Sequence record: NC_019410.1
Direction: 5' to 3' (one strand)
DNA: 64,000 nt
Of this stretch, positions 1 to 64,000 are shown one piece after another. The notes under the pieces are model-generated. The model had not been told where the DNA came from. It was given only the letters and a program-made list of their open reading frames with translations, and did not search any database. Numbering within the stretch: the stretch's first letter is position 1; each line of letters begins with the position of its first letter. The position numbers and the translations under genes were made by a program.

Positions 1-3000
1 TACCTGACCGGCAACCCGACCTCGCCCACGCGGGGCGCGCCGACGTTCGGCCGCCGCCAGCCCTATACCGGCACCATGACCTTCGACGCGCGCCCGGCGG
101 GCCGGGCCGGTGGCATGGGCGGCCTGTTCGCCGCCATGGGTTCGGGCGCGGCGACCGCCGCCACCGGAGCCTTCACGGGCCTGCGCAAGGCGCTCAACGT
201 CCTGCCCGGCGTCGCCCTCGGCGCGGCGGTCGCCCTGGCGATCTTCGGCAACAGCATCACCAAGCTGAACGACAAGGCCGTCTCGTACAACAACATCGCC
301 GCCGGAGCCCTGGGCACGGCGGGCGACGAGATCGGCAACGGCATGACCGGGCTGATCAACGGCATCCGGGGTCTTTTCGGCGCCCAGCAGAAGGCCCAGG
401 GCACCGGCGATTGGCTGGTGGACCTCTCTGCCACGCTGATCGTCTTCGGCAAGGCCATCTTCACCCTGGCGACCACGCTCGGTAAAATCCTCGGCACGCT
501 GATGGCCAATGTCATCATCCCGTGGATCGAACTGGGCCAAAAGGTCGCTTCGGGCGACCTGAAGGGCGCGGCGGGCAAGGCCGGCGAGGTCCTGATGGGG
601 CAGATCGGCAAGGGCAATCGCGAGCGCTGGGCCGAACTGGGTAAGGAACTGGGCAAGGACTGGGGCAAGGCCCTGGACTACGCGGGCACGCGCCAGTCGA
701 TCGTCAACGGCGCCCTGAAGTCGGCGGCCGGCGACAGCGCCGCCCAGCAGGGGGCCAACGCCGCCGAGAAGATGACCGAGGCGGCTCTGGCGCAGATGAA
801 GGCCGCCGACCAGCAGGCCCTCGCCGCCGCCGACTTGAAGGACGCCACGGCGAACTTCAAGAAGGACCTGGAGCCGCTCAACTTCAACGACCTCTTCAAG
901 CGCGCCGCCGCCCTGGCCGACGGCAGCTTCGCGCGCACCGCCGCCGCGTCCAAGCCGGGTGGCATGATGGCGCCGCCGGCCGTGGCGACGCAACAGACCG
1001 CCGCCGCCGTCAAGGCGACCATCGCCTCGATGGGCGATCGCGTGTACGCGACGGCCGGGCAGCATCTCGGTCAGACCGAGGCCAAGGACGCCGCGTCCCT
1101 GCAAGCCTACTTCAAGGCCAACGGCGTCACCATCGATCCCAAGAAGCTCTCCTGGTGCGCGGCCTTCGTCAACGCCGTCCTGGCCCAGAACGGGCTCTCG
1201 GGCTCGGGCTCGCTGGCGGCCTCGTCCTTCAAGGACTATGGCGACGAGGTCTCGCGCACCGACGCCCGCAAGGGCGACATCGTCGTCCTCAAGCCCCAGG
1301 CGGCGGGCGCGACCGGTCACGTCGGCTTCCTCGACGGCTTCGACCGCCACGGCAATGTGCGGGTGCTGGGCGGCAACCAGGGCGCGGCCGGCGGCGGCGG
1401 CGTCAACGTCTCGACCTTCGCCTCCAATCAGGTCGTCTCCTTCCGCCGCACGGGCAGCGGCGGGGCCTCCAACTTCCTGGGCGGCGGCATCACCGAGGCC
1501 CAGGGCGAAGAAGGCGGCTCGCGCTACGAGCGCCGGATGAACGCCTTCAAGGCGCTCGGGACGATCACCGGCCAAGCCTCGCCGGCCGCCGACGCCCTGG
1601 CCGACTACCAAGGCAACCTCGAAAAGCTGCGCGACATCATCGTCTCGGAAGAGAAGCTGCTGAAGGACGTCGGGGCCGACGGCCAGTCGTTCTTCAACAA
1701 GACGAACCTGGAAGCCCTGGTCGCCGCTCAGAAGAAGTGGAACCGCTCGATCGTCGAGGCGCTCAACCCGATCGCCAAGGAAGCCCGGACCCTGTCTGAG
1801 GCCAACGACGTCCTGCAATTGCGCGCCAAGGGCCTGTCGCAGGAAGCCGACTGGCAAGAGCGTCTGACCGAACTGCGCAACTCCGGCATCAATGTCGACC
1901 TGATGCAGGATGAGGCCAAGTGGACCCAGTACCTGAACGAGTTGAAGAAGCAGGGCCTGGAGATCGACGTCAAGGCCCTGCAACTGAAGCCGGACGAACT
2001 GCGCTACCAGCAGGGTCGCGCCGAGGCGCTCCAGGCTGAACTCGACCTGACCAAGGCGCTGAACGACGCCAAGCTGGCGGGCATCGCCCGCACCGGCTCC
2101 AGCTACGACCGCACCCTGTCGGGCCTCGTCGCTGGCAAGGGCCGCGACGGCGAGACGCTCGACCAGACCCGCCAGCGTCTGGCGGGTTCGGTTGGCAGCG
2201 ACGGCCGCAACGCGCTGGAGGCCCTGCAAGAGCAGGCCGGCGTGATGGAAGGCTCGCGCATGGCCGACGTCAAGGCCAGCATGCAGTCGCAGCTTGAGAT
2301 CATGCGCGAGAGCGCGCGCCTCAACAACACCCAGCGCGGCATCTACGACGACTACCGCAACATCCTGGGCGAACTGCTGAACAAGCAGGGCGCCTCGCTG
2401 AAGGAACTGCTGGACTCGGCCGACGAGGAGACCAAGCGTCTCGCCCAGTCGTTCGTCCGCGCCAAGGCGGACTTCGAAAACCCGCCCGGCTTCCAGAAGT
2501 GGGCCGACTCCCTGGAGCCGCTGAACAAGCGCCTCCAGGACATCAAGGCCAACTTCCTCGACAACTTCTCCGGCGGCATCACCGATGCGCTGCTGGGCGA
2601 GAAGGTCGACTGGAAGGCGATGCTGCACGACACCTTCAAACAGATGCTGCGCGCCCAGGTCGATGAGGGTCTGAAGAGCCTCACCTACAAGCTGCTCGGC
2701 CAAGGAGGCGACCAGGGCGCGGCCCAAACCCCCGAAGCCCAGGCGCTGGTCTCGGCGGCCGATGTCCAATTGCAGGCCGGCAACAGCCTGCAACAAGCCG
2801 CCGCCAGCCTGATGCAGGCGGCTCAGACCACCGCGACCGCCGGCGCGGGCGGCGGCCTGGGCGTGATGACGGGCGGACCCGCGATGGGCGGCCTCGGCGG
2901 TCTCCTGGGTGGTGGCGGCGGCCTCGGCGCGCTGGCCGGCGTCCTGGGCGGCGGCGACGGCACGGCGACCAACCCGTTCTCGATCGCCGACACCATCCTC

Positions 3001-3783
3001 AAGCCCCTGGTCGTCGACCAGACCGGCGGACCGGGTTTCCAGGCGGCGGGCGCGGCGCTCCAGGGCCTGAACATCACTCCGCCGGGCGGCGGCGGCTTCC
3101 TGTCGGGCCTGGGCTCGATGTTCCAAGGGGGCCTGGGCTCGATGCTGCAAGGCGCTCTGAGCTTCGCCGGCCCGCTGCTGGGCGGCCTGCTGACGGGGGG
3201 CAAGAAGAGCCCCAAGACGCCGGCGAGCTATCGCATGCCGGGCGGCGTCATCGGTCAGGCGAGCACCAACAGCGTCTCGGGTCGCGTGATCGGTCCCAAG
3301 CAGAACCTGATCGGCTCTCTAGCGAACCTGGGCTTCCAGTTGTTCGCGGGCGGCATGGGTGGCGGCGGCGGCCTGATGAGCATGTTCGGCATGGGCGGCG
3401 CTGGCGGCGCGGGAAGCTTCATCGGCTTCAAGGAAGGCGGCCTGACGGGCGCGCCAGTCAACCGTTACACCGTCTCCTCGCTGGGCTCGATGTTCGCCAA
3501 CGCTCCGCACTATGCCGAGGGCACCAGCAACACCAAGCTGGCCAACGGCGGCATGCCGGCGATCGTCCACCCGGACGAGGCGGTGATCCCGCTGTCGCGT
3601 GGCCGCAACGTCCCGGTGGAACTGAAGGGCGCCGGCGGCGGAAGCTCGACCACCGTGGTCTCGCCGATCACCGTCTACGCCAACGACGTCGATAGCTTCC
3701 GCCCGGCCCAGGCGCAGATCGCCCGCAAGCAGAACCGCACCCTGCGCCGCGCGGCCCTGCGCAACGCCTCGATGGTCAACTAG
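1..3783 (+). CDS. Tail tape measure protein (5'-truncated by the window edge) with an internal TIGR02594-like peptidoglycan peptidase domain
   Basis: The frame is open from base 1. The protein is Ala/Gly-rich and helical, contains WCAAFVN...GDIVVL...GHVGF...VLGGNQ, ends in a GTA-type TMP C-terminus (YAEG...AIVHPDEAVIPLSRG) and lies directly upstream of the Dit gene. Confidence 0.9.
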   Translation, partial: YLTGNPTSPTRGAPTFGRRQPYTGTMTFDARPAGRAGGMGGLFAAMGSGAATAATGAFTGLRKALNVLPGVALGAAVALAIFGNSITKLNDKAVSYNNIAAGALGTAGDEIGNGMTGLINGIRGLFGAQQKAQGTGDWLVDLSATLIVFGKAIFTLATTLGKILGTLMANVIIPWIELGQKVASGDLKGAAGKAGEVLMGQIGKGNRERWAELGKELGKDWGKALDYAGTRQSIVNGALKSAAGDSAAQQGANAAEKMTEAALAQMKAADQQALAAADLKDATANFKKDLEPLNFNDLFKRAAALADGSFARTAAASKPGGMMAPPAVATQQTAAAVKATIASMGDRVYATAGQHLGQTEAKDAASLQAYFKANGVTIDPKKLSWCAAFVNAVLAQNGLSGSGSLAASSFKDYGDEVSRTDARKGDIVVLKPQAAGATGHVGFLDGFDRHGNVRVLGGNQGAAGGGGVNVSTFASNQVVSFRRTGSGGASNFLGGGITEAQGEEGGSRYERRMNAFKALGTITGQASPAADALADYQGNLEKLRDIIVSEEKLLKDVGADGQSFFNKTNLEALVAAQKKWNRSIVEALNPIAKEARTLSEANDVLQLRAKGLSQEADWQERLTELRNSGINVDLMQDEAKWTQYLNELKKQGLEIDVKALQLKPDELRYQQGRAEALQAELDLTKALNDAKLAGIARTGSSYDRTLSGLVAGKGRDGETLDQTRQRLAGSVGSDGRNALEALQEQAGVMEGSRMADVKASMQSQLEIMRESARLNNTQRGIYDDYRNILGELLNKQGASLKELLDSADEETKRLAQSFVRAKADFENPPGFQKWADSLEPLNKRLQDIKANFLDNFSGGITDALLGEKVDWKAMLHDTFKQMLRAQVDEGLKSLTYKLLGQGGDQGAAQTPEAQALVSAADVQLQAGNSLQQAAASLMQAAQTTATAGAGGGLGVMTGGPAMGGLGGLLGGGGGLGALAGVLGGGDGTATNPFSIADTILKPLVVDQTGGPGFQAAGAALQGLNITPPGGGGFLSGLGSMFQGGLGSMLQGALSFAGPLLGGLLTGGKKSPKTPASYRMPGGVIGQASTNSVSGRVIGPKQNLIGSLANLGFQLFAGGMGGGGGLMSMFGMGGAGGAGSFIGFKEGGLTGAPVNRYTVSSLGSMFANAPHYAEGTSNTKLANGGMPAIVHPDEAVIPLSRGRNVPVELKGAGGGSSTTVVSPITVYANDVDSFRPAQAQIARKQNRTLRRAALRNASMVN

Positions 3784-3798
3784 CTGTCACCCACGACA

Positions 3799-3814
3799 GT
3801 CGTGAATCTTGACG
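3799..3814 (+). promoter_or_regulatory. Recurrent phage promoter/operator motif GTCGTGAATCTTGACG (contains -35 TTGAC)
   Basis: Intergenic copy before the Dit gene; ATGGTTAA follows at 3853-3860. Confidence 0.65.
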
Positions 3815-3866
3815 TTCCTGGATGATCGTGGCATCCAGGGACACCTCCTTTCATGGTTAATGCCCG

Positions 3867-4517
3867 ATGCCGAGCTTCCACGACGTCCTGTTCCCCGAGA
3901 CTATCAGCTACGGCTCGTCAGGCGGGCCGAAGTTCAAGACCACGATCTTCCAGGCCGACAGCGGCTTTGAGCAGCGCAACAAGGACTGGAGCGACATCCG
4001 CTGCGAGTACGATGTCGCCCAGTCGATCCGCTCGACCGAGGACATGGACGAGCTTCGCGCCTTCTTCATGGCCCGCAACGGTCGCGCCCATGGCTTCCGC
4101 TACAAGGACTGGGGCGACTTCCGCCTCAAGAACCAGTTGATCGGCGTCGGCGACGGCCTCACCAAGGTCTTCCAGATCGTCAAGACCTATACCAGCGTCG
4201 CCCACGACGGCACCGAGTACACCTACACCCGCACGATCCGCAAGCCCAAGTGGGACTCGATCGCCGGCGTCAAGGTCGGCGCCGTGGTTCAGGTCGCCCC
4301 GACCAACTACGAGGTCGACTATTCGACCGGCCTGATGACCTTCGTCACCGCGCCGCCGGCCGACGCCCCGGTCACCATTGGCCTGGGCGAGTTCCACGTC
4401 CCCGTCCGCTTCGACACCGACTTCATGGACGTCACCCAGGAGTTCTGGATGCGCGAGACGTGGCCCAACATCCCGATCGTCGAAATCCGTGACTGGCAAG
4501 AGGCCCTGACGCCGTGA
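3867..4517 (+). CDS. Distal tail protein (DUF2460/TIGR02217, GTA-like)
   Basis: FP..ISYGSSGGP.F.T, FF.AR.GRAHGFR.KDW.D and F.VPVRFDTD signatures; located after the TMP. Confidence 0.85.
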   Translation: MPSFHDVLFPETISYGSSGGPKFKTTIFQADSGFEQRNKDWSDIRCEYDVAQSIRSTEDMDELRAFFMARNGRAHGFRYKDWGDFRLKNQLIGVGDGLTKVFQIVKTYTSVAHDGTEYTYTRTIRKPKWDSIAGVKVGAVVQVAPTNYEVDYSTGLMTFVTAPPADAPVTIGLGEFHVPVRFDTDFMDVTQEFWMRETWPNIPIVEIRDWQEALTP

Positions 4518-6139
4518 AATCCGTCCCCGAAGACCTGATGGCGCACCTCCAGGAGGAGGTGACCACGCTCGCGACGTGCATCACGATCGTGCGCCAGGAC
4601 GGCAAGGCGTTCTTCATGACCGACCACGATCGGCCGATCAAGTTCGAGAACCAGACCTACGTCCCCTACGACTCCTACCAGCGCACGTCGATCCTGATGT
4701 CGTCGGAACTGGAAGTCGACACCGCCGACATCACCGCCTTCCTGACCTCGAACGGGGTGACGCGCGACGACGTGGCCTCGGGCCTGTTCGACTATGCCGC
4801 GATCAAGGTCCAGTTGCTGAACTACGAGCGGCCCGAGGACGGGGCGATCCTGCTCCGCAAGGGCACGTTCGGCGAAGTGACCATGAACCAGGACGAGACC
4901 TTCTCGGCCGAAATCCGGGGCATGACCCAGGTCCTGACCTACCGGGTCGGGGAGACCTACGCGCCCGAGTGCCGGGCCGACCTCGGCGACCGCCGCTGCA
5001 AGATCGGACTGATGCCGGAGGAATGGCAGGCCAACAAATACTACGGCCTCGACGCCTGCGTGCTGGGCGAACTCGTCGCCCCTACGTCGTTCGTCAATCC
5101 CGTGGTCGTCAACGGCAACTTCGAGGACGGCGCCCTCAACGCCGTCGTCACCGCGCCGACGGGCTGGGTGGCCTATGGCGATCCGACCAGCCGCTGGGTC
5201 TACAAGCACGACTGGTACAATCTGTCTCGCCCGCAGGTCGGCAATCAGTTCATCGCCGCCACCCGCACCTCGATCTCCGACAAGCAGGAAATCGCCGGCA
5301 TCTACCAGGACATCAACCTCGTCTCCGCCGGCGTGCCCGCCGCCGCGATCGACGGCGGCCTCTGCCGCGTGCGCTACAAGTCCTTCGCCGCCTGCCTCAA
5401 CAACCGCGCCCAATCGCGCGAGCGCCTGACCTGCATCAAGGCCGACGGCTCGGTGGAGACGATCTGGGACACCGGTGAGATCAAGTACCCCGAGGACCGC
5501 TGGATCGCGGTCAACGCCGACGACGTCCTGATCCCGGCCGGCACGCGCGTCCTGCGCATCGACCTGTGGTCCAAGAAGCGCAGCGTCCACGAGGAGGGCG
5601 CGGCCTATGACGGGATCAGCCTGTCGATCAACCTGCCGGCGGGCACGGCCGGCAACGCCAACGTCTATGGCGGGGTGATGTTCAAGTGCATCCAGGCGGG
5701 GATCAGCGGCGGCACCGAGCCGGCCTGGACCAACGAACTGGGGGCCACCTATACCGACGGCACGGTCATCTGGCAGTGCGTGTCCAACTACAAGAAGGTG
5801 GGCACGGTCGCCACGGTCGCCTCCAACAAGTCGTTCACCTCGACCGACATCACCGAGCCGGCCGGTCACTATGACGGCGGCGTGCTCTACTGGGAAACCG
5901 GCCGCAACGCCGGACGCGCCCAGGAGATCAAGACCTGGGCCGCCAACCTCTTCACGCTCTTCCAGCGCACCTACTATCCGATCACGGCGGGCGACCGCTT
6001 CGTGGTCTATCCCGGCTGCGACAAGCGCCGCGCCACCTGCGCCGACAAGTTCCACAACATCCACAACTTCCGCGCCGAGCCCGACGTGCCCGGTCAGGAC
6101 ATCTACTACCGCACGCCCAACGCTCCGGAGCAGGAATGA
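4514..6139 (+). CDS. Baseplate hub protein (DUF2163/BR0599-like) with an inserted carbohydrate-binding-like module
   Basis: N-terminal TTLATC..I.R.DG....TDHDR, central CRA.LGD.RC and C-terminal GD.F..YPGCDK....C..KF.N..NFR.EP.VPG. Confidence 0.85.
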   Translation: MKSVPEDLMAHLQEEVTTLATCITIVRQDGKAFFMTDHDRPIKFENQTYVPYDSYQRTSILMSSELEVDTADITAFLTSNGVTRDDVASGLFDYAAIKVQLLNYERPEDGAILLRKGTFGEVTMNQDETFSAEIRGMTQVLTYRVGETYAPECRADLGDRRCKIGLMPEEWQANKYYGLDACVLGELVAPTSFVNPVVVNGNFEDGALNAVVTAPTGWVAYGDPTSRWVYKHDWYNLSRPQVGNQFIAATRTSISDKQEIAGIYQDINLVSAGVPAAAIDGGLCRVRYKSFAACLNNRAQSRERLTCIKADGSVETIWDTGEIKYPEDRWIAVNADDVLIPAGTRVLRIDLWSKKRSVHEEGAAYDGISLSINLPAGTAGNANVYGGVMFKCIQAGISGGTEPAWTNELGATYTDGTVIWQCVSNYKKVGTVATVASNKSFTSTDITEPAGHYDGGVLYWETGRNAGRAQEIKTWAANLFTLFQRTYYPITAGDRFVVYPGCDKRRATCADKFHNIHNFRAEPDVPGQDIYYRTPNAPEQE

Positions 6140-6561
6140 CCCGCGACGACATCGTGACCGAAGCGCGCCGCTATGTCGCGCTCCAAACCCCCTGGCGTCA
6201 TCGAGGCCGCACCGAACGCGGCCTCGACTGCATCGGGCTGGCCGTCATGATCTTCGAGAAATTCAACCTGGAATACATGGACCAGGACGGTTACGCGCGC
6301 ACGCCCGACGGCGAGAAGTTCGTCGAGGTGATCCGCCAGCACATGACCCTGGCCGATCCGACGGCGCTCAAGCCGGGCATGCTGCTGCTGTTCAACGACG
6401 ACGCCCGGCCCTGCCATGTCGGCATCCTGGCGCGCCAGCACGGACGCCTGACCCTGATCCACGCGACCGCCGACAAGAAGCGGACGGTCGAGGAAGTCTA
6501 TGACCGCCGCTATGCCGCCCGGTTCCGCATGGCCTTCGATTTCCCCGGCGTTGAGGACTAA
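6136..6561 (+). CDS. NlpC/P60 family tail-associated cell wall peptidase
   Basis: TPWRHRGR...GLDCIGL and CHVGIL motifs; GTA-like gene order. Confidence 0.9.
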   Translation: MTRDDIVTEARRYVALQTPWRHRGRTERGLDCIGLAVMIFEKFNLEYMDQDGYARTPDGEKFVEVIRQHMTLADPTALKPGMLLLFNDDARPCHVGILARQHGRLTLIHATADKKRTVEEVYDRRYAARFRMAFDFPGVED

Positions 6562-6563
6562 TC

Positions 6564-9500
6564 ATGGCCGCCGCCATTGCCCTTCCGATCGTCTCCGCCA
6601 TTGTCAGCACGGCGATCAGCTACGCCTTCCCGAGTGACGGCCCGCGCCTGCGCGACACTAAGGTCTCGGCCTCGACCTATGGCAACGTGATCCCGGAAAT
6701 CTACGGGACCGCGCGTGTCGGCGGCAACATGATCTGGTCCAAGCCGTTCACCGAGAAGAAGAAAAAGAAGCGGGCCGGCAAGGGCGGCTCCTACTACAAC
6801 GAGTACACCTACTACTGCGACTTCGCCATGGCCTTCTGCCGGGGACCGGTCAAGGAAGTGCGCCGCATCTGGGCCGACGGCAAGGTGATCTACGACACCA
6901 CCGGCGGCTCGGAGGTGATCGACAACAACAAGTACCGCTTCCGCTTCTATCCCGGCGACGAGGCGCAGCTTCCCGACAGCCTCATCGTCGAGGACAAGGG
7001 CGCCGACTACGCGCCCGCCTATCGCGGGCTCTGCTATGTCGTGTTCGACGACTTCGCCCTGGCCGATTTCGGCAACCGCATCCCGCAGATCATGGCCGAA
7101 GTCTACGCCGGCGACGAAGGCGGCGCGGCGATCACCGACATCGTCCCGCTGCCTAGTTCTCCGGTCACCGGCGGCTCCTACCAGCTTGGCCAGATGATGA
7201 TCGACGCCGACCGGGGCTACTTCTACCTCGTCGATTCGGTGTCCAACCCGGCGGGCACCGTCCTGCGTCGCTTCCTGCTGGCGAACGGTAAGGAAGACCG
7301 TCGTGAGATCGTCTCGATCCCGCAGGCCCAGTTCCCGCCCTCGGTCTATGACAGCCCCGACCTGACCTCGGTCCGGGCGGTCACCTCCAAGGGCGAGCTT
7401 CTCTGCGTCTTCGGCGGCATCAACAACTACATGCGGATCGAGAAGCTCGATCCCTATTCCTGGCAGTCCCTGGGGACGATCGGCCGCAGCTATCCCTTCG
7501 AGGGTACTCCCGAAAACAGCCTGGAGCACTCCAACACCAACTTCGAGATTTCGCGGGACGAGAAGGGCAACTACCTCTGCCTGACGCTGGGGGTGTTTGG
7601 CGAATACAACATCTTCGACCCCTCCGACATGTCGTTCAAGGGCAAGGGGGAAATGGCCGGATGGGGCGGTCCGGCGACGCCGATGTACATCTGCGCCCGC
7701 CAAGGCGGCTCGGCGGCCTCCCGCCGCTTCTATCACGTCACCTATACGGGCGGGGCGTCCTTGCAGGTGTGCAGCCTGGGCGAGGTGCTCTACAATCACC
7801 CGCTCGACCATCCTGGCGATTCCCAGACCGCGACGTCCTGGGCTTTCTGGGACGAGGGCGATCCGGGCGTGGTCTTCTTCTATTCCGACGGCCCCAACCG
7901 CTACATCGCCAAGTGGTCCGAATCCACTGGCGTGCTGGCCTGGAAGACCCAGCTTCGCAACGGCGATCCGTTCTGCGGCTACGGAGTCTACGGCCTGCGC
8001 GCCCGGATCAAGGATAACGAGTTCCACTGGGTCTATAACAAGCACCTGTTCTCGATCAACACCGCCACGGGGCAGTGGATCGACCGGACCTTCGACCAGG
8101 ACTTCTACAAGAGCGACAACGACAAGACCGCCGAACAGGTCAACGACGGCGACAAGGGCCTGCTGCTGCCGCGCGACATCTCCGAGGACTATGTCATCTA
8201 CGATCCGCGCCGCAACATCGTGATTTGCATCGGGGCGATTCAAGCCCAGAACGGTATCGTCCACGTCGGCGGCTATACGGGCGGCAAGACTTCGGTGGGG
8301 GCCATCGTCGAGCGTCTGCTGGTCTCCACGGGGCAGATGACCTCGAACGACTATGATCTGACGCCGCTCTATGACATCCCGGTCTACGGGTATGGCTACG
8401 CCTCTTCGACCGATATCAAGTCGATCATCGCCGAACTGCGCAACCTCTTCATGTTCGATCTCGTCGAAAGCGACGGCCGGCTGGTCGCGCGCGTGCGCGG
8501 CGATCAGGACCCCGATGCCGAGGTGCCCTGGAAGCTCCTGGGCTCCCAGGGCGGCCCGACCCCGGACAAGGCCGACTACTGGAAAGAGACCCGGATGTCG
8601 GAGTCCGATCTTCCGGCCTCGATCGACCTGACCTATTCGAACATCGACGACGACTATAACCCGTCGACGGCCAAGTCCAAGCGGATCGCCTCGCCGGTGG
8701 CGACCATGCTGTCGCGCCAGCAGGTCAAGGCCGAGTGCAACCTCGTCATGGACGCGACCGAGGCCAAGAACCGCGTCAACATCATGCTCTACACCCAGTG
8801 GGAGGAGCGCACGCAGCACCAGACGGCCCTTCCCTGGCTCTACGCCAATCTCGACGCCTCGGACCTGATCTCGGTGACCATGGAGGACGGTCGCAACTAC
8901 TTCGAGCGGATCGGCTCGATCGAGTTCGGCGCCGACTTCTCCTCGCGCCTGGAAACCTACGGTACCGACAGCGGCGCCTACCTTTCGGACAAGACCGGCG
9001 ACGGCGGCGGCGCCGGACGGCCCACGGTCGTGCCGGCCCCCAAGCCGGTGGTGGGCTTCATCCTCAACACCCCGCTGCTGCGCGACACCCACGACAGCGG
9101 CGGCAACTTCTCCAACTGGTATAGCGCCATCGGCGCCGGCGCGCCGGGCGTGTTCCTCGGCGGCACGATGTTCAAGTCCGCCAATTCGCAGGACTACATC
9201 GATCTCTACCAGGAGCCGGAGAGCGCAGAGTGGGGCACGGTGATGGGTGTCGTGCCCTCGCCCTCGCATGGCTGGTTCGCGCTCGACTGGGAGACGCGCA
9301 TCACCATCACGCCGGCGGTCGACTTCTTCGAACTGGAATCGATCACCGACGACGAGCTTTGGGAAGGCCTCAACCTCGTGGTGATCGGCGACGAGGTCCT
9401 CCAGTTCCGCGACGCGGTCCAGAACGCCGACGGCACCTGGACGATCTGGAACCTGCTGCGCGGCCGGCGCGGGACGCAGTACGCCTGCGACAATCACAAG

Positions 9501-10040
9501 GCCGGCGAGCGGTTCGTCTTCCTTGACGAGCGCTCGATCGAGTTCCAGGCCGAAAACCTCGACACCTCGGGTCAGAACCGCTGGTATAAGGCCGTCGGCT
9601 CGGGCATGTCGCTGTTCGAGACCGATCCGATCCAGATCAACTACCAGCCCCGCGACCTCATGCCCTACCGCCCGGCCGACATCCGTCGGGCGGTCGCGGG
9701 CGGCGACGTCACCGTAACCTGGAAGCGCCGCACGCGTTTCACGGCCACGCTGAAGGATGGCACCGGCGTGGTCAGCCTCAATGAAGGGACGGAAGCCTAC
9801 GAGGCCTATGTGCTCGCCGCGCCGTACTCGGGGGACCTGTCGCGTCAAGACGCGCCGACCGTCTACCGTCGCAAATACACCCTGACGAGCCCGAGCTTCA
9901 CCTACACGGCGGCCGAGCAGACGGCCGACGGATTTGACGTGAATCTTGACACTCTGCACGTGGTGATCTATCAGTTGAGTTCGGTTGTTGGTCGGGGTTT
10001 CCCCGGCGCGCGCTCGATTGAGTCCTGGCAGGACTTCTAA
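6564..10040 (+). CDS. Central tail fibre / tip attachment (J-like, GTA host-specificity) protein
   Basis: STYG..IP.IYGT.RVGGN.IW, RIWADGK, PAYRGLCY.VF..F.L..FGNRIP and NLLRGRRGT motifs. Confidence 0.85.
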   Translation: MAAAIALPIVSAIVSTAISYAFPSDGPRLRDTKVSASTYGNVIPEIYGTARVGGNMIWSKPFTEKKKKKRAGKGGSYYNEYTYYCDFAMAFCRGPVKEVRRIWADGKVIYDTTGGSEVIDNNKYRFRFYPGDEAQLPDSLIVEDKGADYAPAYRGLCYVVFDDFALADFGNRIPQIMAEVYAGDEGGAAITDIVPLPSSPVTGGSYQLGQMMIDADRGYFYLVDSVSNPAGTVLRRFLLANGKEDRREIVSIPQAQFPPSVYDSPDLTSVRAVTSKGELLCVFGGINNYMRIEKLDPYSWQSLGTIGRSYPFEGTPENSLEHSNTNFEISRDEKGNYLCLTLGVFGEYNIFDPSDMSFKGKGEMAGWGGPATPMYICARQGGSAASRRFYHVTYTGGASLQVCSLGEVLYNHPLDHPGDSQTATSWAFWDEGDPGVVFFYSDGPNRYIAKWSESTGVLAWKTQLRNGDPFCGYGVYGLRARIKDNEFHWVYNKHLFSINTATGQWIDRTFDQDFYKSDNDKTAEQVNDGDKGLLLPRDISEDYVIYDPRRNIVICIGAIQAQNGIVHVGGYTGGKTSVGAIVERLLVSTGQMTSNDYDLTPLYDIPVYGYGYASSTDIKSIIAELRNLFMFDLVESDGRLVARVRGDQDPDAEVPWKLLGSQGGPTPDKADYWKETRMSESDLPASIDLTYSNIDDDYNPSTAKSKRIASPVATMLSRQQVKAECNLVMDATEAKNRVNIMLYTQWEERTQHQTALPWLYANLDASDLISVTMEDGRNYFERIGSIEFGADFSSRLETYGTDSGAYLSDKTGDGGGAGRPTVVPAPKPVVGFILNTPLLRDTHDSGGNFSNWYSAIGAGAPGVFLGGTMFKSANSQDYIDLYQEPESAEWGTVMGVVPSPSHGWFALDWETRITITPAVDFFELESITDDELWEGLNLVVIGDEVLQFRDAVQNADGTWTIWNLLRGRRGTQYACDNHKAGERFVFLDERSIEFQAENLDTSGQNRWYKAVGSGMSLFETDPIQINYQPRDLMPYRPADIRRAVAGGDVTVTWKRRTRFTATLKDGTGVVSLNEGTEAYEAYVLAAPYSGDLSRQDAPTVYRRKYTLTSPSFTYTAAEQTADGFDVNLDTLHVVIYQLSSVVGRGFPGARSIESWQDF

Positions 10041-10112
10041 GCCCCCTTTCCACAATCCCGCGATCCCGGCCTGGGCGCCGGGATCGTCCCTTGTCATAAA
10101 AGTCGTGGAACG

Positions 10113-10955
10113 ATGAGCAATACGCCGATCCTGAGCATCCCCCAGGTTGCCCCCAACCAGAACCAAAAAGAAGACACGATCAACACGGGTCTGGCGATCC
10201 TGGAGGCGGCCCAGAACGACGACATCCAGCTTACGGTGTCGTCTGGCAACTACAACCTCACCACCGTTCAGTTCACCCGCGCCTTCCTGCATCGCTATGC
10301 GGGCCACACCAACGCCACGGTCGTGGTGGTCATCCCCAACACCCCGCGCTGGTTCGCCGTCGCCAACGAAGGCGGCTACGCGATGGGCCTGAAGGTCTTC
10401 GGGCAAACCCCGGTGACCACCATCCAGCCGGGCAAGATCGTCCTCTTCCAGTCCGACGGGACCACGCTGCGCGCGATCTCCGAGGGCGTCAGCCGCATCT
10501 TCGACCTGTCCGACGTCGATGGCTCCGACACGCCGTCCGACGGACAGGTCCTGGTCTGGAGCGCCACGACCAGCCGGTTCGAGCCGGCCGATCTGCCGGC
10601 CGATGTCGACTTCTGGACGACGGGCGTCACCCCCAACGACGGCGTCGTGCTGCGCAAGCTCTTTCTGCGCCCCGTGCGCTTCCTGGCCAACTTCCTGGGC
10701 TCGGTCGCCAAGGCGGGCGTCGCGGCGACCGCCAGCACCGTCTTCACGGTCAAGAAGACCACCGGAGTCACCACCACCACGGTCGGGACCATCACCTTCA
10801 CGGGCTCTTCGGCCGCCTTCTCGACGGACCAGGGCAGCGGCGCGGTCACCGTCAACTTCGGGGCCGGCGACGTCATGACCATCACCGGACCGGCCTCGGC
10901 CGACGCCACCCTCGCTGACATCGTCGCTTCCCTCAAGGGCGTCATCCTGCAATGA
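10113..10955 (+). CDS. DUF2793-like tail fibre protein (short paralogue)
   Basis: N-terminal TP.L.IP.VAPNQNQKE.TIN.GL..LE; its N- and C-terminal domains are shared with the next gene. Confidence 0.7.
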   Translation: MSNTPILSIPQVAPNQNQKEDTINTGLAILEAAQNDDIQLTVSSGNYNLTTVQFTRAFLHRYAGHTNATVVVVIPNTPRWFAVANEGGYAMGLKVFGQTPVTTIQPGKIVLFQSDGTTLRAISEGVSRIFDLSDVDGSDTPSDGQVLVWSATTSRFEPADLPADVDFWTTGVTPNDGVVLRKLFLRPVRFLANFLGSVAKAGVAATASTVFTVKKTTGVTTTTVGTITFTGSSAAFSTDQGSGAVTVNFGAGDVMTITGPASADATLADIVASLKGVILQ

Positions 10956-13900
10956 CCGATTACACGCCGATCCTGAAGCTCCCTGAGGTCGCGCCGAACC
11001 AAAACCAGAAGGAAGACACGATCAACACCGCGCTCGCCATCCTGGAGAGCGCGATGAACAACGTGAAGGTCTATACCCTCACCGGCGCGGGGCCGCGCAA
11101 CCTCACCGAGGACGACTACACCCGCTACTTCCTGCACCGGTTCTCGGGCCAGACCGCCGCCTACGAGGTCACCGTGCCGGCCGCCCTGCCGCGTTGGTTC
11201 GCGGTCGAGAACGCCGGCAGCTTCGCCATCACCGTGCGCTGCCAGGGCGTCACCGGCGGCCTGCCGTTCGAGGTTCCGCCCGGCAAGATCGGGCTGGCGG
11301 TCTCCGACGGCTCGGACGTCCGCACCGTCGTGCCGCAGTCGGGCATGGGCCTGCTCCAGGACCTCTCGGACGTCTCGGGCGTGCCGACCGACAAGCAGGT
11401 CCTGCGCTACGACGCCGCCACCAGCCTGTGGAAGCCTTCGACTTTCACGATGGCCTTCACCCAACTGACCGACGTGCCGGGCAGCTATTCGGCCCAGCAA
11501 GGCAAGCTCGTGGCGGTCAACGCCGCCGGCACGGGTCTGGAGTTCGTCACCTCGGCCTCCAACGTCAACGACTTCCTCGACCTCACCGACACGCCCAGTT
11601 CCTATGCGGGCGCGGCGGGCAAGACCGTCAAGGTCTCGTCCGGCGGCACGGGCCTCGTGTTCGGGAGCCCGACCTTCCTGGAGAGCACCGACACCCCGTC
11701 CAGCTACAGCGGCGGCGCCAACAAGTTCGTCCGGGTCAATCCCGGCTCCAGCGCCCTGATCTTCTCGGACGTCAAGCTGACCGACCTCTCGGACGGGCCG
11801 GGGACCTATACCGGCTTCGGCGGCATGTTCCTGCGCGTCAAGAACGATGGCACGGGGTTCGAGTTCAACACCGGCTCGGGCGGCCCCGATAACTTCCTGG
11901 ACCTGACCGACACGCCTGACGCGTACACGGGTCAGGGGAACAAGGCCGTGCGGGTCAAATCCGACGTCTCGGGCCTGGAGTTCTATACCCCCAACTTCCT
12001 GCTCCTGTCGGACACCCCGGCCGACTACTCGGGCGCGGCCAACAAGGTCCTGCGCGTCAATGGCGCGGGCAACGCCGTCATCTTCAGCACCCTGGCCTTC
12101 CAGGACCTCCAGAACGTCCCGACGGCCCAGGCCAACAAGTGGCTGCGCTGGAACCCGACGGCCACGGCGCTGATCAACGACACCCCGACCTTCCTGGGTC
12201 TGTCGGACACCCCGGCGGCCTATACCGGCAACGAGGGCAAGTACGTCTACGTCAAGGGTGACGGCTCGGGCCTGGGCTTCACCGCGACCTCGGCCAATCT
12301 GTCGTTCCTGGAATTGAACGACACGATCGACACCACCTACGATTCCAAGACCGACATGGTGCCGATCGTCACCATCGTCTCGGGATCGCCGGTTCTGCAA
12401 CTGGGCTACTACGCCTTCGCCAAGTTGGCCGGGATCAGCCTGTCCTCGCCGACCGAGGGCCAAATCCTCGGCTACAACGCCACCTCCGGCCTGTGGACCA
12501 ACATCGACGCGCCCGAGGGCGGCGGTGGCTCGATCGGCGTGCCGTCGTATGGAGCGCATCCCTATTGGCGCCTGCTCCTGCACGCCACCGACGGTTCGAC
12601 CGTCGAGTACGGCATCCAGGAGATCGAGTTCAAGCACACCAAGACCGGGGCTGATCTGGCCAATGGCGGCACCGCCTCGGCCTCCTCGACGGCCGAAGGG
12701 TCGCCGGATGGGGCTTTTGACAACACCGTGGGTGCGGCGTGGTTCTCCTCGACGGCGGCGGATGGCCAGTGGATCAAGTACCACTTCACCGCGCCGGTCG
12801 ACGTGCGCTACCTGACCCTGAAGGGCTCGCAGTCGCGGCCTAACGGCTCGCCCTCGGCCTTTTCCGTCCAGTACAGCGACGACGACTCGGCCTGGACCAC
12901 CGCCTGGGAAGTCACGGGCCAGACGGGCTGGGCGGCGGGCCAGACCCGCGAGTTCCACGCCCCGATCGATCTCTTCTTCACCGACCTCGCCGACGCGCCG
13001 CCCAGCTACATCGGGCAGGCGGGCAAGGCCCTGCGCGTCAACACCGGCGAGACCGCCCTGGAGTTCTTCACGCCCGCCACGACCCTGGCGACCATGGGCG
13101 ACGTCGACTTCACCTTCCCGCCGACCGATGGGCAGGTCCTGGCCTTCGACAACGCGACGGGCAAGTGGAAGCCCTACACCCTGACGTCCGAGGCCCAGCA
13201 GCCGGCCTTCCGGGGGGAATGGTCCGGCTCGGGCGAGAACGTCACCCTGACCTTCGATTCCCTGACCATTCCAAGCGAGTTGACGCCCGACGCCACCGGT
13301 TGGACGATCGTGGGGCAGGCCGACGCTACGGCCGGCACCACCCAGGCCCTGAAAACGCGCCCGATCAGCCACAACGGGCTCTGCTATATCCAGCAGACCG
13401 TCAACTTTGTCGGCGATACGCCGTTCAAGGTGCGCTACAAGGTTTCCTCTGAATCGGTGGACCTGTTCCGCGTTCTGGTGGATGGCTCGCAGGTCTACTC
13501 CGACGGCGGGAACAACGGGACCTTCGAAGAGTTCTCGACGACCCTGTCGGGCACGCACACCATCCGTTATCAGTACACCAAGGACCCTAGCGCTTCCATC
13601 GGCGATGACTGTGTCTATATCAGCCAGATCAGCTACAAGAAGGTTCTGGACACGCCGTTCATCTACGGTGACACCGTCACCTATCTTGGCGAGACCTATT
13701 TCTGTCTGACCAGCAACACCACCGAGACGCCGGGCACGGGGAACGACTGGGTCAAATACGGCGGCTCGGGCTCGGGCACCTTCCTGGGTCTCACCGACAC
13801 CCCGGCCAGCTATTCGGGACAGTCGCTCAAGGCCGTGCGGGTCAAGGCCGACGAGACGGGCCTGGAGTTCTACACCGCCGCGACCGGCGGCAGCGGCGGT

Positions 13901-15190
13901 GCGGGCGGCGTCCTGCCCGAGCGCACGCGCCTGCATCGCACCACCACCCAGGCGATCCCGTCGGGGACCTGGACGGCCGTCCAGTGGGACTCGGAAGTGG
14001 AGGACCCGGTCGGGGCCTTCGTGTCGAGCGCCAATACCCGCATCACCGTCCCGGCCGGCGTCCAGAAGGCGCGGGTGACGGCCTATACGACCTGGAACAC
14101 CAGCCCCACCAGCGCGACGATTGGCTTGGCGCTGCGGCGCAATGGCGTCGAGATTGGCGCCTCGGGCGGCACCAACATCGCCGCCACCCGGACGGGGTTC
14201 GCCGAAAGCCACCTGAACCTCACCTCCGAATGGTTCTCGGTCACGCAGGGCGACTACTACGAGGTCTATGTCCTCCAGAACTCCGGCTCCTCCCAGTCCC
14301 TGAACGGGCCGGTGTCGAAGTTCGGCGAGCACTCCTATGTCCAGTTCGAGTGGGACGTGGGACCGGCGGCCCAGCAGTACGAAGCCCACGCCGCCCATCA
14401 GGGCTGGCGCGTGGTGGTCACCGAGAGCCAGACCGACACCTTCGCGACGATCGCGGAATTGAAGTTCTACGACCGGTCCGGAACCTTGGTCCCGACGACG
14501 GGCGGCAAGGTCTACGACACCAACTCCCACGGGACCTATCCGGCCTCCCAGGCGTTCGACGGCAACACCTCCACCTACTGGTCGTCGTTGCAGCAGACCT
14601 CGACCGACCTCCCCGGCGGTCCCGGCTATATCTTTGCCTCGGGCGTGGACGTGGGGTCGTTCAAGATCACCACCACCGGCTCGGACTTCAACACCACCAA
14701 CTCCCCCAAGAACTTCTCGCTGCAATATACCGACGACGATGGGGCGTCGTGGAAGACCTACGCGATCTATACCAACCAGACGGGCTGGGGCGTCAGCGAG
14801 GAGCGCACCTTCACCGTGCCGGTGGTGGGCGTGGCGGCCAACGCGCCGGGCGGCGGCAACACCTCGGCCGACTTTGGCTCCTTCATCGCCGGCAAGCCCC
14901 TGGCCAGCGAGAAAGCGATCCGCTTCGTGGTCGCCACCCCGTTCACGGTCACGACCGGCGTCCACCAAGGCTCGGCCGAGACGGCGGCGACCGCTTCGCG
15001 CACGTTCAGCTTCGCCAAGAATGGCGTTGAGTTCCTGACCGCGACCTTCGCGGCGGCGGGGACGGTGGCCACGTTCTCGGCCAACACCGCCACGAGCTTC
15101 GCCGCCGGGGACATCCTGCTGATCACCGCCCCGTCGACCCAGGACGCCACCCTGGCGGACATCTCCTTCACCCTCAAGGGAATCCGATAG
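10952..15190 (+). CDS. Large tail fibre protein: DUF2793-like N-terminus, tandem 'FL.L.DTP..Y.G...K.V.V...G.GLEF' repeats and two discoidin (F5/8C)-like domains
   Basis: 1412 aa; the repeats are visible in the translation; two YWR/GWR...I.E..F...AFD.N....W.S modules. Confidence 0.8.
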   Translation: MTDYTPILKLPEVAPNQNQKEDTINTALAILESAMNNVKVYTLTGAGPRNLTEDDYTRYFLHRFSGQTAAYEVTVPAALPRWFAVENAGSFAITVRCQGVTGGLPFEVPPGKIGLAVSDGSDVRTVVPQSGMGLLQDLSDVSGVPTDKQVLRYDAATSLWKPSTFTMAFTQLTDVPGSYSAQQGKLVAVNAAGTGLEFVTSASNVNDFLDLTDTPSSYAGAAGKTVKVSSGGTGLVFGSPTFLESTDTPSSYSGGANKFVRVNPGSSALIFSDVKLTDLSDGPGTYTGFGGMFLRVKNDGTGFEFNTGSGGPDNFLDLTDTPDAYTGQGNKAVRVKSDVSGLEFYTPNFLLLSDTPADYSGAANKVLRVNGAGNAVIFSTLAFQDLQNVPTAQANKWLRWNPTATALINDTPTFLGLSDTPAAYTGNEGKYVYVKGDGSGLGFTATSANLSFLELNDTIDTTYDSKTDMVPIVTIVSGSPVLQLGYYAFAKLAGISLSSPTEGQILGYNATSGLWTNIDAPEGGGGSIGVPSYGAHPYWRLLLHATDGSTVEYGIQEIEFKHTKTGADLANGGTASASSTAEGSPDGAFDNTVGAAWFSSTAADGQWIKYHFTAPVDVRYLTLKGSQSRPNGSPSAFSVQYSDDDSAWTTAWEVTGQTGWAAGQTREFHAPIDLFFTDLADAPPSYIGQAGKALRVNTGETALEFFTPATTLATMGDVDFTFPPTDGQVLAFDNATGKWKPYTLTSEAQQPAFRGEWSGSGENVTLTFDSLTIPSELTPDATGWTIVGQADATAGTTQALKTRPISHNGLCYIQQTVNFVGDTPFKVRYKVSSESVDLFRVLVDGSQVYSDGGNNGTFEEFSTTLSGTHTIRYQYTKDPSASIGDDCVYISQISYKKVLDTPFIYGDTVTYLGETYFCLTSNTTETPGTGNDWVKYGGSGSGTFLGLTDTPASYSGQSLKAVRVKADETGLEFYTAATGGSGGAGGVLPERTRLHRTTTQAIPSGTWTAVQWDSEVEDPVGAFVSSANTRITVPAGVQKARVTAYTTWNTSPTSATIGLALRRNGVEIGASGGTNIAATRTGFAESHLNLTSEWFSVTQGDYYEVYVLQNSGSSQSLNGPVSKFGEHSYVQFEWDVGPAAQQYEAHAAHQGWRVVVTESQTDTFATIAELKFYDRSGTLVPTTGGKVYDTNSHGTYPASQAFDGNTSTYWSSLQQTSTDLPGGPGYIFASGVDVGSFKITTTGSDFNTTNSPKNFSLQYTDDDGASWKTYAIYTNQTGWGVSEERTFTVPVVGVAANAPGGGNTSADFGSFIAGKPLASEKAIRFVVATPFTVTTGVHQGSAETAATASRTFSFAKNGVEFLTATFAAAGTVATFSANTATSFAAGDILLITAPSTQDATLADISFTLKGIR

Positions 15191-15400
15191 ATGGCCGACG
15201 GTACGGCTCGCGTAACACAGGAGACGGTGGAGATCATCTCCACCGGCCCCAAGCCCGTTCGCCTGACCCAGGAGACAGTGGAGGTCATCTCGACCTCCCA
15301 ACGTCCCACCCGTTTGACCCAGGTCACCGTGGAGGTGATCCGATCGATCGGGATCGTGACGGAACGCCCGCGCCGCCTCATCTTCATGCTCGGAGCCTGA
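15191..15400 (+). CDS. Small virion-module protein with three 17-aa repeats (R[VL]TQ[EV]TVE[IV]I)
   Basis: Abuts both neighbours in the operon; internal repeats are visible. Confidence 0.7.
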   Translation: MADGTARVTQETVEIISTGPKPVRLTQETVEVISTSQRPTRLTQVTVEVIRSIGIVTERPRRLIFMLGA

Positions 15401-15401
15401 C

Positions 15402-16490
15402 ATGGCCTATATTTTCGTCGACGGCTGCGACAGCGGCAGTAACGCCACCAACACCCCGATGGCTCAGAAGTGGAGTTGGGCCGTCACCAATACGAGCTAC
15501 CTTAACTGGGGAGGCACGGGGCGTTTCGGCGGTCAGGCCTACTATGGCGCCATCTCCTCGCTCAACATCTATGGCGCCGGGAAGTCTTTCCCGATCACCG
15601 GGACGGCGGTCGGCACCGATGAGTTCTTCATGGGGTGTAGCCTCTACATGGCCGGCACCGCCAGCGGTGGCTACATCATGACGTTCCAGAACTCGTCGCC
15701 GGTTCTCGACGGGTCGGTCACCTATAGCGCCACGGCTGCGCCCACCCAACTGGCGATCCGCCTGACCGGTTCAATGACTCTGGCGATCTATCGGGGCGCG
15801 ACGCTCCTGGCGACGGGCACCACGGTGCTGACGGCGGGCCAGTGGTATCGCATCGAGGCGCGGATCGTGATCTCCAACACTGGGGTGTTTGATATTCGCC
15901 TGAACGGCAATCCCGAGATCACCTTCTCGGGCGACACCTATGACACCGGCGACCAGGGCGTGCGACAGTTCTGCATCTTGCCGACCGCCAACACCTCCAC
16001 GTCGCTGCGTTTCGACGACATCGTGCTCTACAACAGCGCGGCGGTCGAAGGCGAGCCGACGACGTGGCTGGGCGATCTGCGGATCGACACCCTGCGGCCG
16101 ACCGCCAACGGCGATGTCGTCAACTCCACGCCGCTCTCGGGCGCGGCCTATGCGGCGGTCGATGAGGTGGCTATCGATGGCGACACCACCTATACCGAGT
16201 CGACCAATGTCGGCGACAAGGACCTCTACCAGCTAGGCGACCTGACCGAAACGCCGCAGACGATCCATGCGGTGGTCGTCACCGCCGTGGCCAAGTCGAC
16301 GGGTACGACCAATCGGGCGCTCAAGCTCAAGGTCAAGTCGAGCGTCGAGGGCGACAGCGCCGCCAAGACCGTGCCGCTGAGCGCCTATGGGAGCCTGCAA
16401 GCGTCGTTCTCGCGCGACCCGGCGACGGCGGCGGCCTGGACCGCGACCGCCGTCAACGGCATGCAGGCCGGCTGGCAGGTCGACACCTGA
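15402..16490 (+). CDS. Putative tail-associated beta-sandwich (lectin/LamG-like) protein
   Basis: Thr/Gly/aromatic-rich with GQWYRIE; last gene of the tail operon. Confidence 0.55.
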   Translation: MAYIFVDGCDSGSNATNTPMAQKWSWAVTNTSYLNWGGTGRFGGQAYYGAISSLNIYGAGKSFPITGTAVGTDEFFMGCSLYMAGTASGGYIMTFQNSSPVLDGSVTYSATAAPTQLAIRLTGSMTLAIYRGATLLATGTTVLTAGQWYRIEARIVISNTGVFDIRLNGNPEITFSGDTYDTGDQGVRQFCILPTANTSTSLRFDDIVLYNSAAVEGEPTTWLGDLRIDTLRPTANGDVVNSTPLSGAAYAAVDEVAIDGDTTYTESTNVGDKDLYQLGDLTETPQTIHAVVVTAVAKSTGTTNRALKLKVKSSVEGDSAAKTVPLSAYGSLQASFSRDPATAAAWTATAVNGMQAGWQVDT

Positions 16491-16495
16491 CGAAT

Positions 16496-16511
16496 GTCGT
16501 GAATCTTGACA
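16496..16511 (+). promoter_or_regulatory. Recurrent motif GTCGTGAATCTTGACA upstream of the lysis cassette
   Basis: Intergenic consensus copy. Confidence 0.65.
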
Positions 16512-16569
16512 TCGGCATATTTCCGGACCATAGTCAAGGCCTTGATTTTCAGCACTTCCGGAATTCCAC

Positions 16570-17211
16570 ATGCGTGTCTCCGACACCGGCCTGAAGCTGA
16601 TCCAGGCCTGGGAAGGCCTTGGTGACGGGAACCCCGCCACGGTCGACCTGGAGCCCTATGTCTGCCCGGCCAAGGTCTGGACGGTCGGTTGGGGGCACGC
16701 CCTGAAGACGCCGACCGGTCAGATCATCGACGTCGACGTCTTCGGCGCCGCCAGGGCCAAGGTCCTGGCGGCCGAATCCATGCAGCGCAAGTTTGGCAAG
16801 GGCGCGATCACCCGTGATCAGGCCGTCGCCCTGCTGCGCGAGGATGTCACGGGCTTCGAGCGCTCGGTCGACAAGATGATCGGCGCGGCCGGCGCCACCC
16901 AGGCCCAGTTCGACGCCCTGGTCTCGTTCGCCTTCAACTGCGGTTCGGCAAACCTCCAGTCCTCGACCCTCCTGCGCCTGCACAACGCCGGCAAGCGCGC
17001 GGTGGGCGATGTGTCGATGTCGGCGCTCTGCAAGGAGAGCAAGCTCTCCACGCCGATCGGCAACATCGCCGTGGCCTTCTCGCGCTGGAACAAGGTCAAC
17101 AAGGTCTGGGCGCTGGGACTGTTCCGCCGCCGGCTGTCCGAGGTCCTGGTCTATGGCGGGCATAATCCCGACGAGGCGGTCAAGGCCGCCCAGGGCTTCA
17201 AGGGCTGCTGA
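16570..17211 (+). CDS. Endolysin, GH24 (T4-lysozyme-like)
   Basis: LI..WEG...Y.CPA.VWTVGWG and QFDALVSFAFNCG motifs. Confidence 0.9.
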   Translation: MRVSDTGLKLIQAWEGLGDGNPATVDLEPYVCPAKVWTVGWGHALKTPTGQIIDVDVFGAARAKVLAAESMQRKFGKGAITRDQAVALLREDVTGFERSVDKMIGAAGATQAQFDALVSFAFNCGSANLQSSTLLRLHNAGKRAVGDVSMSALCKESKLSTPIGNIAVAFSRWNKVNKVWALGLFRRRLSEVLVYGGHNPDEAVKAAQGFKGC

Positions 17212-17213
17212 TC

Positions 17214-17702
17214 ATGAGCCTGTTCGGTGTCATCGCCCTGGCCTGGAAGTTCTTCCTCAACCCGGCTGTCATGGGCGTCGTCTTCGCGGCGATCGCCGCC
17301 CTGACGGGATTGTGGCTGCTGGGCGGCCCGGTCCTGTTCTGGAAGGTGGTGCGCGACGCGCGCCTCTGGCTCGTCGTCGCCTGCGCGGCGGTGCTCTTCG
17401 GCTACGCCCATCTCCAGACCAAGCTCGAAAAGGCCGAGCAGCGCCTGGAGGAGATCGCCGACCAGAAGCAGGCCCATGACGACGGCCAGGAGGTCGTCAA
17501 GAACAACATCAAAAAGCAGGTCAAGCGCGCCAAGCAGGCGGCCAAGTACCAAGAGGTTATTCACGATGCCCCGACTGGCGAAAAGCTCGACGCGCTCCTC
17601 GACGAGTTCGCGCGTGATCAAGGCGGTGCTGCTCCCGTCCCTGGTGATGCTCAGCCTGACCCTGGCGGCGTGTCAAACCGTCCCGGTCGGGTTCTCCCCT
17701 GA
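17214..17702 (+). CDS. Inner-membrane spanin (Rz-like)
   Basis: Hydrophobic N-terminal segments followed by a coiled coil; overlapped by a lipoprotein gene. Confidence 0.7.
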   Translation: MSLFGVIALAWKFFLNPAVMGVVFAAIAALTGLWLLGGPVLFWKVVRDARLWLVVACAAVLFGYAHLQTKLEKAEQRLEEIADQKQAHDDGQEVVKNNIKKQVKRAKQAAKYQEVIHDAPTGEKLDALLDEFARDQGGAAPVPGDAQPDPGGVSNRPGRVLP

Positions 17703-17955
17703 CGACCTCTATCCCAAGGAACTGCGGACCTGCGCGCCCGCGCCGCAGGTTCCCCCGCGCCCCGCGCCCGGCGCGCCCCGCCCCGAGGACGTCCAGGCCG
17801 GCTACGTCAAGGATGACCATCTCGCCGGCGCCGACTGCCGCGACAAGGTCGAATCCTGGAACGAGCGGGCCGTCAAGTACGAGGCCCAGTACAAGGCCAT
17901 GAACGCCGGCCCGGTCGGCAAGTTCTTCAGCAAGCTCAAGGGGAAGACGCAGTGA
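17566..17955 (+). CDS. Outer-membrane lipoprotein spanin (Rz1-like)
   Basis: GAGG RBS at 17553 before ATG 17566; lipobox LTLAAC; Pro-rich mature region; overlaps the 3' end of the i-spanin. Confidence 0.75.
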   Translation: MPRLAKSSTRSSTSSRVIKAVLLPSLVMLSLTLAACQTVPVGFSPDDLYPKELRTCAPAPQVPPRPAPGAPRPEDVQAGYVKDDHLAGADCRDKVESWNERAVKYEAQYKAMNAGPVGKFFSKLKGKTQ

Positions 17956-18431
17956 CGCCGCCCTGGATCGCCGCGCCGCTGCGGGTCTGCGGCAACTTCT
18001 TTCGCTGGGTCCGCCTGACCCTGGACACGCTCTGCGATCGCCCTGACCACCTCCAGCGCCTGTCGATCATCGGCTCGGGCATGGCGGCCTTCCCGCTGAT
18101 CATCGGGATCATCGCGATCCTGGTGCATTTCGGCCTGCACGGGCCGGACAGCGCCGCCGCCCTGGCGACCATCCCGATCATCGGCAACATGGGCTATGGC
18201 GCCCTGGCGCTCTACGCCCTCTCCCAGGTGGCGCTCCTGGGGATCATCAAGGGCGTGCGCCTTTCCGGTCCTGGCGGCGTCAATGTCGAGATCGAGACCA
18301 CCTCGGGCGATGGCGACGGCCTGTCCGACACCCACACCACGATCGTCGAGCGCGGCCGGCGTCACGGCCGCGATCACGATTGTGTCCCCAACCCTCAAGC
18401 CGGCTCTGGCGCCGGCGCTATCACGGAGTAG
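17952..18431 (+). CDS. Membrane protein, putative holin
   Basis: Two or more hydrophobic helices within the lysis cassette. Confidence 0.45.
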   Translation: MTPPWIAAPLRVCGNFFRWVRLTLDTLCDRPDHLQRLSIIGSGMAAFPLIIGIIAILVHFGLHGPDSAAALATIPIIGNMGYGALALYALSQVALLGIIKGVRLSGPGGVNVEIETTSGDGDGLSDTHTTIVERGRRHGRDHDCVPNPQAGSGAGAITE

Positions 18432-18436
18432 GGACC

Positions 18437-18610
18437 ATGCGCGAAGGCTTCATGCTGGAAGGCTATGGCGGTCTGAAGATCGGTCCGGGCGGCGGGGCTG
18501 ACCCGTACACGACCTTGGGCGACGGCGGCTCGGAAGGCTGCATCCCGGTCAAGGACGACATCTCCGGCGACAGCGGGACCGAGATCATCTCCCCGCTCGG
18601 CTATGGCTAA
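18437..18610 (+). CDS. Small hypothetical protein (57 aa)
   Basis: ATG 18437 follows GGAG/GGGA; last ORF of the lysis operon. Confidence 0.5.
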   Translation: MREGFMLEGYGGLKIGPGGGADPYTTLGDGGSEGCIPVKDDISGDSGTEIISPLGYG

Positions 18611-18630
18611 CCTTGCGACATAAGGTCGCA

Positions 18631-18670
18631 TGTCATGATCCTTGACAGAACGACGATCTTCGAGTATGGT
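18631..18670 (+). promoter_or_regulatory. Sigma70-type promoter: TTGACA (18642-47), N17, TATGGT (18665-70), embedded in a variant of the recurrent motif
   Basis: Consensus spacing; the motif variant reads TGTCATGATCCTTGACA. Confidence 0.7.
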
Positions 18671-18676
18671 CGCGGC

Positions 18677-18968
18677 TCTTCGACGGCATCCCACCGTCAC
18701 CCATGGCTCGCGACCCACCGTTCGCAGGGAGATGCTCGCGACCAAGGCGGTAGCCGGAACGACGCTAGGCTGCGAAGCCAAGCCTCCGGAACACGCAGCA
18801 GCCGGCTGGAACGCTAGGCCGTTACGTCCAAACGGGGCCAGGACCTGTGAGGCGAAAGCCGAAAGGCCCCACCACCCGACAAGGGTTCACGCGTGATGCG
18901 GAAGAGGGACGTCAGTCCTGAAGTGTCTCAGGTGCAGAAGGCCCGCCGGTTTCCCGGCGGGCCTTTTT
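18677..18968 (+). ncRNA. Unassigned structured ncRNA candidate (~290 nt)
   Basis: Has its own promoter and terminator, no credible ORF or RBS, and GNRA-capped hairpins; ends are approximate. Confidence 0.55.
18938..18968 (+). terminator. Rho-independent terminator
   Basis: AGGCCCGCCGG/CCGGCGGGCCT stem followed by TTTT. Confidence 0.85.
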
Positions 18969-18987
18969 CTGGTCTGGGGACTAGGAC

Positions 18988-19788
18988 TTAGTCGACCGCT
19001 TCCAGGCGCCGGCGCTTGGGCGCGCTCGCCGGCAGGGACGGGGCAAGATCGCCGATCTTGCCGACCACCTTGCCGAGGAACACGATCCGCTTGGGATCGA
19101 CGTCGACATGATCCTTCAGGTCGGCGCTATAGACCCGGAACGCGCCGCCCTTGGAGGGACGGGTGACGTGCGCGACCTGCATGACCTTGTCCAGGCCGTA
19201 GACGAACTCGCCGCCGGCGGTGCTGGGCTCGACGTCGCGGCGGACCACCGCCATGTCGCCCGGCTTGAGGCCAGGGGCGAAGTCGTGGATCGGGGCCAGG
19301 GCCAGATCGGTCGGCTCGGCCTCGAAGCGCTCGCGAAGCCAGTCGGGATCGAGGTTCCAGGTCCGGGCGCGCTTGAACTCGCCAAGGCGGCCTTTGAAGG
19401 TCACTTCCTCGACCGGGTTGGGCGCGCCGACCCCGAAGGTGATGTATTCGGGCGTCGTCTTCAGGACGTGGGCGATCTGCTCCAGCACGTCGATGTGCGG
19501 CTTGACGCTGTCGGACTCGTACATGATGTACGCCGTGCGCGCCAGCGGCCGGCGCTCGCCCGCCTGCTTCGGCTCCCAGCCCGGTTTGGTGCTGGAGTCC
19601 TTGCGGGAATTGCTCTGCTGGGTCAGGAAGATCATCTTGGCGACCTGTTCCTGAGTCAGGTCGAGGGCCTTCCGGCAGGCGGTGATCCGCTGCCCGATGG
19701 TCTGAGGATGCGCAAGATCGGCATCCTTGTGGATCAAGGAACGAGCGCGATGGGGCACCATCGGCTTCAGTTCGGCCACGGCTTGCAT
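18988..19788 (-). CDS. XRE-HTH / S24 peptidase (LexA/CI-like) repressor
   Basis: N-terminal HTH (RI...RKALDLTQEQVA...LEQIAHVLKTTPEYITFG) and a C-terminal S24-like domain (PGDMAVV...GKVVG). Confidence 0.75.
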   Translation of the reverse strand: MQAVAELKPMVPHRARSLIHKDADLAHPQTIGQRITACRKALDLTQEQVAKMIFLTQQSNSRKDSSTKPGWEPKQAGERRPLARTAYIMYESDSVKPHIDVLEQIAHVLKTTPEYITFGVGAPNPVEEVTFKGRLGEFKRARTWNLDPDWLRERFEAEPTDLALAPIHDFAPGLKPGDMAVVRRDVEPSTAGGEFVYGLDKVMQVAHVTRPSKGGAFRVYSADLKDHVDVDPKRIVFLGKVVGKIGDLAPSLPASAPKRRRLEAVD

Positions 19789-19965
19789 TTCGTTCTCCTC
19801 CGTCCGTCGGGAACCGCGTCATTCGGTGTCGGGGTAACACCTGACATTTGCGATGGTTCCACGCCGCAACGTTTCCTTGTCGAAATTGACAAAGAGGGGA
19901 TGTACACCCTCTTTGGCAACACATCAAGGCCAGAGATGAAAAAAGTTGTTAACCCGACTTAAGAC

Positions 19966-20649
19966 TCAGGCGCCGGTCGAGCCGAAGCCGCCCGCGCCCC
20001 GTTCGGTGTCGTCCAGGCTATCGACCTCGACGACCGGCACGATCAGGCACTGTTCGAGGATGATCTGGGCGATGCGATCGCCGGGCTTGATCTCCACGGT
20101 CTCCCCGAAGAAGGGCGCGCCGAAGACGTCGGCCTGCTTGCCGTGGTGGGTCAGGATGACCTTGACCTCGCCGGTGTAATCCTCGTCCACCACGCCGGCC
20201 AGGACCCCGATGCCCTTGACGCCCAGGCCCGAGCGCGGGGCGACGCGGGCGTAGGTTCCCTCGGGCGCGGTGATCGAGAGGCCCGTCGACAGCAGGGCGC
20301 GATCGCCGGGGTTCAGGCGCACCGTCTTCTCGCCGTCGTAATAGACGTCCAGGCCGGCGGCCTTGGGCGAGCCGCGCGTCGGGAGCTTGGCGGTTTGGGT
20401 CAGACGCTTGACCTTCAGAACCGGGCCGTCGTGCTGCATCTTGGTCAACCCCCTCGCCTCCTCCCAGGACAGAAACTGGACGTCGCGCGTGAAACGCCCG
20501 TAGAGCACGACGTTCTGATCGACGCCCGAGCGGACGTCCACCTCGATGCCGGCGCCCCGAAGGGCGTCGGCGAGGGTGTAGGCCTGCTCAGCTTGCGCAG
20601 CCCTTTGATAGAAGACGGTAGCTCGGCCGTAAAGGTGGGTCGGGGACAT
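19966..20649 (-). CDS. dut: dUTPase (trimeric type) with a ~70-aa N-terminal extension
   Basis: AAGLDV, PRSGLG, GVVDEDYTGE, GDRIAQ and RGAGGFGSTG motifs. Confidence 0.95.
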   Translation of the reverse strand: MSPTHLYGRATVFYQRAAQAEQAYTLADALRGAGIEVDVRSGVDQNVVLYGRFTRDVQFLSWEEARGLTKMQHDGPVLKVKRLTQTAKLPTRGSPKAAGLDVYYDGEKTVRLNPGDRALLSTGLSITAPEGTYARVAPRSGLGVKGIGVLAGVVDEDYTGEVKVILTHHGKQADVFGAPFFGETVEIKPGDRIAQIILEQCLIVPVVEVDSLDDTERGAGGFGSTGA

Positions 20650-20666
20650 TATTTTCGGGCCTCTGG

Positions 20667-22100
20667 TTAACGGGGGATGTCGAGGTGATCGGCCAGGGCG
20701 TCGGCGCCTCCGATGAAGGCTTCCTCCTCGCCGCCCGCGTCCAGCAGGAAGATCATCGGCGAGGTGTTCCAGGTCGGGTGGCCCCAGTTCTGGCGGACGT
20801 CCTCGAACTTGGCGCGGCGGTCCTCGTCGCTGGGCTGGACGGCGTCATAGGGGATGCCCTCACGATCCAGGTAGGCCTTGGCCCGGTCGCAGTGCGGGCA
20901 GTTGGCCTTGGTGTAGACCCGGTATTCCGGCGCGCCGGCCGGCGCGGTGACCGCCACCTCGTCGAGGCGCTTGACCGACCAGTAACGCGGCGTCTCGGGG
21001 ATCGCGCAGACGCCATCCTCGGCGCAGCCGTCGTCCTCGGGCGGCGGCGTCCAGACCGGACGCTGAAGGAAGCTGAACGCCCGCTCCCAGCCGGGGATTT
21101 CGCCCTTGCCGTACTCCGTCGAGCGCTGCTCGAAGAAGTTGGTGTGGGTCGGGGCGTTCATGATCCAGTCGAGCCAGTCGAACGGATTGTCCTTGACGCC
21201 GTAGTTGGGCTTCAGGCCCAGTTGCAGCAGCCGGCGGTCGGCGATGTAGCGGATGTACTGCTTGGTGTCCTCGGGCGTGACGCCCTCGATCTGGAGTTTG
21301 CGGAACTTGCCCGAGCGGCGCTCGGCGCGGTTCTTCGCCGCCGGCTTGGCCTCGGCCATGTCCGGGGCGATCGCGAAGGCCTGATCGATGAACGCGTCTT
21401 CGAGGTCGACCATGGCGCGGCAGGCGTCATAGATGCGCTTCTTGGTCTCGTCGTTCCAGGAGCGCGGGTGCTCCTTGATCAACTCGTGCAGGAGCTTGAT
21501 CATCGACTCCACGTGATGGCTCTCGTCGCGGATCGACCACTCGACGATCGTGGTCATGCCCTTCATGCGGTTGCGGCGCTGGAAGGACATCAGCAGGGCG
21601 AAGGACGAGAAAAGCTGCATCCCCTCGCCGAAGGCCGAGAACACGGCGATGTCGACCATCAGGTCGGCGATCGAGTTGCCGCTGTCCCGATTGAACATGT
21701 ACTCGTGCTTCTCGCGCATCGCCTCGTAGTCGAGGAAGGCGCGGAACTCGACCTCGGGCAGGCCCAGGGTGTCGATCAGCGTCGAGTAGGCGTCGATGTG
21801 GTTGGCCTCGGCGGCGATGAACGCGCCCAGCATCATCCGCACTTCCGGGTGCGGGAAGCGCGGGCCGTACTTCTCGAAGTAGCCGCGCGCCACGTCGACG
21901 TCGGCCTGGGTGAAGAACCGGAAGAGTTGCGTCAGCAGGGACTTCTCGTCCGGCGTCAGCTTCTCGTTCCAGTCCTGGATGTCCTGGTCCATGGGGGCTT
22001 CGTGCGGAAGCCAGTGCATGGCCTGCATGGTCTTGTAGGCCTCATAGGCCCAGGGGTAGACGAACGGCTTGTAGTAGTCGCGGGACTTGAGCAGGGACAT
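20667..22100 (-). CDS. nrdB: Class Ia ribonucleotide reductase beta subunit with a C-terminal glutaredoxin (CPHC) fusion
   Basis: FFTQADVDV, EANHIDAY, EGMQLFSSF, WSIRDESHH and NFFEQRSTEY, then YTKANCPHCDRAK. Confidence 0.92.
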   Translation of the reverse strand: MSLLKSRDYYKPFVYPWAYEAYKTMQAMHWLPHEAPMDQDIQDWNEKLTPDEKSLLTQLFRFFTQADVDVARGYFEKYGPRFPHPEVRMMLGAFIAAEANHIDAYSTLIDTLGLPEVEFRAFLDYEAMREKHEYMFNRDSGNSIADLMVDIAVFSAFGEGMQLFSSFALLMSFQRRNRMKGMTTIVEWSIRDESHHVESMIKLLHELIKEHPRSWNDETKKRIYDACRAMVDLEDAFIDQAFAIAPDMAEAKPAAKNRAERRSGKFRKLQIEGVTPEDTKQYIRYIADRRLLQLGLKPNYGVKDNPFDWLDWIMNAPTHTNFFEQRSTEYGKGEIPGWERAFSFLQRPVWTPPPEDDGCAEDGVCAIPETPRYWSVKRLDEVAVTAPAGAPEYRVYTKANCPHCDRAKAYLDREGIPYDAVQPSDEDRRAKFEDVRQNWGHPTWNTSPMIFLLDAGGEEEAFIGGADALADHLDIPR

Positions 22101-22153
22101 GAAGGGGTCTCAGGAAAAGGAGGGAAGGGGAGGATGAAGGGGCCGCCGGCCCC

Positions 22154-24961
22154 TTACCCCTCACATGCCAAGCAGTCGGACGAGGCCGTCGGGTTGAGGG
22201 CCAGCATCGCGGCCTCCTCGGCGGAGCCCTCGGTCACGGGCTCCTCGGCGATCTCGATCTTCTTGCGCTCGACCTTGGCGTTGGTGTTCTCGGCCCGCTT
22301 GGGGGTCGACGAGCGCAGGTAGTAGAAGGACTTGACGCCGGCGCCCTCGCCCCAGCCCAGGAAGTGGAGTTCCGAGAGGTACTCGGCGTCCGCGTCGTGG
22401 GGCACGAAGACGTTCAGGGACTGGCCCTGGCAGATCGACTTGGAGCGGTCGACCGCGAGGGTCACGACCCAGCGCTGGTCCATTTCGCGGGCGGTCCGGT
22501 AGACCTTCAGGAGATGCAGGCGCTCGGCTTCCGGCATGGTCACGCCGTGCTCGGCCAGGAACTCGGGCGTGAAGTGCTGGATCGAGCCCTCGGCCGCGAC
22601 GATCGACTTCCAGACCGCCTCGGTGTCCAGGCCCAGTTCGCCCAGGCGCTTCTTCAGCCAGCGGTTCTTGACGGCGAACGAGCCCGACAGGGTCTTGTGC
22701 AGGAAGGTGTTGGCCGGGATCGGCTCGATCGACGGCGAGGTGCCCCCGCAGAGGATCGAGGACGAGGCGTTGGGCGCCACGGCCAGCTTGTGGGCGAACC
22801 GCTCGCCCGTGCCTTCCATGTCCGGCGCCTCGCCGCGCTCCTTGCCCAGCAGCAGGGAAGCCGCGTCGGCCTGCTTGCGCATGTGGACGAACAGTTCCAG
22901 GTTCAGCCGGCGGGCGGCGTGACTCTCGAACGGGATGTCCAGCATCTGGAGCAGCGAGTGGAAGCCGAGCAGGCCCAGGCCCACCGACCGTTCGCGCACG
23001 GCGCTGTAGGCGGCGCGGTGCATCTCGTCCGGCGCGTTGTCGATGAACACCTGGAGGCAGTTGTCCAGCATGCGCAGCAGGTCTTCGATGAAGGTCGGGT
23101 GATCCCGCCACTCCGGCCACTTCTCGGCGTTGACGCTGGAGAGGCAGCAGACGGCGGTCCGCATCTTGCCGAAGATGTCGCGGCCCGAGCCCAGCATGAT
23201 CTCCGAGCAGTTGCCCGTCAGATAGCCGTTGAAGACCAGACGGTTGCGCAGGGGCTCGGTCGCGCAGAAGACGTCGGCCTTGTGCGCGAGCGGGTGGACG
23301 TCGGCGACCGTCGCCGCCAGGATCGAGGCCACCCCGATCGCGGCATCGCGCGGCTCGATCGCGTGGGCCAGGACGATGCCGCGATCCGACAGGTAGGCCA
23401 CGTCCCACTCGGCGAGCGAGAAGGCGCTGACCGTGTCGGTCAGGCGGATGCGCGGGTGAAGGCCGGACTCGATGGCCATGAGGCGCATCTGGCGGATCAG
23501 GTCGACGTCGGTCGAGCCGACGGTCAGCCAGCGCGCGCCGTCGATCTCGACCCACTCGCCGGCCGCGTCCAGCGCGCCGGCCAGCCACGTCAGGCGGCGT
23601 TCGACAGTCCAGGCGAATGGCACCACGCCGGGATTGATCACCTGCGGGTCAAAGCGCAGGGTCGTGCCGTGCTCGTCGCCTTCCAGGTTGGTCGACAGCG
23701 TCGACAGGCGCTTGAGCACCTCGCCGGGCAGGGTCTCGGGCACGAAGGCCGACAGCCGGTTCTTGTCGTCGAAGCCAGCGAAGGTCGTCCAGCCGGCGGC
23801 ATAGGCCTGCTCGATCGGCGGCGTCGCGTCGGCCAGTCCCTCGATCACCGGCGCCTGGGCCTTGGCCAGCACGGTCCCGAGCTTCAGTTCGCCGGCCCGA
23901 ACCTCCACGCCGTCCTTGGTGTAGAACTTGTGGTAGGGGGTGCAGTCGAGATAGTCGCCGTCCTCGAACCAGACGCGCACCAGCGAGGCCTTCTCGTCGG
24001 TGGGGTTGGTCTGCTGGATCAGGACGCGGCTGAATTCCTCGCCGTTCCAGACGTCGTGGTATTCGCCCTTCAGGGCCTCGATCGGCAGGTGGCCGTTGCG
24101 GGTCAGGATTTCGGTCTCGCCGGTCACGCAGAGGTTCGACTGGCGGACCTTGAGGCCGAGCTTCTTCTGCGCCTCGGGGAAGTGGCGGTTGGAGGTGTCG
24201 ATGAAGTGGATGTAGGGCTCGCCCGTCTGCATCCGCGTCTCGATCAGCAGGCGCCACAGTTCGCGCGCCCGCTCGACGCGGATCACCTCGCCGGTCTTGG
24301 GCGAACGCAGGGCGAACTCGGTGTCGTCGCGCACCGCGATCATGAACTCGTCGGTGACGTTGACGGCGTTGTGCAGATTGGTGATCTTGCGGTTCTGGTC
24401 GCCGCCGGTCGGCTTGCGGGCCGTGATGAACTCGCGGATTTCCGGGTGGCTGATGTCCAGATAGACGGCGTTGGAGCCCCGGCGCGTGCCGCCTTGGCTG
24501 ACGGCGAGAATCAGGCGATCGTCCACCGCCATGAACGGGATCACGCCGGTCGACTGCGAACCCTTCGAGGTCTTCTCGCCCAGGCCGCGCAGGGCGCCGT
24601 AGTAGGAGCCGATGCCGCCGCCCATCGACGAGAGCCAGATAACCTCGTCATAGTGCTCGGAGATCGACTCGCGGCTGTCCTCGATCGCGGTGAGGAAGCA
24701 GGAGATCGGCAGGCCGCGCGCGGACCCGCCGTTCGACAGCAGGGGCGTGGCGAACATGAACCAGAGGTTCGAGACATAGTCGTAGAGCCGCTGGCCGTGC
24801 TCGGCGTCATCCGCGAAGGCCGCACTCGCGCGCGCGAAGGCCTCCTGGGGCGAGCTTTCCCCAGGCAGCAGATAGCGTTCACGGAGGGTCTGAAGGGTGA
24901 AGTCGTCGAGCAGGGCGTCGCGGGTGAGATCGATCTTGATTTCGGAGGGTGCGACAGCCAT
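22154..24961 (-). CDS. nrdA: Class Ia ribonucleotide reductase alpha subunit containing an intein
   Basis: ATG 24961 with RBS; ATP.LSNGG..RGLPISCF, SNL/CSEI, CCLSS.N, VAPNASSSI and CLACEG motifs. Confidence 0.93.
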   Translation of the reverse strand: MAVAPSEIKIDLTRDALLDDFTLQTLRERYLLPGESSPQEAFARASAAFADDAEHGQRLYDYVSNLWFMFATPLLSNGGSARGLPISCFLTAIEDSRESISEHYDEVIWLSSMGGGIGSYYGALRGLGEKTSKGSQSTGVIPFMAVDDRLILAVSQGGTRRGSNAVYLDISHPEIREFITARKPTGGDQNRKITNLHNAVNVTDEFMIAVRDDTEFALRSPKTGEVIRVERARELWRLLIETRMQTGEPYIHFIDTSNRHFPEAQKKLGLKVRQSNLCVTGETEILTRNGHLPIEALKGEYHDVWNGEEFSRVLIQQTNPTDEKASLVRVWFEDGDYLDCTPYHKFYTKDGVEVRAGELKLGTVLAKAQAPVIEGLADATPPIEQAYAAGWTTFAGFDDKNRLSAFVPETLPGEVLKRLSTLSTNLEGDEHGTTLRFDPQVINPGVVPFAWTVERRLTWLAGALDAAGEWVEIDGARWLTVGSTDVDLIRQMRLMAIESGLHPRIRLTDTVSAFSLAEWDVAYLSDRGIVLAHAIEPRDAAIGVASILAATVADVHPLAHKADVFCATEPLRNRLVFNGYLTGNCSEIMLGSGRDIFGKMRTAVCCLSSVNAEKWPEWRDHPTFIEDLLRMLDNCLQVFIDNAPDEMHRAAYSAVRERSVGLGLLGFHSLLQMLDIPFESHAARRLNLELFVHMRKQADAASLLLGKERGEAPDMEGTGERFAHKLAVAPNASSSILCGGTSPSIEPIPANTFLHKTLSGSFAVKNRWLKKRLGELGLDTEAVWKSIVAAEGSIQHFTPEFLAEHGVTMPEAERLHLLKVYRTAREMDQRWVVTLAVDRSKSICQGQSLNVFVPHDADAEYLSELHFLGWGEGAGVKSFYYLRSSTPKRAENTNAKVERKKIEIAEEPVTEGSAEEAAMLALNPTASSDCLACEG
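23210..24130 (-). mobile_element. Intein (307 aa) at the RIR1-b site, with a degenerate LAGLIDADG region
   Basis: QSNL|CVTGET...CTPYHKF...VFC...LVFNGYLTGN|CSEI; the +1 residue is the radical cysteine; WLAGALDAAG resembles block E. Confidence 0.92.
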
Positions 24962-25067
24962 GGGGTCTCGTTCTCGCGTCGAGGCGCGATGCGTTAAAAA
25001 GCCCTGAGAAATCAGGGCCTTAGATTGACAGCAAAGGATGGTTAAGATAGCCTGAGGGGTCCCGAAA

Positions 25068-25082
25068 GTCAAGATTCACGAC
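25068..25082 (-). promoter_or_regulatory. Recurrent motif / nrdA promoter (TTGACT...GCTATCTT on the minus strand) with TTAACCAT downstream
   Basis: GTCAAGATTCACGAC on plus; ATGGTTAA at 25038-25045. Confidence 0.65.
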
Positions 25083-25123
25083 ACTCGTGGACCCCTCAAA
25101 GATTCCTTGACAGCCCCTCGGAT

Positions 25124-25360
25124 TTACTCGTCGGCGAACTTCATTCCGGCCGCCTGGAGGATGTCCTTGGTATTGCAGGGCTTTCCATCCAGGAGGAAAC
25201 AGAGGCGGGTTTCGCGGACCCGATCCCCCAGCGCGGCGATCGCGCGTTCGAGGATCGTCATCCCATCGCCGAGGGGAGCGATCAGCGCTCCGGTCTCGCG
25301 CGGGAGGCGAGGGCCGCTGCCCTTCGCCTCCTTCGGGGCCTTGCTCCGCTTACCGGACAA
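25124..25360 (-). CDS. Hypothetical protein
   Basis: Operon-packed ORF with phage-typical codons. Confidence 0.6.
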   Translation of the reverse strand: MSGKRSKAPKEAKGSGPRLPRETGALIAPLGDGMTILERAIAALGDRVRETRLCFLLDGKPCNTKDILQAAGMKFADE

Positions 25361-25697
25361 CGCCAGCCACCCCCACCACCGCCTGGAACTCGGCCAGGGC
25401 TTGGTCGACGTCGTGCCCGGCGGCGATCTTCGCCGAGAGGTCCGCGACGGCGGTGTTGACCCGGTCGAGTTCGGCCTTGAAGTAGTCCGGGGTCTCCTTC
25501 AGGATGTTGACCAGCGCCAGGGTGACGATGTCGACCACCGGGATGCGGATGGTCTCCCCGTCGGCTTCGTTGAACGAGGCCAGCGACAGGCCGATGGTGA
25601 AGCCGCTCGGATTGTCCGGCGTCTCGGTCAGGGCCAGAACCGATTGGGCGAGCGCGCGCTCTTCTTGGACCTGGGTGTCTTCAGAGGGGGAGGTCAT
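25350..25697 (-). CDS. Hypothetical protein
   Basis: Operon-packed ORF. Confidence 0.65.
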   Translation of the reverse strand: MTSPSEDTQVQEERALAQSVLALTETPDNPSGFTIGLSLASFNEADGETIRIPVVDIVTLALVNILKETPDYFKAELDRVNTAVADLSAKIAAGHDVDQALAEFQAVVGVAGVVR

Positions 25698-25986
25698 GGG
25701 ATTCCTGCTGCATGAGGAGGGTGATGCGGTTGACGGCGTCGACTTCGCTGATCGGCCCGGCCTTCAGGAGGGCGTCGATCGTGTCGGCGATCACCCCCTG
25801 CTGGTCGAGGGTCATGATCGCGAGCCCGTAGAGCAGCGCCTGGGACGCGTGGCGCCGGACGCTCGGGGTGGTGTGGTGGATGATCAGGTCGGCCTCGGCG
25901 CGATCCCCGCTGGCGGGCACGAAGGCCGAGAGCGAGAATTCCGGGGCCAGATCGTCCGGGATATCGAGAGGGGCGGGGGAGGACAT
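25681..25986 (-). CDS. Hypothetical protein
   Basis: Operon-packed ORF with an RBS. Confidence 0.65.
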   Translation of the reverse strand: MSSPAPLDIPDDLAPEFSLSAFVPASGDRAEADLIIHHTTPSVRRHASQALLYGLAIMTLDQQGVIADTIDALLKAGPISEVDAVNRITLLMQQESHDLPL

Positions 25987-26053
25987 GCTCGGCTCCGGTG
26001 ATGTCGTGTCTCCTGACGATTGATGTCAGGATTCACGACATCGGTCAACAAGG

Positions 26054-27013
26054 TTAATTCGCCGCAGGGGCGTCCCAGACGGCTTCGCCCGGCACGAACT
26101 TGCGGAACTGCTGGAAGCCCCGGAAATTGCCCTGGTGCGCCTTGGTCAGCGCGGCGCCCGGACGGGCGGCGCGGGCTTGGTGCTCCAGCGGCGAGGCATG
26201 GACCGGCTGGGAGGCGGCCAGCTTCAGGAAGGTCCCGACGTCACGGGTGATCGAGGCCTTGGAGCCGTCGAAGTCGCGGTAGCTGGCGCGCGCGCAGCGC
26301 GACGCCGACGAGACGATCAGGAGGCGGTCGATCTCGGAGACCTCGCGCAGATTGACGAAGGCGAAGTCGATCAGACCCAGATTGTAGTCGGCCTGAGCCC
26401 GCTCGTTGCGCAGGAAGCGCGAGATCGTGTCGATGTCCTCTTCCAGGTTGATGAACGGCAGGTGCCATTCGCCCGGCCGCAGCAGGCGCGGGGTCTGGGC
26501 GTACAGGTCCGCCTTGATCCGTCGCGCCAGGGTCTGGATTTCGTCCTGGGCACCGGCGTCGTCGCGCAGGGTCAGGAAGTTGATCCAGTCGGTGGCCGAG
26601 ACCACGACCGAGATGTAGCCGAACCATTCGGTGGCGCGGTTGACCCACTGCTTATGGATGTTGAGGCCGCCTTCCTCGCGCGGCAGGCCCAGCTTGGCGA
26701 CGCCGGCGCGCACCGCGTCCGCCATCTCCATCCAGATCGCCTCGGCCGCCTCCTGGTCGGCGTTCGACAGATATTCGCCCGGTTGCATGCCCGGCTTGTT
26801 CTCGCGGAACAGCGGCACGTAGGGCTCGTCCAGCAGCATCTTCTTGAGCGGGATGGCCCGGCTCGACGAGGCGTTGCGGCTGAACACCCGATGGGTCATG
26901 AAGTCGGCGTGGACCATGCGCGGATAGCGCAGCAGCAGACTGTCCAGGCGCTTGCCGTCCTGGGTGATCGACGCGGCCAGCGGCGTCGTTTGAACGAAAT
27001 CGAGGGTCGGCAT
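26054..27013 (-). CDS. thyX: Flavin-dependent thymidylate synthase
   Basis: HADFMTHRVFSRNASSSRAIP signature; HASPLEH. Confidence 0.9.
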   Translation of the reverse strand: MPTLDFVQTTPLAASITQDGKRLDSLLLRYPRMVHADFMTHRVFSRNASSSRAIPLKKMLLDEPYVPLFRENKPGMQPGEYLSNADQEAAEAIWMEMADAVRAGVAKLGLPREEGGLNIHKQWVNRATEWFGYISVVVSATDWINFLTLRDDAGAQDEIQTLARRIKADLYAQTPRLLRPGEWHLPFINLEEDIDTISRFLRNERAQADYNLGLIDFAFVNLREVSEIDRLLIVSSASRCARASYRDFDGSKASITRDVGTFLKLAASQPVHASPLEHQARAARPGAALTKAHQGNFRGFQQFRKFVPGEAVWDAPAAN

Positions 27014-27016
27014 GGA

Positions 27017-27553
27017 TCAGTCCTGGGCGGCGTCGAGCACGATCATGGCGATCGCGTTGTGGAGATCGTCGATCCCCCGGTCGTTGGTGATGGTCCAGTC
27101 GGGGACGATCAGGTCCATCTCCAGTTCGGAGGCGTGCTGGGAGGCGGCGTCCTTGGTGACCTTGCGCGGGTCCTCGACGCGGATGATCCGGCCCTTCAGC
27201 GCCCGCACGGCGGCGGCCTCGTTCAGGAAGCGGCAGTCCGAGCAGACGACATGGCTGTAGCCGCCGGCCGCCCGCTTGAAGGCCTCGATCCAGGTGTCCG
27301 ACTCATAGGAGCGGAACATCTCGGTGCCGATCTTCTGGAGGATGTCGCGGGGGCTCTTGAAGGGGTAGCGGTCCAGGACCGTCTCCTTGAGCACCGGGTC
27401 CGACATTTCGAGGTCGGTCACGCCATAGGCGATCTTGGCGATCTCCCGCAGCGGGTCGGCGAAGTTGATGTGGCGGTAGCCGGCGGCTTCCAGGCGGCGG
27501 GCGGCCGTCGTCTTGCCGTGCCCGCGCTTGCCGGTGATGGCAATCAGGTCCAT
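27017..27553 (-). CDS. Deoxynucleoside monophosphate kinase
   Basis: ITGKRGHGKTT, FADPLR, PRDILQKIGTE, SDCRFLNE and HASE motifs. Confidence 0.9.
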   Translation of the reverse strand: MDLIAITGKRGHGKTTAARRLEAAGYRHINFADPLREIAKIAYGVTDLEMSDPVLKETVLDRYPFKSPRDILQKIGTEMFRSYESDTWIEAFKRAAGGYSHVVCSDCRFLNEAAAVRALKGRIIRVEDPRKVTKDAASQHASELEMDLIVPDWTITNDRGIDDLHNAIAMIVLDAAQD

Positions 27554-27562
27554 GGGGTTCTC

Positions 27563-28897
27563 CTAGCGAAGGATGGTGAGGGTCTTGGCCGCGCGGGTGA
27601 TGCCCGTGTAGAGCCACTTGTCTTCGTCGGCCCGGAAGCAGCCGCTTTCGTCGATCAGGACGACATCGTCCCACTGCGAACCCTGGCTGGCATGGCAGGT
27701 GATGGCGTAGGCCCAGTCCGCGACGATCGAGCTTTTCAGCGCCCGCCAAGCCTTCTGCTCAGGCGCGGTGTAGCCCTTGTTGGTGCGCGAGAAGTGCTCC
27801 TCGAACATCCCCTGGAACATCGTCTTGTCGTGGTACTCGACGCCGTTCTCGTCGCTGAACGAGCCCTGGAACGTCGCGTCGCCATGGGTGAACTCGACCG
27901 ACTTGAGCGAGGTCACTTCCGTGCCGTTGGTCAGGTCCGGGTTGTCGCGGACGTTCTTGCGGATGATCAGCGGCTCGTTCTTCTGCGGCCCCACGCGCTC
28001 GCCAGGGTACTCGACGTAGCCGAATTCCGAGCGAAGCTGCTGGTTGACGTTCCACCGGGTCTTGTTGCGGCCGACGATGAACTGCGGGCGGTCCTCGAAA
28101 TCGAAGACCTCCTCATATTCGGCGCGGCGCATGACCTTCACCCCGCTGCCGTAGTCGCGGAACGGCAGGTCCTTGCCTTCGCGCGCCAGGGTCGACAGGT
28201 GGATGATCGGATTGTCCTGGGCCTGCCGGTGGATTTCCGACAGGAAGAAGTCCGGATCATTGGCCAGCAGGCCCGCGTCGTCCTCGACCGGGGGAAGCTG
28301 ACCAGGATCGCCCATGGCGAAGATCGGCACCCCGTATTCCATCAGGTCGTCGGTCATCCGGCGCCCGACCATGGACGCCTCGTCGACGACGATCAGGCTC
28401 GCCAACTGGATGGCGCTGTCGGGGTTCAGTTGGAAGTTGATCTTGTCCTCGCGGTAGGCCGCGCTGAGTTCGGCCTCCAGGCGCTTGATCAGCTTCTTTT
28501 GCGTGAAGATGTGCTGGTCCTTGTCCGGATCGCCGCCTTCCATGGCGCAGATGTAGAGCGCTTCGCTGAGCGCTTCCCGGTGGTTTTCCAGGTCGGTTTC
28601 GAGTTGTGAGATCGGGGCCGGCTTGGCGCGGTAGATCGCCGAATGGATCGTGCCCGCGTTGGTGTTGGCGTAGCCCTGGGCCTTCAGCTTGGTCCGCATG
28701 ACCTTGGCGGCCTTGCCCGTCGGGGCGACGAAGGCCACGGTCTCGGGCGCGATGCCGAGGCTGTCGAGAATGAACGGCAGGATGGTGGACTTGCCCGAGC
28801 CGGCGAAGCCGGTCATCGTCGTCAGGGGTTGCCCGTCCTTGATCTTTTCGACAACGACCTTGCGGGCCGTGTCCTGTTGTGCGCTGAGCGTAGTCAT
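27563..28897 (-). CDS. SF1B (Dda/RecD-like) DNA helicase
   Basis: GFAGSGKST, VVDEASM, GDPGQLPP and AYAITCHASQGSQW motifs. Confidence 0.9.
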   Translation of the reverse strand: MTTLSAQQDTARKVVVEKIKDGQPLTTMTGFAGSGKSTILPFILDSLGIAPETVAFVAPTGKAAKVMRTKLKAQGYANTNAGTIHSAIYRAKPAPISQLETDLENHREALSEALYICAMEGGDPDKDQHIFTQKKLIKRLEAELSAAYREDKINFQLNPDSAIQLASLIVVDEASMVGRRMTDDLMEYGVPIFAMGDPGQLPPVEDDAGLLANDPDFFLSEIHRQAQDNPIIHLSTLAREGKDLPFRDYGSGVKVMRRAEYEEVFDFEDRPQFIVGRNKTRWNVNQQLRSEFGYVEYPGERVGPQKNEPLIIRKNVRDNPDLTNGTEVTSLKSVEFTHGDATFQGSFSDENGVEYHDKTMFQGMFEEHFSRTNKGYTAPEQKAWRALKSSIVADWAYAITCHASQGSQWDDVVLIDESGCFRADEDKWLYTGITRAAKTLTILR

Positions 28898-28970
28898 CGG
28901 AGACTTTCGGACGAGACGAGGGAACCCGCCCGGACGCGCCGGGCGGGTTGGTCGAAGAGATCAGGAGCGC

Positions 28971-30059
28971 TTAGAAGCGACCCCGGCCGCGCGAGGCGCG
29001 TTCGGTGCGCTCCTCGCCTTCGTCCTCGTCGTCGCGACCCCGGCCGCGCGTCGGACGCTCGTCACGCTCGTCCTCCTCGTCGCGGCTGCGACGGGCGGGG
29101 CGCTCGTCACGCTCCTCGCGGTCGTCGTCGCGGCTGCGGCGAGCCGGGCGCTCGTCTTCCTCGTCGCGCGAGCGACGGGCCGGACGTTCGTCCTCGTCGT
29201 CACGGCTGCGGCGGGCGGGACGCTCTTCCGGTTCGTCGTCGCGCGCGGCGCGGCGGCTCGAACGCTCTTCGCGCTCCTCCGGCTCGTCATCGCGGCTGCG
29301 GCGGCTCGAACGCTCTTCGCGCTCTTCGCGGTCGTCGTCACGCGAACGACGGGCCGGACGCTCGTCCTCGTCGTCGCGGCTGCGACGCGAGCGCTTGTCC
29401 TCGACGGCCTTGGGCTTGTCGTCGTAGTCGTCCGGCGTGCCTTCCAGCAGCGCGGCCAGTTCCGTCTCCGGCATCCAGCGCACGATCTTGAACTTCGGCG
29501 CGTACTTGGTGACCTTCCGGCCGCCCTTGGTCTTGCCCTCGAAGGGGTTGGAGTCCAGGGCGATGATCGGCACCTCGCCGGGGTGGTTGCGGAAGCTGTT
29601 GCCGAAGTCCTTCAGGAACGCGGCCAGCGCCCGGCGCTTGGAGACGTTGTTGGCCTGGAAGACCATCTCGACGTAGGGCTCGTCGATCAGACGGAAATCG
29701 ATCGTGTACTGCTCGACCGGGCCGTCTTCCTCGCCGTAGGGACCGTGGTCCGGCAGGCTGTTCTTCGACGGCTGCGGGCCGTCTTGCAGGGCGACCATTT
29801 CTTCGTAGACGACCTTGCCGTCCACCCAGATCACCCAGCCGCGCTTGTAGGAGCGCAGGTTGGCGGCCATTTCGGTGCCGTTCTTCAGCGGCTCGTCTTC
29901 GGCGCCGTAGGAGTACGTGCCGTCGTTGCCGTCGAACTTCATGAAGGCCTTGCCGTCGCCGCCGCCCTTGAGGTTGTTGGCCTCGTTGGCGATCGCGGCG
30001 TAGAAATCGTCCTGGCTGGCCAGATAGCCGCCGGCCGAACGCGTGGTGAGTTCACCCAT
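28971..30059 (-). CDS. Putative ssDNA-binding protein with a long R/D/E/S low-complexity C-terminal tail
   Basis: Located in the replication block; beta-rich N-terminal domain; the tail is made of RPARRSRDDEDE-like repeats. Confidence 0.55.
   Translation of the reverse strand: MGELTTRSAGGYLASQDDFYAAIANEANNLKGGGDGKAFMKFDGNDGTYSYGAEDEPLKNGTEMAANLRSYKRGWVIWVDGKVVYEEMVALQDGPQPSKNSLPDHGPYGEEDGPVEQYTIDFRLIDEPYVEMVFQANNVSKRRALAAFLKDFGNSFRNHPGEVPIIALDSNPFEGKTKGGRKVTKYAPKFKIVRWMPETELAALLEGTPDDYDDKPKAVEDKRSRRSRDDEDERPARRSRDDDREEREERSSRRSRDDEPEEREERSSRRAARDDEPEERPARRSRDDEDERPARRSRDEEDERPARRSRDDDREERDERPARRSRDEEDERDERPTRGRGRDDEDEGEERTERASRGRGRF
28990..29400 (-). repeat. Imperfect tandem coding repeats (ERPARRSRDDE.E units, ~36-48 bp)
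   Basis: About eight imperfect units are visible in both DNA and protein. Confidence 0.85.
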
Positions 30060-30171
30060 TTGCTGATACCTATTTTCTGTGGAGTTCCTCGGAGGCGCGA
30101 GTGCCTCCGAGGCTGTTACTAGGACTAGGCTGAGACTAGGCTAGGACTGGTGGAAGACTTCGTAAGTTGAG

Positions 30172-31308
30172 CTACTCCTCGTCCGCCTTCTGAGCACCCT
30201 TTTCAGAGATGTTCAGGCGACCGTGGCCCTCGCCTTCCCTCATGTAGTCTTCGATGTTGAGACCATTTTCCGCCAGCGCTTCGCGAACGGCGCTGGTGTC
30301 GAGGGTCTTGCGACCCTTGATCCACGAGATGGAGGCCTTGATCTTTCCGTCTGCCGACTTCGCGACCCGGACTCCGGTGTTGTGGAACCACTGCTTCAGA
30401 GCCTCCGAAGCAGCCTTGTGTCCCACTTCGGCCGCCTTTTTCGCAGCCGAGGCGCACCGCTCCTCGGCCACAAGGCGTTCGAACTCTTCCAGGATCGGCG
30501 CGGGCGTCGTCTTCGAGTTGGCCTCGCCGCTCGTGGGGGTGGACTTCTTGGTCGTCTGGGCGCAGGCGACCTTGAACGGGCAGTAGGTGCAGGAGCTATC
30601 GATCTTGCCCTCGGCCATGACCTCCGACGGGTCCTTGATGGCGAAGACGTCGTGCGCGCGCTGCATGGCGACGTCGAACACCTTCTGGTCGAAGGGGACG
30701 ACGAACACCTCGATGTCGTCGAAGAACGAAGCGTCGATGTAGATGATGACCGCGTAGTTGGGCCGCCAGGACGAAAGCTGGCGCGTCAATCCCATCTGGA
30801 CGATCGTCTGGCCCCTATGGATGCTTTTCTCCTCCTTCAGGTTCACCCGAGGATCGATCGACTTGATCTCCAGGTTGAAGCAGTTGGAGGGGTGCTCGAC
30901 GTCCTTGCGCGAGCCGCCCAGGGAGGCGATGCCGTACTCGGCCAGGGCGTCGTCGTCGGCGTAGATCACCAGACCGTCGGGCGTGGCCGACAGGGGCGCT
31001 TCGGGCGAGATGAGGGTCCGCTGGTTCGCGCCGCCCCAGATCAACTGGGCGTCGCGGGTCAGGTTCTCGGTGATCCACTTCACGCCGGGCTCGACGAAGT
31101 AGTTCTCGATCAGGTCGCCGCGTTGCAGCGCGCCCCAGGACTGCTCGTAGTCCGGGTCCTTCGGGGCGCCGTGCTTGGCGAACCACACCTTGCGCAGGCA
31201 CCCGAACGCCTCCGAGGCGCCGACCGACTTGCTGCGGTCGTGCTTCCACACCTTCTGGTGGGCCTCGACGTATTCGTTAAACCCGGATTTGAAGTTGATC
31301 GCAGCCAT
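30172..31308 (-). CDS. Cas4-like PD-(D/E)xK exonuclease
   Basis: GASEAFGCLRK, ATPDG, LEIKS, Q...QMG and C-terminal CTYCPFKVAC (Fe-S cysteines). Confidence 0.8.
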   Translation of the reverse strand: MAAINFKSGFNEYVEAHQKVWKHDRSKSVGASEAFGCLRKVWFAKHGAPKDPDYEQSWGALQRGDLIENYFVEPGVKWITENLTRDAQLIWGGANQRTLISPEAPLSATPDGLVIYADDDALAEYGIASLGGSRKDVEHPSNCFNLEIKSIDPRVNLKEEKSIHRGQTIVQMGLTRQLSSWRPNYAVIIYIDASFFDDIEVFVVPFDQKVFDVAMQRAHDVFAIKDPSEVMAEGKIDSSCTYCPFKVACAQTTKKSTPTSGEANSKTTPAPILEEFERLVAEERCASAAKKAAEVGHKAASEALKQWFHNTGVRVAKSADGKIKASISWIKGRKTLDTSAVREALAENGLNIEDYMREGEGHGRLNISEKGAQKADEE

Positions 31309-31379
31309 CGCGCACCGTCACATTTCTCTGGTATCGTGACTTGGGTTCATCCAGGGTCACGGGCCTGGGGCGCGGCGCG

Positions 31380-31463
31380 CTAGGGGCGATCGAGCTTGTT
31401 ACGCAGCCAGATCAGGAAGGCGGCCCCGATGCAGCCGGCGGCGATCCAGAACAGGTCGGTCAC
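31380..31463 (-). CDS. 27-aa single-TM peptide (MTDLFWIAAGCIGAAFLIWLRNKLDRP), not in the ORF track
   Basis: GTG start overlaps the upstream stop (GTGA); hydrophobic core. Confidence 0.5.
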   Translation of the reverse strand: MTDLFWIAAGCIGAAFLIWLRNKLDRP

Positions 31464-32089
31464 GCGGCCTTCTCCCGCATCTTGGCCGCGACCATGTCTT
31501 CCATGGCGTAGTAGCAGCGCTGGGTGGCGAGGACGTCGGCGATGGCGGTGTGGGCGTCCTCGAACCCCTCGCCGATCAGGTGCTTGTGGAGGTCGATCAG
31601 CTTGGGCTTGCGATAGCCGCCCTGGCGGGCCGGCAGCTTCATCAGCGGCATGCCGGCCAGGATGGTGTCGAACATCGCCTTGCCCGCGAACGGATCGGCG
31701 TCCGGGCGGCCCAGGACGCGCCGGACGACATTGGTCATGATCTTGTTGTCGAACGAGACATGGTTGTGGCCGACGACCACGTCAGCGACCGCGACGAGGT
31801 CGCAGAAGGCCTCGATGACCAGCACCTCGGTGATCCCGATCTGCTCGGAAAGCTCGGGGCTGATCCCGTGGATGGCGGCGGCCCCGCCCTTGCCGTCCTT
31901 GCCGACGGTCCAGTCTTGCAGCACGTTCGCCGGGACATCGCCCAGGCGCAGGATCATGTCCAGGCGCTGCATCTCCTTGCGTTCCGGATTGGCCAGGATC
32001 GCGCCCAGTTGGACGACGCGAGGCTGTTCGTCCAGGGAGCGTTTGCTGTCCGGAAAGCCGGTGGTTTCGGTGTCGTAGAAAAGGATCAT
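31460..32089 (-). CDS. DEDDh 3'-5' exonuclease (DnaQ-like)
   Basis: FYDTETTG, VGHNHVSFD and DAHTAIADV motifs. Confidence 0.9.
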   Translation of the reverse strand: MILFYDTETTGFPDSKRSLDEQPRVVQLGAILANPERKEMQRLDMILRLGDVPANVLQDWTVGKDGKGGAAAIHGISPELSEQIGITEVLVIEAFCDLVAVADVVVGHNHVSFDNKIMTNVVRRVLGRPDADPFAGKAMFDTILAGMPLMKLPARQGGYRKPKLIDLHKHLIGEGFEDAHTAIADVLATQRCYYAMEDMVAAKMREKAA

Positions 32090-32136
32090 CGGGCGATCTC
32101 GTTCGGGAGTGTCTTGTTAACCAAGTTCCGGATGGG

Positions 32137-32153
32137 TGTCAAGATTCACGACA
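32137..32153 (-). promoter_or_regulatory. Recurrent motif TGTCGTGAATCTTGACA
   Basis: Perfect consensus copy; GTTAAC lies about 16 bp downstream on the minus strand. Confidence 0.65.
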
Positions 32154-32160
32154 TAGAAAG

Positions 32161-32835
32161 TCACGAAGCACGACTCACGCCCTGGGCTTTGATGATCTCG
32201 TAGATACGCTGGGCCGACAGGCTGTAGGCCTCGGCCAGTTGCGCCACCGGCTCGCCCTTGGCGTAGCAGTCGGCGATCTCGGCGTAGAACCGCTTCTTGG
32301 CCTCCTCCCGGCGCAGCTTGGCGTCGGGGGCGTGGCGGTCGATGAAGCGGTAGATCGCGATCCGGCTGACCCCGTAGTCCTTGGCGATCAAGGGCACGGG
32401 GGCGAAGGCGGCGTAGCTTTCGATGATGTCGGCGGCGTGGTCGGCGAGGGCCATGGGGTTCTCCAGGAGGGCGAGAGCGCGGTCGATCACCACCGCCGCG
32501 CGCTTCGAGGGCTGTTTGGTCAGGAAGCCGCAGCGGCGGCCGGCGGCGTAGGGCGGCTCCAGCCCTACGCAGAGGTACTGGTCGGCGGTCGGGTCCGCGC
32601 GGTAGCCGCCGGCGGCCTCAAGCCACCAGTGGGTCCCGCCGTCGGGGTCGCGCCCGACCATCGGCCGCCAGCCGCCGTCCCAACCGTCCAGCAGATGCCA
32701 GAGCGCCTCGGAGGCGACATAGCAGTGCCCGGCGGTCGGGTTGGAAGCCGTGTACGCGGAACGATAGGGCTCGTGCAGAAGCTCGGGTGTGAGGCTCTTC
32801 TGGACCGCGATAAGGGTTTCGAGCGGCGCCTGCAT
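32161..32835 (-). CDS. Hypothetical protein with C-terminal tandem HTH-like motifs
   Basis: ATG 32835 overlaps the polymerase stop (TGATG); LIAKDYGVSRIAIYR and LAEAYSLSAQRIYEII. Confidence 0.65.
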   Translation of the reverse strand: MQAPLETLIAVQKSLTPELLHEPYRSAYTASNPTAGHCYVASEALWHLLDGWDGGWRPMVGRDPDGGTHWWLEAAGGYRADPTADQYLCVGLEPPYAAGRRCGFLTKQPSKRAAVVIDRALALLENPMALADHAADIIESYAAFAPVPLIAKDYGVSRIAIYRFIDRHAPDAKLRREEAKKRFYAEIADCYAKGEPVAQLAEAYSLSAQRIYEIIKAQGVSRAS

Positions 32836-35081
32836 CAGTGCGTCTCCGCCCAGGTGCGGCCCCACTTGACGTCGACATCGACCGGCAGGCGGAAATCGAA
32901 CCGCTCGCCGGCTTCCTTCGCCGCGTCGACGATGTTGCGGCGGCAGATTTCCTTGATCGCCGGATCGTCGCGCACCGCCACCTGCATTTCGTCGTGGACC
33001 CAGGCCAGGACGGCGTAGTCGCCGTGCCAGCCATGGACGAGCCCGTCGTCTTCGTTGAAGGTCTCGAAGTTGACGCACCAGCCCTTGGCGATCGTGGCGC
33101 CGGCGCCCTGGAGCTTGGTGTTGAGGGCCGAGTGCTTGGCCCGCACGAAGAGGTGGCGGCCGTCGAGGGCGTCGACATAGCCGCGCTTGGCCTCGCGCTG
33201 GACGGACTTGACCACCTGTTGCAGCGCCGGGATGCGCGTCATGATCCGCCGCCGCATTTCCGCGCCCAGGGCCTTGGCCTTGGCGACGTTCATGGTCAGG
33301 GACGGGTCGACGGTGCAGCCCAGCTTGTAGTCCTGGGCGCCGTAGATCATGGCGTAGATGAAGGTCTTGGCGGTGTCGCGCGACTCCATCTCCATGGCCG
33401 CTTGGTGGACGCCGTGGACATCGCCATCGAGCACGATCTTGCCGTACTGCCCGTTGTCGAACTCCGCCATGAAGTGGGCCAGACAGCGCAGTTCGATACC
33501 GGCTTGGTCGGCGCCCATCAGGGTCCAGCCCTCGGGGACGTAGAAGAGGTCGCGGCAGTCCCAGCCGTGATCGCCCTCGCGGCCCTTCATCAGGACCTTC
33601 TTGGTGACCACCTCGCCCTTTTCGTTCAGGGTGAACTCGCCCTCGGGCGTCAGCACCGGGCGGCCCCGGATTTGCTTGCCGTCCGGGCCGAGCAGCGGGA
33701 TCGTCTTGGCCTCGTCCTTCCACTGCGGCGGCGACTTGAAGACGACGCGGGGGACCTGGGCGATGTTGGGGTTGGAGTGCGAGGCCCGGTTGGTCACCGT
33801 GCCCCCGACGTTGACGCGGCCGTGAATCTTGCCGTCGCCGTTCCACTCCTCGCACTTGACCAGCCAGCCGTTCTTGCCGTCGACCAACTGCCCCAGGCGC
33901 TTCTTGTAGTAGAAGATTTCCGCCAGGGTCTCGCAGATCGGGATCACCAGCTTCTTGGTGTTCTCGTCCTCGGCCTTGGCCAGATCGCGCAGCACCTCGT
34001 CGTCCACCACCGGCGAGCCGGTTTCGGTGAACTCCTGGGGTTGCCAGCCATAGACCTTGGTCAGGCGGTCGATGATCTGCGGACGCGAGTTGGGGTTGAA
34101 CGGCGTCAGCTTGACCGGGCAGAAGGCCGCGCCGGCGGTGCGGTCCCCCTTCATCGGGTCCTTGTACTTGACATCGCGCGTCGGGACCGTCACCTCGGCC
34201 CAGTGCTCGCGGCTGTCGTCCTCGCCGAACTCGGGGCGCGGCTTGTAGGCGACCTGCTCCTTCTCGGGCTTGCCGGTCTCGGGCGAGGTGTAGGTGGTCG
34301 ACTTGTGGCGCTTGAGCCACTTGCCCGGCACCCACCAGGAGCCAAAGTGCGCGATCGCCTCGTCCGACATCCTAGTGTGGGCGGTGCGCAGTTCCTCTTC
34401 CAGGCGGCGCGCGCGCTCGCGGTGGAACGGGAAGCCGTTGCGCTGCACCCGCTCCATCATGTCGTGGATCATGTGTTCGAGCGTGATCGCGGTCTTCGAC
34501 CACGGCCGGCTCTCGATCTTGCGCCACAGGGCCTCGGTGACCTCGACGTCTTGAATCGCGTAGTCTTCCATGTCCTGGTTCCAGGACCCCCAGACGTAGC
34601 GACTGATCTCGGCCTTGTCGGTGATGCCCTTGGCCTTGGCCTCTTCCTCGGCCACGTCGGCGTAATCGCCCTTGGGGAAGCCCAGGCGCTGGCCCCAGGC
34701 ACCCAGTTCATGCGAGCCGATATAGCCGCCCCACAGGTCGCCGCGCTTCCACATCCGGAAGTCGTCGTCCTTGAGGTCGGCGAACAGCATGCGCGTCATC
34801 ACCAGGGTGTCGCGGATGATCCCCTGGGGATTGAACTTGTCGCCGTAGACCTTCCACAGGGCCTCGCAGTCGAAGCCGATGATGTTGTGGCCGATCAGCA
34901 TGTCGGCGTCGTTCAGCATCGCGACGCCTTCGAGGATGTTGTCCTCGCGCTTGTTGCGGTGGAAGACCCAGCGCTGACGGGTGTCGGCGTCCTTGATCAC
35001 CAGGATGTGGATGCGCGTCAGTTGCAGCAGCAGCCCATCGGTTTCCAAGTCGAACAGGAGCCGGCGCTTACGGAGCTTCAT
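32835..35081 (-). CDS. Family A (T7-like) DNA polymerase with a 3'-5' exonuclease domain
   Basis: FDLETDG, GHNIIGFD, GADQAGIELR, AKTFIYAMIYGA and WVHDE motifs. Confidence 0.95.
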   Translation of the reverse strand: MKLRKRRLLFDLETDGLLLQLTRIHILVIKDADTRQRWVFHRNKREDNILEGVAMLNDADMLIGHNIIGFDCEALWKVYGDKFNPQGIIRDTLVMTRMLFADLKDDDFRMWKRGDLWGGYIGSHELGAWGQRLGFPKGDYADVAEEEAKAKGITDKAEISRYVWGSWNQDMEDYAIQDVEVTEALWRKIESRPWSKTAITLEHMIHDMMERVQRNGFPFHRERARRLEEELRTAHTRMSDEAIAHFGSWWVPGKWLKRHKSTTYTSPETGKPEKEQVAYKPRPEFGEDDSREHWAEVTVPTRDVKYKDPMKGDRTAGAAFCPVKLTPFNPNSRPQIIDRLTKVYGWQPQEFTETGSPVVDDEVLRDLAKAEDENTKKLVIPICETLAEIFYYKKRLGQLVDGKNGWLVKCEEWNGDGKIHGRVNVGGTVTNRASHSNPNIAQVPRVVFKSPPQWKDEAKTIPLLGPDGKQIRGRPVLTPEGEFTLNEKGEVVTKKVLMKGREGDHGWDCRDLFYVPEGWTLMGADQAGIELRCLAHFMAEFDNGQYGKIVLDGDVHGVHQAAMEMESRDTAKTFIYAMIYGAQDYKLGCTVDPSLTMNVAKAKALGAEMRRRIMTRIPALQQVVKSVQREAKRGYVDALDGRHLFVRAKHSALNTKLQGAGATIAKGWCVNFETFNEDDGLVHGWHGDYAVLAWVHDEMQVAVRDDPAIKEICRRNIVDAAKEAGERFDFRLPVDVDVKWGRTWAETH

Positions 35082-36126
35082 GGAGCACCTTGAGGATTTG
35101 ATCGCCGATCCAGTCCACCATCGGGACGATCAGGCTGTTGCCGACGATGGTCCGGCGCTCGGTGTCCGAGAGCCCTTCGATCGCGGTGTGGCCGACGGGC
35201 ATGCCCATCAGGCGCTCGTACTCGGACACGGTGTGATTGCGGATGCGCCAGTCCTCGCCTTCCTTGACGAGCAGCATGGCGACGCTGGAGCCGCCGCCGG
35301 CCGTGCGCAGGCAGTTGGCGATTACGCCGCGCTCTTCGATTTGCTGGTCGGGGCGTCCGCGAACAGCGAGGGATCGAGCCCGTGGGACAGGGCGGCCGTC
35401 AATTCCGGCGACAAGGTCCGACCGGCTCGGATCGCGTTGTTCAGGAGGGTCAAACGCCGGGACGGGCTCATGTACAATCCGGCGGGGATCGATTCCGGAG
35501 CGTCGAGTACACGCGACAAGCACAAGCCGGGGGCGGGACTGGGGGATTCCGAACTGGGGACCGTCGAAGACCGTCCAGGCGATCGCGCGGCGCGGTCCCA
35601 GCACATAACCACAGTCCGGCCACCGATTCCCTGCCGCGTCGTCGTCACCTTCGGGCTTTCCGTAGGGATAGAGGGGTTCTCGCTCGCCGGCGAGGCGTCC
35701 GAGGAATTGTCCAAAGGCGTTGTCCTTGTTGGAGAGGAGCTTGACCACGTTCTCGAAGCAGAAGATCGGAGGATCGACCTCGTCGATCACCCGCAGGCCC
35801 GAAAGGGTCAGTTGTCCGCGCGGGTCGGCCAGACCCAGGCCCTTGCCGGCCTCGCTCCACGGCTGGCAGGGGAACGACGCCCACAGGACGTCGACCTTGC
35901 CCTCGTGAGGCGTGCCGTCGATCTGTTCGAGGTTCCCGAGGTTCGGGACGGCCTTCCAGTGCGTCTCCAGGAGACGGATCGGGGCCGAGGCGATCTCGCT
36001 GAAGAAGCGGGCCTTGCCGCCCTTCTTCTCCCACGCCACCGAGGGGACGTCGGCGCCGGAGCAAAGGGTCGCAAAGACCCACGGCGTGACGCCGGAGGCG
36101 TCCGCAGGGGAGGGGTTCGGGGACAT
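35068..36126 (-). CDS. DNA cytosine-C5 methyltransferase
   Basis: SFPCQPWS.AG, ENV, QSRPR and ERLMG motifs. Confidence 0.88.
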   Translation of the reverse strand: MSPNPSPADASGVTPWVFATLCSGADVPSVAWEKKGGKARFFSEIASAPIRLLETHWKAVPNLGNLEQIDGTPHEGKVDVLWASFPCQPWSEAGKGLGLADPRGQLTLSGLRVIDEVDPPIFCFENVVKLLSNKDNAFGQFLGRLAGEREPLYPYGKPEGDDDAAGNRWPDCGYVLGPRRAIAWTVFDGPQFGIPQSRPRLVLVACTRRSGIDPRRIVHEPVPAFDPPEQRDPSRSDLVAGIDGRPVPRARSLAVRGRPDQQIEERGVIANCLRTAGGGSSVAMLLVKEGEDWRIRNHTVSEYERLMGMPVGHTAIEGLSDTERRTIVGNSLIVPMVDWIGDQILKVLHEAP

Positions 36127-36181
36127 GGCTCTATGGTTAACGGATGTCGTGAATCACGTCAAGAAATGTCGTCAACGACGA

Positions 36182-36970
36182 CTACTCTTGAGGGGCGGCG
36201 GGCCGTTGCAGGCGCGCGTGCATGGCCTCGATCTCCTCGTCCGACAGGGGCCGGCGGCCCGTGGTCTTGACCTCGCCACGCCAGATGACGTCGGCGAGCT
36301 TGAGGAACGCCTTGGCGAGCTTCTGCTTGTCGGTGTGCCCGATCGCGCGCTGAAGGCCCTCGGGCCAGCGCGGCGGCAGGGCGTAGAAATACATCAGCCC
36401 CGGCCGGGTCCAGACGTCGACGGCGAAGTCGCCCGCCTGCCGCTTTCCCACCGCGAACGACTGGTCGCCCAGCATCGCGACGTTGTTCTCGTCGTAGTAG
36501 CCGATCCCCAGCCTGATCTTGTCGATCTCACTGTCATAGGCCAGCCACAGGCAGCGCCCGTCGCCCAGGGGGACGTTCTCGATCTCCCAGTCCTGGGGAT
36601 GGCCCCAGACCGCGTCGTGGGCTTCGCGGATGGCGTCGGCCAGCATGCCGGTGATCGTCTTGGGCGAGACCGAATCCCCGACCACCAGGAACGAGCCGGG
36701 CTCGATCTCCAGGGTCTTGTCGACCCCGAAGTGCTCGGCCAGCCGCCCGGCCTTGAACGAGAAGCCCTCGCGCTCGATGCGGTCGGCGATCTCGTAGGCG
36801 AATCCAGGCTTGAGGTTGAGCGTCATCACGTGCGAGACGTTCAGGCCCGAGGCCGATTCATGCCCGAGCCCGATCTGGATCGAGTGGGTCTCAGACGTCA
36901 CCAGGGCATAGAGGAAGCCCCCGGAGGGCCGGGTCGGATAGGCGACCCGGCGGGAGAAGAGAAGGGTCAT
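36182..36970 (-). CDS. Hypothetical protein
   Basis: 262-aa ORF with typical codons. Confidence 0.7.
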   Translation of the reverse strand: MTLLFSRRVAYPTRPSGGFLYALVTSETHSIQIGLGHESASGLNVSHVMTLNLKPGFAYEIADRIEREGFSFKAGRLAEHFGVDKTLEIEPGSFLVVGDSVSPKTITGMLADAIREAHDAVWGHPQDWEIENVPLGDGRCLWLAYDSEIDKIRLGIGYYDENNVAMLGDQSFAVGKRQAGDFAVDVWTRPGLMYFYALPPRWPEGLQRAIGHTDKQKLAKAFLKLADVIWRGEVKTTGRRPLSDEEIEAMHARLQRPAAPQE

Positions 36971-36972
36971 GA

Positions 36973-37425
36973 TTACTCCTGAAGGCTTTCGTAGAAACTA
37001 ACCAGGGCCTTGAGGTCCTTTAGATCGCCACTGTTTTTGAGGCGATTGGCTTTCCAACTCACGATCACGACGTTTCCAGGGACATAGCCTTGGGTGTTGT
37101 CGATACGATCAAGAGATGGCGAGTGATCGTGCATCCGTCCGGAACCCGCCGAAAGACGAAGTCCTAGCGCCGGACAGACTTCGGGAATCGTGAGGTCAGC
37201 TTCCGTCAGCGTGAAGGGGATGCCTGCCTGCTTCGCTCGTCCACGCGCGGTCGACAGGAGGGCAGAAAGAAACCCTCCCGTCGCATAGCGGAACCGCCGT
37301 TTAGCGGAACGACAAACCGAACACGTGCGTCGCCGCCCATTATTTCTCGACCGGTCTTTGGAGAACTGGTCGAGGGTTTTACGAACTCCGCAGGCATTGC
37401 ATCGCTGCGTGATCACAAGCGCCAA
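36973..37425 (-). CDS. HNH (His-Me) endonuclease, probably mobile
   Basis: CxxC pairs and SLDRIDNTQGYVPGNV.IVS..AN..K; visibly lower GC than the flanks. Confidence 0.8.
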   Translation of the reverse strand: MALVITQRCNACGVRKTLDQFSKDRSRNNGRRRTCSVCRSAKRRFRYATGGFLSALLSTARGRAKQAGIPFTLTEADLTIPEVCPALGLRLSAGSGRMHDHSPSLDRIDNTQGYVPGNVVIVSWKANRLKNSGDLKDLKALVSFYESLQE

Positions 37426-39116
37426 TACCTGCCGTTGAAGGTGATCAGCGCCCGCTTGCCGTTCGGGTACTGCACGCAGTGGGTGTGCGCCCAGGACGAG
37501 GGGCCGGTGTTGTAGCCCATGTCCAGCTTCGAGGTCGTGCCGGTGTTGTAGGCGCTCTCGAAAATGCCGGGCGAGTGGGTATGACCAAACGTAGTCTTCG
37601 GGCCGATCTTGGCGAACTGCTGGATGTTGCCGCGCGAGCCGTTGGCGCCGTTATGCCCGTGGTTGGAGTGCTCGACCCCGCCAACGACGCAGGACTCGTC
37701 CTCGCGCAGGAACTTCACGCCGTTGCAGTTCCAGACGTCGAAGGCGTTGGTCATCACCTCCTCGAAGATCGAGAAGTTCTTTTCGCCGGTCCGGATCGAG
37801 GCGTAGACCGCCCGCTGGCAGGTGAGGAAGAACTCGGCGTTGACCGGGTCGGCGCGGTAGTCGGCCGTCTTCAGCCATTTGTTGAGCGCCAGATCGTGGT
37901 TGCTCTCGACCACCGTGACCTTCGAGTCCGGGGCCTGCCGGCCCAGGATGGTCAGGAACATCGCCACCTCGCGTAGTTCCTGCTCGACGCTTTCGGAGCC
38001 CTTGACATAGAGCCGGAAGCGATCGTGCGGATCGGCGATGTTGTGGTGGTTGCGCGCCCGGAAGTCGGAGACGTCGTGGACGAAGATGTGCTCGGGCCGC
38101 AGGACGTCGATCATCGACGGCGTCGCCACGCTACCCCACACCCGGCTCCCGTCGGCCGAGCGCTGCTCGGTCGGGAAGAAGCCGAAGGTGGCGGCCGACA
38201 CCTCGGGATCGATCTGCGCCACGTGGACGTCGCCGGGCGTCAGGCAGGCCACGCGATGGCCCTCGGTGACCACGCCGTCCTTGACGAAGACGTCCAGGTC
38301 ATAGAACGAGCCGTCGGTGTCGCCCAGCAGGTGGCGGCAGAAGAACTTGCCGTCCTCGTCGACCTCGACCAGCACCGCGCCCAACTGGTGGTGGAAGCTG
38401 GCCTTGATCCCGGCCTTCTTGGGAACGTAGTTCGGCTTGGTGACCGCGCCCGTCGTCATGATCTGCTTGGACGGGGTGTGCTTCATCGTCGGAACGCTGA
38501 CGAGTTGCACCTTGGCGTGGGGGAAGATGCCCCAGCGCTCGCGGGTGTAGGAGTGGAAGCCCGACAGCGGGTTCTCGGCCGTGGGGAGGGTGTTCATCTC
38601 GCCGCAGAAGTCGATCCGGTCGGCGATCCGCACGCGCTCGGCGACGAGGTATTCCATCACCCGCTTGTGGAAGAACGCCGCGTGCTTGGCGTGGTCCTCG
38701 AACAGGCGCTTGGAGTAGGTGAAGCCAGCGATCATGATCTCGCACGGCGCGTCCCGGCGCAGGTGCTCGGCATAGGCCTCCAGGTTGTCGACGAACTCCT
38801 CGTGGATGTGCGTCGAATCCTGGGCCGAGGACAGGATGAACCGCCGGCGCCCGGTGGTCTCATCCACCGTCACGGTCCGGGCGGCGGGCGCCGGCCGGTG
38901 CGACAGCGGGTCCTTGCGCATCGAGTAGAGGCGGTTCTGGAGCGTCGTGCGCTTGACGCTGTACTTGCGCGAGAACGCCCGCTGGCCGCCGGCCTTCTTG
39001 ACCATCGCGTTCAGTTCTTCCGGCGACACCGAGTAGATGTCGAACGGACCCTCGGCCGGCAGGGCGGCCTTGGGCTTCTTGCCCGCCTTGGAAGCGTGTT
39101 CGAACTCAGCCGGCAT
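37413..39116 (-). CDS. Calcineurin-like metallophosphoesterase/nuclease with an N-terminal HTH
   Basis: GDVH, HD..D, ESNHD, HGH and GHTH motifs. Confidence 0.7.
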   Translation of the reverse strand: MPAEFEHASKAGKKPKAALPAEGPFDIYSVSPEELNAMVKKAGGQRAFSRKYSVKRTTLQNRLYSMRKDPLSHRPAPAARTVTVDETTGRRRFILSSAQDSTHIHEEFVDNLEAYAEHLRRDAPCEIMIAGFTYSKRLFEDHAKHAAFFHKRVMEYLVAERVRIADRIDFCGEMNTLPTAENPLSGFHSYTRERWGIFPHAKVQLVSVPTMKHTPSKQIMTTGAVTKPNYVPKKAGIKASFHHQLGAVLVEVDEDGKFFCRHLLGDTDGSFYDLDVFVKDGVVTEGHRVACLTPGDVHVAQIDPEVSAATFGFFPTEQRSADGSRVWGSVATPSMIDVLRPEHIFVHDVSDFRARNHHNIADPHDRFRLYVKGSESVEQELREVAMFLTILGRQAPDSKVTVVESNHDLALNKWLKTADYRADPVNAEFFLTCQRAVYASIRTGEKNFSIFEEVMTNAFDVWNCNGVKFLREDESCVVGGVEHSNHGHNGANGSRGNIQQFAKIGPKTTFGHTHSPGIFESAYNTGTTSKLDMGYNTGPSSWAHTHCVQYPNGKRALITFNGRYWRL

Positions 39117-39807
39117 AGAGAAGCTCCGGTTTGGCGCTGACCGGCTTGGACCAATCCCAGACGTACCAAGCGTAGGCGAAGCGCGGGGCGCCCTTGGTGC
39201 CGGCGATCCAGCGGGGGCGGTGACGAAGGGTGACCTTCGCGGTGAAAGCGGGGTGATCGAACAGGTCCGCGCGCGAGCGCGCCGCGTCCCATTCGTGGCG
39301 GCAGAGGAAGGCCACGAGGCCCTGGTCGGCCTCCATCAGGTCCAGCGCGTGGCGCGCGGCGCGCTCGGCGTCCTTGCCGTAGGGCGGGTTGGTGATGATC
39401 GCGTCCGGACGCGGCGGCAACGGCGTGCTCTTGCGCTCCTCGCCCTTCTCGTCGACAACCGTCTCGGGCCGGACCTTCAGCGCGCCCAGGCGGTCGAGGT
39501 CGGCCGGCGTCAGCTTGAAGAAGTCCTCGACCGCGTCGACCTCGAAGCCCTCGTAGCGGTGGATGTCCGTGGCGAGGACTTCCTGCACGAAGGGCTTGAG
39601 CGGCGTGGCGATGGCGCCGTTGCCGGCGAAGGGCTCCCAGGCGAAGAACGGGGCGAAATCATCGCCCAGGGCCTCGATCAGGGCGTCGAAGGCCGGCCGA
39701 GGAGTCGGGTAAAAGTCCAGCGGGGTCCTGGCATATCCGGAGGCGCCCAGCATGGAGGGGTCTTTGCGACCAGCATCGGAGAGAGACATGGTCGTGAGGG
39801 ATGTCAT
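39106..39807 (-). CDS. Amino (N6-adenine/N4-cytosine) DNA methyltransferase-like protein
   Basis: DFYPTP, WEPFAGNG (SAM binding) and TNPPY motifs. Confidence 0.8.
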   Translation of the reverse strand: MTSLTTMSLSDAGRKDPSMLGASGYARTPLDFYPTPRPAFDALIEALGDDFAPFFAWEPFAGNGAIATPLKPFVQEVLATDIHRYEGFEVDAVEDFFKLTPADLDRLGALKVRPETVVDEKGEERKSTPLPPRPDAIITNPPYGKDAERAARHALDLMEADQGLVAFLCRHEWDAARSRADLFDHPAFTAKVTLRHRPRWIAGTKGAPRFAYAWYVWDWSKPVSAKPELLYAG

Positions 39808-39820
39808 GGTTAACGAAGGG

Positions 39821-39867
39821 TGTCAAGATTCACGACATTGACTGTCGTGACGCAGCACGTTAATCAG
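39821..39867. promoter_or_regulatory. Divergent promoter region: recurrent motif (minus, 39821-39837) and TTGACT (39838-43)...GTTAATC (plus)
   Basis: The motif abuts a plus-strand -35 element directed at the 630-nt RNA. Confidence 0.55.
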
Positions 39868-39869
39868 GA

Positions 39870-40498
39870 GGCAACGGGCCGTCCTTCTGCATTAGCCCCG
39901 CCGCCGCGCCTTCCAGGCGGCACGGGCCGGGACGGTGGTTGGTGACGAGCAGGCCGAGGCAGCGGCGGGCGAGTCGAAGGAGAACCCGGCGAGCGGCGGA
40001 AGGCGTCGTTGACGCCCTCGGACTCGACAAGCACGTGGTGATGCCGGAAATCACCGCGATCGCGCGGACGTCTGGACGTTGCTAGGCGTAAGGCAGGCCT
40101 GCCGAGAAGTGGAAACGGCCGGGGCGGGCGGGACTTGATCTCGTCCGCCTTTCCGCCTAAGCTTCCCTCATTGCAGGCGCAGCACCGCCCTTCGCTAACG
40201 GCCCCGAGGGGTACGCAAGGGCTAGAAGCCTTGCCTGGGACAGGACTGCCTCTGATCCAGGAACGCCCTGGGCCGCGTAGCGCCCATGACGCGAACGCCG
40301 GCCGAGAATGGGCGACTAGGCGTGACGGCGGCCAGAGGCCGCAGCGACATTCCAAGCTCGATAGAGCGATCGGCGGGCCGGGGCGAAAGCCCTGTTTCGA
40401 GAGCCAGGGCAACCCGTCATAGGTCCTGGTCGGGCGACGAGGCAGCAAGTCCCGCGAACGGAGCCTCTGAGGTGGCGTCACCAAGATGCAGCAGACGC
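39870..40498 (+). ncRNA. Unassigned large ornate ncRNA candidate (~630 nt)
   Basis: Nested end-to-end helices (39887-93/40485-91; 39939-47/40476-84), many GNRA hairpins, its own promoter and terminator, and no credible ORF. Confidence 0.65.
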
Positions 40499-40531
40499 AA
40501 AAAGGCCCCGATCGCGAGATCGGGGCCTTTT
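40499..40531. terminator. Bidirectional rho-independent terminator
   Basis: AAAAGGCCCCGATC-gcga-GATCGGGGCCTTTT. Confidence 0.9.
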
Positions 40532-40536
40532 CATGT

Positions 40537-40625
40537 TGGAGCTTCGGGAGGGACTCGAACCCTCATAGGTGTTCCCACCAGCAGAGATTTGCAATCCCGC
40601 GCCTAACCTCTCAGTCCACCGAAGC
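40537..40625 (-). tRNA. tRNA-Cys(GCA) with a long (class II-like) variable arm
   Basis: Acceptor GCTTCGG/CCGAAGC, U73, encoded CCA, anticodon loop TT-GCA-AA, variable arm GGTG-GGAA-CACC, T arm GAGGG-TTCGAGT-CCCTC. Confidence 0.85.
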
Positions 40626-40809
40626 ACAAAAGGACCTCGACGCCCGAAGGCCCGAGGTCCGATCCGTAACCAGGGGAGGGCCGTAGCTGTCCCCTGACCC
40701 TGAACGACAGGTGGCGGGCTTGGTCGTCATCCCGTCAGGCTCGCGGCGCCGCTCGCCTGAACCGCCGATATGCCACGAGGGCAGTGATCCGCAGGTCCCC
40801 ACAAATAGC

Positions 40810-40844
40810 AAAAAGGCCACGATCCGCGAGGACCGTGGCCTTTT
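40810..40844 (-). terminator. Rho-independent terminator closing the GOLLD-like RNA
   Basis: AAAAGGCCACG...CGTGGCCTTTTT on the minus strand. Confidence 0.85.
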
Positions 40845-40845
40845 C

Positions 40846-41722
40846 GTTTTCCGATGGGCTGAGACTACACCCATCAGCAATCCCGCTTCGAGGATTATTC
40901 CCCAGGTGCGACCCCAGGTATTCCCTCGACGTCCACCAGACCCCTTGCGGTAGTCCAGTCCGAGATCATCGCCGCCGTTCTTGCGCACCCCGAAGGGATT
41001 GCGGGTCTGGCGTTTGACCCATCATGGCGAACTACTCGACAGTTCCTTCCCCGCTGGGCTTGCGACCCACTCACCGGCGCTAACCGGCTGACGAAGCTCT
41101 TCCTATCGACACCTCGCGGGCTTGCGACCCTTGAGATGACTCCGTTACCCGAAGGCCGGAGCATTTGGCGACTTACGTCCGCCACTGGACCAGTCTTTGC
41201 GTTTTTCATCGAAGCGGGGATTGAACCCGCGACCGACAGCTTAAGAGGCTGTTGCACTACCACTGTGCTATTCGCAAACCCACCAAGACGTGCTGGTCCA
41301 GTTGTTCCCAGAGCTTTTGACCCCGGAAATGCAACACGCCTCATATCTTTCGCCTTGCGGGCTACTCGACTGCTCTTCAGGACTCCGTCTCCCCCAACCT
41401 TTCGGCCAGGATGCCCAGCACCCCTCGAACTGAAGCAAAGCTCTTCACCGCGAAGTGTCGAACCCTGCAACCCAAACGGTTATCCGTACTCCCTAGACAC
41501 GCTTGCACGGGATAGTCCGCTTGCGACGGACTGGCGGTTAAAGCCTCGGAGTTACCCCGGCCCCGCCTTGTCTCCCACGGTCTTCAGGTCTATCCCCTTT
41601 TGCAAGAGGCGGCCAGCTTCCCAGCCCGGACCCGTCGGCTTCCTCTGTCCTCTTGCGAGGTCGGGCGGCCTATGGGAGACCGTCCCTGTCACCCCGTCGC
41701 CGGGGCTTTCGTCAGAAGCGAC
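40846..41722 (-). ncRNA. GOLLD-like giant ornate RNA (~870 nt)
   Basis: Size, tRNA association, an embedded tRNA, GAGUA E-loop motifs, repeated GCAA tetraloops, and 3' motifs GAGCUUCGUCAGC and GGUGUAGUCUCA recalled from GOLLD; has its own promoter and terminator. Ends are approximate. Confidence 0.78.
41206..41277 (-). tRNA. tRNA-Lys(CTT)-like element embedded in the GOLLD-like RNA; acceptor stem broken, no CCA
   Basis: D arm GCAC-AGTGGTA-GTGC, anticodon arm ACAGC-CT CTT AA-GCTGT, T arm GCGGG-TTCAATC-CCCGC; acceptor TTGCGAA/TTCGATG has only 4 Watson-Crick pairs. Confidence 0.8.
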
Positions 41723-41728
41723 GATGAC

Positions 41729-41757
41729 GTTCTAGCGACAGCCCACGTCGTCGTCAA
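41729..41757 (-). promoter_or_regulatory. Caulobacter sigma73-type promoter TTGACG-N15-GCTAGAAC for the GOLLD-like RNA
   Basis: Matches the recalled Caulobacter housekeeping consensus TTGACGS...GCTANAWC. Confidence 0.75.
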
Positions 41758-41813
41758 CGACTTTTTCCGTCTCGATGTCGAATTTTTTCGACAGTCGTGG
41801 ATGACGACAGTGC

Positions 41814-41841
41814 TTGACATTCTCGTAAGCCCATGCTAGGT
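41814..41841 (+). promoter_or_regulatory. Promoter TTGACA-N15-GCTAGG for the tmRNA
   Basis: Divergent from the GOLLD promoter. Confidence 0.65.
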
Positions 41842-41844
41842 GTC

Positions 41845-42225
41845 GGAAATCGTTGTAATTCGGACAACGGAACTGGCGGCAAGACAGGGGTGCGAATCCC
41901 CTCGCCTCCACCATCGACGCCCGGCGCTGGGAGTACGCGACTCCTGGGCAGGGAGTGTTACCCTGGCGGGCTGCGGCCCGAGCCAAAGGTAGCCGGGCGT
42001 CGTTGATGGGGGCGACTAGCTTTCGATTGGCGCTCGGGACTGAAAGACGCAACGGTGGGTGACCTCCACATCGGCTTGCCGGTGATCGGGTCAGGCAACA
42101 GTAAATGTCGCCGACAATGACAACGACGTCGTGGCTTTCGCCTCGGCTCGTGAAGCCATCGCCGCCTAATAAGCGGTAGAGGAGCCCGCCGGGAGCTTGG
42201 CAACAGAATCCCGGCAACCCCCTTT
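41845..42225 (+). ncRNA. ssrA: Circularly permuted (two-piece, alphaproteobacterial-type) tmRNA; tag ADNDNDVVAFASAREAIAA
   Basis: The acceptor piece ends T arm-CGCCTCC-A-CCA at 41913. The coding piece starts GGGGGCG at 42008, giving a G3:U70 Ala identity pair. The tag ORF at 42110-42169 ends in AA followed by TAATAA. Confidence 0.92.
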
Positions 42226-42350
42226 CGCAGGCGGGAACACCAACAGGCGATCTGTCGGGCGACCGATTTCCGATCCGTGTTCCCGTCTTCGAAAGGTGGT
42301 CAGGCCTACCCTCTTGGTGTGCTATCCAAGGGTCTGGCCACTTTACAGAA

Positions 42351-42429
42351 CGCGGGGTAGAGGAGTCCGGTTGTCCTCGTCTGGCTCATAACCAGGAGAT
42401 CGTGGGTTCAAATCCCACTCCCGCTCCCA
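42351..42429 (+). tRNA. tRNA-fMet(CAT)-like
   Basis: CGCGGGG 5' end with a C1:U72 mismatch, CTCATAA loop, TTCAAAT T loop and encoded CCA. Confidence 0.88.
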
Positions 42430-42510
42430 ATGCGAACGCCGGCTGTTGAGAACGACGGCGTGACAAGCTCGGAGAGAACGAGCACTCCAGTCCGGGGTAT
42501 GAGGCCGGAC

Positions 42511-42707
42511 TAGCGGACGCCGTAGCGATTGCAGGCGTGACACCCGGAGATAGCGGGACCGGCTTTCCGAGCCGCATGCTCGGCGCGTAAGACCGCAGGC
42601 CTCGGCCATCGGGCAGTGTCAGGGGATGAGGCTAGTCCTCGGCTAACCACCTAGCGGTGAAGCTAGGGCATGCGGTTCGGAAAGCCGGGTTCGCGGTTCG
42701 TCCGCTA
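42511..42707 (+). ncRNA. Unassigned structured RNA with a 27-bp stem and multibranch loop
   Basis: 42553-79 pairs with 42668-94 (26 of 27 positions, 3 GU); outer helix 42511-19/42699-707. Confidence 0.55.
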
Positions 42708-42708
42708 C

Positions 42709-42790
42709 GAGATGGAGATGTCGCCGGTTCGAGTCCGGCAGGTCCCCCAAAAGGAGGCCTTAGCTCAGTCGGTAGAGCGCTCCTATCCCA
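42709..42790 (+). ncRNA. YrlA-like Y RNA / circularly permuted tRNA mimic
   Basis: The order is stem 5' strand, T arm (TTCGAGT), acceptor-like hairpin closed by CAAAA, D arm (AGTCGGTA), stem 3' strand. Confidence 0.7.
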
Positions 42791-42795
42791 CCTTT

Positions 42796-42880
42796 GGTAC
42801 GGTGGCTCGACAGGTAAGGCATCGGCCTCATAAGCCGAGGGTTCGTCCCAATCCTGGTTCAAATCCAGGTCGTACCTCCA
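42796..42880 (+). tRNA. tRNA with CAT anticodon, long variable arm and U73 (Met/Ile2 identity uncertain)
   Basis: Acceptor GGTACGG/TCGTACC, anticodon arm TCGGC-CTCATAA-GCCGA, variable arm GGG-TTCGT-CCC, encoded CCA. Confidence 0.85.
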
Positions 42881-42954
42881 AATCGACGCTTGACCCCAGG
42901 CCGCAGGCTGCTAAGCTTCCCCGGTCGGGATCGTCCCGCGTCCTTTCCAAGGTC

Positions 42955-42985
42955 AAGCCCCCGGAGCTTCGCTTCGGGGGCTTTT
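42955..42985 (+). terminator. Rho-independent terminator ending the tmRNA/tRNA unit
   Basis: AAGCCCCCGGAG-cttcg-CTTCGGGGGCTTTT. Confidence 0.85.
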
Positions 42986-43338
42986 CAGTTCTTGACCACC
43001 CGCAGGCGCCGGGCCTCGATGGCGCGCTCCTCCGCCGCCACGCGCGAGACGTCTTGCAGGTGCGCCTTGGCGATCAGGTCGGGCGCGCCCACGGCCCGGA
43101 AGGGCACCTTGACGGAGAGGTCGACATAGCGCCGCAAGAGAGGCTCGAATTCCAGACCCCGCGCCTGGGCGATCCGCGACAATGCGCCGGCGACGATCGC
43201 CACGACCAGGACGTTGGTCGGGGTCTCCTTGGTCAGGGTCCAGATGCCCGGTATCGATTGTCCAGGATGGAGTTCCTGCCGCGACACGTCATCGGCGGCG
43301 GCGCGGAAGAGGTTCTCGTAAGGGACGTTTTCGAGCAT
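42985..43338 (-). CDS. Hypothetical protein
   Basis: 117-aa ORF converging on the terminator. Confidence 0.55.
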   Translation of the reverse strand: MLENVPYENLFRAAADDVSRQELHPGQSIPGIWTLTKETPTNVLVVAIVAGALSRIAQARGLEFEPLLRRYVDLSVKVPFRAVGAPDLIAKAHLQDVSRVAAEERAIEARRLRVVKN

Positions 43339-43417
43339 GCGACAACGATAGCGATCTTTTGCCGCCTGTCTACCCTCTACTCTTGATAGTAGTAAAGCCC
43401 TGATTTCAACACAAGCG

Positions 43418-43810
43418 CTAAAGACGTCCGCCGTAATAGTCCCGCCACATCCCCTCCCAATAGTCGATGTGGTAGTCGGTGCAATCCGGGCAGAGCCGGC
43501 GATCCCTGTTGGGGTCCTCGCCCTTGCCGTCCCAATGGTAGCAGGTCATCGACGAGACCATGCCCAGGCGCCAGAAGGTCCCACATCGCTCGCAGCCGCC
43601 CAGGGCGATTTGCTGCATCTGCCGGTGACCGTTCCATTTCGCCAGCGGCCGGGACCAGAGGAGATCGACCACCGCGTGGCGGATGCTCCCGTACTGGGTG
43701 AGCCCGACTTGCACGACCTTGCGCTTACCCGTCCGCCGGGACACACCGCCCATGAACCGGTAGGCGTCGGTGTAATAGATGCGCACCTTTGGGAGGCGGA
43801 GCTTCTTCAC
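43418..43810 (-). CDS. Hypothetical Cys-containing protein (GTG start)
   Basis: GTG overlaps the helicase stop; two CxxC pairs. Confidence 0.6.
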   Translation of the reverse strand: MKKLRLPKVRIYYTDAYRFMGGVSRRTGKRKVVQVGLTQYGSIRHAVVDLLWSRPLAKWNGHRQMQQIALGGCERCGTFWRLGMVSSMTCYHWDGKGEDPNRDRRLCPDCTDYHIDYWEGMWRDYYGGRL

Positions 43811-45753
43811 GTGTCCATGACCTTTGCGATGTTGTCCTCCTTCTCCTTGGCGGCCTGGGCGATGCGTGCGTCGAGCGAGCCGTTCGCCACCAGGAAGAAG
43901 CACATGATTTTCTCGGCTGTCTGCCCGATCCGGCAGGCGCGGTCCTCGGCCTGCTCGATCAGAGTCGGCGTCCAGTCCCCCTCGGCGAACGCCACGTCGT
44001 GCGCCCGCGTCATGGTGAAGCCTACACCGGCGGCCTGGAGGTTGCAAACGATGACCCGGCAGGTCTCGTCGTCCTGGAACTTGTCGACCTGAAGCTGGCG
44101 CTTGTTGACGGGGGTCCCGCCATAGATCATCGCCGGATTGTAGTCCGCCAACGCCTCGGCGAGCGCCCTGACGACGTCGGAGTGGTAGGCGAACAGGATC
44201 AGCTTGTCGCCGCCGTCGAGGAAGTTCTTGACCCAGGGGATGATCGCCGGGAGCTTGGCCATCCCCAGTTCGCGGCGGACGGCGGCGATCTCCTCGAAGA
44301 GCACCGCCACGGCCGGCGGCGCGAGCCCCAGAACGGCGGCGGCGTAGTCGAGATTGAGCGCCCGCGAGTTGGGCTTGTCGGGATCGCCGTCCTGTCCCAC
44401 CGCCTTGTCGAAGCCGTAGCGCTGGGCCGTCTCCAGGATCGACAAACCCAGGCGGATGTCGCGCTGGTCCTCGGTCTCGTTCTCGCCGGCCAGCACCGTG
44501 GCCTCGTAGAGCTTCAGCGCCTGGGAAAGCTCGTCCTCGCGCGCCACGACCTCGCGGATTTCCGGGCTGTCGAGGAGGACGATCTGGCGGAACTTCGGCG
44601 GAAGCTCGGGTAGCACCTCGCGCTTGTTCCGCCGCACCATGAAGGTCGAGCGCAGCCGATAGCCCAGTTCCTCCAGGTTGGAGGCCCCGGTGAAATTGTA
44701 GGCGCCGTGCTTGCCACGCGTGTTGTCGAACCAGCCGTCGCAGTAGCGGTAGCCGAAGTCGTTGTAGCTCTTCCCCAGGCCGTCGGGATCGAAGGCCTTG
44801 ACGATCGACCACATCTCGATCGGGCGGTTCATCATCGGCGTGCCCGACAGGAACACGCGGCGCTTGGCGTCGACCGGGTTGAACCAGATGTCGGCCAGCA
44901 CCGGCTCGCGGTTCTCGGCCTCGGCCTTCTTGATCTCGGCGGCGTTGGCTTCCTTGCGCTTCTTGCGCACCGCCGCCTTCGAGCGCGCATCCATCTGCTC
45001 GCCGCCGAGGATGAAGATCGTGCGCCCGCTGTCGGGGGTCTTGATCGCGTGACATTCGTCGCAGACCAGGAGGTCCCACGGCTGCTCGTGGATTTCCTTG
45101 GAGAAGCGTTCCAGGATGTCGTAGTTGATGATCACGACATCGGTCTTGGGCCACCAGCGCGGGTGGACGACCTTCTTGAAACGCGGCTTGCCGTTCTTGT
45201 AGAAGCCGTCGCGCACGGTCTCGCGATAGCGCGTCTCGGCGATCCCGACGCTCAGGCCCTTGCTGCACCAGAGCAGCCATTCGCGCCGCCAGTTCTCCTT
45301 CAGCGAGGCGGGGACCACCACCAGCACGCGGCGGATTTTCTTGATCGCGTTGGAGACGCCGATCGCCTGGATCGTCTTGCCCAGACCCGGCGGATCGGCG
45401 ATCAGGGTGTCGCGCCGCCCCGGCAGGGTGGCGAAGTCGATCCCGGCCCGCTGGAAGGGCTTGAAGTCCCAGCCCTTGGCCTCGACCGCCTTGGAGATCG
45501 GCGGCCAGAAATCACAGTCGGCCTTGTAGGACAGCGCCCGGCTGATATTGGCCAGATGCTCGCGGCGCCCCAGTTCGTCAAGCGCGTTGCTCTTCCAGAC
45601 CACGCCGGGCACCGCCAGGGCTACGGCCGGGTTGTGGGTGATCAGCGCCCGGCGCGGCGGGCTCCAGGTGAAGCCGGCCTCCTGGAACCGCTTGCGGTCT
45701 TCCCATTCGGTGACGGCCCAGAAGTAGCCGTCGCGATAGTCGATAAAAGCCAT
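43807..45753 (-). CDS. SNF2-family DNA helicase/annealing ATPase
   Basis: IADPPGLGKT, CDECH, LSGTPMMNRP and QAEDRACRIGQ motifs. Confidence 0.92.
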   Translation of the reverse strand: MAFIDYRDGYFWAVTEWEDRKRFQEAGFTWSPPRRALITHNPAVALAVPGVVWKSNALDELGRREHLANISRALSYKADCDFWPPISKAVEAKGWDFKPFQRAGIDFATLPGRRDTLIADPPGLGKTIQAIGVSNAIKKIRRVLVVVPASLKENWRREWLLWCSKGLSVGIAETRYRETVRDGFYKNGKPRFKKVVHPRWWPKTDVVIINYDILERFSKEIHEQPWDLLVCDECHAIKTPDSGRTIFILGGEQMDARSKAAVRKKRKEANAAEIKKAEAENREPVLADIWFNPVDAKRRVFLSGTPMMNRPIEMWSIVKAFDPDGLGKSYNDFGYRYCDGWFDNTRGKHGAYNFTGASNLEELGYRLRSTFMVRRNKREVLPELPPKFRQIVLLDSPEIREVVAREDELSQALKLYEATVLAGENETEDQRDIRLGLSILETAQRYGFDKAVGQDGDPDKPNSRALNLDYAAAVLGLAPPAVAVLFEEIAAVRRELGMAKLPAIIPWVKNFLDGGDKLILFAYHSDVVRALAEALADYNPAMIYGGTPVNKRQLQVDKFQDDETCRVIVCNLQAAGVGFTMTRAHDVAFAEGDWTPTLIEQAEDRACRIGQTAEKIMCFFLVANGSLDARIAQAAKEKEDNIAKVMDT

Positions 45754-45803
45754 GGGCGCCGCACGTGGTTAACGCGCGGACTGTCGCCCATCACGACACT
45801 AGA

Positions 45804-45840
45804 TGTCAAGATTCATGACTTGACCCAAGGCGTTAACCAT
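45804..45840. promoter_or_regulatory. Divergent promoter region with the recurrent motif (minus) and TTAACCAT
   Basis: TGTCAAGATTCATGAC at 45804-19; TTAACCAT at 45833-40. Confidence 0.6.
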
Positions 45841-45891
45841 GTCACGTTCGCCGCACGGCCGAGAGATCGGCCGGTCACAAGGAGAACTATC

Positions 45892-46191
45892 ATGACCCTG
45901 ATCGTCAAGATCATGTCGGGCGAGGACCTGCCCGACACCGCGCCCGAAAAGCGCTTCACCCTCCACGCCGGCGTCAAGTCCTTCCATCCGGTGGTCCAGC
46001 CCCCGGAGGCTCCCGGCGGCCAGCCCTACTGCTATGTCCGGCTCTACATCGCCGACCCGGTCAAGACCGCCGCCGTGCCCGGCTTTGTCGAGCATGAGGT
46101 CACGGTCGAGGCGCCGGGCAACGTCTATGTGATGAACGAGGCCGGCAAGACCATCGCCACCTGGACCCCGCCCTGCGGCAGGCCGAACTAG
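45892..46191 (+). CDS. Hypothetical protein (99 aa)
   Basis: AAGGAG RBS before ATG 45892. Confidence 0.65.
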   Translation: MTLIVKIMSGEDLPDTAPEKRFTLHAGVKSFHPVVQPPEAPGGQPYCYVRLYIADPVKTAAVPGFVEHEVTVEAPGNVYVMNEAGKTIATWTPPCGRPN

Positions 46192-46424
46192 GTTTCGCCA
46201 GCTTCCGAACCCGGCGCGTCATCCCAGGCCGCCGGGTTCTTCTGCCAGCCCATCCGCTCCAGGACGGCTTGACAGTTCAGAGGCGCACTACCGTCCTTGG
46301 GCTCGTCCCCCAGGACCAGGAAGACGAACCGCCGTCCCTTGGGGGCTCGGTAACGCAAGCGCAGGTCCCCGTCCTCCGAGACGATCTCGCAAGACGTCAT
46401 ATTGACGACTTCACCAGCACGCAT
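46188..46424 (-). CDS. Hypothetical protein (78 aa)
   Basis: The start overlaps the upstream stop. Confidence 0.55.
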   Translation of the reverse strand: MRAGEVVNMTSCEIVSEDGDLRLRYRAPKGRRFVFLVLGDEPKDGSAPLNCQAVLERMGWQKNPAAWDDAPGSEAGET

Positions 46425-46996
46425 CACGCAGCTTCCTTGATTTCCCGAGCCCGCTCGGTCCAGATCATCAGATCGTAGTCGGCCGGGCTCATCCCGGCGC
46501 GATCGGCCAGCGCCAGGAAGGCCTCCTCCAGCCGCCGGTAGACCTTGGCGTTGCCCGGCGTGGCCTTGGGGACCTCGATCCCGTGTTCGGCCAGATGCGC
46601 CAGGATGTGGGTGTCGAGCGCCGCCAGCCGCTGGTTGGGGCGCGAGTGCATCAGGAACATTCGGGCCGTCTTCGGTCCGACGCCGTGGATCGTCTCGAAC
46701 TTCTCGACCGGGTCGGCGCGCAGGTCCAGGCCCCAGACGCTCTGGGTGAAGCAGGCCTCCAGGCGCCCGTACTGACCGATGCCGAACATCTCCATGTAGC
46801 GCCGCAGCTTGTCTTCGTGGATGGCGCACCGCAGCTTGTCGAACGGCGAGACGCCGGTCATGGCGTAGAGCATGCGGTCGAGCTTGGCGGCCTGGACGTC
46901 GGCGGTCTTGCCCGCGACGATGCAGGAAAACAGCCAGAATTCCTCCAACTCGGCGTCGGTGCGGTCGAACTTGGTGACGTTGCGCGGGTCGATCAT
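46424..46996 (-). CDS. HhH-GPD DNA glycosylase (Ogg/8-oxoG-like)
   Basis: HhH motif IHGVGPKTARMFL and LDTHIL (catalytic Asp-His). Confidence 0.75.
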   Translation of the reverse strand: MIDPRNVTKFDRTDAELEEFWLFSCIVAGKTADVQAAKLDRMLYAMTGVSPFDKLRCAIHEDKLRRYMEMFGIGQYGRLEACFTQSVWGLDLRADPVEKFETIHGVGPKTARMFLMHSRPNQRLAALDTHILAHLAEHGIEVPKATPGNAKVYRRLEEAFLALADRAGMSPADYDLMIWTERAREIKEAA

Positions 46997-47475
46997 CAGG
47001 GGGCCTTTGCGGCGGGGGTGGTCTTGTACTTCTTGGCGTGGCGCAGGCCCTTCCACGAGGCCTTGTAGCCGTCGAGGTTGCGCCAGCCGCCACAACAGGG
47101 CGCGCCGCAGGAACAGCGCATGTAGGCCTTCTCGGCGTGCCCGCGATTGACTAGGACCTTCATCGCCGAGGCGGTGTATTCGTCCGGCGTGGGAAAGACC
47201 TTCTCGGGGTCGGCCGCCATCTCGATCAGCAGCCGCTTGGGGCCGTCGTTTTGGCACCTGCGGCAGTAGGCGACCTCGTCATAGGCCAGGGCCTCGGCCT
47301 CTAGCTCGGCCTGGGCCTTGACCTCCTCGACGAGTTCCTCGTAGGTCTGAGCCCCGCTCAGGTAACGCGAGACCTCGTGGGTCCTCGGGAGCGCCTTGGC
47401 GCAATCCCGACAATGGACGGTGTAGGTCGCCGTCCAGGCGGCGCGCTCGATATCGTCGAGATCGTAGGCTGTCAC
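46996..47475 (-). CDS. Hypothetical Cys-rich protein (GTG start)
   Basis: CRDC, CRRC and CSCG..CC; operon-packed. Confidence 0.6.
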   Translation of the reverse strand: MTAYDLDDIERAAWTATYTVHCRDCAKALPRTHEVSRYLSGAQTYEELVEEVKAQAELEAEALAYDEVAYCRRCQNDGPKRLLIEMAADPEKVFPTPDEYTASAMKVLVNRGHAEKAYMRCSCGAPCCGGWRNLDGYKASWKGLRHAKKYKTTPAAKAP

Positions 47476-47921
47476 AGGTGCGGAGCCAGTTCGCGGTCCA
47501 TGCGGTCGAGTTCGCCACGCTTGTGGAGTTCGGCGACCCGGTGCAGGGCGATCAGTTTCTGCTCGATATAGGTCATGGTCGCGGGCGAACGGGTCGGGAG
47601 TTCCGACAGGCCCGTACCGATGCCGTCCGAGGGCCAGACCACGATGCCGCCTTTCTTGACGTGGGTGAAGAGCCGGCGGAAGTCCTCGTCGATCGTCCGG
47701 CACTGGGCGTCGACCGCCACCGGATCGTCGCCGAAGAAGTCGGTGTCGTGCATGCCCGGCGTGCGCTTGGTCGCCACGCCCACGGCGTTGGGCTCCCCGC
47801 GCATGTGCCCGGCTTGGCCGCCCATGCCCTTGCGGATCATGTTGTCGCCGAACACGTAGAGCACGTCGGGATTGCGGCGCAGGTCTTCGCGGAAGATGCG
47901 GTGTTGGTAGATGAGGGGCAT
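47472..47921 (-). CDS. Conserved phage protein (VFGDN..GxGGQA family; possibly macrodomain-like)
   Basis: YVFGDN...G.GGQA..MRGEPNAVGV.TK and DGIGTGL motifs. Confidence 0.5.
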   Translation of the reverse strand: MPLIYQHRIFREDLRRNPDVLYVFGDNMIRKGMGGQAGHMRGEPNAVGVATKRTPGMHDTDFFGDDPVAVDAQCRTIDEDFRRLFTHVKKGGIVVWPSDGIGTGLSELPTRSPATMTYIEQKLIALHRVAELHKRGELDRMDRELAPHL

Positions 47922-47979
47922 CGGGCGATCCTTGAAAAGGCGGGGACCGGCGAACCGGTCCCCTGGAGGTGGGGTTCTG

Positions 47980-49608
47980 TTAGGCGCCGTGCGCCGCGAC
48001 ATAGGCCTTGGCGTAGGCCTCGCGGTAGGCGGCCTCGTGGACCACGCCCGCTTCGTCGGTGAGGTCCTCGAACGCCTCGTAGTGGACGCCATTGGAGGCG
48101 TCCAGGTCGAAAACGCCGTCGAGCCGGGCCTGCTGGGCGTCGGCGCGGCCGTCGATGTCGCCCACGAGCTTGGCCCAGGCCGCGTATTGCGCCTCGACCA
48201 CCGCGTCGAAGGCGGCGATGTAGGCGTTGCTCATCGCCGCCTCGCTGTCGAGCGGCGATTCGGTGACGTCGTTGTAGCGCTCGCCCTCGAAGCCGTCGAG
48301 GATATCGACGATCGCGTCGGCCAACGCGTCTTCGTCGGTTTCGGCCATCGCCTCGGCGATCGCCTTATGGGCGTCTTGCTCGCCCCAGGTCCGAGCGATG
48401 CTCTCGCCCAGGACCGCGTCCTCGGTCGGGAAGCCGTTCTCGTCGAGCACCGGATCGGTGCTTTCGGCCGTTTCTTCGTCCTCGGCTTCGGGGCCGGGGT
48501 CGGTTTGCTCGGCGTCAGCCTTGCCGGCGGCGAAGGCCTCGCCATAGCCGCGCACATAGCCCTCCGAGTAGGCTTGCCGGGCCGAATCGGGGCCGTCGCT
48601 GAGTTCGCCCGGCATGTCGAAAGACGCGTCATACTCCCAGCCGTTCTCGGCGTCGGCGGCCCCGGCCTTGCGACCAGCTTCTTCGCCGGCCTTGTCCCAG
48701 TTGGTCTCGACGTCGTCGAACGACACCGACACCTCGGCGGTGGTCGCGGCTTCCGGCGCCGAGGCCGTCACGGTCACGCCGTCGGCGGCCGTGGCGTCGG
48801 TGGCGTCTTCCGGGTCCTCGACCGGCGCGGCGGCCTTCTCCTCGGCGAAGCGCCGCTCGACGGCGGCCGAGAAGTAGTTCTTGGCGTCGGCCTCGGGGAT
48901 TTCGGCCAGCACTTCCATCTTGCAGCAGCGCAGCTTGGCTTGGTTGTAGTCGGTCGGGATCGCCGTCACGTCGCTCGGATTGATCTCGACGATGATGATC
49001 TTGCCGACGCCGTTGTGGAACTGGAGCAGGTAGTCGAACGAGCAGGCGTGCAGGCCACGCGAGCAGAGCGAATTGCGGTTGGGGTCGCACTTGTCGCGGT
49101 CCATCTCGACCGTCGAGCCGATCTTGTATTCGACCGTGCCCGAGTGGTGGTCGAAGAAGTCGGCGCGCACGCGCTTGAAGGCGTGGAAGTTGCCGTCCGG
49201 GGTCAGGGGCAGGCGACCCTTCTCCAGGAAGGCGTAGAGGTCAGCCGCGATCGACTTGTCGGGGTTGAGGTGAACCTTCTCGATGAACTTGGTCAGCGGC
49301 TCGATGTCGAAGCCTTCCGACAGCACGCGCTTGAAGGTGCCGGCCGCCACGTAATCGATCACGTGGCCGTCCAGGCGCAGACGGTCGCGGTCATCGAGGA
49401 TGACGCGCCCGAACGACTGGGCCGCGACATAGGCGGCGACGTCGGCGATCAGGCGGATTTCGTCGATGTCCTGCGGCACCTTGCGCAGGGCTTCCTCCAG
49501 CTTCTTGGCCTGGGCCGAGGCGCGGGGGAACACGCGGTAGCGACCATCGAGCGTGATCGAGATCACGTCGTTGGTGATCGTCGACGCGATCTTCTTGGGG
49601 GTGGTCAT
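47980..49608 (-). CDS. rIIB: rIIB-like protein with an acidic C-terminal extension
   Basis: LPLTPDG.F.AFK.V..DF.D.HSG, CSRGLHACS..YL and DY...K.R.C motifs. Confidence 0.88.
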   Translation of the reverse strand: MTTPKKIASTITNDVISITLDGRYRVFPRASAQAKKLEEALRKVPQDIDEIRLIADVAAYVAAQSFGRVILDDRDRLRLDGHVIDYVAAGTFKRVLSEGFDIEPLTKFIEKVHLNPDKSIAADLYAFLEKGRLPLTPDGNFHAFKRVRADFFDHHSGTVEYKIGSTVEMDRDKCDPNRNSLCSRGLHACSFDYLLQFHNGVGKIIIVEINPSDVTAIPTDYNQAKLRCCKMEVLAEIPEADAKNYFSAAVERRFAEEKAAAPVEDPEDATDATAADGVTVTASAPEAATTAEVSVSFDDVETNWDKAGEEAGRKAGAADAENGWEYDASFDMPGELSDGPDSARQAYSEGYVRGYGEAFAAGKADAEQTDPGPEAEDEETAESTDPVLDENGFPTEDAVLGESIARTWGEQDAHKAIAEAMAETDEDALADAIVDILDGFEGERYNDVTESPLDSEAAMSNAYIAAFDAVVEAQYAAWAKLVGDIDGRADAQQARLDGVFDLDASNGVHYEAFEDLTDEAGVVHEAAYREAYAKAYVAAHGA

Positions 49609-49629
49609 GGTCGTCTCCTTGAGACCGGC

Positions 49630-51753
49630 TTAGCTGAACGCCAGGGTGAGCGGGATGGCCTTGATCAGGCCCGGCAGGGCCTTGATGCAGGCGGTGATCT
49701 GCGCCTCGGTCGAGGCGTGGTTCATCATGTCCAGGTATTTCCGGACCGGGTGGTTGTAGTGCTTGTAGACCTTCTGGTGGCCCTCTTCGATGATCTGGAT
49801 CGTCTTGCTCTTGGGCGGGGCCTTGTAGGAGCCGTTCTCCTCATAGAGCGACTTCAGGTAGGAGCGCTCGCGCTCGGTCCATTCGGCGATGTTCGCCGCC
49901 AGGAACGGCTTGAGCGCCACGAAGAAGGCCGCCAGCGGCGAGGAGGTCATGCGGCCCAGGGCGTCGTATTCCGCCGGGCAGTGCTTGACCGCGCGGGTGA
50001 AGAACCCGAAGGCCGTCGACGAGGAGGAGAACTTCCCCAGCAGGTTGACGCACTCGTCGAGCGCGATCTTGTGCTTGGCTTGCAGGGCCGCGTCCACGGC
50101 CGCGCGCAGCGACGGGATGTTGGCCTCCTCGACGTGCTTCTGGGCGGTCGGCGAGGCGATGTAGATGTGCTTGATCCCGAACTTGTTGGCCACCACGAAG
50201 GTGTCCTCGGGCTTCTTGCGGTACTGGTCCGACGAGACCCAGGCCACGCCGCCATCGAGATTGGTCTCGACCTCGACCACCGCCCGCTGCTCGCCCGCCC
50301 GCTTGGCCAGGGCCAGACCCCGGATCGGCGGGGTGTAGACCGCCTGCGGCTTCTTGCCCTCGACCCGGCGCGGCACCACGCCGCGCAGGTCGTCGATGTC
50401 GACCTCGACGAACTTGGCCTTCGGCAGGGCGCATTTCCAGAACTTGGCGGGCTTGTCGAACGCCAGCAGGAAGTCGCCGGACTTCACCTTCAGCTTCTCC
50501 TCCAGGTAGAGGCGGAAGAGCCGGGCCAGACGGCGGGTCTCGCTCTGGCTGAACTCGCTCTGCGTCGAGGCGTCGCGCGAGGGGTCCATCAGGTCGGAGA
50601 CGTCGCGGATCACGTAGAAGGTTCGCTCGGCGTCATTGTCGAGAGACAGGGTCTTCTCGATGCGGTAGCCCCAGCGCTCGCGGTACTGGTCGAACGTGGC
50701 CTTGTAGATGCACGACACGCCCGAGAAGGAGATGCTGGAGGTGGTCAGACCCGTCGCCGGATGGGTCACCGACTTGTTGAGGAACTGCGGCTTGAGCTTG
50801 TTGTAGGTCTTGAAGAACTCGACCACCGGCTCGATGTCCTTGACCTTGTCCCAGATCACCATCTCGACCTCGGTGGTGATCTCGCCGATCTTCTTGATCA
50901 GGGCCTCGACCGCGTCGGGCTTGTACTGAATCTCTTCCCGCGACGGGATCGGCTCCACCGTGCCGATCGGCACCGTGATCAGCCATTTGCGGCCCATGTC
51001 ATGCGGCAGCGTCAGCCCGCCCTTGTTGGCCAGCGGATAGATCACGCAGCCCTGGCGCACGTTCCAGACCGAGGGCAGGGCCGAATTCTCGTAGGCCGCC
51101 CAGGTGCCGTCGGCGGCCTCGAACTGCGGGGTCCCCAGGCCCTGGCCCAGGTCGATGTTGGTGTCGAACATCGGCGAGTAGCCGAGCGCGACGTTGCGGA
51201 TTGCCTTCTCGAAGGCGGGGAAGTCCTTGGCCGCCACGCCGACCGTGACGCGCACCCCGACCGGCTCGGCGCACTCCTCGGTGCCCTGGAGCATGATCCG
51301 GGGCCGGCCGCCCTCGCCGATCGCGGCGGTATAGTGACGCACCACGTCGCCGTCATAGCAGGACACCGAGAACTGGCTGGTGTAGGCGAACGGGCTCTTG
51401 GAGCCCAGGCCGAAGGCGCCGACCAGATCGTCGGTCTGGTCCTTGTCCGACTCGAACAGCGTCGAGTAGAGGAACATCACCTTCTCGTGGCTCATGCCGA
51501 CGCCATAGTCGCGGACGTAGAATTCCGGGCGCAGTTCGTTCGGAGCGTGGACGAAGAAGGTGCCCTTGTAGCCCGAAACCAATTGGGAGTCGTAGGCGTT
51601 GGTGGTGACTTCGCGCACCATCGAGCCGATCTTGTCCGAATAGAGACCGTCGATCAGCATCCGGAAGGCCTTGCCGGAGGCCTTGATCGTGAACTCCTGC
51701 TCCTCCTCGACCCCGATGGTTTCAAGGATGACGGGCTCGGCTCCAAGACGCAT
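49630..51753 (-). CDS. rIIA: rIIA-like protein (N-terminal GHKL/HATPase fold)
   Basis: LYSDK...VREVTTNA.D, VRDYGVGM and GAFGLGSKSPFAYT; adjacent to rIIB. Confidence 0.88.
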   Translation of the reverse strand: MRLGAEPVILETIGVEEEQEFTIKASGKAFRMLIDGLYSDKIGSMVREVTTNAYDSQLVSGYKGTFFVHAPNELRPEFYVRDYGVGMSHEKVMFLYSTLFESDKDQTDDLVGAFGLGSKSPFAYTSQFSVSCYDGDVVRHYTAAIGEGGRPRIMLQGTEECAEPVGVRVTVGVAAKDFPAFEKAIRNVALGYSPMFDTNIDLGQGLGTPQFEAADGTWAAYENSALPSVWNVRQGCVIYPLANKGGLTLPHDMGRKWLITVPIGTVEPIPSREEIQYKPDAVEALIKKIGEITTEVEMVIWDKVKDIEPVVEFFKTYNKLKPQFLNKSVTHPATGLTTSSISFSGVSCIYKATFDQYRERWGYRIEKTLSLDNDAERTFYVIRDVSDLMDPSRDASTQSEFSQSETRRLARLFRLYLEEKLKVKSGDFLLAFDKPAKFWKCALPKAKFVEVDIDDLRGVVPRRVEGKKPQAVYTPPIRGLALAKRAGEQRAVVEVETNLDGGVAWVSSDQYRKKPEDTFVVANKFGIKHIYIASPTAQKHVEEANIPSLRAAVDAALQAKHKIALDECVNLLGKFSSSSTAFGFFTRAVKHCPAEYDALGRMTSSPLAAFFVALKPFLAANIAEWTERERSYLKSLYEENGSYKAPPKSKTIQIIEEGHQKVYKHYNHPVRKYLDMMNHASTEAQITACIKALPGLIKAIPLTLAFS

Positions 51754-51845
51754 GGCAAACTCCGAAAGGCAGGCTTGAGTGAATGTGTTGCCGATCCTTC
51801 TAGCGAGGCGTTCTGGCTCTGTCAACACACTCCAGCCTGCCGGGA

Positions 51846-51862
51846 TGTCGTGAATCTTGACG
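51846..51862 (+). promoter_or_regulatory. Recurrent motif TGTCGTGAATCTTGACG
   Basis: Intergenic consensus copy at a divergent junction. Confidence 0.65.
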
Positions 51863-51880
51863 TTCCGCGACGCCTGAGGC

Positions 51881-52132
51881 ATGCTCGTATTCATGCGGAA
51901 CATCACGGCTGAAGCGACGGGCAAGACCCGCACTTGCACGTCCGAGGATTATCCCTGGCCCCCGCGCGGGTCCGAGGGATGCGATTGCATGGAAAAGTCC
52001 AGCAACCCCAAGCGCGACTTCATGCTGATCGCCGACCGCACCGGTGTAATCGTATGGTACGCGAGGATGACATGCCCGATTCACGGCCCGAAGATCAAGA
52101 CGTCGGACGTCGCAACCGAATCCACGACCTGA
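51881..52132 (+). CDS. Hypothetical Cys-containing protein
   Basis: GAGG RBS; located downstream of the motif promoter. Confidence 0.5.
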   Translation: MLVFMRNITAEATGKTRTCTSEDYPWPPRGSEGCDCMEKSSNPKRDFMLIADRTGVIVWYARMTCPIHGPKIKTSDVATESTT

Positions 52133-52479
52133 TCGTCGGCGACCCTCGGGAGGACGCCCGCTACGCCCGCAAGCTCAGCAACCGCGACAAGACGATGTTC
52201 GTCTGCGGGGTCCTCAACCATCCCGCCTCGGCTTTCGATCTCGATCTCCCGTTCCCGATCGAGGACTGGATCGCCTCGGACGACAATTCCCTGGTCTGCG
52301 CCGGGCTCTACCTGACCGATCTGCGCCTCCAGTTCTACGAGGCCCTGGCGCCGGCCCAGGACGACGAGCAGGCCTTCGTCCGCCAGGGCGAGGCCGAGTT
52401 CTGGTATCACCGCTTCAACGTCATGATCGAGCGGCGCGCCCACGGCGTGCTGGTCACCGACGGGCGCGTCCTCCATTGA
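52072..52479 (+). CDS. Hypothetical protein
   Basis: GAGG RBS before ATG 52072; typical codons. Confidence 0.65.
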   Translation: MPDSRPEDQDVGRRNRIHDLIVGDPREDARYARKLSNRDKTMFVCGVLNHPASAFDLDLPFPIEDWIASDDNSLVCAGLYLTDLRLQFYEALAPAQDDEQAFVRQGEAEFWYHRFNVMIERRAHGVLVTDGRVLH

Positions 52480-52850
52480 GCAGCGATCTGCCCCTCTACG
52501 ATGGCGCGCTGACGGGCAAGCTCGTCGGCCGCTTCGTGCGCGCCGGGCAGGCCTTCGACGTCGTGCGTCCCGGCTTCGACGCCCAGGGGATCAAGCGCCA
52601 GACCTGGACCCAGATCGTCCATGGCGGCGTTCCCGTCTTCGAGGTCAAGGTCCGCACCGATCTCGACAACGTGATCGACCGCTTCGACGAACTGTGGGAG
52701 CGCCATATCGGCGAGGACGAGGACCTGCTCGCCCGCGCCCTGGCCTCGGTCAAGAAGGAGCGGACCGCCAAGTTCCGGGATGGCAAGTCGGGGGTCACGC
52801 CGGCCCCGACCGTCCACGACGTCCGCATCCCCACCGCCTATAGCGGTTGA
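52476..52850 (+). CDS. Hypothetical protein (TTG start)
   Basis: The start overlaps the upstream stop. Confidence 0.65.
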   Translation: MSSDLPLYDGALTGKLVGRFVRAGQAFDVVRPGFDAQGIKRQTWTQIVHGGVPVFEVKVRTDLDNVIDRFDELWERHIGEDEDLLARALASVKKERTAKFRDGKSGVTPAPTVHDVRIPTAYSG

Positions 52851-52929
52851 CATTTTGTTGGCGTTCGAGGGTTGACAGCCCGGATTTCATGACTTAGATG
52901 CCTCCTCGACGACAACGAAGGAGGTTCTC

Positions 52930-53556
52930 ATGCCCAAGCGGATCAAAGGCAAGCGCATCGCCCTGCACCGGGCCAAGGTGCTCGACGCCGACGAGTTCAA
53001 CAACCTGATCGAAGGCGTGTCCCGCCGCGAGCACGGTCTGCGTGACCGCGTGCTCTTCAAGCTCTCCTTCTATTGCGGCCTGCGCGTCGCCGAGATCGCC
53101 GGCCTGGAGTGGCGCAAGCACCTGCTGGACGCCAGCGGCCGTCTGCGTCCCGCCATCCACGTCACCCACGACATCGGCAAGAACTCGGTCGAGCGCTTCA
53201 TCCCGATCGAAGCCTCGCTGGCCGAGGACCTGCGCACCCTGCGCAAGACCTGCCGCGACAAACGCTTCGTCATCTACCCCCTGCGCGTGACCATGCGCGG
53301 CGGCCCGGAGAAGACCGACGCCAACACCCTGGCGCAATACATGCGCCGGACGTTCCTGGAGTTCGGCCTGGACGGCGCCTCGTCGCACTCGGGCCGCCGC
53401 ACCTTCATCACCGATCTCGCGCGGAAAGCGAACCTCGTGGGTTGCTCGCTCCGGGACATCCAGGGCATGGTGGGTCACAAGCGGATCGAGACCACCGGCA
53501 GCTATATCGAGACCAGCCGGCAGCAGGACCAACTTGTCGCCCTGGTCCTGCGATAG
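52930..53556 (+). CDS. Tyrosine recombinase, catalytic domain only
   Basis: RDRVLF...[15 protein letters not shown] and MVGH..IETT..Y. Confidence 0.9.
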
Positions 53557-53565
53557 GAGGGCGCG

Positions 53566-53979
53566 ATGACCTATGTCTGCACCGCCGAGACCGACGAGAT
53601 CATCAACGCCCAGCCCGTCGATCTGGACGCGGCCGAGGCCCTGCTGCGTCCGCGTCCGAACTTCGCCAAGGCCAGGGGCGTCTGCCGCGAGTGCGGCGCG
53701 CCCAAGAACGAACGGCGCCTGGGTGCGGACTTCTGCTCGACCCGCTGCCGCTCGGATTTCCACAACCGGGCCAAGATCGAGGGCGCGTCGCTGATTCACA
53801 TCGTCAAGCGCTGGCGGCGCTATCGTCGCCCTGGCGACTTCGCCCTGATGACCAAGATGGCGGACGACCTGATCCGCGCCGACAAGCTCGCCAACCGCAA
53901 CTTCTATCCCGACCCGCCGGCCACGGCTCACGCCAAGGTCGTCGCCACCAACATCGCCGGGCGCCGCAAGGCCCGCTAG
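53566..53979 (+). CDS. Zn-finger hypothetical protein
   Basis: CRECG...FCSTRC. Confidence 0.65.
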   Translation: MTYVCTAETDEIINAQPVDLDAAEALLRPRPNFAKARGVCRECGAPKNERRLGADFCSTRCRSDFHNRAKIEGASLIHIVKRWRRYRRPGDFALMTKMADDLIRADKLANRNFYPDPPATAHAKVVATNIAGRRKAR

Positions 53980-53993
53980 TCCAGGAGTACAGT

Positions 53994-54248
53994 TTGACCA
54001 CACCGAACCAAGTCCCCGTCCACACCGTCGAGAGCGGTGGTCACCTCTTCCAGGTCTATGCGGCCCCGGAGAACCACACCCACCGCTACCTCGGCTATTG
54101 CGACGGGGCGATCAGCGTCAGCGGCTCCAGCGTTGACGTCGTCCTGCGGGCCTTGGTGACCAAACATCCGGCGGTGCGGCCCAGCGGCGAGGTGATCGAT
54201 TTCACCGCCTATCGCCTCAAACGCCTGGGCGAGGAGTTCGCCGCCTGA
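53994..54248 (+). CDS. Hypothetical protein (TTG start, 84 aa)
   Basis: AGGAG RBS at 53983. Confidence 0.55.
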   Translation: MTTPNQVPVHTVESGGHLFQVYAAPENHTHRYLGYCDGAISVSGSSVDVVLRALVTKHPAVRPSGEVIDFTAYRLKRLGEEFAA

Positions 54249-54264
54249 CGTCGTGATTTAACAC

Positions 54265-54281
54265 TGTCATGAATCTTGACA
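54265..54281 (+). promoter_or_regulatory. Recurrent motif TGTCATGAATCTTGACA upstream of the primase gene
   Basis: Intergenic copy. Confidence 0.65.
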
Positions 54282-54339
54282 CCTGTCGGGATTGGAGGCT
54301 AGATGGCTCCCGCCTTTCACCCCCGTCCCGACAGGCTTC

Positions 54340-57300
54340 ATGTCCCACTCTTTCGATTTCCTCGCCGCGCTGTTCGCGGCGCATGAAGGCCCGATCGCCT
54401 TCGAGCACAACAACAAGACCGTCAAGACCCGCGATCCCGCGTTCGTGGAAGAGCACGACGGCGAACTCTATGTCTCTCCGACGACCCCGGACGGCCGCGT
54501 GGCCTTCGTGTTCGGCACGGACCAGGACGTCGACGCCGATGTCTGGGAGGCGTTTCGCCTCAAGCCGACCGTCGTCCTGTACAAGGAAAAGACTGGCGAC
54601 ATGATCGTGGCCTGGGCCTTCGAGGAGACCCAGGAGATCGACGACGTGCGCCGCCTCGCCGAGGCGCTGGGCATGGCCGATCTGGAAGAGCCGATCCCGC
54701 TGCCCGGCACCAACGGCTGGTCGCTGGTCCGCGCCGAGGAGAGCGACTACTACCTCCTCGACGAGGTCGAGCGCGTCTATGCCCCGGCCAAGAAGACCGG
54801 CTACGACGACCCGCCGAAGAACCGGCAAGAAAATCGGCAATTTTCTGACACGCAATCGGCGCAAGCTGCGGAAAAGGCTGGCAAAAAAGCCTCTTCCAAG
54901 ACCGGCAAAAAGACCGGCGCCGACGCGCCGCCGTGGGACGAGGACCTCGGGACCTACGCCGACGCCGTGATCAAGCGTCCCTATGACGAGGGCGACCCGG
55001 CGCTGGCCCAGGAGATCATCGTCTCCGTCGGGGCCAACAGCAAGTCGATGAACTGGCAACCCAAGGCCATGCCGCTGGGCGCGTTCGTCGCCCAGTTCTG
55101 CCAGCACCGCGAGGGCGCCAAGGACGGCGTCTCCTTCGTGCTGGGCGACATGGTGCCGGGCCAGCGCAAGAAGACGGCGATCAAGGCCCTCTACGCCGTG
55201 GGCCTGGACGTCGACGTGGGCATGTCCTCGGCGGCGATCGACGCGGCCCTGGCCAAGTTCGGGCGCATGGCCGTCCGCTATACGACCCATTCCCACCTGA
55301 AGGCGGTCACCGACGTCAAGAAGGACGTCCTGATCAAGTGGTGCGAGCAGGAAGCCGACGGCGCCGACTACGAGGAGGACGAGGTCCTCCAGCGCTACTT
55401 CCTGGCCAAGGAACTGATGACCCCGGACGTCGCCAAGACGGTCGAGTTCAACGGGACCGAGCACAAGGACGGCGGCATCATGGTCACCGTCAAGCACGCG
55501 CCGATCGCCAAGCACCGGATCATCGTCCCCCTGGCGGCGGCCTTCGACATCTCCAAGGTCGCGCCGACCCAGAAGGAGGCGATGGACAAGTGGGCCAAGG
55601 TCCCGACCGCGCTCGCCCGCGAACTGGGCGTGCCGCTGGACAAGTCGTGCCTGGACCCCTCGCGCCTGTTCTATCTGCCGCGTCACGCCAAGGGCAAGCC
55701 GTTCGAGATCAGCCTGTTCGGCGGCGACCTGTTCGACTGGAAGAGCCTGACCCTCGACGATCCGTTCGAGGCCGAGATCGCCAAGCTGACCAAGGGGACC
55801 AGCAAGTCCAAGACCGAGGCCGGTCGCAACCTGGGCCGCTGGTCGATGAAGGCCGCCCACGGCTTCCAGGTCGTCCAGGTCATGGAGGAGCACTGCCCCG
55901 ACAAGCTGCGCCACCAAGTCTCGGCCGGCTACGAGATCGAGTGCCCGTTCGACGAGCTTCACTCCAACGCCGGCGACACCGAGGATCGCGCCTGTCTGGC
56001 GGTCAACGCCGGCGATGGTCCGAGCGAGTGGTTCACCGTCCGCTGCCAGCACGAGTCCTGCCGCGAGTTCACCAATCTCGACATGCTCGGCAAGATGGTC
56101 GAGGACGGCTGGTTCGACCGCGACGTGCTCGACGACGAGACCTACAACATCGTCGAGGCCGAGAACGCCCCCAACCCGCAGGCGGCCAAGAAGATCGAGA
56201 AGGAGGACAAGGCCAAGGAAGCCTATATGCAGGCGATCTTTGACCTCCCCGAATCCGACTTCACCGACGACGACGTTGAAAAGGTCCTGCGCGTCTGCTG
56301 CGAGGCCAATCTGGGGACCCTGGCCGAGAACAAGGCCAAGGAAGCCCTCAAGGCGCGCCTGGGCGTCACCGGCACGGTGATCAACAAGATGTTCAAGGAC
56401 ATGAAGGCCACGGTCGCGCGCGAGCAGAACGCCGAGGGCGCGGTCAAGGACCCGCTGGGCCGCAGCATCTTCGCCTATGCGGGCGAGTTCAACTTCGACG
56501 AGGCCTTCGCCTGCTGCTTCCGCGCGCTGGTCAACACCAACCGCGAGAAGGACCAGCCGATCTTCTCCTGCTTGCAGGACAAGCCCGTGCGCATGGCGCC
56601 CGAGCCGGATGGTCGTCTGAAGTTCACCGAGATCGGCACGGCCGCCTCCATGGGGGCCGAACTGAACGAGCTTGTCACCTTCGTGCGCAAGAACGAGCAG
56701 GGCCAGGGCGCGCGCGGAAGGGTTCCCGACGACGTGGCGCGCCACGTGTTCGAGAAGGCCTACACCCGCCTGCCGCGCACGCCCGAGATCATGTACACCC
56801 CGATCTATACGGCCGAGGGTGACTTGATCCGCAAGCCCGGCTGGTATCAGAACCTCGACATCCTGATGGCCGACATCGGCTTCGACGTTCCGAAGGTGTT
56901 CAGCGATCCGACGCCCGAGGAGGTCGAGGACGCCGTGAAGCTCCTGACCGACGAGGTCCTGATCGACTTCCCGTTCCTGGACTACGACACCGCCGGCAAC
57001 GAGCGGCGCGAGCCGTCCATGGCCAACGCCCTGGCGATGCTGATCACCCCGTTCATGCGCCGCATGATCGATAGCTGCACGCCGGTGTTCTTCGTCTCCA
57101 AGCCGACGCCGGGCACGGGCGGGACCTTCCTGGGGATGGTGCCGATCATCCTGTTCGACGGCGAGGAGCCGGCCCCGATTCGCTACACCCAGAACGAAGA
57201 GGAAATGCAGAAGGCGCTTTTGGCTTCTCTCATGAATTCAAAGGCTTACCTCTTCTTCGACGACGTCAAGGAGTTCAACAACCGGGTGTTGCTGATGGCG

Positions 57301-57996
57301 ATCACCTCGCGTTATATTGGTGGTCGCGTCCTCGGCTCCTCGAAGAACATCGAGATGCCGAACAACTCGATCTGGATCGCCACGGGCAACAACCCGCTGA
57401 TCTCCTCGGAAATGGCCCGGCGGGTGGTCGACATCCGCCTCAACGCCAAGACCTCGGACATCCAGAAGCGCACCTACAAGCACCCTGACTACGTCCAGTG
57501 GCTCAAGGCCAATCGCGGCGAGATCGTCCACGCGATCCTCACCCTGATCGCCCATTGGATCAACTGCGGCATGCCGAAGTTCACGGCCCGCAAGCGCGCG
57601 TCGTTCGAGGACTGGTCCGAGAAGGTGGGCGGCGTGCTGATGTGCGCCAACATCGAGGGCTTCCTGGACAACCGCCGCTCGGTCGCCGCCGACATGGACG
57701 AAGCCGCGATCAAGCAACTGGTCCGCGACTGGCTGCTCAAGTGGGGCGAGAAGACCCAGGTCAAGATCGCCGACCTGTGGAGCTACGCCTACGACATGGA
57801 ACTCGACATCGTTTCGGGGGCCAACGACGACCAGAAGAAGGCCCGCTTCATGCGCATCCTTCCGACCCTGGACGGCCGGACGTTCAAGATGCCGCGCGGC
57901 GACTGCATGGTCCGCGCCGGCTCCGACGCCGACGGCAATGTCACCTATCATCTGGAGCGCCTGAGCGCGACGGAGGAGGTCCTGGAGACTGCCTGA
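54340..57996 (+). CDS. DNA primase/replication protein (RepB/AEP-like N-terminal modules, Zn-binding CPF..LH motif, C-terminal P-loop-like domain)
   Basis: GLDVD, YTTHSH, DPSRLFYLP, ECPFDELHS...CQHESC and FFDDV...IATGNN motifs. Confidence 0.7.
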   Translation: MSHSFDFLAALFAAHEGPIAFEHNNKTVKTRDPAFVEEHDGELYVSPTTPDGRVAFVFGTDQDVDADVWEAFRLKPTVVLYKEKTGDMIVAWAFEETQEIDDVRRLAEALGMADLEEPIPLPGTNGWSLVRAEESDYYLLDEVERVYAPAKKTGYDDPPKNRQENRQFSDTQSAQAAEKAGKKASSKTGKKTGADAPPWDEDLGTYADAVIKRPYDEGDPALAQEIIVSVGANSKSMNWQPKAMPLGAFVAQFCQHREGAKDGVSFVLGDMVPGQRKKTAIKALYAVGLDVDVGMSSAAIDAALAKFGRMAVRYTTHSHLKAVTDVKKDVLIKWCEQEADGADYEEDEVLQRYFLAKELMTPDVAKTVEFNGTEHKDGGIMVTVKHAPIAKHRIIVPLAAAFDISKVAPTQKEAMDKWAKVPTALARELGVPLDKSCLDPSRLFYLPRHAKGKPFEISLFGGDLFDWKSLTLDDPFEAEIAKLTKGTSKSKTEAGRNLGRWSMKAAHGFQVVQVMEEHCPDKLRHQVSAGYEIECPFDELHSNAGDTEDRACLAVNAGDGPSEWFTVRCQHESCREFTNLDMLGKMVEDGWFDRDVLDDETYNIVEAENAPNPQAAKKIEKEDKAKEAYMQAIFDLPESDFTDDDVEKVLRVCCEANLGTLAENKAKEALKARLGVTGTVINKMFKDMKATVAREQNAEGAVKDPLGRSIFAYAGEFNFDEAFACCFRALVNTNREKDQPIFSCLQDKPVRMAPEPDGRLKFTEIGTAASMGAELNELVTFVRKNEQGQGARGRVPDDVARHVFEKAYTRLPRTPEIMYTPIYTAEGDLIRKPGWYQNLDILMADIGFDVPKVFSDPTPEEVEDAVKLLTDEVLIDFPFLDYDTAGNERREPSMANALAMLITPFMRRMIDSCTPVFFVSKPTPGTGGTFLGMVPIILFDGEEPAPIRYTQNEEEMQKALLASLMNSKAYLFFDDVKEFNNRVLLMAITSRYIGGRVLGSSKNIEMPNNSIWIATGNNPLISSEMARRVVDIRLNAKTSDIQKRTYKHPDYVQWLKANRGEIVHAILTLIAHWINCGMPKFTARKRASFEDWSEKVGGVLMCANIEGFLDNRRSVAADMDEAAIKQLVRDWLLKWGEKTQVKIADLWSYAYDMELDIVSGANDDQKKARFMRILPTLDGRTFKMPRGDCMVRAGSDADGNVTYHLERLSATEEVLETA

Positions 57997-58023
57997 CGGG
58001 GGTGAGTGCTCCAGGCCCACGAG

Positions 58024-58054
58024 AAAGGCCCCAGGATCGCTCCTGGGGCCTTTT
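58024..58054. terminator. Bidirectional terminator
   Basis: AAAGGCCCCAGGA-tcgc-TCCTGGGGCCTTTT between convergent genes. Confidence 0.88.
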
Positions 58055-58074
58055 GAGTGTCTGAGGCTGGCCGA

Positions 58075-58419
58075 CTAGAGCCAGATGATCTGAGGGGCCT
58101 TGCCGCGCTTCCTGACGATCTGCACGAGGCCTTCGGCGACGAGCTTGCCATACAGGCGGTCGAGCGAGGCGGTCTTGGTCCGGCCTTTGTCCCCGGCTTG
58201 CTGGCGCCGGCGCGCCTTGCGGTTCTGCGCCTCCCGTCCGTAGGTCATCTCGATCCCGGTCTGGAGGTCCTGGCGCGTCAGCTTGCCGCTGGCGAGGGCT
58301 TGATCGAGCACCGCCACGGCCTCGGGCGGGTACTTCTCCCGCGCGGCCTTCAGATAGGCCGCCTTCTCCTCGGGCGACAGGGTTTCGACGGGGTCTTGTT
58401 CGGGGGTCGGCGCGGTCAT
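58075..58419 (-). CDS. Small basic, putative winged-helix DNA-binding protein
   Basis: GGAG RBS before ATG 58419; LDRLYGKLVAEGLVQ. Confidence 0.55.
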   Translation of the reverse strand: MTAPTPEQDPVETLSPEEKAAYLKAAREKYPPEAVAVLDQALASGKLTRQDLQTGIEMTYGREAQNRKARRRQQAGDKGRTKTASLDRLYGKLVAEGLVQIVRKRGKAPQIIWL

Positions 58420-58534
58420 GAAAATCTCCAGGCGCGGGAATGTCACCCCTGATGACACACCCAGCACGAGACGTAAAGTGTTGACAGACGACACTCGAAG
58501 CCGGTATTGAAACTCCTGTACGGTAAGGGAAAAC

Positions 58535-59134
58535 ATGATCGACGACGATTCAGACTGGCAGGAAGGCGAGCTTTCGCCGCCCCGCGCCCCGATCACCACC
58601 AAGGACCTGACGGCCGCCGCCCAGAGCGTCGCCGGCGGGCGCATGGCGGCGATGCGGGCGGCCGGAGAATCCCATCGACGCGATTTCCTGATCCTGCGCG
58701 GGCCGCTGGGCGTCGTCCGGCTCTCGTTCGCGCATGTTCCGGTCCTCCAGGCGCTTTGGCGTGTCTGGGCTCGCAAGCGGCTCCAGCGGATCGATGATCC
58801 CGGCGCCAATCTTGCAGAGATCGGAGCCGAGATGGGTTTGGAGGTCAGCGCGGTCCGCCCGGTGATCACCAGCCTGCACAAGAACCGACTGATCCGCACG
58901 CGCCGCAGCCACCACGGCTGGCAGGGCGTGCGGGCGACCTACTACCCGTCGGAGATCGCCGTCCAGGCCCTGGGCTTGGCGGAGGTCCTCGGCCCTGGTC
59001 ACGCCGTCCAGGTGGGGCGTAACGCCTCGGCCTGGGCGAGCCGCAGCCAGACCGAGCCCGGCAACCTGTTCCAACACGCCGCGCTGTTGCGGGGCGGGGC
59101 TCATGCCAGGGCCTACGATTCGGAGTATTCATGA
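58535..59134 (+). CDS. Winged-helix (MarR-like) DNA-binding protein
   Basis: LAEIGAEMGLEVSAVRPVITSLHKNRLI. Confidence 0.6.
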   Translation: MIDDDSDWQEGELSPPRAPITTKDLTAAAQSVAGGRMAAMRAAGESHRRDFLILRGPLGVVRLSFAHVPVLQALWRVWARKRLQRIDDPGANLAEIGAEMGLEVSAVRPVITSLHKNRLIRTRRSHHGWQGVRATYYPSEIAVQALGLAEVLGPGHAVQVGRNASAWASRSQTEPGNLFQHAALLRGGAHARAYDSEYS

Positions 59135-59135
59135 A

Positions 59136-59552
59136 ATGCCGCAAACCGCGAAAGACCTCAAAGCCGCCGACGTCCAGCCCGCCGGGGCTAAGGGAAGCGC
59201 GCAGCCTGGAGGTGCTGAAGGGGCGGCCTCCACGGGTGCGGTCCTTCTGAGCAAGGAGGCCATCGGCCAGATCGGCGAAGCCCTCGGCGGCCGGACCCAT
59301 TGGCAGGCCTCGATCGCGCGTCGGGTCGGCGTCTCCAAGTCGCAGATCACCCGCTATCTCAACGGCGATCGCACGCCCAACACCGCCCTGGGCGACATCT
59401 TCATGGACCTGATCGTCGGGAACATCGAGGAACTGTCCGACCTCCTGAGCACGCCCGGCCTGCCCGAGGCCGAGGGCGCGGTGGTCGCCGAAGCCCAGCG
59501 CCACATCCAGCAAGCCGTGCAGTTGCTGCGCGACAAAATCCTGTATTCCTGA
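59136..59552 (+). CDS. XRE-family HTH protein
   Basis: WQASIARRVGVSKSQITRYLNGDRTP. Confidence 0.75.
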   Translation: MPQTAKDLKAADVQPAGAKGSAQPGGAEGAASTGAVLLSKEAIGQIGEALGGRTHWQASIARRVGVSKSQITRYLNGDRTPNTALGDIFMDLIVGNIEELSDLLSTPGLPEAEGAVVAEAQRHIQQAVQLLRDKILYS

Positions 59553-59560
59553 GGTCCCGC

Positions 59561-60031
59561 ATGTCCCTGATCGAGAAGCTCAACAACGACGCCCTGGCCG
59601 CCCGCAAGGCGGCGATGCGCAAGGAAGCCGGCGGCGAGCACGCCGTTCTCCTGGCGACGGTCGCGGCGGACGCCGCCATGATCGCCAAGAACGACCGCCA
59701 GAACCCCGGCCGCGACGTCACGGACGAGGACGTCGTCGCCACGCTGAAGAAGCACATCGGCGGCATCGACACCACCCTGGCGGAACTGACCAAGCGCGGC
59801 CGGTCCGAGGAGGAGCAGTCGCGCTTCATCGTCGAGCGCCGGCGCCTGGAGGCCTATCTGCCCCAGACCCTGTCGGGCGGCGATCTGACCGACGCGATCC
59901 ACGCCACGGCCGCCAAGCTCGGCGTCGACCTGCACGTCAAGAGCACCAAGGCGATCGTCGCCGATCTGCAAGAGCAGTTCCCTGGCCAGATTGATTCTTC
60001 GGAAGTCGCGCGCTATCTTAAGAACGTCTGA
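59561..60031 (+). CDS. GatB/YqeY-domain protein
   Basis: SL..KL..D...A.K, E...LEAYLPQ.LS and terminal V...L. Confidence 0.8.
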   Translation: MSLIEKLNNDALAARKAAMRKEAGGEHAVLLATVAADAAMIAKNDRQNPGRDVTDEDVVATLKKHIGGIDTTLAELTKRGRSEEEQSRFIVERRRLEAYLPQTLSGGDLTDAIHATAAKLGVDLHVKSTKAIVADLQEQFPGQIDSSEVARYLKNV

Positions 60032-60058
60032 TCCCAGACGAAATCCCAGTCAGAACTT

Positions 60059-60091
60059 AAAAGGCCCCGGAGCGATCCGGGGCCTTCTTCT
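60059..60091. terminator. Bidirectional terminator
   Basis: AAAAGGCCCCGGA-gcga-TCCGGGGCCTTCTT. Confidence 0.8.
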
Positions 60092-60109
60092 ATGCGTGGA
60101 TCGGAAGTC

Positions 60110-61180
60110 CTACGCCGCTTCCGTCTCGGGACCATCCTCGATCCAGGCCGCATAGAGGTCCTCCAGGACCTTGACGCGGGCCGGGTCCATGTCGGACGGA
60201 TCGCGGATGCCTTCGAAGACCCCATGGCGCGGCAGGTCATAGTCGCCGGCCAGGGCGTAGCTCATCTTGATGAACTTCCCCAGCGGCGGGTTGTCATAGA
60301 ACTCCGCCTTCTGCTTGGCGTTGAGCCCCGAGGCGACCCTGGCGACCTTGCCCGGCCATTCGGGGAACAGGACCAGGAGCCCGCCGGCGATCCCCTTGGC
60401 GACCTTGCCGGCCTTGTGGGTCGAGCGCTTGGTGTAGCCGCGCTCGTCGAGCGTGGCCTCGTTGGTGTTGGCCTTCTCCTCGTAGCGTCCGATGCAGACA
60501 CCCTCCAGGTCGGCCTTGTCCTTGGCCTTGACGTTGAACCCCTCCAGGACGGTCGAGCGGCCGGGCTTGTAGGGCGCGTCCAGCGAGCAGAAGATCAGAC
60601 CCTCGTCGTCGTTTTCGAGGGCCTCGTAGAACATCGCCACTGCCTCCTGGGCGTTCTTGAGCAGGCGCTGCTCCAGGATGACCACCCAGGACGGCAGCGA
60701 CAACTCCAGGGCCTTCAGGGCGTCCAGACGCTCGGTCTTGCCGCCCGGCGCCAGGAAGTGCTCGAAGACATAGTAGCGGATGTCCGGCTCGCCTTCCTGG
60801 GTCATGACCGCCGAGGTCGACCCCCGGAAGTTCAGCTTGCCGTCGGTCAGGATGCCGATCTCGCCGTCCAGGCCGTGGGGCAGGGTCGACAGCAGCCGCC
60901 GCACGTGGTGATTGGGGATGTACTTCAGCGACCGGGTGATCCCGTGGCCGATCTCGTCGGCCTCCAGGGTGATCCAGCCGGCCTCGGTGTGGACGAGGGA
61001 GGTCTCGATCTTGTCGGGGTGGACGGGCGACACGCTGGCCCGCACCCCGTCCTTCTTGAACGAGGCGTAGCAGGGGAACTGGATGCGGGCCTCGAACTCC
61101 TCGGGACGCACCGAGTCGGTGTCGGCCAGGGCGATCCGGAACCGCTTGTAGGGCTTGAAAGGCTTGGGTTTCTTGGTCAT
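60110..61180 (-). CDS. ATP-dependent DNA ligase
   Basis: KKDGVR (KxDG), GLDGEI, EGLI, K.KD and LPRH.VF..IRD motifs. Confidence 0.9.
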   Translation of the reverse strand: MTKKPKPFKPYKRFRIALADTDSVRPEEFEARIQFPCYASFKKDGVRASVSPVHPDKIETSLVHTEAGWITLEADEIGHGITRSLKYIPNHHVRRLLSTLPHGLDGEIGILTDGKLNFRGSTSAVMTQEGEPDIRYYVFEHFLAPGGKTERLDALKALELSLPSWVVILEQRLLKNAQEAVAMFYEALENDDEGLIFCSLDAPYKPGRSTVLEGFNVKAKDKADLEGVCIGRYEEKANTNEATLDERGYTKRSTHKAGKVAKGIAGGLLVLFPEWPGKVARVASGLNAKQKAEFYDNPPLGKFIKMSYALAGDYDLPRHGVFEGIRDPSDMDPARVKVLEDLYAAWIEDGPETEAA

Positions 61181-61629
61181 CTCAACTTCCCCTCGATCAG
61201 TTTGAGGCCGGGCTGGTCCCGGTTCATTTGGTAGACGATGTAGCGATCGCCGCTGAACTCGACGCTGTAGACCGTCATGCCGGCGTCGAGGCACTGCATC
61301 CACATGTGCCGCGTCCCCGGCCCGCCGGGGAAGGCCACGCAGACGTTGGCCCCGCTCTCCACGCGCATCCGGGTGTTGCGGTTCTTGGGCGCGTCGTCGC
61401 CCTCGCCATCCAGGAGCGGATCGACCTTGTAGACCTCGGTGGCGAAGCCCCACTTCTCGGCCCAGGCGCGGCAGAGCCGGTCGTAGCCCTCGGCGTCGCC
61501 GTCGACCCAGACCATGTCGCGCGGCCAGCGAAGCATCGAGACCAGGGCCGACAGGACCAGACGCGGGGCCTGCTCGACGACCCCGACCCGGCCGCCGCAG
61601 ACCACCGCCTTGAACGGATCAGGCTTCAT
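61177..61629 (-). CDS. SLOG-superfamily (DUF2493/YspA-like) protein
   Basis: VVCGGR, GDAEGYD.L...WA, RN..M and VAFPGG.GT..M motifs. Confidence 0.75.
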   Translation of the reverse strand: MKPDPFKAVVCGGRVGVVEQAPRLVLSALVSMLRWPRDMVWVDGDAEGYDRLCRAWAEKWGFATEVYKVDPLLDGEGDDAPKNRNTRMRVESGANVCVAFPGGPGTRHMWMQCLDAGMTVYSVEFSGDRYIVYQMNRDQPGLKLIEGKLR

Positions 61630-63254
61630 CGCCGAAAATCTCCGGATCGAGCACGTCTTCCTCCATGTCGATGAACCCCTGTAGCGGCTGGCGCGGCTCG
61701 ACGCGCCTGTTCTCCAGCATGATCTCGTCATGCACCCGCATCTGCGGGATGTAGTCGTACTCGAAGCGCCGCTGCCGGCGTCCGAGCGCGTCGAGGCTCA
61801 GATGGCTCCCGTGATGGCGCTGGGCGTCGGACAGGAATTCCTGATAGGCGGTCCGCGTCGAGGCGGCATGGGTGGTGGCGGCGGACAGCGCGACGGTCAG
61901 GGGCTTGAACGAGGTGGCCCCGTCGCTCATCTCGGTGATGGTGTCGAAGAAGGGCTCCAGGTCCGCCACCCCGCGCGGGCCGATCCCCAGCCATCCCGCC
62001 AGCCGCTCGGGCTTGACGTCGTAGCACGAGCCGTCGATCGCCCAGGCGCCCTCCTTGGGGTCCCAGGTCCAGGGCGCGTCGTTCATCGTCGCCAACACCC
62101 CGAAGGCGTCGCAGCGGTCCTTGCCGTCGCGCAGCACCCCGTAGCCGAACTTGGCCTTGCCAAGCATCGTGGTCCATTCGAGCAACACCGTCGGCTCGAT
62201 GTTCAGCGCCGAAAGATGCCGGGCCAGACGGCGCGTGTTGGCGGAGGCCGGCGAGGAAATGCCCAGCACGTCGTGCTCGAAGATCGCCCAGTCCTCGTAG
62301 TCGGCGAACCGGCAATGTTCGGGATAGTCCTCGAACACGCGGTCGCGGTCGTATTTCGGATCGTAGATGTCGCGGAAGTCGTAGTGCCGCCCGCCGCCGC
62401 GAATCAGGGTGGGGTTCGTGTTGAGCCTCAGGGCGTAGCCAAGTTCGATGTAGCGATTTTGGCGCTCGGCCGCGCGTCCCAGCGTCGAGGAATCAGGCAT
62501 CCAGCACCCGGTCCACTCCCCTTCCGGTCCCCAGATGAACAACTGCGCGATCTCCGGGCGGATGTTACGAAGGTGCGGCTCGGTGGGCGGCAGATAATAG
62601 GCCAGATCACCGATCTTGAACCGCATGCTCTGGACGTGCTGTTCGTAGCGGCGCACGGCGTCGTTATAGCGACCGCCTGAAAAAGGCTCGATCATCCTGG
62701 TCGCCATCGCGTAGTCCTTACTCATCAGCCAGTCCATGGCTTGCTTCTGATAGGGGTAGGGCTGAAAGGCCTTGACCATCTTCTGGCTTATGACCGTCTC
62801 GGACTTCAGTATCTGAGCCATGGTCTCCTGGAGGCGCGACTTGCCGGCTTGCCGGGGCGCGACGAGGAGGTCGCCCAGGCCCAGGGTGGTGTCCTCGATG
62901 ATCTTGAGATCGTTCCAGGACGTCGCGTGCGCGGTGACGCTTCCCACGGGCGAAGCGGGGTCGACCCCGAGGATCATCTTGCCGATCTTGTGGTCGAACG
63001 CCGCCACGATCTGCTCGATCTTCGAGAGCGGCGCGGTGTCGTCGAGGGGATAGGCCACATCGAGCGTGCTCGCCGGCAGCGGCGGCTTGGCGTAGGCTTC
63101 CCGCAGCTTCATGAGCGCGTCGGCCGCCTTGCCGGTCGGGGCGATGACCTGGGCGATCGCCGTTTCCGGCGGACGGGCGGTCTTGCCGCCCAGGCCCAGA
63201 TTGCTCAGGAAGGCCGGCTCAGGCGGAACGGAGGGGGACGACAGGCTGATCACC
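61619..63254 (-). CDS. Mosaic hypothetical protein (start uncertain; the frame is open to 63373)
   Basis: Long ORF of heterogeneous composition; candidate starts are GTG near 63254 or ATG near 63113. Confidence 0.55.
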
Positions 63255-63893
63255 TCGGAGATAGAGGGGATGGCGCGGGTGGCCGTCCTTGGACTTCCCG
63301 AGGCACTTGACCTCGACCCCCGTGATTTCCGCCTGCTGGACCGCGCCATAATCCTGATCCTTGAACTCTCCATGCACGCCCCAGGCGGCGATCACGTCGG
63401 CGCCGGCGGTCATGGCATATTCGAACACGTGCTGGAGGACGCGGGCGTTCATCGGCCCGATCGGGTCCTCGGCCGCCTTCATCTCCGCCGGCGAGGGCGA
63501 GCGGAAGGCGAAGAGATTGGCGACGATGATCCCGCCATAGTCGTCCCGACGCGCAAAGCCCATGCAGCGGCGGATCGTCGGATCGTCCAGCCGCGCCGTC
63601 GCGGTCGACGGGTTCAGCATCAGGAAGATCAGCAGCGGCTTGCCGGGGTCCCAGACCCGCATGAGGAGGTAGCGGAAGGTCTCGCACCGCGACAGCAGGG
63701 CGGCCTTGATCACGCCTTCCTCCATCACCGCGTCGCCGTAGACGTCGGTCAGGTCGGGATCGAACACGGCCTCCAGCGAGGTTCCGTCCAGGACCTGGAG
63801 CAGGCCTTTCCAGGTGGCTTCCGCCACCTCGGCGTCGATCTGGGGTGCTGTCGTCATTCCTGACATTTGCCCTGAAACGCCAGGGCCTGTCAA
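63219..63893 (-). CDS. DUF1643-family protein
   Basis: RYLL.R.WD, MLNPSTA...DDPTIRRC..FAR, NLFAFRS and G.PRHPLY motifs; the true start may be about 63857-63866. Confidence 0.85.
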   Translation of the reverse strand: MTGPGVSGQMSGMTTAPQIDAEVAEATWKGLLQVLDGTSLEAVFDPDLTDVYGDAVMEEGVIKAALLSRCETFRYLLMRVWDPGKPLLIFLMLNPSTATARLDDPTIRRCMGFARRDDYGGIIVANLFAFRSPSPAEMKAAEDPIGPMNARVLQHVFEYAMTAGADVIAAWGVHGEFKDQDYGAVQQAEITGVEVKCLGKSKDGHPRHPLYLRGDQPVVPLRSA

Positions 63894-63904
63894 CGCTTGA
63901 AATC

Positions 63905-63935
63905 AAAAGGGCCGCCCCGGCGGGACGGCCCTTTC
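63905..63935 (-). terminator. Rho-independent terminator (for minus-strand genes beyond the window)
   Basis: AAAGGGCCG...CGGCCCTTT inverted repeat. Confidence 0.7.
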
Positions 63936-64000
63936 TCGATCTTGTCGAACTTCGCCGATCCGAAACCGGGGCTTCCCGGCGACCGCCTCGGAGTTCGACC

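Follow-up and report, generated by a model that had tools for sequence, protein, structure and literature searches.

Caulobacter virus Karma carries a real GOLLD RNA gene, which matches the Rfam family model over its full length and above the curated threshold. The gene was found in a 64,000-nucleotide stretch of record NC_019410.1 (the window, in which a position equals the record position minus 62,000). An earlier note on this DNA, made from its letters and open reading frames, had proposed a GOLLD-like giant RNA in an alphaproteobacterial phage. The family assignment holds, as described below, and so does the host: the window belongs to Caulobacter virus Karma (NC_019410/JX100811), its positions 40700-41900 being 100% identical to Karma and to phage Ccr5 and 95-99.7% identical to 16 further phiCbK-like phage records. 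The novelty implied in that note is not sustained, as the identical locus, with the same coordinates, is already present in the alignment of Kretsch et al. 2025 (PMC12286853). The Karma GOLLD is true, well bounded, ordinary for its family and already catalogued. It represents no new kind of element, and both the tRNAs embedded in the linker (PMC6582537, PMC12286853, PMC12990946) and the phage tRNA-island settings are known traits of GOLLD RNAs. The present analysis adds where the promoter lies and how far the 5' domain extends, evidence from covariation for a 5' domain of the Karma type, the observation that the embedded element has a decayed acceptor end and an anticodon loop swapped as a block, and the natural presence or absence of GOLLD among Caulobacterales phages. 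The value of the locus is practical, since the lytic phiCbK/Karma phages and the model bacterium Caulobacter crescentus, which is non-pathogenic, make up a tractable phage-host pair in which the function of GOLLD can be approached. In this system the promoter and terminator are defined, and there are naturally occurring alleles of the tRNA-like loop, a related phage (CcrRogue) with no GOLLD at the syntenic site, and an existing infection RNA-seq data set, namely the phiCbK time course of McLaughlin et al. 2023 (PMC10688885).

GOLLD RNAs are among the largest and most elaborate non-coding RNAs of bacteria and phages, and they make RNA-only cages. The family is reportedly due to Weinberg et al. 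in 2009. Its architecture comprises a 3' region that all members conserve and a 5' region where conservation is lower (PMC12286853). In the case of the environmental env-38 GOLLD, these correspond to residues 421-833 and 1-420, respectively, with a disordered linker (residues 497-538) located inside the cage (PMC12286853). The env-38 RNA forms a 14-mer and that of S. agalactiae forms 10- and 12-mers; the 5' domains act as caps, the 3' domains build the ring, the linker is directed toward the lumen, and the half-shells are joined through self-pairing kissing loops (PMC12286853, PMC12990946). Cage assembly has been demonstrated only for env-38 and a Streptococcus GOLLD (PMC12286853, PMC12990946). 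Regarding the phages studied here, Kretsch et al. 2025 (Nature) searched the phage genomes of GenBank with the Rfam model by cmsearch, and the result, their Supplementary File 3, lists NC_019410.1:c103342-102856 of Caulobacter phage CcrKarma, equivalent to window positions 41342..40856, together with phiCbK, Magneto, Swift, Ccr2/5/10/29/32/34, Cp1R7A-A1, DSS3P8 and Bajun (PMC12286853). In the literature searched, we found no discussion of GOLLD in Caulobacter phages in the text of a paper.

The identity of the Karma gene is given by its match to the Rfam GOLLD model (RF02032), which spans the 3' region of the RNA only. In a scan of the whole window, positions 41342..40856 of the minus strand scored 171.2 bits (gathering score 150; E 2.5e-46), and the match takes in all 416 model positions (1-416) with no truncation. 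The segments fall on both sides of a tRNA insert at 41278..41205, the outcome that the earlier note had anticipated for this search. The tRNA is an insertion within the variable linker columns of the model, after which the match runs through the 3' core to the terminal GGUGUAGUCUCAGCC; a variable linker between the pre-linker hairpin and the 3' core, in some cases with a tRNA in it, is a known trait of GOLLD RNAs and is present in Karma. Nine of the ten pairs of the model pseudoknot form between 41186-41177 and 41032-41023, both strands differing from the family consensus. All the elements previously listed from the sequence are found in place on the minus strand, including the two identical GGGUCGCAAGCCC hairpins, the repeated E-loop-like motif GUCGAGUAG, confirmed in two copies, and the internal tRNA, called by ARAGORN as Lys-CUU and scored by the Rfam tRNA model at 56.1 bits. 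Two 3' motifs had been taken as marks of the GOLLD 3' domain. In this regard, GGUGUAGUCUCA is a true signature, whereas GAGCUUCGUCAGC is not, because the stretch of the model where it lies is poorly conserved and partly an insertion. Karma thus shares with the family the full-length match, the conserved 3' region, the pseudoknot and the terminal GUAGUCUCAGCC motif, as well as the less conserved 5' domain, a length above 800 nt, a variable linker holding a tRNA, and a phage site beside tRNA genes. We observe no family-level differences; Karma falls in a G+C-rich subgroup. The features of the locus are collected in Table 1.

Table 1. Elements of the Karma GOLLD locus in window coordinates, with the divergence between Karma and phage BL57 where compared
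Feature	Position	Strand	Remarks	Karma vs BL57
Two-piece tmRNA	41821-42260	+		
Intergenic DNA upstream of promoter	above 41757			~40% diverged
-35-like element TTGACG	41752..41757	-	unchanged in all 8 phiCbK-like phages compared	
-10-like element GCTAGAAC	41729..41736	-	fits GCTANAWC, Caulobacter housekeeping-sigma type	
GOLLD 5' domain, 380 nt	41343..41722	-	nhmmer homology and covariation; predicted transcript start near 41722	~34 differences (~9%)
GUCGAGUAG, two copies	41370-41362, 41040-41032	-		
Pre-linker hairpin, start of conserved 3' region	41284..41342	-	RF02032 model positions 1-61	3 differences (41325, 41312, 41307), pairing kept at all
tRNA-like domain in GOLLD linker	41205..41278	-	ARAGORN tRNA-Lys (CUU); Rfam tRNA 56.1 bits	
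Anticodon-loop replacement patch	41242..41246	-	five adjacent variable positions, surroundings nearly invariant	
Conserved 3' domain core	40856..41204	-	RF02032 model positions ~140-416	0 differences in 349 nt
Pseudoknot 5' strand AGUGGCGGAC	41177..41186	-	aligned to RF02032 [[[[ columns	
Two identical GGGUCGCAAGCCC hairpins	41130-41118, 41068-41056	-		
GAGCUUCGUCAGC	41099-41087	-	poorly conserved, partly inserted stretch of RF02032	
Pseudoknot 3' strand GUUCGCCAUG	41023..41032	-	RF02032 ]]]] columns; conserved GAGUA just before	
GGUGUAGUCUCA	40871-40860	-	true GOLLD signature	
Intrinsic terminator ending GOLLD unit	40809..40846	-	17-pair stem (9 G-C), 4-nt loop, T run	
191-aa ORF	40895..41470	-		
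199-aa ORF	41136..41735	+		

Upstream of the region covered by the Rfam model, the unit continues into a 5' domain. With a profile made from the sequences of Karma, phiCbK, BL57, Mesorhizobium phage Cp1R7A-A1, Sinorhizobium phage Phosso and Roseobacter phage DSS3P8, nhmmer recovered this domain (about 370 nt upstream of the Rfam match) over its full extent at about 17 independent GOLLD loci; of these, every locus that is complete and was checked exceeds the GOLLD gathering score. In an alignment of 16 sequences, 20 base pairs in four helices of the 5' domain are 91.9% paired, versus 36-48% after shifting the 3' partners by 1-3 columns, and the covariation score is 0.734, a value reached by none of 500 shuffles, versus at most 0.19 for the shifted partners. 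Compensatory changes are also seen between Karma and BL57 (C41565/G41535 to U/A and U41526/G41520 to G/C). At the end of the domain, a conserved GAGUA-hairpin-GAAAG looks by eye like a loop E or bulged-G motif, as the earlier note had suspected. Non-significant folding z-scores are usual for G+C-rich RNA, and those obtained here by thermodynamic folding, -0.62 for the minimum free energy of the 5' domain (not significant) and -1.35 for the conserved downstream segment, speak neither for nor against structure, so that the evidence for it rests on covariation. RNAalifold, applied to a MAFFT alignment, found no more than 17 pairs, as the variable regions were misaligned. With this domain, the unit shows the large, less conserved 5' part and the total length of at least about 800 nt that are characteristic of GOLLD.

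The Karma 5' domain, at 380 nt, is somewhat shorter than the 420 nt of env-38. Karma-type 5' and 3' profiles (nhmmer) gave no match to env-38 in either domain; as the certainly homologous 3' domain was missed too, this search says nothing on the equivalence of the 5' folds. Between the Karma 5' domain and P1-P13 of the env-38 or Streptococcus structures, the likenesses noticed by eye are at the level of motifs only, namely an AGGAUAA with a hairpin after it, and a GUUC...GAGC helix.

The whole unit is bounded by a unique Caulobacter-type promoter and a strong terminator. A promoter and terminator bracketing about 870 nt had been proposed previously: both elements are there, and the length has to be corrected, as the unit measures about 915 nt from the predicted start (~41722) to the end of the terminator. 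The description of the promoter as near-consensus for Caulobacter also stands. TTGACG (41757-41752) is separated from GCTAGAAC (41736-41729) by a 15-nt spacer, and the combination TTGACG-N15-GCTANAWC, whose GCTANAWC-type consensus we take to be that of Caulobacter sigma-73 promoters, has this single exact match in the 64 kb of the window; with one mismatch permitted, the count is two versus 0.05 expected. BL57 keeps both hexamers, although 8 of the 15 spacer bases have changed with respect to Karma. The sole change in its -10 element affects the degenerate N (41732 G>C), and the adjacent downstream bases (41728-41726) have diverged. Identity between the two phages picks up again at about 41725, which is consistent with a transcript start nearby, predicted at about 41722. 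At the other end, the terminator is kept in all relatives compared.

The GOLLD unit is under tight purifying selection among phiCbK-like phages. This is observed in the alignment of eight of them (Karma, Magneto, RBC57, Swift, phiCbK, Ccr10, Ccr32 and BL57), the divergence between Karma and BL57 being given for each part of the locus in Table 1. The unit is part of a cluster of translation-related RNA genes, the order from high to low coordinates being tRNA-Met, tRNA-Met, tmRNA, GOLLD, a conserved 175-nt segment and tRNA-Cys, of which the last three are on the minus strand. A phage location near tRNA genes is another GOLLD trait, shown here by the tRNA-Cys, tmRNA and two tRNA-Met neighbours. 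In the Karma record, the stretch from tRNA-Cys to tRNA-Met bears no annotations other than a "tRNA-Lys" and two terminators, and no non-coding RNA is marked. The GenBank records of these phages show only "tRNA-Lys" or "tRNA-Gly" at the GOLLD locus, to which that of BL57 adds a very likely spurious CDS, and their annotation therefore needs correcting.

GOLLD RNAs above the gathering score were also found in phiCbK, BL57, Mesorhizobium phage Cp1R7A-A1, Sinorhizobium phage Phosso and Roseobacter phage DSS3P8, and in 13 additional loci within tRNA arrays. Sequence profiles delimit a G+C-rich, Karma-like subgroup of about 27 loci, mostly from phages of Alphaproteobacteria and uncultured viral contigs, in which the linker nearly always holds a tRNA-like cloverleaf at a fixed position. 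Brevundimonas phage Bajun, also a member of the Dolichocephalovirinae, has the same gene order as Karma and a full-length GOLLD match of 104 bits, below the gathering score. In CcrRogue (Poindextervirus), GOLLD is absent from the syntenic site, where the tmRNA and tRNA-Cys are found in the same order, and this phage is also missing from the published GOLLD list; the RNA is thus dispensable for this phage lifestyle. The Karma GOLLD is about 70-72% identical over 300-340 nt to those of the Mesorhizobium and Sinorhizobium phages, and much closer to them than to that of Bajun at the same site, which suggests, from sequence comparison, that the cassette may have been exchanged among phages. A wide spread of GOLLD, based on the 167 matches to the pattern GTGTWGYATT-N25-45-CAGCACGTC, was considered and rejected. 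Most of these matches are random, because hundreds are expected by chance in 596 Gb and the Rfam check of 18 genome loci from the scan gave no GOLLD; the scan contains only about 27 real loci, all of them Karma-like.

The element inserted in the linker retains much of a tRNA. Its elbow is intact (G18 G19 and a T-loop UUCAAUC), and in a comparison of 16 relatives pairing reaches 94% in the D stem, 89% in the anticodon stem and 97.5% in the T stem, where compensatory changes are numerous. The match to the Rfam tRNA model is a local one, covering model positions 4-67 only. The acceptor end has decayed: pairs 2-71 (U/U) and 3-70 (G/A), adjacent to each other, are mismatched, and there is no CCA, the next bases being AAAAAC, so that the paired acceptor stem and encoded CCA of a canonical elongator tRNA are lacking. 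The three neighbouring tRNA genes (Cys, Met, Met) have paired acceptor stems and an encoded CCA, with position 1-72 unpaired in one of the Met genes. Within the Karma-like subgroup, a perfect 7-bp acceptor stem is found in 5 of 15 linker tRNAs, four of which encode CCA, and the other 10 form 4-6 of the 7 acceptor pairs and have no CCA. The anticodon loop is CUCUUAA in Karma, Magneto, RBC57 and Swift, CGUCCUA in phiCbK, Ccr10 and Ccr32, and CAUCCUA in BL57. It has thus been exchanged as a block between 99%-identical phages (Lys CUU versus a non-canonical "Gly UCC"), which explains why the same gene is named tRNA-Lys or tRNA-Gly in different records. A U at position 33 and a purine at 37 are near-universal rules of tRNAs. 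The 7-nt loop of Karma (CU-CUU-AA) has both, whereas those of phiCbK (CG-UCC-UA) and BL57 (CA-UCC-UA) have neither, position 33 being G or A and position 37 being U. More widely in the subgroup, the called anticodons vary in nearly every lineage (Lys, Gly, Leu, His, Gln, Cys, Arg, Ile, Thr).

These observations bear on the possibility that the unit is chiefly a tRNA gene, from which RNase P together with 3' processing would excise a working tRNA-Lys(CUU); the two halves of GOLLD would then be a two-piece RNA, or a processing or storage scaffold timing the release of the tRNA. The canonical Karma loop (C32 U33 CUU A37 A38), the intact elbow and the 56.1-bit score speak for it, as do the relatives with complete acceptor stems, most of them with CCA. 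In the published structures, moreover, the 5' and 3' domains are distinct bodies that the linker connects (PMC12286853), and a 2026 review proposes that an embedded tRNA might be stored in the cage and withheld from maturation, a form of inhibited storage (PMC12990946). We nevertheless regard this explanation as unlikely. The two adjacent acceptor mismatches and the missing CCA set the Karma element apart from its three bona fide neighbours, and the loops of the 99%-identical phiCbK and BL57 break the rules at positions 33 and 37. In addition, several relatives have anticodon loops of 6 or 8 nt, the 'Leu-CAG' of the Mesorhizobium phage has no long extra arm, and ARAGORN called no tRNA in the linkers of the DSS3P8 and Bajun GOLLDs. 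In a mycobacterial GOLLD, furthermore, the embedded copy was judged to be a pseudo-tRNA, with no detectable expression as a separate RNA (PMC6582537, PMC12990946). In the Karma clade, the linker element is most likely a tRNA-like structural domain rather than an ordinary decoder, judging from its sequence, with the canonical Karma loop leaving some doubt.

A decaying, non-functional GOLLD relic carried along in the tRNA island might in turn account for the decayed acceptor end of the embedded tRNA, for the copy of Bajun under the gathering score and for the empty syntenic site of CcrRogue. It is very improbable, however, given that the 3' domain is invariant and the changes in the 5' domain are compensatory while the flanks have diverged by about 40%, that the promoter hexamers and the terminator are kept, and that the whole model is matched above its gathering score. 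As for protein coding, there are long ORFs on both strands, of 191 and 199 aa, and in the BL57 record the beginning of the 5' domain is overlain by a hypothetical protein, BL57_146c, yet long spurious ORFs are expected at about 60% G+C and the substitutions obey base pairing, not codons. Neither ORF matches a Pfam family, and single-base indels shift the frame (a BL57 deletion at 41512, a BL57 insertion at ~41386 and a Swift insertion at ~41424); on these two grounds the coding reading, which we hold to be extremely improbable, was rejected, and the CDS annotated over the 5' domain of BL57 is, on the same sequence evidence, very likely spurious.

The locus taken as a whole, with its presumed cage and presumed accessory role, is in all probability best explained as the GOLLD RNA gene of Caulobacter phage Karma. 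On the basis of the published GOLLD structures, the host RNA polymerase would produce a transcript of about 0.9 kb, whose 5' and 3' domains would fold separately. Self-assembly of the RNA, mediated by kissing loops and A-minor contacts, would then yield a closed, homo-oligomeric cage with 10 to 14 copies, the 5' domains serving as caps, the 3' domains as the ring and the tRNA-like linker pointing into the lumen, where the Karma cage would hold 10 to 14 tRNA-like domains. The role of this GOLLD is most likely that of a phage accessory RNA of the translation-related cluster (tmRNA, two tRNA-Met and tRNA-Cys), which in infected cells probably has tRNA- or ribosome-related processes as its target. 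On this view the tRNA-like domain in the linker would be retained as a structural element or as cargo, and would not be an ordinary released decoder. One may go further and suppose that the embedded domain of the subgroup is the working part of the RNA, a cloverleaf kept within the cage rather than a passenger, a proposal that we put forward as a long shot. If true, the domain would be a bait, a decoy or a stored substrate contested with host factors reading the anticodon loop, such as anticodon nucleases and modification enzymes, roles that would fit the block-swapped loop and the drift to many anticodons and to 6- and 8-nt loops better than decoding does.

Several known systems are comparable to the Karma GOLLD. 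One is the mycobacterial GOLLD of tRNA arrays, with an embedded pseudo-tRNA or tRNA-Phe (Behra et al. 2019, PMC6582537; Morgado et al. 2020, as cited in a review, PMC12990946), which also lies within a tRNA cluster and has a tRNA-like gene in its linker (J13/15). It differs in its host lineage and in its setting, a chromosomal array in that case and the genome of a lytic phage in Karma. Moreover, the Karma-type linker element can be traced across near-identical phages, in which the anticodon loop is replaced as a block. ROOL RNA (Rfam ROOL family) is also a large, ornate RNA of phages and prophages found near tRNA islands, and it forms RNA-only cages with a disordered linker of its own directed inward (PMC12286853), although it is unrelated to GOLLD in sequence and secondary structure; the window gave no match to ROOL at the Rfam gathering thresholds. 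Finally, viral tRNA-like structures and tRNA-like processing signals, such as those of the mascRNA type, resemble the linker element in that a longer RNA contains a mimic of the cloverleaf or elbow whose acceptor end is non-standard. The Karma element differs from them in its position, as it sits in the middle of a structured RNA and not at the 3' end.

The site of the giant GOLLD RNA of Caulobacter virus Karma differs among related phages, and sequence comparison suggests that GOLLD is exchanged as a cassette. In CcrRogue (L179 2783-3568), the gene order tRNA-Met, tRNA-Met, tmRNA, tRNA-Cys is retained, and GOLLD is absent at the site corresponding to that of Karma. Brevundimonas phage Bajun (L180 1985-2403) carries a GOLLD at the same site, scoring 104 bits, which is below the gathering score, with a linker that holds no tRNA. 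Exchange of the cassette is suggested because the GOLLD RNAs of rhizobial phages are nearer to that of Karma than the Bajun RNA is. A tmRNA adjoins GOLLD in Bajun, as it does in Karma, and also in Roseobacter phage DSS3P8, where GOLLD (L004 2530-2963) lies next to a tmRNA at 3124-3545.

Features neighbouring GOLLD in Karma (window positions)
Feature	Position	Strand	Remarks
tRNA-Cys	40537-40625	-	89 nt, long extra arm
Conserved segment	40632-40808	-	~175 nt, between GOLLD terminator and second terminator
Promoter-like site	41814-41842	+	TTGACA-N15-GCTAGGTG, precedes tmRNA
Two-piece (permuted) tmRNA	41821-42260	+	tag VADNDNDVVAFASAREAIAA, divergent from GOLLD
Other tRNA-Met	42351-42429		position 1-72 unpaired, likewise in initiator tRNA
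tRNA-Met	42796-42880	+	85 nt, long extra arm

Beyond the GOLLD terminator lies a segment conserved at 98.9-100% identity throughout the Shapirovirus phages. This holds for BL57 too, in which the flanking DNA has diverged but the segment itself has been kept. The second terminator, on its far side, stands just upstream of tRNA-Cys; the 3' part of the segment (query 120-174) recurs in CcrRogue, likewise just upstream of tRNA-Cys, and Bajun holds a 28-nt core of it. The segment has no match in Rfam and its folding z-score is -1.35. It could represent either a small RNA or a leader element of tRNA-Cys.

The tRNA-like domain embedded in the GOLLD linker varies at its anticodon loop, where, in a comparison of Karma with BL57 (L005) and further phiCbK-like loci (L006, L174-L178), five adjacent bases (41242-41246, minus strand) are swapped en bloc between phages that are 99% identical elsewhere. 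The resulting loops are either Lys-CUU or a non-canonical "Gly-UCC" in which position 33 is G or A and position 37 is U. Swift has the Karma-type loop, yet has other variants in common with the phiCbK group, and this mixture hints at recombination. In related GOLLD loci, some linker tRNAs have anticodon loops of 8 nt (L035, L051, L086) or 6 nt (L050); despite this, those of L050 and L086 show a perfect acceptor stem and an encoded CCA.

The long extra arms of Karma tRNA-Cys and of one tRNA-Met are unusual for these identities. In BL57, a hypothetical protein, BL57_146c (L005 1511-1717), is annotated where the GOLLD 5' domain begins; this annotation is probably artefactual. A manA RNA (RF01745, 59.3 bits, 5770-5941) of an uncultured viral contig (L052) shares one large tRNA array with a GOLLD. 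Apart from the GOLLD promoter, the window holds a single near match to the Caulobacter-type promoter pattern, with one mismatch, at 48271-48299 on the minus strand.

Follow-up and report, generated by a model that had tools for sequence, protein, structure and literature searches.

What does a tRNA-shaped insert do inside GOLLD, an RNA class that to our knowledge has had no known function since 2009 despite its solved cage structure? The question is posed by Caulobacter phage CcrKarma/Ccr5 (hereafter Karma), a lytic phiCbK-like phage, in a 64,000-nt stretch of NC_019410.1 (the window, meaning the whole stretch of DNA that was analysed). GenBank labels the insert tRNA-Lys in Karma and tRNA-Gly in phiCbK. 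Comparison with related GOLLDs lets us say with high confidence that the element belongs to GOLLD and does not serve decoding; what it does instead can be answered more tentatively.

The RNA lies on the minus strand, from about 41725 to 40856, and is followed by a predicted terminator:

41343–41725, minus strand: GOLLD 5′ domain, outside the Rfam model; 5′ boundary approximate, no CDS in GenBank
40856–41183, minus strand: conserved GOLLD 3′ domain, from the RF02032 alignment up to model position 416
40809–40846, minus strand: intrinsic terminator of the GOLLD transcript, a 17-bp stem plus U tract, from a terminator scan

In cmscan, the RNA matches RF02032 along its whole length (model positions 1–416 of 416) and scores 171.2 bits, above the gathering score of 150 (E 2.5e-46); it is a bona fide GOLLD and not merely the GOLLD-like RNA of the initial annotation. 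The alignment contains the P13-type hairpin, a variable linker, the conserved joiner and the 3′ domain motifs GAGUAG, AUAAUCC and GUAGUCUCAGCC, a layout that is the same in Mesorhizobium, Sinorhizobium, Phaeobacter, DSS3_MAL1 and Xanthomonas phages. The 5′ domain, ~380 nt in Karma, aligns with the stretch upstream of the GOLLD match in Sinorhizobium phage Phosso and is almost invariant in eight phiCbK-like phages from about alignment column 122 onward, with BL57 diverging upstream of that point. Within 1.6 kb of GOLLD lie a tRNA-Cys gene, two tRNA-Met genes and, 480 nt away, a permuted tmRNA gene; GenBank has a terminator at about 40632–40660, just downstream of the predicted one and ahead of tRNA-Cys. 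Overlapping open reading frames (e.g. 40895–41470 minus, 41136–41735 plus) were set aside, since the region lacks an annotated CDS and is conserved in the manner of an RNA. The original phiCbK-like genome paper reported tRNAs as the sole RNA elements. This locus brings GOLLD to a classic phage–host pair that is amenable to genetics, the phiCbK-like phages and Caulobacter crescentus.

The insert occupies the linker between the P13-type hairpin and the 3′ domain, framed by the following elements:

41285–41342, minus strand: P13-type hairpin, start of the Rfam GOLLD model (cmscan, RF02032 positions 1–62)
41293–41302, minus strand: 5′ strand ACUGGACCAG of a long-range helix, inside the P13 bulge, covarying with 41184–41193
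41184–41193, minus strand: 3′ strand CUGGUCCAGU of the same helix, from sequence and covariation
41278–41284, minus strand: joiner GGUGGGU, (A/G)UAGGUU in most relatives; alignment columns 22–29 are nearly invariant
41194–41206, minus strand: GOLLD joiner AAAAACGCAAAGA, whose first A doubles as the 'discriminator' of the tRNA-shaped module

The initial annotation had read the inverted repeat 41302–41293/41193–41184 as a long stem on which the tRNA is displayed. The repeat is indeed a perfect 10 bp in Karma and is more than chance, with 98.4% of cells paired and three pairs changed on both sides among 37 distinct relatives. However, it is a general, conserved and covarying GOLLD helix that closes the linker, not a tRNA-specific pedestal; the Rfam consensus and the classical-type members L328 and L395 allow the same pairing to be drawn. 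Its 5′ strand corresponds to the 9-nt bulge in the P13 hairpin of the Rfam model (outer helix GAGGCGUG/CACGUCUU, loop UCAAAAG), and the helix therefore forms a pseudoknot relative to the outer P13 helix. Nor is the module capped directly on it: 16 nt, namely the P13 3′ strand CACGUCUU plus GGUGGGUU, intervene on one side and 13 nt, the conserved AAAAACGCAAAGA, on the other. Within this second joiner, AAACGCAAAGACUG is invariant in 37/37 relatives and matches the conserved AAAGCAAAAGUCU of RF02032 in the cmscan alignment.

The module itself is resolved as follows:

41206–41277, minus strand: tRNA-shaped module in the GOLLD linker (ARAGORN, Rfam tRNA, covariation in every stem)
41274–41271 with 41213–41210, minus strand: acceptor core
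41268–41254, minus strand: D arm
41252–41236, minus strand: anticodon arm
41235–41231, minus strand: variable loop
41230–41214, minus strand: T arm
41241–41247, minus strand: heptaloop CUCUUAA, with the anticodon CUU at 41245–41243; 41246–41242, columns 115–119 of its alignment, is the 5-nt block that differs in phiCbK-type phages

ARAGORN calls a tRNA-Lys(CUU) at 41278..41205, and a direct reading, ARAGORN and Rfam agree with the initial annotation that the D, anticodon (CUU) and T arms are intact. The tertiary nucleotides U8:A14, G18G19, U54-U55-C56 and A58 are present, and the loop C-U-CUU-A-A has the seven nucleotides, U33 and purine 37 of an elongator tRNA, being identical to that of Karma's stand-alone tRNA-Lys(CUU). 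The acceptor starts with U41277.G41207, passes through the mismatches U41276xU41208 and G41275xA41209 (2-71 and 3-70) and continues with C-G, G-C, A-U and A-U; to the four Watson-Crick pairs counted earlier it thus adds one G-U wobble. The discriminator A41206 (A73) is followed by AAAA, no CCA is encoded, and a seven-pair acceptor with free 5′ and 3′ ends is not found. The Rfam tRNA model (RF00005) scores the module at 56.1 bits over positions 4–67 only. Positions 1–71 are matched by all 23 stand-alone Karma tRNAs checked, namely 20 from the tRNA island and the three adjoining GOLLD, which are the window's three other tRNAs. Karma's stand-alone tRNA-Lys(CUU) and tRNA-Lys(UUU) genes have 7-bp acceptors and encode CCA, and CCA is encoded in 5/5 stand-alone tRNAs read (Cys, both Met, both Lys). 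Single-sequence MFE folding prefers an alternative pairing, UUUGCG/CGCAAA, over the acceptor; it is feasible in just three alphaproteobacterial-phage sequences and gives no covariation signal because CGCAAA is invariant.

Whether such an acceptor reflects decay or design can be read from about 60 related GOLLDs from Caulobacter, Mesorhizobium, Sinorhizobium, Phaeobacter and uncultured phages, of which 37 distinct sequences were used for covariation, up to 62 for module statistics and 58 for loops; the embedded tRNAs of mycobacteria and Lactobacillales lie outside these sets. Scanning genome and viral collections for the pattern ATAATCC...GTANTCTCAG brought up mostly chance matches, with true GOLLDs numbering only about a dozen. 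The module is constitutive in a whole subfamily, being present in about 97% of 67 distinct linkers. Of 1035 pair cells, 98.9% hold standard pairs; shuffling lowers the share to 76% and sliding the partners to 30–42%. Of 28 pairs, 18 changed on both sides, with compensatory changes in all four stems and covariation in 5/5 pairs of the anticodon arm. Even the tertiary pair 15:48 switches from A:U (37) to G:C (7), while U8:A14 is kept in 55/62 and G18G19 and the T loop UUCRA in 62/62. The acceptor has 4–6 contiguous pairs in 48/62 modules and seven in only 2–4 of 62, and CCA follows the discriminator in 2/62. The open acceptor is thus the normal design of the family: the arms are preserved, as the initial annotation had it, but the acceptor that it considered lost is not a decayed stem. 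Exceptions include a full acceptor with CCA or ACC in a few relatives (L438, L070/L455) and a circularly permuted tRNA in three others (L151, L509, L104) that keeps ACCA beside a 7-bp acceptor closed by a loop; since such relatives exist, a chargeable end may matter in some lineages.

With an L-shape under selection, an acceptor that is open and tethered at both ends and no encoded CCA, the element is neither a decoding tRNA nor a decaying pseudogene. Judged by its sequence, the Karma module is very unlikely to be chargeable with an amino acid. Nor does the body carry identity elements fitting its anticodon, one body being combined with several anticodons among relatives. Listing the insert as an ordinary tRNA-Lys or tRNA-Gly therefore inflates the phage tRNA count in GenBank.

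If the body is a conserved scaffold, its loop is conserved in a different way. Among 58 embedded loops, C32 occurs in 50, U33 in 56, U35 in 45, U36 in 51, A37 in 52 and A38 in 56, while position 34 is free (U 30, G 17, C 7, A 4), making C-U-N-U-U-A-A the commonest loop. xUU loops account for 43/62 embedded modules, compared with 67/829 (8%) for Lys plus Asn in stand-alone tRNAs on the same contigs; relatives also carry Asn-, Thr-, Arg-, Ile-, Glu- or Leu-type loops. Some loops depart from tRNA altogether: phiCbK has the non-tRNA loop CGUCCUA (anticodon UCC, with G33 and U37), BL57 has A33 and U37, and MD18 and DSS3_MAL1 have G33, a nucleotide seen in three embedded lineages and in 0/829 stand-alone tRNAs. 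Loops of 8 nt and an A34 anticodon also occur. Lys(CUU) identity is not essential to the module.

The contrast between loop and body is sharpest in natural allele swaps. Karma and phiCbK share the same 65-nt body but combine it with CUU and UCC, respectively; 5/5 consecutive loop positions differ, against 1–2 in the other 478 nt, in phages whose third codon positions diverge by 7–12% and whose GOLLDs are 99.6% identical outside the loop in the 3′ domain comparison. A second identical body carries UUC in one relative (L449) and UUU in another (L533), and a further pair (L163, L189) has Thr and Asn loops although its two bodies are nearly the same. Conversely, the heptaloop outlives the body: hairpin-only linkers (L350, L158/L172, L560 and Xanthomonas phage BUDD) present CUUUUAA, CUCUUAA or CGGUUAA without any tRNA body. 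Since 40 of 45 close pairs of relatives share the same loop, change is episodic and not a steady arms race. Steady hypervariability was likewise rejected by family-wide parsimony, in which positions 34 and 35 changed 12 and 10 times against a mean of 4.9, neither being the fastest and position 34 ranking only in the top 5–10% of sites.

Several ways in which the loop might act within GOLLD itself found no support. A 33–37 pair or triloop in the derived alleles (G.U in phiCbK, A-U in BL57) is not favoured by folding; for each of the Karma, phiCbK and BL57 alleles the predicted fold is a 7-nt loop on a stem of 5 bp (-4.3 kcal/mol). A compensating partner was sought in the 5′ domain, in P13 and in the 3′ domain, and no position there changes along with the Karma and phiCbK alleles. 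The variable patch 41767–41779 was rejected as a partner, as phage Swift combines a Lys loop with a phiCbK-type patch. Kissing between the universal P13 loop (U/C)CAAAAG and C32–U36 was rejected too: it fits CUUUUAA only and fails in Karma and BUDD, nor does the P13 loop follow the changes at N34.

As the best explanation overall, and with slightly less than even confidence, we favour a selected, non-decoding display of an anticodon loop that baits a partner. The linker, closed by the pseudoknot helix, encloses a tRNA-shaped module tethered at both ends. GOLLD of env-38 and of S. agalactiae forms a homo-oligomeric nanocage of 10–14 copies with the linker inside (PMC12286853). By homology to these solved cages, whose linkers point to the interior, each Karma-type cage would present roughly a dozen anticodon arms at its interior or mouth. 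The working part would be the anticodon-type stem-loop C-N-N-U-U-A-A, acting as a tethered, multivalent bait for an anticodon-loop reader; that the loop and not the body does the work is favoured by the hairpin-only linkers, which keep the heptaloop after loss of the tRNA body. The loop may be a recognition element for a trans-acting partner, a claim we put forward with some reserve. Our best single guess would make that partner a defence nuclease of the host that targets tRNAs, or else some other protein that binds anticodon loops; it would be titrated or held while the phage grows lytically. Through an occasional loop replacement, like the one separating Karma from phiCbK, the bait would switch to another target or give its target up. 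A decoy or docking role is plausible as a hypothesis; that the partner is specifically an anticodon nuclease is doubtful. The closest lead is AriB of the PARIS system, which cuts tRNA-Lys(UUU), -Thr(UGU) and -Asn(GUU) and reads U36-A37-A38 (PMC12409363): its target set resembles the set of loops dominant in the embedded modules, a likeness to be taken as a lead only.

Several considerations count against the bait reading. The interior of a closed cage is perhaps hard for proteins to reach, and cleavable decoys are poor inhibitors of multiple-turnover nucleases. Structural constraint together with common ancestry in a single Lys-type tRNA could be enough to explain why xUUAA is conserved. The non-tRNA loop of phiCbK does not keep that phage from growing on the laboratory host that Karma also uses, and a Lactobacillus prophage could dispense with GOLLD (cited in PMC7567579). 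The literature searched yielded neither a published link of GOLLD to decoys or defence nor RNA-seq of phiCbK infection. A bolder version of the bait reading is speculative: the cages of this subfamily could be displays of 10–14 tethered loops that capture or titrate a host reader of anticodon loops, most attractively a tRNA-cleaving defence nuclease. GOLLD would then serve as an anti-defence sponge made of RNA only, the Karma and phiCbK alleles being natural specificity variants and the permuted ACCA variants being processed to two-piece GOLLDs with a potentially chargeable end.

Among the alternatives, the one that survives best, although unlikely, is an RNA–RNA latch, in which the self-complementary UUAA would let the linkers of neighbouring protomers kiss, stapling or timing cage assembly. 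Self-kissing loops are already known elsewhere in GOLLD cages (PMC12286853), and positions 32–39 contain a palindrome of 4 nt or more in 47/58 embedded loops (UUAA in 42), compared with 27% of 829 stand-alone tRNAs. The conservation pattern, with 35–38 fixed and 34 free, would fit; Karma has CUUAAG, the phiCbK allele keeps a 4-nt palindrome, CUAG, shifted by one position, and the motif is retained in the hairpin-only linkers. Yet 11/58 loops (UCU, UGU, GAU and CAG types) have no palindrome, four A-U pairs are weak, G39 belongs to the stem and palindromy is confounded with Lys/Asn ancestry. The uncompensated loop difference between Karma and phiCbK also speaks against a latch, though a homotypic contact would need no compensation.

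An architectural module is unlikely as well. Here, a compact, nuclease-resistant tRNA fold would fill or brace the linker, or aid folding or stability, with no ligand. The L-shape nucleotides are 100% conserved, above the loop, and such a role would sit well with linkers that are variable or unstructured in other GOLLD subfamilies (L328, L395 and env-38) and with the dispensability of GOLLD in the prophage mentioned above. However, it leaves unexplained why loop positions 32, 33 and 35–38 are conserved at 78–97% and why, after loss of the D and T arms, some lineages still display the same heptaloop on hairpins.

The module might instead be a processing signal, its borders cut by RNase P and RNase Z to release a small tRNA-like RNA while the 10-bp helix joins the GOLLD halves. 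The elbow and T arm read by RNase P are intact, the long-range helix could keep the halves together, and the ACCA/7-bp acceptor layout of the permuted variants resembles permuted tmRNA genes before processing. Nevertheless, this is quite unlikely: the anticodon arm, which RNase P does not need, covaries throughout and carries a conserved loop, the acceptor top is unpaired in most members and hairpin-only linkers cannot serve as such substrates. In addition, the mycobacterial GOLLD pseudo-tRNA gave no separate tRNA-size transcript on Northern blots (Behra 2019, PMC6582537).

Docking of ribosomes, whereby the anticodon arm would bind 30S decoding sites and tether ribosomes to or inside the cage, is improbable. 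It draws on GOLLD-bound ribosomes in pull-downs cited by Kretsch et al. (PMC12286853), on the phage tmRNA and initiator-type tRNA genes adjoining the locus and on the canonical U33 and A37 of most loops, but G33 or A33, U37, 8-nt loops and an A34 anticodon, all poor ribosome ligands, occur in the family, and the anticodon varies freely.

More improbable still is a genuine tRNA-Lys(CUU) that is excised, CCA-tailed and charged and is merely transcribed within GOLLD. The GenBank label and the canonical Karma loop would suit it, as would the rare relatives with full acceptor and CCA, and 'inhibited storage' of embedded tRNAs has been proposed in a review (PMC12990946). The doubly mismatched acceptor argues against it, as does the absence of a CCA that all stand-alone tRNAs read encode, although CCA addition after cleavage would be possible. 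Such a tRNA would also be redundant with the two stand-alone Lys tRNAs, and the identical phiCbK body carries UCC with G33 and U37, with Thr/Asn and Glu/Lys switches elsewhere. The view of the initial annotation that the element does not decode is borne out by the same observations and by the other G33 lineages. Finally, a decaying pseudogene trapped in the linker, for which the imperfect acceptor and missing CCA might speak, can be discarded given compensatory changes in four stems and a tertiary pair across 37–62 distinct sequences; random decay of the arms, the mark of a simple pseudogene, is not seen, and since all arms and a tertiary pair covary the module is not one.

In sum, one large subfamily always displays a selected loop of the anticodon type, held on a scaffold that is tethered and very unlikely to be charged, and natural allele swaps are at hand. 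Were a defence nuclease, the ribosome or another loop to prove its binding partner, RNA nanocages would gain a first functional handle.

The nearest known systems are other GOLLDs. The literature agrees with the initial annotation that tRNAs, and pseudo-tRNAs too, have been reported within this RNA: the linker inside the cage sometimes holds tRNAs (PMC12286853), and PMC6582537 attributes tRNAs in linker J13/15 to Weinberg 2009. These cases share with Karma the family, the position between P13 and the 3′ domain and the context of a phage with a tRNA island. However, the embedded tRNAs of the literature are occasional and perhaps stored or exposed, whereas the module of the Karma subfamily is constitutive, with an acceptor open by design, a free anticodon and a body that can be reduced to a hairpin or permuted. 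Embedded and pseudo-tRNAs are already published; the comparison sharpens the view that GOLLD sometimes contains a tRNA into the statement of a constitutive open-acceptor subfamily. A functional parallel may be drawn to phage T5, whose nuclease-resistant tRNA-Lys, -Thr and -Asn counter PARIS AriB (PMC11464382, PMC12409363) and are, like the GOLLD modules, phage-encoded, of the Lys, Asn and Thr classes and changed in or around the anticodon loop. The T5 tRNAs, however, are free and chargeable and replace cleaved host tRNAs in translation; the GOLLD module, being tethered and having no usable acceptor end, could act only by binding. tRNA-like domains are also found in tmRNA, including its permuted two-piece form, in the bacterial Y-RNA-like YrlA, in mascRNA and in the tRNA-like structures of plant viruses. 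All of these share with the GOLLD module the reuse of a tRNA shape in a larger RNA, and the order of the permuted GOLLD relatives resembles that of permuted tmRNA genes. Yet the 3′ end stays chargeable in tmRNA and in the viral structures, and mascRNA is cut out of its precursor, whereas the GOLLD module has no free end and, unlike tmRNA, which is without one, keeps a full anticodon arm.

Two phiCbK-like giant siphophages of Caulobacter, CcrKarma (Karma) and Ccr5, match the window in BLAST with 100% identity over the query. Rfam places GOLLD, a large phage noncoding RNA, on the minus strand of the window and scores it at 171.2 bits, where the gathering threshold is 150. The ~380 nt 5′ of this match (to roughly 41725) are near-invariant in an alignment of eight phiCbK-like phages and can be aligned with the corresponding stretch in Sinorhizobium phage Phosso. 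They make up the less conserved GOLLD 5′ domain, left out of the Rfam model, which, added to the Rfam-matched part, gives a full RNA of ~870 nt. Both GOLLD and the adjoining permuted tmRNA are absent from the GenBank annotation; the genome paper reported that Rfam gave only tRNAs (PMC3556154).

Features of the GOLLD region (window coordinates)
41342..40856, minus strand: GOLLD (RF02032), Rfam match
40846..40809, minus strand: intrinsic terminator (17 bp) after GOLLD, from a terminator scan
41277..41206 (about), minus strand: embedded tRNA-shaped module
41767-41779, minus strand: 13-nt patch 5′ of the GOLLD 5′ domain
41821-42260, plus strand: permuted (two-piece type) tmRNA gene, divergent from GOLLD
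42427-42795, plus strand: 369-nt spacer between two tRNA-Met genes
40537-40625, minus strand: over-long tRNA-Cys(GCA)

The tmRNA gene encodes the tag peptide VADNDNDVVAFASAREAIAA, and in phage DSS3_MAL1 a permuted tmRNA directly follows GOLLD (L558:1276-1564). The 369-nt spacer is conserved to the degree of GOLLD (the tRNA-Met/tmRNA region containing it diverges by 0.6% between Karma and phiCbK) and has a fold z of -3.0. Its end is made up of a T arm, the 3′ strand of an acceptor and CCA (about 42722-42750), with a segment resembling a D arm after them. The spacer may be another tRNA-like noncoding RNA; a Y-RNA-like (YrlA) match at 42715-42782 is sub-threshold (29.7 bits, E 1e-3).

Within the GOLLD linker, both ARAGORN and Rfam call a tRNA with anticodon CUU, whose D, anticodon and T arms are perfect, in agreement with the tRNA-Lys(CUU)-like element described in the initial annotation. 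The Rfam tRNA model aligns at positions 4-67 only; the acceptor reads U.G at 1-72, UxU at 2-71 and GxA at 3-70 before its four Watson-Crick pairs, and AAAA comes after A73, which bears out the reported four pairs and missing CCA. The inverted repeat that had been taken for a supporting stem is exact. In the Rfam alignment, however, the 5′ strand of this helix coincides with the bulge in the P13 hairpin, and conserved GOLLD sequence (16 nt on one side, 13 nt on the other) separates the helix from the tRNA. The helix closes the linker as a pseudoknot and is no tRNA pedestal.

To collect relatives, viral and metagenome contigs were scanned for the conserved joiner motif with an nhmmer filter, yielding ~60 GOLLD loci and 67 distinct linkers; BLAST added cultured phages (Mesorhizobium, Sinorhizobium, Phaeobacter, Xanthomonas and a DSS3 isolate), all above the GOLLD gathering threshold. 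When a structure consisting of the long helix, a 4-bp acceptor core and the D, anticodon and T stems was imposed on 37 distinct linkers, 98.9% of 1035 cells were paired, versus 76% after shuffling and 30-42% with partners slid. Both sides changed in 18 of 28 pairs, among them three in the long helix and every pair of the acceptor core (4/4), D stem (4/4) and anticodon stem (5/5). All 62 parsed modules have G18G19 and the T loop UUCRA, 55 have U8:A14, and the tertiary pair 15:48 alternates, being A:U in 37 and G:C in 7. This combination is the signature of selection for an L-shaped fold and not that of a pseudogene.

Comparing acceptor decay with arm conservation among orthologues, as had been proposed, we find arms that covary and acceptors with only 4-6 contiguous pairs from the T-stem side in 48/62 modules; seven pairs occur in only 2-4, and CCA directly follows the discriminator in two of the 62. 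The nucleotides at 'positions 1-3' usually lie within the conserved joiner (GGUU), and the 3′ side leads into an A-rich tract and then the invariant AAACGCAAAGACUG; the acceptor is open by design. Exceptions are a linker with a complete 7-bp acceptor, CCA and an 8-nt loop (L438) and L070:7781-7940/L455, where a full 7-bp acceptor precedes ACC (L070 is Ile-UAU, nested in an extra helix). The annotated tRNA-Arg genes of Phaeobacter phage MD18 (L557:760-833) and DSS3_MAL1 (L558:759-834) are GOLLD-embedded modules with the loop CGUCUAA and four contiguous acceptor pairs only; tRNA counts published for such cultured roseophages include these modules. Taken together, the comparative evidence establishes the Karma element, a member of the known GOLLD linker tRNAs, as a tethered, selected tRNA-shaped module without the acceptor end and CCA of this phage's real tRNAs.

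Its conserved core is the anticodon-type stem-loop. Among 58 seven-nucleotide loops, C32 (50), U33 (56), U35 (45), U36 (51), A37 (52) and A38 (56) prevail, while every base is found at position 34 (U 30, G 17, C 7, A 4). xUU loops (Lys UUU/CUU, Asn GUU and the unnatural AUU) are present in 43/62 embedded modules; among 829 stand-alone tRNAs encoded by these contigs, 67 are Lys or Asn. The remaining loops correspond to Thr, Arg, Ile, Glu, Ser, Leu or Gly, and a few have 8 nt. The best evidence that this stem-loop, not chargeability, is the selected feature comes from four independent linkers that lost the D and T arms and kept a small hairpin with an anticodon-type heptaloop.

Hairpin-only linkers
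L350:385-433: loop CUUUUAA
L158:4661-4722, minus strand (L158/L172): loop CUUUUAA
L560, about 2973-2995: loop CUCUUAA
L559 (Xanthomonas phage BUDD), about 680-700: loop CGGUUAA

Eight phiCbK-group phages are ~99% identical over 521 aligned columns, and the sole cluster of changes covers five consecutive loop positions (41246-41242).

Loop alleles and GenBank labels of the insert
CUCUUAA: Karma, Magneto, Swift, RBC57 (tRNA-Lys)
CGUCCUA: Ccr10, phiCbK, Ccr32 (tRNA-Gly)
CAUCCUA: BL57 (tRNA-Gly)

Magneto and phiCbK differ at 1/478 positions outside the loop and at five inside. Given 7-12% third-codon divergence in flanking genes, the ~99% identity indicates strong purifying selection on GOLLD outside the loop (genome identity is 88.6-94.7%; PMC3556154). 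The loop itself was replaced, either as a block or under selection; given that Lys-type loops prevail among relatives, CUCUUAA is probably ancestral and the loop of phiCbK, at odds with tRNA rules, derived. Lys(CUU) specificity is hence not essential. A second pair of contigs combines the same body with different loops (L449 AUUUCAA, L533 CUUUUAA). Since 40/45 close pairs share their loop, change is episodic, and position 34 is fast family-wide yet not the fastest site; for this reason, no continuous arms race is claimed here. Close to the probable promoter or start of the transcript, the 13-nt patch carries six Karma/phiCbK differences between conserved flanks and does not track the loop allele.

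By homology, the module would be multivalent and face the cage interior. The loop may be a recognition element, and we tentatively prefer to see it as bait for a trans-acting partner that reads anticodon loops; the decoy role suggested initially is an unproven candidate. The conservation pattern is just as compatible with a homotypic kissing latch via the self-complementary UUAA, although the latch fails for 11/58 loops. Other readings are a strut with a purely structural role, a site for RNase P/Z processing, and ribosome docking. G33 in the phiCbK clade, MD18, DSS3_MAL1 and BUDD, a base found in 0/829 stand-alone tRNAs, argues against use on the ribosome in those lineages.

A real tRNA is poorly supported. 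In Karma, 20/20 tRNA-island tRNAs and 3/3 tRNAs beside GOLLD match the full Rfam tRNA model, encoded CCA is read for tRNA-Cys, both tRNA-Met and both stand-alone tRNA-Lys genes, and the latter (CUU and UUU) have clear 7-bp acceptors, which makes the embedded copy redundant for decoding and upholds its proposed non-decoding status. Several stand-alone tRNAs are unusually long for their anticodon, namely Cys(GCA) (89 nt), Lys(CUU) (87), Lys(UUU) (90) and one Met (85); they encode CCA and combine full acceptors with long variable arms. The Lys genes lie at L556:37663-37844 (Karma record 49663-49844), and 88-nt tRNA-Lys genes also occur in a Mesorhizobium phage. A pseudogene is likewise poorly supported, as stems (37 linkers) and the 15:48 pair (62 modules) covary.

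Embedded tRNAs have been described in GOLLD linkers, which lie inside a 14-mer cage, and cages have been proposed to expose tRNAs that are covalently attached (PMC12286853); a review proposed 'inhibited storage' of an embedded tRNA-Phe (PMC12990946), and one mycobacterial GOLLD reportedly has a pseudo-tRNA without a separate transcript (PMC6582537). As cited in PMC7567579, GOLLD builds up during lysis and is dispensable in one prophage. The literature searched contained no link of GOLLD to decoys or defence. Our analysis sharpens the picture of what GOLLD linkers present and shows that a tractable phage-host system has a GOLLD whose loop alleles occur naturally.

For the bait reading, a tRNA-targeting defence nuclease would be an attractive reader because AriB of PARIS, which reads U36-A37-A38, has Lys(UUU), Thr(UGU) and Asn(GUU) as its targets (PMC12409363), and these classes dominate the embedded loops, a resemblance only; the exact E. 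coli site U36-AAUCA occurs in only one relative (L153). Other linkers carry circularly permuted tRNA-like units (L151:7602-7720; L104 about 4698-5182; L296:6849-6944; L509; L495), which run from T arm, acceptor 3′ strand, usually ACCA and a closing loop to acceptor 5′ strand, D arm and anticodon arm, with covarying 7-bp acceptors. Some lineages (these, L070/L455 and L438) may expose or generate a tRNA-like end, which the Karma-type linker does not. In layout, the permuted units recall permuted tmRNA genes, a hint that two-piece GOLLDs bearing a free tRNA-like end may exist.

Follow-up and report, generated by a model that had tools for sequence, protein, structure and literature searches.

A permuted two-piece tmRNA gene beside the tRNA-Met genes of Caulobacter phage CcrKarma

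What does a lytic Caulobacter phage encode immediately upstream of its tRNA-Met genes, at a locus where the public records show tRNAs only? The question arises in a window of 64,000 nucleotides from record NC_019410.1 (the whole stretch of DNA that was analysed), in which an earlier note, made from the letters of the sequence, had recognized a phage-encoded two-piece tmRNA. Window coordinates plus 62,000 give those of record JX100811.1. Over the 801 bases around the gene, the window matches Caulobacter phage CcrKarma (JX100811.1) and Ccr5 with 100% identity; phiCbK, Magneto, Swift and other Shapiroviruses follow with 98-99%. The GenBank record of CcrKarma, as well as its RefSeq version, annotates only tRNAs at the locus and lacks the tmRNA, and the records of some relatives place hypothetical proteins there. 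According to the original genome paper, Rfam gave no functional RNAs besides tRNAs (PMC3556154). A protein-coding reading was considered, with open reading frames overlapping the locus on both strands, and was rejected in view of single-base insertions and deletions among the relatives and of the evidence for an RNA.

A circularly permuted tmRNA gene spans approximately positions 41848-42240 of the window on the plus strand. ARAGORN calls a permuted tmRNA at 41821-42260, and the Rfam family RF04321 (tmRNA_permuted) matches positions 41851-42169 over its full model (1-213), with 71.9 bits against a gathering score of 47 bits and an E value of 7e-12 for the 64-kb window. This match is far above chance, and 12 relatives score 64-90 bits with the same model. 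The check that had been proposed beforehand, by ARAGORN or the Rfam family alpha_tmRNA (RF01849), gives a divided answer: ARAGORN supports the gene, whereas RF01849 has no match in Karma at its gathering threshold of 50 bits, and it is RF04321 that recognizes it. The RF01849 threshold is passed by Colossus, CcrPW and Bajun (53.5-66.8 bits), and the best clan member in a permissive Rfam scan of Karma is beta_tmRNA, with 35 bits. The identification as a phage two-piece tmRNA is thus correct, and what the phage carries here is probably a functional ssrA of its own, of the permuted alphaproteobacterial type.

The CcrKarma gene is already on record and is not new, since Table S1 of Buchholz et al. 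2022 lists CcrKarma, CcrMagneto, phiCbK, CcrSC and CcrBL9 with a 'Permuted' tmRNA (PMC9004378); among 18,146 phage genomes surveyed, tmRNA was found in 402, with 53 unique two-piece forms, mostly in aquatic phages (PMC9004378). The accessible part of the supplements to a 2025 tmRNA database paper, which covers RefSeq viruses, does not mention Caulobacter, and an RNA-seq supplement for phiCbK, in which the locus is unannotated, holds no rows for phage tRNA or tmRNA. Classic Caulobacter phages therefore carry a ribosome-rescue RNA beside their tRNAs that was missed by their records and by the original genome paper. The tmRNA finding is an annotation correction and not a discovery, to which the conserved, structured intervening segment (IVS) adds something.

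The permuted order described in the earlier note is present in the sequence: an acceptor piece with its CCA end at 41913, an IVS of 94 nt and a coding piece from 42008, all on the plus strand. The acceptor piece (41851-41913), delimited by the Rfam alignment and by helix-by-helix pair counts and with a predicted 5' end, contains the 5' strands of helix P2 (41851-41855, 41859-41863 and 41876-41882), followed by a T-arm (41886-41902) of 5 bp with a 7-nt loop, in which 5/5 pairs are formed. The acceptor 3' strand CGCCUCC is read directly from the sequence at 41903-41909; the discriminator A (A73) at 41910 stands directly before the encoded CCA (41911-41913), with which the piece ends. The IVS (41914-42007) lies between this CCA and G1 and is predicted to be removed at maturation. 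The coding piece (42008-42240) is supported by ARAGORN, Rfam and pair counts, and its 3' end is approximate, being placed at 42260 by ARAGORN. It opens with the acceptor 5' strand GGGGGCG (42008-42014), located before the D-loop analogue. The acceptor stem is paired at 7/7 positions, and the G3:U70 alanine identity pair that had been noticed earlier is present in it as G42010:U41907.

The 3' strands of helix P2 (42027-42054) follow in the coding piece, and the helices P2a, P2b and P2c, which join both pieces, are all paired in Karma. Pseudoknot PK1 (42055-42093) was assigned by inspection and pair counts rather than predicted by a tool; it comprises P3 (42055-42058 with 42066-42069, 4/4 pairs) and P4 (42060-42064 with 42089-42093, 5/5 pairs), and column-wise pair counts place an additional hairpin within it (42070-42074 with 42079-42083). 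The tag reading frame (42107-42172) runs into hairpin P5 (42161-42177), in which GCCGC pairs with GCGGU and the stop codons occupy the loop; 5/5 pairs are formed in Karma and in the relatives with the same tag end. The 3' domain of the coding piece is at 42185-42235.

A putative promoter (41814-41842, plus strand) precedes the acceptor piece, with a -35 box TTGACA at 41814-41819 and a -10-like element GCTAGGTG at 41835-41842, from which a transcript start at about 41847-41850 is predicted. The CTTGACA box is invariant in all phage relatives and the GCTAGG-like -10 is conserved; the spacer between them varies. The putative -10 resembles GCtANAWC, the Caulobacter sigma-73 consensus. The promoter is proposed because of this conservation and the Caulobacter consensus, and not from an E. 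coli-type promoter scan, which found no promoter at the locus. On the other side of the gene, between the tmRNA and tRNA-Met, the predicted fold contains a strong hairpin of 16 bp followed by UUUACAG (42296-42341, plus strand), whose role could be that of a weak terminator or of a structure for processing. Its pairing is kept in Magneto and Swift, where a G replaces an A and forms a G-U pair, and a terminator scan did not call it.

A syntenic copy of the permuted tmRNA is found in every relative examined, namely in Shapirovirus, Poindextervirus, Colossusvirus, Brevundimonas phage Bajun and two IMG/VR contigs. The gene adjoins tRNA-Cys and tRNA-Met genes in phiCbK, BL57, BL10, RBC63, Rogue, BL64, Colossus, CcrPW, Bajun, CcrSC, CcrBL9 and the IMG/VR contig L135, and in the IMG/VR contig L189 it lies beside a GOLLD RNA. 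The relatives show a compensatory change in the acceptor stem (G5:C versus C5:G) and five different pair sets in the T-arm, with pairing kept. In Colossus, CcrPW and L189, helix P2a has CGUCG:CGACG in place of CGUUG:CAACG, and P2b and P2c are paired in most relatives. Column-wise pair counts reveal GUGG:CCAC versus UAGG:CCUA in P3 of PK1 and UGACC:GGUCA versus UGAUC:GAUCA in P4, along with compensatory changes in the additional PK1 hairpin, and a by-eye reading of the alignment gives the stop-codon hairpin as GGCC/GGCC in Colossus and CcrPW and as GCCG/CGGC in CcrSC. Compensatory changes thus keep the main helices, which shows that the gene is under selection; this is clearly purifying selection on an RNA. 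Five Shapiroviruses differ by 1 substitution in about 290 nt of mature RNA, compared to about 18 in the 150 nt upstream. Karma and the host ssrA share 47-62% identity in the tRNA-like and P2 regions. A minor peculiarity is found in CcrRogue and BL64 (L006 and L007), where the 3' end of the acceptor piece reads CCACCACCA, one CCA triplet more than in all other relatives.

The point at which translation would resume requires a correction. The earlier note had given the resume context as AAUGUC|GCC, with a tag frame at 42110-42172. Its letters and frame stand, and the frame indeed runs from GCC to GCC over 42110-42166, where the last sense codon ends, and closes with TAA TAA (42167-42172); the resume position itself does not, for homology favours GUC (42107-42109), one in-frame codon upstream, and GCC (42110-42112) is then the next codon. 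ARAGORN, the Rfam alignment, the alignment with host ssrA and a survey of upstream contexts all place the resume codon at GUC. Host UAAAU|GCG aligns with phage UAAAU|GUC, and host UAAAU|GCG-AAC-GAU-AAC aligns base for base with AAAU|GUC-AAC-GAC-AAC of Colossus. The survey covered the upstream 5-mers of about 150 alpha-type tmRNAs (hosts and about 95 viral), in which UAAAU, UAACU, UAGGU, UAAAC or CAAAU stands before the resume codon; UAAAU, which precedes GUC 42107 in Karma, is the 5-mer in 38 of 54 host genes and in 41 viral genes. The conserved resume context, U at -5 and A at -4, fits GUC 42107 and is not found before GCC 42110 (context AUGUC). Because of the UAAAU before GUC and the host alignment, the Karma resume codon is most likely GUC (Val), an unusual choice, and the encoded tag would in that case probably be VADNDNDVVAFASAREAIAA (20 codons). 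The frame ends in ...REAIAA, followed by TAA TAA inside the hairpin at 42161-42177.

With the leading Val left out, the tag is ADNDNDVVAFASAREAIAA in Karma, Magneto and Swift, AANDNDVVAFASAREAIAA in phiCbK, RBC57 and BL57, ASNDNDVVAYASAREAIAA in BL10, AANDNAPFAVREAIAA in Rogue, RBC63, BL64, Bajun and L135, NDNDAPVMEQLLAA in Colossus, NDNDAPVMEQRLAA in CcrPW and NAANDNDVVVSTMTSVKLAA in CcrSC and CcrBL9; the host tag, from ssrA recovered from 54 Caulobacter genomes, is ANDNFAEEFAVAA. N-D-N near the tag start and a terminal Ala-Ala are found in all 13 relatives, and the middle of the tag varies. It had been suggested earlier that the N-terminal segment bound by SspB is changed in the phage (DNDN versus NDN), and this part of the proposal proves weak. 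A single GCC/GAC polymorphism within Shapirovirus gives Asp (GAC) in Karma, Magneto and Swift and Ala (GCC) in phiCbK, RBC57 and BL57, and the Ala variant begins AANDND, as does the host tag. Since NDN and Ala-Ala are universal and the middle is variable, the DNDN of Karma is thus a one-base polymorphism and no redesign of the adaptor-binding end. The greater length of the tag, with its C-terminal Ala-Ala kept, was described correctly, Karma having 19-20 encoded residues versus 13 in the host. As a separate observation, the tag-coding stretch and stop-codon hairpin of Bajun (L009) consist of nearly the same nucleotides as in the Poindextervirus phages (compared with CcrRogue, L006), while the rest of the Bajun tmRNA has only 37-58% identity to Karma, which points to strong constraint or to exchange of the block.

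The long tag raises an alternative, in which the RNA is a functional tmRNA maintained for a phage-specific tag rather than for additional rescue. Hand-off to SspB/ClpXP or to another protease would be altered by the greater distance from NDN to Ala-Ala (14 residues, compared to 9 in the host) or by the Val/Asp start, and the rescued products would be destroyed faster, slower or selectively during infection. Tags are indeed consistently long in this phage subfamily (15-21 encoded residues; the host has 13, and most viral alpha-type tmRNAs have 10-15), and the C-terminal block REAIAA is common to Shapirovirus, Poindextervirus and Bajun though the rest of the RNA has diverged. Hersch et al. in 2004 reportedly found, with E. 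coli tags, that the spacing of the SspB and ClpX sites alters delivery. Yet the genera differ freely in the middle of the tag, Colossusvirus tags end differently (LLAA, RLAA), and the conserved parts, NDN and Ala-Ala, are both shared with the host tag, which argues for ordinary recognition. A phage-specific tag as the purpose of the gene is therefore considered unlikely, though it is the strongest of the competing explanations.

The segment between the two pieces is elaborate. The IVS folds into a closing stem of 11 bp (41915-41925 with 41992-42002) with four internal hairpins and ends with UUGAU before G1; its minimum free energy is -55 kcal/mol, with a z score of -3.8. RNAalifold finds 34 pairs in seven Shapirovirus and Poindextervirus copies, 9 of which have compensatory double changes. 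The interior is 87-98% identical between Shapirovirus and Poindextervirus, and in RBC8 and RBC11 the identity is 100% over 77 nt, compared to about 75% for the region overall; the strands of the closing stem have only 45-73% identity, and pairing is still kept. By these identities, the IVS interior is as conserved as the tRNA-like domain. It may be a recently exchanged recombination tract. The IVS copies of Colossusvirus and Bajun are unrelated sequences, closed by stems of 9-12 bp.

Among the loci fetched for comparison (L066-L185 being IMG/VR loci), the IVS is 28-33 nt long in 54 Caulobacter genomes and has a median of 82 nt (range 24-176 nt) in 111 viral contigs. In nearly all viral copies a closing stem of 9-13 bp starts 1-2 nt past the CCA, and the segment ends in YUGAU before G1. 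The Karma IVS matches no Rfam family at E values up to 1, and a viral scan with its motif returned only the same phages, so that the element is confined to Shapirovirus and Poindextervirus, which also sets it apart from other aquatic-phage tmRNAs. Its occurrence in metagenomes was considered and discarded: a single scan gave three chance matches, none with a tmRNA, and the one inspected lay in ORF-like sequence. Given a segment that is structured, conserved and, in viruses, long and stem-closed, it could be more than a spacer, acting as a phage-specific processing scaffold or as a second stable RNA that is released with a function of its own, a proposal that we put forward tentatively. No description of the conserved, structured IVS was found, unlike the gene itself. 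Two further features were seen in other viral IVS copies: a short open frame with ATG or GTG behind a Shine-Dalgarno-like motif in several marine loci (L115, L123, L078, L082 and L068), and a T-arm-like GGGTTCGAGTCCC in L071 and L182.

Rescue by a tmRNA also involves SmpB, and the earlier statement that the window has no smpB holds, and can be widened to entire genomes. A tblastn search with E. coli SmpB matched 68 of 50,697 phage records, and Caulobacter phages are absent among the matches listed and from the ten named organism groups; a motif search of the fetched loci found no smpB next to ssrA either, a weak test that the tblastn search supersedes. As no phage SmpB was detected, host SmpB must be used. 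The fit of the phage RNA with host SmpB is an assumption, because the identity to host ssrA is low in the regions concerned (see above).

In the proposed mechanism, that of an ordinary trans-translation RNA which relies on AlaRS, SmpB, EF-Tu, RNase P and ClpXP of the host, the host-type promoter would drive a precursor that possibly reads on into the downstream tRNA-Met genes, and in the tRNA-like fold the CCA 3' end would come to lie next to G1. Once RNase P had cut 5' of G42008 and the 3' end had been trimmed to CCA41913, the structured 94-nt IVS would be released. The remaining acceptor piece (about 63 nt) and coding piece (about 230 nt) would stay joined through the acceptor stem and helix P2. 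Charging by host AlaRS would occur via G3:U70, and host SmpB and EF-Tu would bring the RNA to ribosomes that have stalled on broken mRNAs. Translation would resume at GUC and add about 21 residues ending in AIAA; this end would mark the product for ClpXP, and the retained NDN would probably let SspB help. Recognition by SspB-alpha and the cell-cycle control of the host tmRNA are general background to this proposal. A plausible and likely benefit to the phage would be ribosome recycling that is kept up during infection, while host transcripts decay and the levels of host tmRNA and SmpB follow the cell cycle. The tmRNA would then form part of the phage's set of translation RNAs, together with about 26 tRNAs and the initiator-like tRNA-Met directly downstream.

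In another explanation, the RNA is a decoy which titrates host SmpB or competes with the host tmRNA and so suppresses tagging of phage proteins. Such a role has been proposed for the tmRNA of mycobacteriophage DS6A, which consists of the tRNA-like domain (TLD) only, and inhibition of tmRNA by a DS6A-like molecule has been observed in E. coli (PMC4131195; PMC11915505); this precedent and the failure to detect a phage SmpB speak for a decoy. A decoy has no need, however, for PK1, a resume context, a double-stop tag frame ending in Ala-Ala or a stop-codon hairpin, all of which are conserved, several of them through compensatory changes, and we regard this explanation as improbable. Least probable is an inert passenger, either a decaying host-derived ssrA copy or an integration-site remnant carried with the tRNA cluster, for although ssrA is a frequent integration target of islands and prophages, which carry pieces of it (PMC4383910; PMC9004378), and phiCbK-like phages encode a tyrosine recombinase (PMC3556154), the gene is complete, kept in four or more genera with compensatory changes, almost free of substitutions within Shapirovirus, and so far diverged from host ssrA that there is no long identity block for recombination. 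Conservation of the entire mRNA-like domain speaks against both the decoy and the passenger, and a functional phage ssrA remains the preferred reading.

This phage ssrA can be set beside several known systems. The two-piece tmRNA encoded by ssrA of the host, Caulobacter crescentus (vibrioides), was reportedly described by Keiler, Shapiro and Williams in 2000. The Karma gene is like it in the permuted order of acceptor piece, IVS and coding piece, in G3:U70, A73, the encoded CCA and the inter-piece helix P2, in the T-loop (UGCGAUU/UGCGAAU), in UAAAU before the resume codon and in a tag that has N-D-N close to the start and closes with Ala-Ala. It is unlike it in the IVS (94 nt and structured, versus 28-33 nt in the host), in the probable resume codon (GUC, Val, versus GCG, Ala), in the tag (19-20 codons versus 13), in the extra PK1 hairpin and in its location on a lytic phage without smpB. 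A second comparison is with Brevundimonas phage vB_BgoS-Bajun (ON529858), in which the tmRNA is annotated: it belongs to the same subfamily, has the same synteny of tmRNA, tRNA-Met, tRNA-Met and helicase, and its tag AANDNAPFAVREAIAA is the Poindextervirus tag, yet its IVS is different, with 118 nt, and the rest of its RNA is diverged to the extent given above. Caulobacter is the organism in which the two-piece tmRNA, its cell-cycle control and the SspB/ClpXP pathway were worked out, and phiCbK and Karma are therefore a convenient system for asking what a phage gains from its own tmRNA.

Aquatic phages, among them OM43 phage Melnitz and the pelagimyophages, have permuted tmRNAs (PMC9004378) that are likewise phage-borne, of the alphaproteobacterial type and two-piece, often lie beside tRNA genes and have a long, stem-closed IVS. 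The ssrA of Melnitz is coupled to a glutamine riboswitch, whereas an Rfam scan found none at the Karma locus, and the marine tags differ in having 10-15 residues and ending in ALAA. In IMG/VR, a single pattern scan matched acceptor pieces of this type in at least 120 viral contigs. Among other phages, tmRNAs are known in mycobacteriophage Bxz1 and its relatives and in Bacillus phage G (Hudson et al. 2014, PMC4131195). These one-piece tmRNAs resemble that of Karma in being complete genes of large lytic phages with many tRNAs, and differ in having the standard unpermuted form and in infecting other host phyla; they have no established role (PMC4131195).

The neighbourhood of the gene holds further RNAs. 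A full-length GOLLD RNA (RF02032, 171 bits versus a threshold of 150) lies at 40856-41342 on the minus strand, divergent from the tmRNA gene. It is not annotated in the GenBank record of Karma and has an embedded tRNA at 41205-41278 (minus strand); phiCbK and BL57 have the same arrangement of GOLLD and tmRNA. That tRNAs can lie in the linker of GOLLD is already known (bioRxiv 10.1101/2024.12.08.627333). The embedded tRNAs of Karma, phiCbK (L002, 1006-1079) and BL57 (L003, 1006-1079) are identical outside the 7-nt anticodon loop. The loop of Karma, CUCUUAA, is canonical, with the anticodon CUU (Lys), and differs at four positions from each of the other two, CGUCCUA in phiCbK and CAUCCUA in BL57, which have the anticodon UCC, are called Gly and carry U at position 37 but G or A at 33. 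Two groups are suggested by the annotations in the records, with an embedded tRNA-Lys in Karma, Ccr5, Magneto, Swift and RBC57 and a tRNA-Gly in phiCbK, Ccr2, Ccr10, Ccr29, Ccr32, Ccr34, S2L and BL57, and the sequences are consistent with a diversification of the anticodon loop that may have taken place in this tRNA.

A GOLLD RNA is also found in L189 (278,859 bp), at 4309-4776 on the minus strand, with an embedded tRNA-Ser (UGA) and divergent from the permuted tmRNA at 5975-6358 (plus strand). A general linkage of GOLLD and tmRNA was considered and rejected, as nhmmer located GOLLD only in Shapirovirus and L189 among about 130 viral tmRNA loci, using a profile built from three copies that is narrow and of low sensitivity. 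Downstream of the tmRNA, the tRNA-Met at 42351-42429 (79 nt) has a C1 x U72 mismatch, is initiator-like and appears as tRNA-fMet in the annotations of relatives; all genera examined share the order tmRNA, tRNA-Met, tRNA-Met.
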